From Eledone cirrhosa (taxonomy: Eukaryota), in assembly GCA_964016885.1 (NCBI GenBank), contig OZ024746.1, positions 22,506,001-22,570,000 of the forward strand: 64,000 bases of DNA, written 5' to 3'. The notes beneath the pieces are model-generated. The model worked only from the letters and a program-made list of their open reading frames with translations, did not search any database and was not told where the DNA came from. Positions 1 to 64,000 of this stretch are shown here, piece by piece (position 1 is the first letter of the stretch; every line of letters starts with the position of its first letter). A program made the translations under genes and the position numbers.

Positions 1-486
1 GACAGTGGTAGTAGTAGTAGCAGCAGTGGTGGTAGTAGTGGTGGTGATAATGACTGGTCATAGTCATTGTAATAGTAGCAGTGGTGGTACTGGTAGTGAT
101 GTATGTGGTGTTGACGGGTGGTCAGTAGTTTTAAATGGTTTTATTTAGAAAGGAATATTATATTAATTGTTGCAAGTTTGTACCTGATGTTACTGCAGTC
201 TTTAAGTGAATCTATAGACTACATCAAATTGTTATTGACTTCTATTTTAAACACACTACACATTACATTAAACTTTCCATGGTTTGGTAATATTTTTCTC
301 ATTAGTCTCGAATTAAAATAAGTTAATTAAAAAACAAAAAAGTTAACTGTTTTGTTACCATATTTCTAATAAAAGACAGCTTATAAAGATTTTCAAAATA
401 ATCATATTTGAAGGGATTTATTCAAATGACTTTCTATGTATTAAGCTGGTGTTTGGAACATAACTTAAAGGTTCTTATATAACATT

Positions 487-648
487 ATAATTGTTTCTAC
501 GTTAGGCACAAGGCCAGCAATTACCCAGTACATTACTGGTACTTTATTTTATCGACCCCATAAGGATGAAAGGCAAAGTCAACCTCGGCGGGATTTGAAC
601 TCAGATCGTAAAGGGACGTAACTATGCTGGAAAGCATGGCGTCCGACA
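487..648 (-). mobile_element. SINE family 1 copy inserted in a MITE
   Basis: Reverse complement nearly identical to 35298-35460. Confidence 0.85.
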
Positions 649-675
649 ATGGAAGGTTTTTAGATAAATATTTAA

Positions 676-863
676 CCCTTTAGCATTTAAACCAGTATAT
701 CCGACCAGAATTCTCCCACCTCTTTCTGTTTAATCCAACCATAACTGGCTACTCATACTGATAAATAAATATCAAACTCTTGTAGATTCGATATTATGTG
801 AGATAATTATTATTTACCGTGAAAATACAGTACCAAATATAGAGTAATGTAAATGCTAAAGGG
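676..863. mobile_element. piggyBac-type MITE family B (second copy at 38279-38481)
   Basis: Perfect 14 bp TIR CCCTTTAGCATTTA / TAAATGCTAAAGGG flanked by TTAA on both sides. Confidence 0.85.
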
Positions 864-1229
864 TTAAATCCTTTTGTTACCATATTTTTAATGAAAGACC
901 CTGTCTGATTTTCAAATAAATTTTGAAAATGCTCAAGAATGAAGGTGTTTAGAGCAGAAAGTAACGATGGTTCTTACATAAAATTATGATGGAAGATTTT
1001 AAAATAAACTTTGGAAAACCAAGGGCATGTTGATACTAAAAAGGTTAAGCAAATTTGTTTTTTCTATTACGTTCTTTGACGTATTTATGGTCCAGTACAA
1101 AGATTTTCCCAAAATTGCAGGACCCATACCTATATTTTACGGACAATCCCCTGTACCATAATTTTAATATAATTATATGAAATATATATATATATACCAT
1201 AATTTTAATAAGACGTTAAATGAAATATG

Positions 1230-1315
1230 CAGGGTGCCCCCCCCCCCCCCCCCAACCTATATACACTTCAGCAGCCTTCTAATAAATATGTGTATACATT
1301 TTTGGGGGACACCTG
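1230..1315. mobile_element. Very short Tc1/mariner-type MITE
   Basis: cagggtgccccc ... gggggacacctg|ta imperfect TIRs. Confidence 0.5.
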
Positions 1316-1399
1316 TATATTGGTATAGTTTATATGAATCATTATGAAATATGTGGATTCACTAGTTGGAGCTGGCTCAATCCATCATGGGTGAATGAT

Positions 1400-2195
1400 G
1401 TTACAAGTACAAAGTTAGTAGGCAGGGTAGGTTGTGTACATAGGTATGCTAAGTGTTAGTGTGTTAATAACACCTTAGTAGACAGTGTGTGTACATTAGG
1501 ACCCTAATTGTTGGTGTGTCAATAGGAAATGTAGACGGTATATACATTGGTAGGATAAGTGTTAGTATGTTGATATCAAATGTTAGTAGACAGGGTATAT
1601 ACATTAGTAGCCTAGTAAGCTATGTTAGTAGTTTTGAGGTTAACACTGGTGTTAAAGGTTGTGATTACATTAAAAGCCAAGGCATGTACATTCATACTGT
1701 GAAGGAATGTGGTTTAGTAAAGGTGTTTGGCAGATTGTCTTTGAGCAAAACACTATTTCTTACTGTACCAGTCCATTCAACTAGAAAAAATAAGTACGTG
1801 TAAATCAGAGGGCCAGTTTTATCATGTACTAAAAATGTAGAATGCTCAGCTACTTGCATATTAATTTCATGTGTAGGGTGTTGGTCAAACAACTAGAACA
1901 CTCAAGAACCAACGAAGGTGTAACACTTGATAGTCCTAGTGTTTGTTAATAGCAAAGGTAGTTACGTTGGTAGCCAGGGTTGCAGCATTTATTAATAGCC
2001 AGGTTGTTTATGTTAGTAGCTGAGGTATTAAACACTGATAAGGTGATTACATTAGTAGCCAAGATGTTAACAATTGTGGTTATATTAGTAGCCTTGGTGT
2101 TTGACGTTAGTAGCCTTGGTGTTTGACGTTAGTAGCCATGACAGTAAGTTAAGGTGGTCTATATTAGTAAGAAAGTTGTTTACATTTGTAACCAA
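1400..2195. repeat. Highly diverged tandem repeat around a tacattagtagcc core
   Basis: The core recurs many times, with a perfect local duplication ttagtagccttggtgtttgacg at about 2085-2137. Confidence 0.6.
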
Positions 2196-4403
2196 AGCAC
2201 AATTCATTATTTTGCAATATATTCAGATTATTGACACACTCAAAACTTGTTAAAATGGTTAACCCTTTTGATACCATATTTCTAAGGAAAGACATTGCCT
2301 ATGATTTCCAAATAATTGGAGCATCTTTTAAAGGTTCTTACATAAAATTTTGATGGAAAGTTCTTAAATAAATATAAACATTTTAAAAGAGTTTCTATCA
2401 TAGAACCAGGGGCAGTGTGGAGGGATTTAGTAATGTAACTTTCTCTTTATTAAGTTGCTTTTTGGAACATCTTTTAAAGGTTCTTACATAAAATTATGAT
2501 GAAATATTCAAAGATAAATATAAACATTTTAAAACAAAGAGTTTCTATCATAAAACTAGGGGTGGTTTCAGGTAATATATAACAAAAGCAATTACCTATT
2601 AAGAATTCAGTTTTCTTTACAAATGTATATAAATCACTTTACTTATTTACAAAATCTGGATGTTTTCATGCATAACAAACATGGCTTTTGTTTGCAAGTG
2701 GTAACATAGTTTTCATTTCACAAGTCAATGAACATTTTGTTCAATGGATTTTTGGTAATTATATAGAACTATATTTGATTTGTTGTATAATGTTTTACCA
2801 TCTTACATAATAGAAAAGAAAACCAAATCACTTTGAAAAAAAGTGCAATGCTACAGAATACTTGTTAAAATATTTTTTTATGGAAATGTTTTTGTTCTAA
2901 GATTAAAAAAAAATCAACAGCTAATGGATTCCTTCCTTAATTAAATATTTTCATTTATGAATCATTATAATCATGGTCGTCATTTTATGTCTGCTTTCCA
3001 TACTGGCATGGGCTGGACTGGACAGGTTGTTATGGTCAGCCTGTTCTGCAGTGTTATTGTCCTCCTAGGGCCATTTTGCTAATAAATAAACTTGTCATTC
3101 TTGTCAAATAAACCAAGGTATCCCTGTAATGGGTTTCATGCATATTTTAATGATAGAGGCACCAATTCTATCATATCACCATTTGATGATAGGAGACAGG
3201 CGTTTTACTAAGAACGCTAAGTGTAGGAACATATATTAGAAGGCATCCGACCTTTTGTCAATCTCGCGTCGGATTGCATTGTTTGCAACCCCCTGCTTTC
3301 CCCTGGAAGTTGACCTCAGTAGGATTGTAACCCAAAGCACAGAGCCAGAATAAATACCACACTTTAATGACTCACCAAGTTTACTTTTCATTTCACTGAA
3401 AACATACTATGTAATCTTTTACCATGTTTATGTTCAAAGTTAGTTTTATTTTTCTAGTTGACAAATGCTCCCCTCCCTTCCATCTCTTTTCTGAAGAATT
3501 TTATAACAAATTACTATTAATAAACCGAACTCCATGGTGTCTCATCATTTAACATCCACTTTCACTTCTAATTAATCATTAACTTTTCAAAATAAAATGT
3601 ATAGTAATAATCTTTAAATAGAATTATTACAATGCAACAGCATACATTATTAAATCAATTGGCTTGGCAGAATCCTGCCAAAGCTAGCTTTGCCTTTTAT
3701 CCTTATTGGTGTCGATAAAATAAAGTACCAGTAATGCACTAGGGTTGGTTTAATTGACTTTCCACTCCTCCCCAAATTGTTGGCCTTGTACCTAAATCAG
3801 AAACCATTATCAAATCAATTTTGTTTATACACCTATCTACCTTCTAGGTCACATTGTTTTGATTGAATGGAGACAACACAGGTTAGGTGGTGCCTTTTAG
3901 TCTTACTAGTTTCAAGACAAACTCAGCTCACTATTTCTGGTGTCACAATAAAATTCACCATGTAGTGGAGTAGTGCTGGTGTCATGACAACAGCACCAAG
4001 CAAAATGGTTGGCATCATTAGGAAGTGCAACCAGCTGTAGAAATTATGCCAAATATGTAATGTATGAATGAGATGAGGTTCTTCAACCAGTTCAGTCTGA
4101 AACCATAACAGATTCACCCTAAGTCGGGACATGGGAAAGAGGACATTAATTGATGATGATGATACATACCATAGTTATGTAGGTACACACAGTCAGACCA
4201 ATCCTAAACTTAACATTGGAATTTTTGTGTGTTCTGAAGGAATTTAATGATGGCTGTATTTCAAACCAGTCATTCTTCTGTCTACTACTTGTCTTCTCTA
4301 AACAATTATGCCTACCTCAAAGTTAATGAATGACATTGGTGCTTGGTGCAGACTTAGCCTCTACTTCAACTAGATTTCTATATAAATAGCTAAGCTGTCT
4401 TAA

Positions 4404-4631
4404 CCCATTTGATACCAAATCAGCTGAAACCTTCATTTCAGAACTGTTCATTTTAAAGTGTTTATATTTATCTAAGAACCCTCCATCATAATTTTATGCA
4501 AGGACCTTTGTTTTGTTCCAAACACTTCCTTAATAATAAAAAAGTTAGTTATATTACTAAATCCCTCCAAATTCTTGATTAGTTGAAAATCATGGTCATT
4601 ATCTTTCATTAGAAAAATGGTAACAAAAGGG
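4404..4631. mobile_element. piggyBac-type MITE family A, opposite orientation
   Basis: TTAA|CCCATTTGATACCA ... TGGTAACAAAAGGG|TTAA. Confidence 0.8.
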
Positions 4632-4680
4632 TTAAATCTACTGATATACCATAGTAGTTTGTAACAACGATGATTCTTAA

Positions 4681-4934
4681 CCCTTTTCTAATGTAATACA
4701 CTTCCCCATCACTTTTTCATACTGAAATGGGTTGGCACTATTTCAGTTAATTAATGAAGAATTTTGAAGTATTTACTAAAATTATTTCATTTCTGAGATA
4801 ATAATTTAACGTATGGTTCTTACATAAAATTATGCTGGGAATTATAATTTATATAGGAAACCCTTTAATATGGTTGTTTTTTTTTTGTTTCACAGAACCA
4901 GAGCTGGTTTTGGGCCTGGTTGCTACCGAAAGGG
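4681..4934. mobile_element. piggyBac-type MITE, related subfamily (also at 31170-31500)
   Basis: TTAA|CCCTTT ... CGAAAGGG|TTAA. The internal sequence is shared with 31200-31500. Confidence 0.75.
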
Positions 4935-6009
4935 TTAAATCGCACTGAATTGTTTTAAATCTGATAATTCATGATGGTTTGTAACAACAATGATTATTAA
5001 GAGATTTACTTTGTGTTGATTGCATTGATAACAAATGTTCTTTATTTATATCTGAATGAAAATAAACTCTAGCATCTATCATTGACTGACTTTAATACTC
5101 TGGAGAAAGAAGCCATTGATGTCATAACAATGCAGCTTTAGACTTAATTAAAACCATCATCAGTCTATTTATTAACAAAGTCAGTAATTTAAGAATTACT
5201 TTTGTTGAGTTTAATTAGAATTGTTTAACTCCTTTTGATATCAAATCCAGTCAAAACTGGTTCTGGTTCTATGAAACAAAACCACATGTTAAAGGGTTCA
5301 TATTTACATTAAAACTTTCTCCTTGCTACCCAACACCACCTACCCAGACCTTCTGTATAAACTTGTGTGTAGGGTGGGGTGTGTGCAAATATATGTAAGT
5401 GGGTGTGTGGGAATGGATCTGAGTGAATGTGTGTACGTCGTGTAAGTGGGTGTGTGAATGTGTATGGGTGTATGACTGTTTGTAACCATGGTTGTGAGTG
5501 AGTGTGCATATGTACCCAAGTGTAATTACTAGGTAGTTTCCTTTGTCCCCATACCACTTAAAATGTTTACTGTGTTTGTCACTTGTAGTTTTACCTTTTA
5601 TAATGCATGCCTGCACAGATTTTATTGCTATGTTTAGATATTTTCCACCTAACAGGGATATTTTCTGTAGTTAACCCTACAGAAGCCATTGTCATTGGGT
5701 CACTGCTGGCTACTTTGATTTCATATAGTTTATTTATGACACAGTCATAGTCATCAATGTGGAACAAATTACTTGCTATACTAAATATTTAGTGAGGAGT
5801 TCAGCTGGTCACAGCAAACCAATTCTTCTGAGGAAATCTTTATTGTTGGTGTTACACTGGAATGTAGCTAGTAAACAGACAAAGTACTATAAAGAGGACC
5901 CTTTACTCTTTGTTTTATTGTTTGTGCCACAATAAAATGTACCCTGACACTCAGTAAAGTGGTTAACACCAAACAGAAACACCATAGGGTATGAGGATCC
6001 TTCAGTCTT

Positions 6010-6240
6010 GCAGAGTACATTGCCATAATAAAATACACTCAATTACACTCTGGAAGGAGGTTGTGTTGGTGCAACGATAAAATACACCCAATATATTCTG
6101 GAAAGTGGTTGTACTGGTGCCACAATGAAATACACCCAGTACACTCTGGAAAGTGGTTGTGTTGGTGCCACAATAAAATACACCTAATATACTCTGGAAA
6201 GTGGTTTGTGTGAGGAAGGACATCCAGCTGTAGAAATCAT
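6010..6240. repeat. ~48 bp tandem repeat derived from the LINE/SINE 3' tail (similar arrays at 18290-18420 and 20020-20215)
   Basis: Unit ggaaagtggttgtgttggtgccacaataaaatacacccagtacactct, ending in aggaaggacatccagctgtagaaa. Confidence 0.8.
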
Positions 6241-6904
6241 TTCGAAATTTGGAATATATTAACAAAATGTGGTTTTCCTATTTGACTAGTATCGGACTGT
6301 AATGACCTATCAAACCCATGCCAGCTTGGAAAGTGAACATGACAATGACAACGGTGGTGGTGGTGACAATGATGATGGCAGTGGTGGTGTTGATGAAAAT
6401 GATTTATTCATTTCTAACAGTTCGCAAGTTAACATTCAACAAGTTACTTCAAATCCTGAAACTTTAGTAACGGAATGGAAATGCGTGGGAGAAAAATAAA
6501 TAAAAGGCTGTGTTTAACCTTTCTCTTCTTTCCTTCCTCCATCCTTCTACAATCCTTCATCTTATTGTAGGCATGATACAATTATAAGCTGGATGTCTTC
6601 CTGATTGGGTGCCAACGTAAATGCTTCAGCCAATGAACACATAGAAACTTTCTATGGTTGTTGTTGTTGTTCCTCTTTTCCGTCTTTTTCTCTAATCAAT
6701 ATTGGATATATTAGTTGCAGATTGGAATTAATCTTGTATTTTATTTTTATTTTCTGTTTCTATTTTTATTTAGTAGTCTGACCAGAGACTGCGTTAACAA
6801 CATATCTTAAAATAATTCATGAGATAATGTGACTAAGGATGGCTGCTAGTGACATAGTAATCAATTCTGGTGTCTCTAGTTTACAACATAAACACAAGTT
6901 TTAA

Positions 6905-7162
6905 CCCTTTAAACACTAACCCACTAAACACCACCTATATTAACTTTTAATGTCCTGTACCACGAGAACCCACATTAGCAAGTCATTCTTGAAAAGTATG
7001 GTTAAAACATTATGACTGTATCATATTTAAAATTAAAGTCTTGACTTTAATACTGCACAATTTCATGGCCATCTGTTCACTAGTTAAAGACACTATAAAC
7101 ATTTGAATTAACAAATCCGTTTTTAGATAACTTCTGCTAAATTGTTACAGGATGTTAAGAGT
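6905..7162. mobile_element. Old interspersed repeat, TTAA-CCCTTT start (second copy at about 47600-47912)
   Basis: Shared blocks ttgaaaagta, gtatcatatt.aaaatt.aag, ttaatactgca and ataaacatttgaattaacaaa. Confidence 0.6.
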
Positions 7163-7223
7163 TAGTGTTCAATTTTAAATTTAAACTTTGATTTTAAATC
7201 TCATTATTACATACTAGGCTGGA

Positions 7224-7440
7224 GGGTGGTGGATTGGCAATATTGTTAGTGTTGGAGAACATGCTTTGTGGCATATAGTTACAGCCCTTTGTTTTAAGTT
7301 CAGATCCTGCCAAGGTTAATTTTAGCTTTCATCCTCACAGGTCAATAAAATAAAATACCAGTAATGCACTGGGGTTGATTTAATCGACTTTCCCTTCCAC
7401 CCAAATTGCTGGCCTTGTGCCTAAATTAAGTTATTATTAT
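7224..7440 (+). mobile_element. SINE family 1, longer subfamily (other copies at about 3660-3810, 21712-21928, 28882-29045, 42380-42500, 42505-42637, 45375-45590, 51011-51280)
   Basis: Same head and central block, plus a gatttaatcgactttccct..ccccaaattgctggccttgtgcctaaat segment. Confidence 0.8.
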
Positions 7441-7609
7441 ATACTGGACAATATTAGATTTCAGTGGTTAAATATTTGTCTTTTGTTTAGTTTCAGTTAA
7501 AAGTTAGTTTCACTAAACCTTTCATAATTGTTGAATATTTCAATAATTAAAACACAAAAGTAGTATATTCTTGTTTTGAAGTGGGGTCACACAAGGGATA
7601 AAAGGGGAT

Positions 7610-7772
7610 GAAAGAACCTGGTCAAGATGGTTGGATAACATCCATGAGCTTGGCTGGTCTAGCTTTGTGATCCAGCTGGATCAGTTAGAGATGGTTGGTT
7701 CTGACAGGACCAGCCGGAAGGAGTGCTTGAGGACTCTACCCCACGACCCTCTTAGGAATAAGTGGCCAAAGA
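7610..7772 (+). mobile_element. Short 3' fragment of the same RTE family
   Basis: caagatggttggataaca...gaggactctaccccacgaccctcttaggaataagtgg, similar to 32106-32226. Confidence 0.8.
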
Positions 7773-10700
7773 AAATACTAAACTGTCCAAGACAGCCTCC
7801 ATTTTTATAATAAAATAATGTCTTGTTTTAAAATGTTTATAATTAATTACCTTCCATCATAATTTTATGTAAGAACCTTTGTTGAGTTATGGTCCACACA
7901 CCAACTTAAAAATAAGAAAGTTACATTACTAAATCCCTATACATTTTTCATTATTTTCAATCATTTTCAAAATAATTTGAAAATTGTATGCTGTACATTT
8001 TATTATAAATATGACACTGAAAGAGTTAATCACATATTCAGTGTATTTCATTAGGGATATGGTAATGAAAGGGTTAATCACATATGTAGTGTAATTCATT
8101 AGAGATATGGTATTGAAAGGGTAATTCACATATGTGCTGTATTTCATTATATGGTAACAAAAGGGTCACTGGTGAAAATGTTAATTATTTTACTAAATCT
8201 CTCCAAATTGTTGATTATTTTCAAAATGAATTGAGATGCCTAGACAATGTTTTATTAGAAATATGGTCAATATAGAGTTAATCAGAGATAATACATACTA
8301 ATACACACACAGCTTGCTTGATCCAATATATAAATATATCAAAATAATTTACATAGACTCATGAAATGAGATGGTAACAAGTCTAAATATAATTTTCATA
8401 AAAAGTACTTTTGAAATGCTATACCACAAGTTGTTGAGACGAGAGAAAGTCGATATGAAAATATGAATGACTGAATAGCTAAAAATTACTATTTCACATA
8501 GAAACAAATTTGTACTCTTCAGATTAGCATAAGTAGAAGTTGGGGTTTGTCTTTAATTATAATTTTTTAATAAATACCAATTAAATCAAAAGCACATATA
8601 TTTATACAATCTTAAATTTACAAAAACAAAATAAATAAAATAAAGCCTTTCTTTGACAACCTGACCCAAACTGCTTCTAGTTCATTGAATCAAAACCACT
8701 GATTTTAAAGGGTTCCTATTTAACCCTTTCATTACTAAAACAGATGTAGATTATTTTAACAGGTTAATAAGTTCACATTGCAGTTATGAGGTTCTAAGTT
8801 TGATCCCAATGTGTACTTGGACAAGTACCTTTCTTTTTCCATAAACCTTGGGATTTTTTTGGTGGTAAACAGAAATTGTGTAGATGTCCGTTGAATGAGC
8901 TCAATCTGTAATTCAAAGAACCACCCTTACCACACCAGTTTCATGCTGAATCTCCCTGAGGGTGCACATGACTATGGACTATTCTACCACTGTGCTGTTA
9001 ATTTAACCACAGGAATGGCTGAGTGATTAAGAACTTTGTTTCACAATCATGGGGTCCTGGGTTTGATCTCTTTGCTTGGCATTTTGGGTTACTATCTTTG
9101 CCATATCTTTGGTCAACCTAAGCCTTGTTAGTAAAATTGGGTAGATAAAAGTTGTATAGAAACCCATCAGATAAACTGTACCTGTAATCTGAATGTCTCT
9201 GTTAATGTTACACGTGGCTGTGAAATATTCAGCCATTTACACTTTACACAAAATGTAATTTACTTGGAATTGAGAGAGTAAGTCATGTCTTGCTACACTG
9301 TGTCATGCTGAATCTCTTGGTGAATTACATTAATGTTACACGCGTTTATGGAATATTTAGCTATTTATAAGTTAATTTGATAAGTAGGTGGTCCCAATGA
9401 TCAACCACCTAGAACAATCACTGAAATCAACTGAGGTTTTTTACTATTTTTTTTATTGTTGTAAGAAGAGTCTTTTATTTGTTACTCTGATGTGGAAGTT
9501 ATAGTTGATTGTTTGTCATATATGTATTCATAGAGGAAGTGAATGTACTCACAATTCTATATGAAAAATAATCTCACATAAACTATTGTTTATTCTTTAG
9601 TCTATTATTCATGTCTTTGCAATTAGGTAACACCCTTATGTCACATGCACAACGTTCTTCACCCATGGATGTTACACCCATTATGAATTTAAAAAAACAA
9701 CACAAAATGGAATGAAATTTACAGATTACACCTATTACAGATTACACCTTTAGCTGCCTTCCTACGAGGCTGCATTTAATAGGTTTCTCAGGTGTTTTAA
9801 ATGATAGGGCCCACAGTCTTATGTTGTTGTTACAACTCACAGCTATGTATGTTTAGCTGGTTTCCAACAAAGTTTCATCTCTGGAGGTTTCTATGGTGTA
9901 TTTTTAATGGTAGGAACTCCAGTTCTATTGTGTTGTTGTTGTTACATATTACACCTATGCAAGTTTAGCTGACTTCTTACGAGGTTGCATTTCATGGGAG
10001 GTTTCTCAGGTGTTTTAAATGATAGGTGTTTTAGTTGTATACTCTTATTTTTTTTTTAATCTGATACTTACTTTATCGATCTCTTTGTTAAACTGCTAGG
10101 TTACATGACATAAAAACAGGTACACACACATATATATACTGCAGGCTTTCATTTACCAAATTGCACTTGTAAAGCATTGGTCAACTTAAAGCTATAGTAG
10201 AAAATATTTGCCCAAGGTGTCACACAGTGGGACTGAACATGAAAGCACATGGTTGTGAAGCAAACTCCTCAATTACACAGCCATGTGTGCAACTACACAT
10301 ACACACACACACACACTCTTAAATGTTGTATGCCATATCCACAGCTAGTATGATTCTATATAGGTAACATACTTCACACACACATACCTACAGACACAGG
10401 CACATGAACATTCACAAAAGCAAGACTAGGCACACCATGGCATAAATCTAACTCCACTGGACTCCACCAATGAAGTGTATGATGAGAAATACACCTAGGA
10501 GTTGGAGTAATAGCCAAAAATAGAGGTGACAAAACTGAAGCCCTACCACTATAGCTGAAACTTTTAGAAGCCTACAGTTCAATCAACTAAGCAACAACTA
10601 TCTGCCAGGAGTTGCAACTGGTTGATAGTATCAGCATTGGAAAGACTAATGGAGACATTGTTTCCTTGGTCCAATTTGATGAGCTCCACTTCACTTAGTA

Positions 10701-11381
10701 AGTGAATGAGGTCTGGGCTCTTGTCAATCTATTCCTTAGCTTCATAATGACATAATTTATAAGTTCAGTAAATCTCTCTATTTCTTTTTATTAATTGAAA
10801 TAGTTTATTTCATTAGAAACATAGTAATAAAAGGATTACTTTATGGAGCCTGGATGGATGAAAGGCAAAATCATGGTATTAGCATGAAATAATAAATAGC
10901 ATGGCTTTACTTTTTTGAACTGTTAAAAGGACAAAAGACTCCATGAGATTCCAAACTTTAGTACTTAGGCTCATGTTACCACTTGACTGTAAAGTTTTTC
11001 ATTATAGCAAAATATTTAAATGTTTTGCTGTTTGAGGGCTTCTGTACTTTCTAACTATATACAGCTCCTTTTTTTTTTCTTTTAAGTTTTACCCTTTCAT
11101 TGCCATATTTTGAAAATAATTGAGATTTTGGAAGAATTTTGTAATTTAACTTTCTCATCAAGCTGATGTTTGGAACATAATTTAAAGGTCACTATATAAA
11201 ATTATGATGGAAGGCTTTTAAATAAATAGAAACAATTTAACTATTTTTTTTAAAACCATATTTCACATGAAAGACACTCATTGATTTTCAAATTTCTAAG
11301 AAAATCACTAAGGATTTGGAGGAATTTAGTAAAATAGCTAACTTTCTTATTAAGCTGGCAGTTGGAACATAACCTAATAAT

Positions 11382-11486
11382 TGTTTCTACTTTTTTTGGT
11401 ACAAGGCCAGCAATTATCCAGTACATTACTGGTACTTTATTTTATTGACCCTGTAAGGATGAAAGGCAAAGTTAACCTTGGTGGGT
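11382..11486 (-). mobile_element. 5'-truncated SINE family 1 copy with 15 bp TSD
   Basis: TSD acataacctaataat at 11367-11381 and 11487-11501. Lies within a piggyBac-type MITE. Confidence 0.85.
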
Positions 11487-12214
11487 ACATAACCTAATAA
11501 TGGTCTTTACATAGAATTATGAAGGAAGATCTTTAGATAAATATAAAAAATTTAAAACAAAACCAGTTTTGTTCTGAAGGACCAGAGGTAGGGTCAGGTG
11601 AGTTTGTATCAAAAGAGTAAATGATATATTTAGCTGTATAGTATACTTTAGTCTAGGTCAGTGTTTCTGCAAGTTAAGTATTTTTTTTAAATAAAATTTA
11701 ATAAAAATTATTTATTAAATTATTAAATTTCATTTTAATGTCTTAATACCCATAAAATATAAATATGAGTTTCACATTTTTTTGACAATTGTATAAAGTT
11801 ATTGCAATAAAAATGTTTGGGAACAATTCACCTTGATAGACATTAAGAGTTCAGGCTTTAACTTTTTCATTACCATATTTCTAATGAAAGACACAGCTTG
11901 TGTTTCAAATAATTAAAAAAATAACCAAGAATTTAGGTTCTTACATAAAATAAAATTATGAAGAAAAGTTTTAATTATAGACGATATAAAAAAAGGAATT
12001 TTATATCCTAGAATTATGTGCGAGGTTTTAATGATCTTCCATGTTAATTTCAACAATTAAACATTTTTTATTCCATGTATGAAATAGTGTTTATCCTTTT
12101 AGAAAAAACAAAAAAAAAACAAACAAAAAAATGCTCTTTTTTTTTTTTTTTTTTTTTTTTCCTGCAGTAGATAAAAGGTTACAATAAAATAAACATACAC
12201 ACACATGCTGAATA

Positions 12215-12560
12215 TACTGATCTATAAGTCATACCATTTTCTGTAAAAAGTTGACATAAAATCTAGCATGCGACTTATTTACTGGTGCCTACAAAATCTC
12301 AATTCAATCAAGCACTGAACCAAGAAATAGGGGTGCGACTTATCTACTGGACCTATTGGATATTCTATGTGGGTCAAGTATCGAGCAAAGAATGTTGTAT
12401 GTAAAATAGGACTGGGTCTTATCAACTGGACATACAGGATATTATAAGTGAGCCAAAGATGGAGGCAAATATATATGTAAAATAGGGGTGTGACTTATCT
12501 ACAGGATATTATGAGTCAAGAATGGAGGCAAAAATGTTATATTTAAAATGGGGGTGCATG
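12215..12560. repeat. Tandem ~70 bp repeat, probably derived from a DNA-transposon subterminal region
   Basis: Repeated aaaataggggtgcgacttatctactgg...atattat...gtcaag.atggaggcaaa. Confidence 0.6.
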
Positions 12561-13010
12561 TCTTCATTAATGTCTTCATTAATGTCTTAGAAATTGGTCT
12601 GTAACTATGAATAAGAAAGTAGAATTACTACTGCACTGAAACACCTCCATTGGAAATTCTTTTCCAGTTAGCTGTATCTTTAGAGAACAATAGTTATTAA
12701 GGGATTTTATTTTGGGAACATAAGAATTAACCAGTTTAATCATTCGCTACTTAGTATTGATTGTATAGCCAAATGGCTAACTTGGAAGACTATTAATTAA
12801 ACCTATCATGTTGATGCTAACTCATCATCGCCATCATCATCATCATTTTACATCTGTTTTTCATGTTGGCAAGAGTTGGATAAGTTGTCCCATTCTGAGA
12901 ATAGATGGATCAGAGAACCATGTTTTGCTCATACATTCTTAATGCAAACCACTTTACAGGGTGGACTGGGTGCATTTTATTGTGACACCAGTACTACCAA
13001 TTTACAGAAT

Positions 13011-13190
13011 ATAATTGTTTCTACTTTTGGCACAAGGCCAGCAATTACCCAGTTCATTACTGGTACTTTATTTTATTGACCCCGTAAGGATGAAAGGCAA
13101 AGTTAACCTCGGTGGGGTTTGAACTCAGAATGGCAAGGGCCGTAACTCTGTGTCAAAGCATGGCGTCCGCCTCTCTACCGATACTGCCAA
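13011..13190 (-). mobile_element. SINE family 1 copy
   Basis: Reverse complement of the family consensus including the A and B boxes (tttgaactc, ccgatactgccaa). Confidence 0.85.
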
Positions 13191-13503
13191 AGGTACATTT
13201 TATCATGGCAAAAGTCATGGTTACTTAACCATTTCATGACTGCATTTCTAATGAAATACACTCTATTTCAAATATTTAATGACAAATTTTGATAAGTTAT
13301 AGTTAATCAAAATTATAAGGTTGATGGTATTAATTATCCCTTCCAAGATCAATCAAATAAAGACCCAGTCAAGAACTGGGGTCGATATAATCAACTTTCC
13401 TCCCCACCAAATTGCTGGTCTGGTGCTAAAATGTTGTATTCTTTGTTTAAAATTCCATTAATTGAAATGGCAGGCATATATGATGGCATCAAACCGTTTT
13501 TTG

Positions 13504-13538
<35 letters not shown>

Positions 13539-13869
13539 TGCACGCACGCACACACACATGCACGCACACACACATAAACACCTTTGAGATTTACACTCAA
13601 GATATATTTTATAAGAAACAAAATGATTTACTTATTTTAACAATATCACTAGTTGAAGAAATAGTTTATTGTAAATGGAATATTTGAATAGCTGGAATAT
13701 TTTAGTTCAAATCCTACCGAGCTCAATTCTGCTTTTCATCCTGTCAGTATTGATAAAATTATGTATTGGTCCAAGATGGTAGATTAATGGAATTGGTAGT
13801 GTTAAACAAGAGGCTTTGCAGTATGTTTCAATTTTTTACCTTAAGATCCTACTGTGACATACTCGGGTG

Positions 13870-14100
13870 GTATACTTTACCCAGGATCTGGTTGAATGGC
13901 TCTACTTGGACCTTAGGTGGTCAACTTTATCCAGCACCCAGTTTAACACCAACTCATGGACGTTTGGTGGTAAACTTTATCTAGTATCTTGGATGGTACT
14001 TAATCTGTTACCCAGTTTAACACCACCATATGGACCTTGGGTAGTAAACTTTAGTCTTTATCTGGCATCCAGTTTAACACCACAATGTGAACCTTGAGTG
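13870..14100. repeat. Diverged minisatellite
   Basis: Repeated ccagtttaacacc....tggacctt.ggtggtaaactttatc. Confidence 0.7.
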
Positions 14101-14415
14101 CTTTTAGCACCATTGGCAAGAGAAGTAAAAGGAAAGTAAATAAGTAAAAATAAAGGGGAAATGGAAAAACAAGGAGATGCATCATTGCTGAAACTTCGAC
14201 GGTGCTGCTGCCTTTTTCTTTGGAAAATAAATCTTACACTCTGATCACATGTATTGAATGCTCACGTTTTATTACACTTGTACATAAAACACACCTCAAC
14301 ACATACATACAAACACATACACATATTACTAGTAGGTATGTTGTTACAGCAGTTAACTTAAGTGTGTCATTTGTTCTGGAAATGTCTTTCTTTGTATCAC
14401 TAACATACTTATTAG

Positions 14416-14450
<35 letters not shown>

Positions 14451-14533
14451 AGTTAGGTGTGTAACTACAGTTACAGGCGGTGCGTTGTTCAAAGCACTCA
14501 ATGCTGTTACCAGGTCTGTCTCATTTGGGTTGG

Positions 14534-14594
<61 letters not shown>

Positions 14595-16229
14595 CGCACA
14601 CACACATACATACATTCAACCCAAATGAGACAGATACACACGCACACGCGCGCGCGCGCACGATCTAGATGACACAATTAGTTGTTAGGCATCCATTTAT
14701 CCAACTTTCAACTGATAAATCTCAGCCCCCCCACCTCTCTCTCTCCAAATTAATGTTAACACTTTGCTCGTAACTTTTACTTATTTAGAGCTATTATTTA
14801 TACTTTTCAGTTTTGAACCTGCTGTGAAGATAATTTCGGTTAAGTTTTCTCCAAAGAGAAAAAGAAATGCTTATGCTCTGCAAAATGGCATGAATTACCT
14901 CTATTCTATATATGTATACACACACACCACACCAGTTTAGAATAGGTATACTGTTGTATTGCTGGGTGTTGACAAAAGTGTCTAAAAAGGTTGGTGTCAG
15001 GAAGAGCATCTGACTGTAAAAGACTGCCTCAAAAAGTTCCATCCACCCCATGCCAGCATGAAAATGTTGAAAGAAAATCGATGATAATGATTATTATATA
15101 TATATATTATTATTATTATTATTATTAATGGTGAATGTTTATTTCATAGTTTTGCGGATGATATTGGCATATCAAAACCTTTGACAAACCATAATAAAAC
15201 TTTAAAAGATAAAACTTTCAAATAAACTGTGACCATAAATAATGTTTACATTGACTCTATTGATTGTATATCATACCTTATCTCTTAATATTTTGCAATA
15301 ATTTAGCTTAGAATATATTTTTGAAAAATGTTTGTAGTATCTATTAGTGGACAAATCTTTATGAAAATTTGTAATATTCGACTCCAATATTTAATGTGGT
15401 ACAGTAATAGAGCTGCTTTGTACTTTGGTTTCATACTTTCTACTAATGTGGCTTTATGCTCTACAGGATATTGAGTTAATTCAATAAATGTTTAGTATGT
15501 TTATCACACCACTTAGCACCACAAAAACAAGGACACACACAAACACACACACACACACACGTATATAAAACTTATGTAAAAATCTCATATAACCATCTCC
15601 CAACCATGGTTTCATCTGAGCTTTGTTGTGGGTCAATAGTTGTTGAGGGATATGGTATTAAATTCTATGAAATGAAAGTATCTTTTTAAGTTAGTGTAGT
15701 TTTTGTATTGGAACCATTTTACACTAACTACAATTAGGAATGTAAAACTATTATTTAACTTCATCATTGTAAATTGGTTATAATTATTTTAATTAAAATA
15801 ATTAACTCAAAATGTTGTTAGTAATTTGTGGAAGTTTCTTTATGAATTGGCTATAGAGGAGGACTTCTATTTATCAAACAAACAAAAGGCGTAGAAAGTC
15901 TATTTTAGATTGTTGGCATAGAAAATTTCTAAAGTTGGCTATTTTTAATGCTGTGGTTCTGTTTTTAGCATAAATGATGTTAAAATGTTGATAGAAGTCA
16001 TTGTTTATGATTGTAAGGTTGTGAGTTCAATTCCTGCACCTGACAGAACATTGTGTCCTTGAGTCCATCCAGCTGAAAATGAGAACTATCAAAGGCTGCT
16101 AGGGTTAACCTTATAACATACTTCTTTCCCTCCTCCAAGTGTGTAGTACTGTACTCTGTCACTTAATGCCAATAAAAAATGAGATAAGCTCTGATGTGCC
16201 TATGGGCTAGAGGCAGACTTTAAGCTCAA

Positions 16230-16364
16230 TCTCGGGACCGCTGCTCTTCTCTGCCAAATCAGAATAAGAGCATTGTAACTAAGTACACCACTGAGGTGGA
16301 ATGGCTGATGCAGATATTGCTAGCCGTTCTTCGTGGCAATGCTTTTGTCATCTTGTCAGTATGA
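16230..16364 (+). mobile_element. Decayed C-terminus of an RLE-encoding (CRE-like) non-LTR retrotransposon
   Basis: 16293-16364 reads EVEWLMQILLAVLRGNAFVILSV*, resembling the E..(W/F)L.QR(I/L)S(L/V)A(V/I).RGNA terminal motif. Confidence 0.5.
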
Positions 16365-19300
16365 TGTAGCTGAGATTTGCTGTTCGACTAAACATATAGA
16401 GTTTTTGTTTGTTTGCTTTTACTGTGTATATTTGAAATATATAATTTCCCAAATATTGCTGGTGTATGAATTATATCTGTAATTTTTGGAATAGTTGTGG
16501 TTTGTTATGTATTCTGACTTGTTTCCAAAGTATTAGACTGACTGGGAACCATTATTTCAAGAGCAGCACATAAACTGAAGTAGACATTGGCTTGGCCAGA
16601 TATCAAAGAATGAAGACTATGCACCATTGGAAATATGTAAACTAGTTGAGTTGGACTTGTTATACTTGAGCTTAGCAGGTTGCTGTAATAACTGCTTGTT
16701 GTTATTACAGCTCACAGCTAGATAGGTTTAGTTTGATTTTTATGAGGTTATGTATCATAGATGGATTCTTGAATGTTGTTATGATGAAGGACCCAGTTCT
16801 CTGTCATACCACTATTTTCCCTATGATAAGAATACACTCTGTAAAGTGATTGGTAGTAGGAAGGTCATCCAGCCATAGAAAACCTGCCAAAAACGTCAGG
16901 ACTCTTCAACTGTGTCAAAGACATGAAAAACTCCTTAATGTTGGAGTCATGATAAAATCCACTTAGCTGAATGCAGGATTGTTTGTGAGATACAGGCCAC
17001 CTGCTTGTCTTAAAACTCAGTGTGGGAACATATTTAAGCAAGAATCGTGCTCCTGGTTTCTCTGTAGGCTCAGTAGCTCTGTTTGAGTACTGACCCAGTC
17101 TGTTTGCAACCTATCGAAAACTTATTACCAGGGAAAGTGGACGTTAAACGATAAGGAAGAGAAAGGATTTGAATTCAAAATACATGAAGCAGGAACAGAT
17201 ATAAGACATCTCATCCAACACTAACAATTCTGCCTATCCACTGCCCTTCTCTTGATGAGTAAATAATTCTACCAGTGTACAGAGGTAAGCTATATAATGC
17301 TTATCTTTGACATATAAATCTACATGACTGGAGAAGTTGGCTAGAAGAGGTAGAACATTTGCAACAACTGAAAGGAATTCACTTTGTTTCATTGGGTTTT
17401 CAGCAGTGAGTGAAGTTGTGACCTGAGTTTGCATGAAATAAGTTTAATAATGGTGTCCCAGCATGGCCATAGCCTGTTGGCTGGAGCCAGTAAAAGAGAA
17501 TTTGCCAGTTTTGTTTGGAATATCTTTCCATTTCTTTCCATTTTTAACACTTTCAACATCAACTAATCATCGCAAAATCTTCCACTATAATTTTATGAGA
17601 GAGCGAGAGAGACACAACAGCTATCAGTAGTGGACTGGTATTTTATCAACATCAAAAGAATGAAAGGCTAAATTGACTCCCAGTGGAATTTGAACTCAGA
17701 GCACAGAGAGCTTGAACAAATACTGCAATGCATTCTAGCCACCCTACATGCAGACATGCGTGTGTGTGTGTGTGTATATAAACTATACATACATGTTTTT
17801 ATTTACCTGTCAGAAACTGACGAAGTCTAGATGTGGCTGTGTGCCATATTGTACATTATAGGTGAGATAAAACAATGTAAATGTTAGTTCCGTTCTTGGA
17901 ATTCCCATGAAGCACATACCAACTGCAAGTGTCATTTCTTCTTTTTTTCTACTTAGATATTTTTATAGTTTCATTCTTACTTTTTACTATAACATTATTC
18001 TGGTTCATTTTACCAAAGGAATTATGAATGAAAAAAATAAATGACTTCTCTTCAAAGATGTATATTTTCTTAAGATGAACATTTTTACAATTCAACTTAA
18101 TCTTACCTTGTTATATTAGACAGTGCTGGGGAATTGACAGTTGTGGCATTGGATTATCATCATCATTTAACATTTTTCCATGCTAGCATGGCTTAGATGA
18201 ATTGTCTTATTGTGATACAGGTCAGATCATATGACATTGTCTTGCTCATACAGAACTGTTTCTGGCTAGTTTTCTATGACTGGATGCCCTTCCTAATACC
18301 AACCACATTTACAGTGTGTACTGGGTGCTTTTCTTTCATGACACATACACAACCACTTTACAGGTTGGACTGGACGCTTTTTGTCATGGCACCAAAACGA
18401 CCAGTTTACAGGGTGGACTGGGGGCTAGTGTGAGGGGATTGGAGAGGTATTTGTTCCAGCTCTCTGTATTTTGAGTTCAAATCTCACCAAGGTACACATT
18501 GCCTTTCAGTAAATAAAGTACCACTCCTGAGGCAGTTGATTCGCGAAATTGTTTAAAAAGTCAGGCAGGATTCTTTGTCATATCTGATCTAGCCCTGTGC
18601 AATCTGAGTTCTAATCCTAGCAGTTATGAACATAGACAATGTATAGTAAAGAGGAATCTTTAGTCTTGTAGAGGACAAGACCACCTCTAGTGTTGGTGCT
18701 ATGATAAAATACACCCAGTACACTTTGATTGTTTGACAAACAAATGACAACATAGGGTAGAGAAGGGGGGGGGGGTTCTTTAGGCTTGCTAAGGGATTGG
18801 CAACCTCTCTAAGTAAGAACAGGCTCAGACCATGATGACCCATCCAACACAGTATAATGGAAAATGGGTGTAAAACGGGGATGATAATGATCACAGTGGT
18901 GTTGGTGATGATGGTGGTGTTAGACATTGTTATAAAGTATGAAAACACTTCAACAGGATACATATGTATACAACATACAGTAGGGTTTAACTATTCAATC
19001 ATATATTATTACATCAAAGATCTCTATTATGAATAGTATTGATTACTTTCATCTGAAAAGCATCTTTTTAGTTTGAGTTTTATCTATTCTGATTATTCAT
19101 TTTTCAATAGGATCAGCAATACAAAGCTTTTGTAGCCAAGTTAAGCTAAAAATAATGTTCAGAATATACAGTTGCTATGGTGATTTCACTTTCGTTATTT
19201 CATTTTTTTTTAAATTATATATATATATATATTTTTTTTTTTCCTGGTAGTAAAAGCTTCATACCAAAATTGGAAGAAAAAAAAAACACCAAAAAGAAGT

Positions 19301-21029
19301 CTCTCTTAATTCTTGTATTGTTGTTAGTGAATTATTTTGTGTTCTGGCCAAAAGTTAGGAAACACTCTGTGGCTTTTCATGTCCTTAGAAAAATATGTGT
19401 GTATTTAATTGCTGTTATGGATTTATAGGCCGGGAGTAGCTATTAGTACCAAAGTGTTCCATCTCATTGCATCTGTGTGTTTACTTATTTTTATATGTAT
19501 GTGTGTGAGGAGTAATTTTATGTATGTATGGTTGCATATGTATGTGTACAAATACACACATACTCAAATACATGCGCACACAGAATCTTATAAGATTTGT
19601 TATCATGAAATCTCAGAACATTTTTATTGCGAAAAGAAACTATTAATAGATCTATACATATATCTAAGAGATCTATAAATAAATTAGTTTCTTGTATATG
19701 ATGATATACATACACACACACATTTATATATATATATATATATGATACACACACACACATACACACACACACACACATTCTTTATCTTTTAATGTATGTA
19801 TGGTAATTCTTTGTTATAGCTTCTTAAGGCTCCATTGCTATTTAAAATAGTCAGTCAGTAGTTAAAATATTGGGTTGTCTTCATCACCCATAGATTTCAA
19901 TTTGAAACAAAACCTATTAAATGGGACTAGTAAGAGATTATTGTTGTTCTTTTCTCTTTTGTTGTGAAACATGCATTTAATCATTTACTCTTCTGTTTGC
20001 CCAAGCATATGACAACTGCTCTAGTGTTGGTATCACGATAAAATGGACTTGGTACCCTTGGTAAAGCGATAGTGCTGGTGTCATGCTAAAATTCACCTGG
20101 CACACTCTGTAAAGTGATAGTGCTGGTGCCACAATAAAATGCACCAGGTACACACTTTGTAAAGTTGTAAGGTAGGTGCCTGAATAAAATGCACCCAGTA
20201 TACTCTGTAAAGATTTTGGTGTTAGTTTCTATTGCTGGATACTCTTCCTATGTCAAAATCTGGAACATATGAGCAAGACATGGTTCTTGGACCATGACAG
20301 CTTGTCCAACCTATCCCAGATGTAACATAATGATACATTCCACTTTAAAATATCACAGCCTTCTGAGCCTAGAAAACGTTGACTAAACGTTTTGGTGAGG
20401 AAGTTGGCTTTTATTTGATCAGTTTAGCATTTGATAAAGTTTCAATTTTTGTAAATTTGTTGTTTGTTGTTTGTTGTTTTGGTCTAATAGTAATTTTAGT
20501 TTGCTTAAATCCTTGTTGTAATTGTATCTATTAAATTGTAATTTTTTTTTAAATGTTAGAAAATAACTTGGCTGTTCTTGGACTTTTTTATAACTGGAAT
20601 TATAACATGAGGAACCTTTTGTATTTGACATACATATATACACACAAACACTCTTACACACACACATACACACACCATTATCACCATTTAACATCCATTT
20701 TTCCTGTTAGCAAGGGCACACACACATATGTATTTTTCTATATCTTTATATATGTATATATATGTATATATATATATATATATATGCATATAAGCACACA
20801 CATATAAACACGCATGCACAACTATAATTGAGGTAGTGTCTTTTGTTCAGTTTCTACTCAACCTTTTCAATGTAAATTGGGTTTCGTGATATATTGTTGC
20901 TAGTATAGAAGATAGTTAGTGATGTGACTAGCTCTTTAGTTGTTTGGTTTGTATCCCACCCTCTTTAAGTATTTTTATGTTTTTGGTCTGAACACTGATA
21001 TCGGCTATCCAGGGTAGACTATGTCAATG

Positions 21030-21435
21030 TTTATGCCAATAGACGTATGTGAGAAGTGCCATGATTTATGGGAGGGAGAGAGAGAGACATGGGTGATTAT
21101 TGTGTGCAGTAGAGAAGGCTGGAAAGAACAGAAATAAGTTTGGTTTTATGGATGATTGAAGAATCACTGAGAGAGGGAAAAACAAACAATGAATTGCAGA
21201 GCTTGATAGGAATAGAGCCAGTGATGGATGCTGTGAAGAGAAATGGAATGAGAGGATTGGGTCATGTGTTGAGGAAGGATGAAAGTGACTGGGTGAGAGG
21301 AATAGAGCCAGTGATGAATGTTGTGCAGAGAAATGGGTTGGGCCATGTGTTGGAAAAGGATGATAGTGATGGAAGTAGTAACAGAAGGCCAAAAAAGACT
21401 TGTCTAAAGATGATGGAGGAGGAAATGAAAGGCAG
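21030..21435 (+). mobile_element. Old RTE-type LINE 3' fragment with internal duplication
   Basis: LREGKTNNELQSLIGIEPVMDAVKRNGMRGLGHVLRKDESDWVR followed by a repeat GIEPVMNVVQRNGLGHVLEKDD, then RRPKKT. This is a typical RTE C-terminal signature. Confidence 0.75.
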
Positions 21436-22514
21436 TGGAGGTGGTGTACAAAAGTTAGGAGGAAAAACATTTGTTGTTGTTCTAGGGTAGAGTTTTGTCA
21501 ATTTGTCTGAATAATGGTTTAGTCTACCCAGTCTAGAGTTTTTGAAACTTTTCATATCAGCTACACACTTTTTAACCCTTTTCATATCAGCTACACACTT
21601 TTTAACCCTTTTGTTACTTATTTCTAGTAAAAGACAGCCTATAATTTTGAAATGAACTTGAAAATAAAGAATTTGGAGGGATTTAGAAATATAATTTTCT
21701 CATTATTATTAGGGTGTTGGATTGGCAGTATCAGTAAAGTATCTGACATGCTTTGCAGTATAGTTACAATCCTTTACATTCTGAGTTCAAATCCTGCTGA
21801 TGTTAGCTTTCCCTTTCATCCTTATGGGGGTTGAGAAAATAAAGTACCAGTAATGCACTGGAGTTGATTTAATCGACTTTCTCCTCTCCCAAAATTGTTA
21901 GTCTTCTGAGTAAAATCAGAAGCCATTTTTAAGCTAATGATTGGAATCTAATTTAACAAAGGTTCTTTTATAAAATTATGATGAAAAATTTATAAGATAA
22001 ATATAAACAACTAAAAATAAACATTCTAGTATCATATGACCAATGGGGGAGGGTGTTCAGATAATTTGGTATGAAGAGGTTTAAAAATATTTTGCTTTCG
22101 TGACCCATTCAGTTTTGTTAGATACAACTAAATAAATGAAAAAACAAACAAACAACTAAAACAATTAAATACATCACGTGTCGCCAATCACGTACACGTT
22201 TAATTTTATACTAAGTTGTAGTTATCAGGTCTCAAATATACATTCAGAGACACATTTATATATAAAAAATAATTTATTGGATTTAACTTAACTCTGTGAC
22301 CACACCCAGAGATTTTTAGTGACACAATAAAGTGTTGTGTCACAGTTTAGAAAGAATCCTCTTAAAAGAGTCCACTTTTACCATAGTCGTATAGCCTAAC
22401 GTATTTTAAGGTGGGCTGAAGGTGGCGTTAACACTTCTACTACTTGATAGTACAAAATGCACAGCTTAGTAATAATCTTTTGTATCCCAAATGTGTGTCT
22501 AGCTTAGATGTATG

Positions 22515-22566
<52 letters not shown>

Positions 22567-22614
22567 GGTCAATTTCCTATTGTGAAATAACTCATAATCT
22601 AGTAATACATACAG

Positions 22615-22675
<61 letters not shown>

Positions 22676-23245
22676 TATGTATGTATATACATATACATAT
22701 GCACACCTATTGTGCCTGATTCTAATACCGTGTGTGTGCTGTGTAAATGTATTTATACATATATACATACTTGCACACACACATCCACCTATTTTACCTG
22801 CTTCTGTTGATAAAACTTTACATGGGTGCAGTATATAATTTAGCCTCTAATCTGTGTTTGGCTCTGGGTTTTCTTATGGTTGAGTTAATGGTTAAATTAG
22901 GAGTCTGTTTAAAAGGAGTTAATTGGGATGTGATTTGAAAGGGGTCAATTTGACTGTGATTTCATAGGGGTTTTGTTTAAAAGGGGTTAATTGGGCTGAT
23001 TTCATAGTGGTACTTTATTTTATTGACCCTGTAAGGATGAAAGGCAAAGTTAACCTTGGAGGGACTGGAAATCAGTATGTAATAGGCCATAAATCATGTT
23101 GGTCCAACGCTCTTCCAATACTGCCAATCCACTACCCTACAATCAAATTTAAAATACTGCCATCATTACTTTCTATAGGACATATGTAATATTATCTCTT
23201 TGTCTCTCTTTCTGACTCTAATAAACAATATGTTGTTTCTTGCAG

Positions 23246-23384
23246 CAAATGGCGACTACATCGGCCCAATGAGCCACCATCACCTGAAGACCTCCAGGGT
23301 GTGTCTATTATCAAACCCTTAACTGGAGTTGATCCTCATCTTTACAGTAATTTAGAAACATTTTTCAATTTGAATTATCCTCTG
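23246..23384 (+). CDS. UGCG: Ceramide glucosyltransferase, first visible coding exon (equivalent to vertebrate exon 2)
   Basis: Acceptor tgtttcttgcag| and donor |gtaagt. Translates (phase 2 start) [46 protein letters not shown], matching the GVS..KPL.GVDP.L..NLETFF.L.YP block of animal glucosylceramide synthases. Not in the ORF track. Confidence 0.95.
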
Positions 23385-23459
23385 GTAAGTCTTAAATTTT
23401 AATGATTCTGTATGTCCCTCTGCCCCTCTCTTTCTCTCTCCCCTCTCACTCTGTATGTA

Positions 23460-23490
<31 letters not shown>

Positions 23491-23692
23491 GCTAGCATGG
23501 AAAATGGATATTAAACGATGATGATGATTTACACACAGACACAATGTAAATATTGATATATTTAAAAAAATACTGACTTTAAGACCAATAACTCCTCAAT
23601 GCAAATTAGATGCTAAAAAAAGCCCAAGCAGCAGGAACCCACATATCTATCGTTATAAATTCATACACGCACGCACACGCACGCACACACAC

Positions 23693-23763
<71 letters not shown>

Positions 23764-23801
23764 CACGGACACACACCAACGGACATGGACACACACACAC
23801 A

Positions 23802-23991
23802 CGGGTCGGCTGTAAACTTCATTTGCTGACCAAGATAGTCTCATAGAATGACTAAATCAGGTTTATTTTTCAAAATAGCCCCTGGAAAGAGACAGTGCAG
23901 TTATTAAGAGATGAAATTAATGCATGCAAAATTTCATGGCTCGAGCATCACTCCTTCATGGTCAGCCTATGAACTTTTCAGCCGACCCTCA
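23802..23991. mobile_element. Tc1/mariner-type MITE
   Basis: ~30 bp imperfect TIRs gggtcggctgtaaacttcatttgctgacca / tggtcagcctatgaacttttcagccgaccc, followed by TA. Confidence 0.7.
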
Positions 23992-23993
23992 TA

Positions 23994-24241
23994 TCATCAT
24001 CATCATCATCAACGTTTAACGTCCGTGTTCCACGCTTGCATGGGTTTGGACGGGGGTAGTCCCACTTGAGGCAAGAGTGATTGTCTTGCTCGCATAGGAC
24101 TGTCTGGCAGGTTTTCTACAGTTGGATGCCCTTCCTAACACCAACCACATTTACAGTGTGGGTCTGGGAGGTTTTTACCGTGTTGCCTACACGGCCACAT
24201 TACAGCGTGGACTGTGTGTTTTTTGTCGTGACACCTACACG

Positions 24242-24244
<3 letters not shown>
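23994..24244 (-). mobile_element. 3' UTR copy of the LINE at 42639-43452, ending at a (TA)n tract
   Basis: Nearly identical to 42645-42895 (aacgtttaacgtccgtgttccacgcttgc...gacacctacacgatc), with only a few substitutions. Confidence 0.9.
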
Positions 24245-24292
<48 letters not shown>

Positions 24293-24337
24293 AAGTTAAA
24301 TAAAAAGTCAAATGATTAAAATTTAGCTTCGTTTATT

Positions 24338-24392
24338 ACTGCTATATATATTTCAGTTACAGCCATCTTTGGCAGTGACCTCTTCAGGCAGT
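24338..24392 (-). ncRNA. Minimal type-I hammerhead ribozyme motif, inverted copy
   Basis: Reverse complement of 24563-24617 with two substitutions, both in stem II. The core is intact. Confidence 0.72.
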
Positions 24393-24562
24393 TTGAATTA
24401 GTATGGTATAGACAAGTACATATGTTGTTGAGGTGTATAATATTGTCAATACTCTGATATGCCCAGTTCCTGGTTGGGTTGTTATTTCACTGAAGAACTG
24501 GAATCATATATGATTCCAGTCTATACCATGTACTTGTACTTGTCTATACCATACTAATTCAA

Positions 24563-24617
24563 ACTGCCTGAAGAGGTCACAGCCAAAGATGGCTGTCACT
24601 GAAATATATATAGCAGT
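24563..24617 (+). ncRNA. Minimal type-I hammerhead ribozyme motif (Penelope-like), sense to UGCG intron
   Basis: actgc-CTGAAGA-g gtcacagcc aaagat ggctgtcac t-GAAA-tatata-TA-gcagt. Stem I is actgc/gcagt, stem II is ~10 bp with one mismatch, stem III is short and palindromic, and the cleavage triplet is AUA. Confidence 0.8.
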
Positions 24618-27084
24618 AATAAACGAAGCTAAATTTTAATCATTTGACTTTTTATTTAACTTTATTTTACACTACTCCGGAGTAACCAAACCACCCTGCG
24701 CACTTCGTCGAGTGCTCCAGCCTGCATACTGAGGTGTTGCTATACAACCAACATAAACTCAAAATATATACTTATATATATATATATATAATTTGTAAAA
24801 TAACATTTTATGAGGCCAGGATCCCAGACCTCATTCACTGGAACTCATCAAATCGGACCAAGGAAACAATGTTTCCATTGCTGATGCTATCTACCGGCTG
24901 CAACACCTAGCAGAAAGTGCAATGTGAAATAAAATGTCTTGCTGAAGGACATAACGCATCACCCAGTACAGGAATCGAACTTGCATTCTCACGATTGTGA
25001 ATTCATCTCTCTAACCACTAAGCTACACACCTTCATATTATGAAGCCAATGTGTACTGATTATACAAAATGGCTGTGTGCGCGTGTGTATGTGTGTCTTT
25101 TCACTTTTGAATTTGTGTGTGAGTAGGTGCATGCTGTATTTTCACACAAATATTCACTTTAAAGCAAAGCTAGAATTAATGTCTAGTAGTTATTCTTAGG
25201 AAGAAGAAAAACATATACCATACCTAATGCATGGTATTTTGTTACAAAACACAACAAACCTGATTTTTAACAGACTCTCTTATTCTTGAATCATGTAAAT
25301 ATTTGAAATAAATAGAAAAAAAATATAATCTTTGATTGAATTTGGACTTACAATTTAAAGCAAGTCATGATTTTTTTCATTGCTTTACAAGCTGGATTAA
25401 GAGATAGGCAAAAGAGGAGGTATAAGATTTACTCATTTGATACATAAAAGTCTAAAGTCTGCCTCAAGCCCGGCGGCTCATCAGGCCAATGTGTACCCCA
25501 GTTTCCGTGACGTGAAACTTTTGATAGTACAAGACTTCCCACTGGACAGGATGCCAGTCCATCGCTGGGTTAAAGTTTGTCTTGAGCCTGGAGGCTCAAG
25601 TGGTTGGTGCTTATCCTGGTTTCTGTGGCGTTAAGTGACTGAGATTACAAGACTTTCCCCTGATTAATTAAACTCCTGGCTACTTCTGGTACTCATTTTC
25701 AACTGAATATACCAGAGAAACATGAAATAAAGTGTTTTGCTCAAGAACACAATTCACAATCTAGTCTAGGAATTGAACTCATAAGTCGAACACCCTTACC
25801 GCAAGGCCACGCACCGCCACTCAACCGACACCAATCTGACTGAAATCACCTCTAGTTCTATAAAACTGCCCATTTTAAGTTTTATATTTATATTAAAATC
25901 TCCCATCATAATTTTAAGAAATTTTTGTTAAATATTTCAAACAGCAGCTTACTAATGGAAATAGTAAATTTCTCAAAAAAAAAATTTTTTTTTCAAATTT
26001 TTAAAAACATATATGCAGTGTATTTTATTAGAAATACAATAACGAAAGGTTTAAGATATGTCACAAAAATAAACATAGCCAGGGTTTTTCAATGATATTA
26101 AGAAATATCTACTTTGAATATACTGTTATTTTTGGCATGGTTTTTACAGCTTGATTCCCTTCAAATAACCAATAACTTTACAGTGTATAGGGTGCATTCT
26201 ATTGGGCTACTAACACAAGAGATTGTCCCCAACAAAACTAACAGTCCCTTCAACCTTATTTTGCCTGAGAGAGATCTATAAAATAAGTACCAAATACTGA
26301 AGTCAGTATGATTAACAACAGTTTTGAAGGCAGTGCCCCAGCATAGCCCCAGTCCAATGACTGCAACCAGTAAAAGAATACAATTTAATAAGTAGTAGGA
26401 TTTTTGTTATTTTATTTATTAATTTTTTGGTATTCTTTGTCTTTGTAATTAATCTGTCATGGGAAGAAGTACCACTAGGCTCTGTTTTATTTCCCTTTTA
26501 TGTTTGCTTTGTATATCGGCTGAAACAGTGTTTAAGGCTTTATACATAACTCATAAATCAAACATAAATCTCTATAAGTACTTTGTTTGATATATTTACA
26601 GAATATTATATAGTTTTCTATAAGTAGTTTAGTTTTAACATTCTTAGTTTACTTCATCAGTCCTACTTTGTATTTAGATTGCCATTTTAAGAATACTATA
26701 AACCCATTTCCATGAATACATCTTTATTAAAGCTCTGTTCAGTCATATCCTTGTCATCTTGGAAGACGGGGAATTGAGATTCATTAGGGCGTTGGATTAA
26801 AAATGCTTCTGTATTTGTTCCGGCTCCCTGTACTCTGAGTTCAAATTCCACTAACGCTGACTTCACCTTTCATCCTTTCAAAGTCAGTAAAGTACTGGTC
26901 TTGTATTGGAGTTGGTTCTTCTACCATCTCTCTCTTTCTTTCTCTCTCAGGAATTTGCTGTTTCTCAAGACACACCATATCTCAGGACAGCACCTCTATG
27001 ACACCATTAGAATTCAAGGGCAGCTTTTTTGTTTAGTCAAGAGCTAGGACAAAGCTTATGACCCTTTTACATAGTGCCAAAAAC

Positions 27085-27490
27085 TGAGATGATAGGAGAG
27101 AGAGAAATCCTTAAACTAGAGCTATTTGGTGCCAAAGTCCGTTGAGATGGTGGGAAGGTAAGAGAGAGAGGTATCCTCAAATTAGAGACATGTGGTACCA
27201 GTCTTTTGAGATTGGGGGAGAAAGTGAAAGGATGGGTACCTTCAAATTAAATATATGTGGTACCAAAGCCTCTTGAGAGGGAGAGAGGTAATGTCATATT
27301 AGAGATATGTGGTACCTAAGTCTATTGAGATGGTGGGAGAGAGAGAGAAGGTGGGTATCTTCAAATTAGAGATGTGGAACCTAAGTCTTTTGAGATTGTT
27401 GGAGAGAGAGAGAGAAGGTGGGTATCCTCAAATTAGAGATGTGGTACCAAAGCCTCATGAGCAGTAGAGAGGTATTGTCATATTAGAGAC
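27085..27490. repeat. Minisatellite, ~50-65 bp unit, ~7 copies
   Basis: Repeated ttgagatggtgggagagaga...ggtatcctcaaattagaga(ta)tgtggtacc(a/t)aag. Confidence 0.85.
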
Positions 27491-62872: not shown

Positions 62873-63668
62873 ATATATAATATTTGTATATAGCATATAT
62901 ATATATATATATATATGGATATATAATATTTGTATATAGCATATATATATATATATATATATATGGATATATAATATTTGTATATAGCATATATATATAT
63001 ATATATATGGATATATAATATTTGTATATAGCATATATATATATATATATATATGTGGATATATAATATTTGTATATAGCATATATATATATATATATAT
63101 GTGGATATATAATATTTGTATATAGCATATATGTATATATATATATGGATATATAATATTTGTATATAGCATATATATATATATATATATATGGATATAT
63201 AATATTTGTATATAGCATATATATATATATATGGATATATAATATTTGTATCTATATATATATATATATATATATGGATATATAATATTTGTATATAGCA
63301 TATATATATATATATGGATATATAATATTTGTATCTATATATATATATATATATATATGGATATATAATATTTGTATCTATATATATATATATATATATA
63401 TGGATATATAATATTTGTATCTATATATATATATATATATATATGAATATATAATGTTTGTATCTATATATATATATATATATATATGGATATATAATAT
63501 TTGTATCTATATATATATATATATATATATGAATATATAATGTTTGTATCTATATATATATATATATATATGGATATATAATATTTGTATCTATATATAT
63601 ATATATATATATGGATATATAATATTTGTAATATATGTTATATATATATAGTATATATATATATATAT
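62631..63668. repeat. TA-rich satellite, unit ggatatataatatttgtatatagc(at)n
   Basis: More than 20 visible tandem copies of variable length. Confidence 0.95.
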
Positions 63669-64000
63669 AAATATTGTGGCTAGTTCTTACAATGGCACCA
63701 CACCAGGTGTAAACATTTTGTTGGTCGTGAGGACTTACTTGTTCAACCTGTGCCGATGAAAATGAACCGGACAATCTAGCCTGGTATGGCGCTGTTGTAG
63801 TAACTGACCTTAATAATTATATTCAAACTTGCCCTACAGACTTGAGTTGCTCTCTACCTTGGACTTTTTACCTATCTACACTACTATATATATATATATA
63901 TATATATACGGGGCAACAAATAATAGTTAAATGCAGTCCACTTAGGTAAAGTCCAGTTATGGTATTCCAGGTAGTGGATGATATTAACGCTTGGCTTGGT

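Follow-up and report, generated by a model that had tools for sequence, protein, structure and literature searches.

How did a long inverted repeat with hammerhead-type ribozyme motifs on both strands come to lie in an intron of a glucosyltransferase gene of Eledone cirrhosa, and can those motifs act where they now stand? The question is raised by positions 24286-24765 of a 64,000-nucleotide stretch of contig OZ024746.1 (assembly GCA_964016885.1; positions 22,506,001 to 22,570,000, forward strand), which is referred to in its entirety as the window and to which all coordinates below belong. A preliminary description had proposed a Penelope-derived or retrozyme-like non-autonomous unit in which self-cleavage competes with hairpin formation in the host transcript. 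The locus is two truncated copies of a high-copy repeat joined head to head within (TA)n; these copies were probably laid down as short repeat ends in one event by a Penelope-like retrotransposon and are probably now inert.

Genomic Setting

Placement of the insert in an intron of a UGCG-like gene, as first described, was confirmed. The intron spans 23385-34703 on the forward strand (11.3 kb) with GT..AG boundaries, the exons on either side match residues 48-79 and 78-114 of ceramide glucosyltransferase in the PDB (E ~1e-8), later exons of the gene match Pfam Glyco_transf_21, and the insert lies about 0.9 kb past the donor site. Among the 99 open reading frames of at least 62 amino acids in the window (low-complexity frames excluded), glycosyltransferase matches alone exceeded the Pfam cut-off, and none of the 99 matched a reverse transcriptase (RT) or GIY-YIG family. 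The (TA)n tracts said to flank the element on both sides are present at 24245-24287 and 24764-24790 and make up the left and right parts of the likely target site; because (TA)n on either side hides any duplication, the target-site duplication is unreadable, and no empty site appeared among the 21 loose ends listed out of 526 in the sequencing runs introduced below.

Other repeats occupy the surroundings. A short repeat (24081-24293) sits directly left of the target (TA)n and has a near-identical copy at 42731-42943, and two short imperfect inverted pairs (83-85%) precede the insert within the intron, at 23489-23528/24002-24041 and 23803-23835/23956-23988. Right of the insert, a different high-copy repeat (24832-24894) is also present in organism B and, in run X4, far exceeds the hammerhead family in relative depth. 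Another fold-back (41377-41660), with arms of 86-89 nt that are 95.5% complementary, adjoins and contains TA runs, holds no hammerhead by motif scan and has related partial pieces within 1.1 kb (40491-40619 and 40975-41010). By eye, the frames at 31535-31939 (+), 43039-43479 (-) and 21113-21490 (+), with no Pfam match above the cut-off, resemble C-terminal remnants of LINE open reading frames, which we take to be RTE-type.

Structure of the Insert

The two arms, 24286-24420 and 24535-24669, are 135 nt long and 99% complementary, in agreement with the near-perfect inverted arms first reported; their 2 mismatches (24581/24374 and 24597/24358) both fall within stem II of the hammerhead motifs, and the predicted folding energy of the region is -258 kcal/mol (z -27), a value equalled by none of 100 shuffles. 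The right arm, recognised by its arm match and run depth, is a direct 5'-truncated copy in the sense of the host gene and is followed by a tail of about 96 nt (24670-24765, +), close to the 95 bp initially estimated, which brings the right copy to about 232 nt in all. This tail, a family sequence present in the right copy only, carries two short motifs: TACTCC..GAGT, a palindrome at 24673-24683, and GTTG-N5-CAAC, a hairpin at 24736-24748. The left unit (24286-24509, -), delimited by run depth and contigs, is an inverted 5'-truncated copy of 224 nt whose 3' end points leftward and bears no tail; it comprises the 135-nt arm and 89 nt of upstream family sequence (24421-24509) in which no ORF end is recognisable. 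A reading of the 114 nt between the arms as mere spacer was therefore rejected, as 89 of them belong to the left copy. The two units meet in a near-private junction of 25 nt (24510-24534, +) assembled from three short templated pieces, of which the first is 24497-24507 in reverse complement and the second and third duplicate 24542-24552 and 24536-24540; the end of the left unit and its 11-nt fold-back together form a perfect palindrome of 24 nt (24497-24520).

The extent of the family was judged from four public runs (X1, X4, X5 and X15, of 17 listed), of which X1 is possibly the assembly's own sample, compared with 24286-24915; run depth does not equal copy number and is used for contrast alone. 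In X1, the hammerhead had a depth of 5.8-8.4e5, positions 24412-24495 one of 3.0-4.3e5 and the tail one of 2.8-3.7e5, against 0-99 just right of the insert, where part of the flank was skipped as repeat. The junction bin 24517-24537 had a depth of 62 in X1, with neighbouring bins at 1e5-8e5, and of 0, 0 and about 5 in X4, X5 and X15; the profiles of X4 and X15 have the same shape as that of X1. This contrast identifies the repeat as a high-copy family to which most of the supposed spacer belongs.

The same figures bear on the idea that the whole fold-back is mobile in the manner of a MITE or of a fold-back DNA transposon bounded by terminal inverted repeats, an idea for which the 135-nt near-perfect inverted arms, the lack of an ORF and the TA-rich target would speak. 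A conserved whole unit with inverted repeats at both termini was, however, not found at the locus: the right arm is not terminal, as 96 nt of family tail lie beyond it, the junction is some four orders of magnitude shallower than the high-copy halves, and other copies have other junctions. A MITE-like origin is thus highly improbable, and the term non-autonomous unit, which the preliminary description had applied to the fold-back itself, finds no support.

How the copies are joined elsewhere can be followed in contigs and reads. X5 record 17, a contig of a different organism, runs along the minus strand from 24509 to 24303 and then passes without a break into plus-strand 24654-24737, a continuity which gives the sense order of the element as upstream part, arm and tail; past 24509 the family contigs extend further, by 108 and 206 bases in X1 records 7 and 8 and by 65 in X5 record 17. 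Among the 15 joints listed out of 27, at least 8 link antisense to sense sequence at other breakpoints with 0-6 shared letters (at least 5 of them share 3-6), one further joint is a fold-back at 24509 (run X15), and the other 6 divide into two deletions, three joints within the flank repeat and one at which the strand changes; support for each antisense-to-sense or fold-back joint amounts to one contig or 1-4 read starts. Copy-specific joints at such varied breakpoints point to head-to-head joining as a habit of the family, and, because other copies join at other breakpoints, the fold-back is best regarded as a one-off insertion product and not as an amplifying unit.

Alternatively, the direct copy may have arrived first and the inverted copy may have arisen later through DNA repair, by fold-back synthesis and template switches. 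Repair polymerases leave short templated pieces with microhomology, and the junction is composed of exactly such pieces. The 89 family bases of the left copy are nevertheless missing from the right, so the right copy was not the template and the left copy does not derive from it; moreover, the layout recurs in other copies and in the second family described below. Later repair is, on this evidence, very unlikely.

At least five positions of the locus copy are near-private among the 40 variants listed out of 99, two of them in the left stem II; otherwise the copy departs little from the family majority, and the insertion is accordingly likely to be young. Two patterns in run X15 were discarded as biological signals: its read-end pile-ups (24320, 24396, 24556 and 24635) fall at AATT sites, as expected of what is presumably a restriction-based library, and its excess of A>G variants is no sign of editing, given that X15 is a DNA run in which T>C is equally frequent (16 each).

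The Ribozyme Motifs

Each arm had been said to hold a hammerhead core closed by a stem I of 5 bp, with cleavage after A24612, and at the level of the motif this was upheld. The candidate type-I hammerhead of the right copy (24563-24617, +; pattern 24568-24612) comprises a 5-bp stem I (24563-24567 with 24613-24617), the core CUGAAGA (24568-24574), a stem II (24575-24600) of 3 bp, a C/C mismatch and 6 bp (9 pairs), GAAA (24601-24604) and a palindromic, alternating A/U helix III (24604-24611), with the predicted cut after A24612. Its counterpart in the left copy (24338-24392, -; pattern 24343-24387, predicted cut after 24343) has an intact core and one broken stem II pair. A further candidate at 24490-24520 was rejected as a third hammerhead, being on the antisense side of the family sequence and not followed by GAAA.

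The hammerhead pattern matches four times in the 64-kb window and in none of 100 shuffles, a lenient null given that the pattern was derived from the window motifs themselves. In isolation, the plus-strand motif adopts the hammerhead fold (z -2.6; 4 of 200 shuffles equally good), and the minus-strand motif does so less well (z -0.7; 45 of 200) because of the lost stem II pair; helix III does not fold as a monomer and is predicted to form an 8-bp intermolecular self-duplex at -3.2 kcal/mol. The covariance-model check proposed in the preliminary description went against the assignment, as Rfam returned no hammerhead for either the whole window or the local region at the gathering threshold, or at E up to 10.

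None of the 40 family variants listed out of 99 falls in the catalytic core, which may weakly hint at its conservation. In the left stem II, minority letters occupy 24358 and 24374, and a C at 24600, which restores the standard G10.1-C11.1 pair, accounts for 31-42% of family depth in three runs. Minimal hammerheads have been described in the terminal repeats of Penelope-like elements, sometimes as opposite-strand pairs 100-700 bp apart (PMC4209133). The motifs here resemble these metazoan minimal type-I forms in their 5-bp helix I, long helix II, palindromic helix III suited to dimers, and paired arrangement on opposite strands; they depart from the published consensus in that both copies have G-U for G10.1-C11.1 and lack the extra base between 9 and 10.1, and differ in the C/C mismatch of stem II in both window families and in a predicted cut after A (PMC4209133).

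A Second, Diverged Element

The motif scan also found an inverted hammerhead pair in a second, diverged element of the same layout at 62245-62630. Its inverted arms (62245-62356 and 62427-62538) enclose a middle of 70 nt and are followed by a tail of about 90 nt, with (TA)n on both sides, and its motifs lie at 62294-62342 (-) and 62441-62489 (+); insertion into (TA)n thus holds for both of the window elements. The stem II plan of 3 bp, a C/C mismatch and 6 bp is common to the two, with 4 double-sided changes and 1 single-sided change among 9 pairs, and pair 10.1-11.1 is A-U where the locus copies have G-U. The element sits within about 10 kb of degenerate TA-rich microsatellite arrays (53000-63400, GC 10-23%).

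Aligned as wholes, the two elements are no more similar than shuffles (56 of 500), which is likewise true of their tails (327 of 1000), and neither tail folds better than shuffles. The TACTCC..GAGT palindrome nevertheless opens both tails; of its four matches in the window, two represent both strands of the first tail, one the second tail and one a site elsewhere. GTTG-N5-CAAC stands about 20 nt before the end of both tails and matches nowhere else in the window, a count of two that 6 of 100 shuffles also reach; both patterns were picked after inspection of the tails.

Origin of the Insert

The layout is familiar from EN+ Penelope-like elements, which are strongly 5'-truncated, are often accompanied at the 5' end by an inverted copy, itself 5'-truncated, as well as by a tail of 30-40 bp at one end, and, in several clades, target (TA)n (PMC8557442); palindromes and microhomology joins have been described at their inverted junctions (PMC3846280). 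Like insertions of Penelope/Poseidon, Neptune, Nematis and Hydra, with Penelope-13_HM among the examples (PMC3846280; PMC8557442 and its supplement), the locus combines a head-to-head inverted copy with a junction palindrome, a tail at one end, a hammerhead 100-200 nt from the 3' end and a (TA)n target. A type-I motif near the 3' end (by motif and fold), the one-end tail, a junction with palindrome and microhomology, and variable breakpoints are all found in the family. Unlike typical EN+ insertions, the locus has two copies cut down to some 230 nt each that contain no ORF, no target-site duplication can be read, and the tails of 90-96 nt exceed the 30-40 nt published for these elements (PMC8557442). 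The Penelope derivation of the preliminary description agrees well with the minimal type-I motif, the inverted 5'-truncated copy, the one-sided tail, the junction palindrome and (TA)n; no RT or GIY-YIG ORF could be linked to the family in the window or in the metagenome scans described below.

A closer placement is less straightforward. Elements of the Hydra clade, including Hydra-1_Obim, share the (TA)n insertion, the type-I hammerhead near the 3' end and an occurrence in molluscs; helix III begins with AC in all 26 of the rows listed for that clade, in contrast to AT here, and the Hydra-1_Obim motif differs from the locus motif in all stems (PMC8557442). The (TA)n preference is itself not diagnostic of the Hydra clade, because it is shared with Naiad and a microsatellite bias has also been noted for Neptune. 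Proteins of the Hydra clade are marked by the RT/EN signatures RWK and DKT and by the absence of CCHH.

Relatives were also sought in environmental sequence. A family-specific pattern had no match in the metagenome collection, and a loose hammerhead pattern gave 116 loci from 22 of its 64 parts, of which one (L177) passed a slightly looser stem filter; in viral contigs, 95 matches yielded none that passed the stem filter. L177 has a hammerhead-like motif at 300-337 (-) with a helix III identical to that of the locus motif, and, about 300 nt upstream of it (~600-637, -), a frameshifted stretch read by eye as NTLEP-x-GLN, which resembles the TL.P.GLN endonuclease motif at the end of the GIY-YIG domain in Naiad proteins. 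As 1 passing locus in 116 is near chance by rough estimate, L177 is a lead only.

Published biochemistry suggests how the two copies could have been laid down. Purified Penelope protein cuts AT-rich DNA in both strands and extends them, and the Penelope RT uses two internal start sites on its RNA, which delimit the tail (PMC11167929). At the present locus, a GIY-YIG endonuclease would have nicked both strands of the AT-rich target, and reverse transcription would have been primed at each nick and begun at one or other of the two internal RNA sites, so that one cDNA acquired the tailed end (~24765) and the other the tail-less end (24286, which corresponds to 24669). Synthesis of both would have ended early; the left cDNA may have halted at the element hairpin, folded back over 11 nt and, after two template switches, joined the right cDNA. 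The hammerhead would be part of the terminal repeat of the parent element and would need a same-sense partner or help from protein. Double-nick priming as the source of inverted copies is our own proposal, and PMC11167929 makes no such claim; the inverted copy may instead have arisen by self-priming on an antisense template, as preferred in PMC3846280.

The same insertion mechanism could have acted on a parent other than a truncated coding element, namely a short non-coding RNA, either a lone terminal repeat or a master copy of retrozyme type, that relied on a Penelope protein acting in trans. Family depth is very high, the 89 upstream bases hold no ORF, terminal repeats are enough for mobilisation in trans (PMC3846280), and animal retrozymes have been argued to be non-autonomous Penelope derivatives (10.64898/2026.07.22.740005). 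Non-LTR retrozymes are likewise non-coding, high-copy units of a few hundred bases with type-I hammerheads (PMC7229834; 10.64898/2026.07.22.740005). Unlike retrozymes, however, in which head-to-tail arrays give rise to circular RNA (PMC7229834), the locus has motifs on opposite strands that cannot release a monomer; inverted pairs and no head-to-tail tandem units occur at the two window loci, and for this reason the label retrozyme-like was dropped for the locus. Family contigs also reach at least 65-206 bases further upstream, and 5' truncation by itself accounts for short copies. A non-coding parent is accordingly unlikely, and a Penelope-like retrotransposon remains the probable source of both copies.

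Consequences for the Host Transcript

A possible role of the insert as a recruited switch in the UGCG pre-mRNA, with self-cleavage competing against the long hairpin, was assessed by folding models. In favour of such a role, the plus-strand motif is the better preserved, has the orientation of the host transcript and adopts the hammerhead fold on its own, and unwinding through editing could in principle free it. The modelled cost of enforcing the hammerhead nevertheless rises from 0.0 kcal/mol for the motif alone and 0.7 for the right unit to 75 for the whole insert and 69 for nascent RNA, where the nascent model ends at the motif and all costs are equilibrium figures; the probability of stems I and II is 0.000 both in the whole insert and in the nascent RNA. 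The antisense arm is transcribed first, and pairing with it can begin some 30 nt ahead of the core; a monomer forms no helix III, and the opposite-strand motif cannot supply the dimer partner for helix III within one transcript. Single minimal motifs, furthermore, showed no cleavage in vitro (PMC4209133), and a Penelope hammerhead cleaved only with its protein (PMC11167929). The copy is near the family majority (at least five near-private letters among the 40 variants noted above) and likely young. Because of the +75 kcal/mol cost, the order of transcription and the unavailable helix III partner, the cleavage-hairpin competition advanced in the preliminary description is unsupported by these models, and a regulatory switch is exceedingly doubtful.

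The ribozyme motifs are predicted instead to be locked in a 135-bp duplex in the host pre-mRNA. The likelier fate of this long duplex is to serve as a substrate for A-to-I editing and to be removed with the intron, a fate that we infer by drawing on PMC5625713.

Outlook

The head-to-head layout is already known; what is new is slight and confined to the long tail with its motifs common to both elements. In the accessible literature, no description was found of tails of 90-96 nt, of the tail motifs that the two elements share or of a stem II with the C/C mismatch; Repbase, Dfam or supplementary files may contain them. Since 31 recently active Penelope-like families have been described in Octopus vulgaris (PMC13282606), the locus family is possibly present in an existing repeat library, and 235 hammerhead-1 matches were reported without analysis in the giant squid (PMC6962438).

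A bolder reading, which is unlikely, would see two diverged Penelope-lineage families with unusually long tails (90-96 nt), RT starts each marked by a conserved palindromic signal (TACTCC..GAGT just past the tail-less end and GTTG-N5-CAAC about 20 nt before the tailed end), a hammerhead subtype with a conserved C/C mismatch in stem II, and self-silencing intronic ribozymes that supply duplexes for editing. If this were true, habitual head-to-head insertion would fill introns with ribozymes silenced by pairing, and the family would be tolerated in genes.

For annotation, neither MITE nor microRNA precursor nor regulatory ribozyme is a fitting label for hairpins of this kind. With its many copies and their individual junctions, the family offers a good natural data set on inverted copies and on the choice of the two start sites in Penelope-like elements, and the motifs common to the two families are specific candidate signals. 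Lastly, in a cephalopod, such inserts could add to the abundant long duplexes that have been tied to hyper-editing in octopus (PMC5625713).
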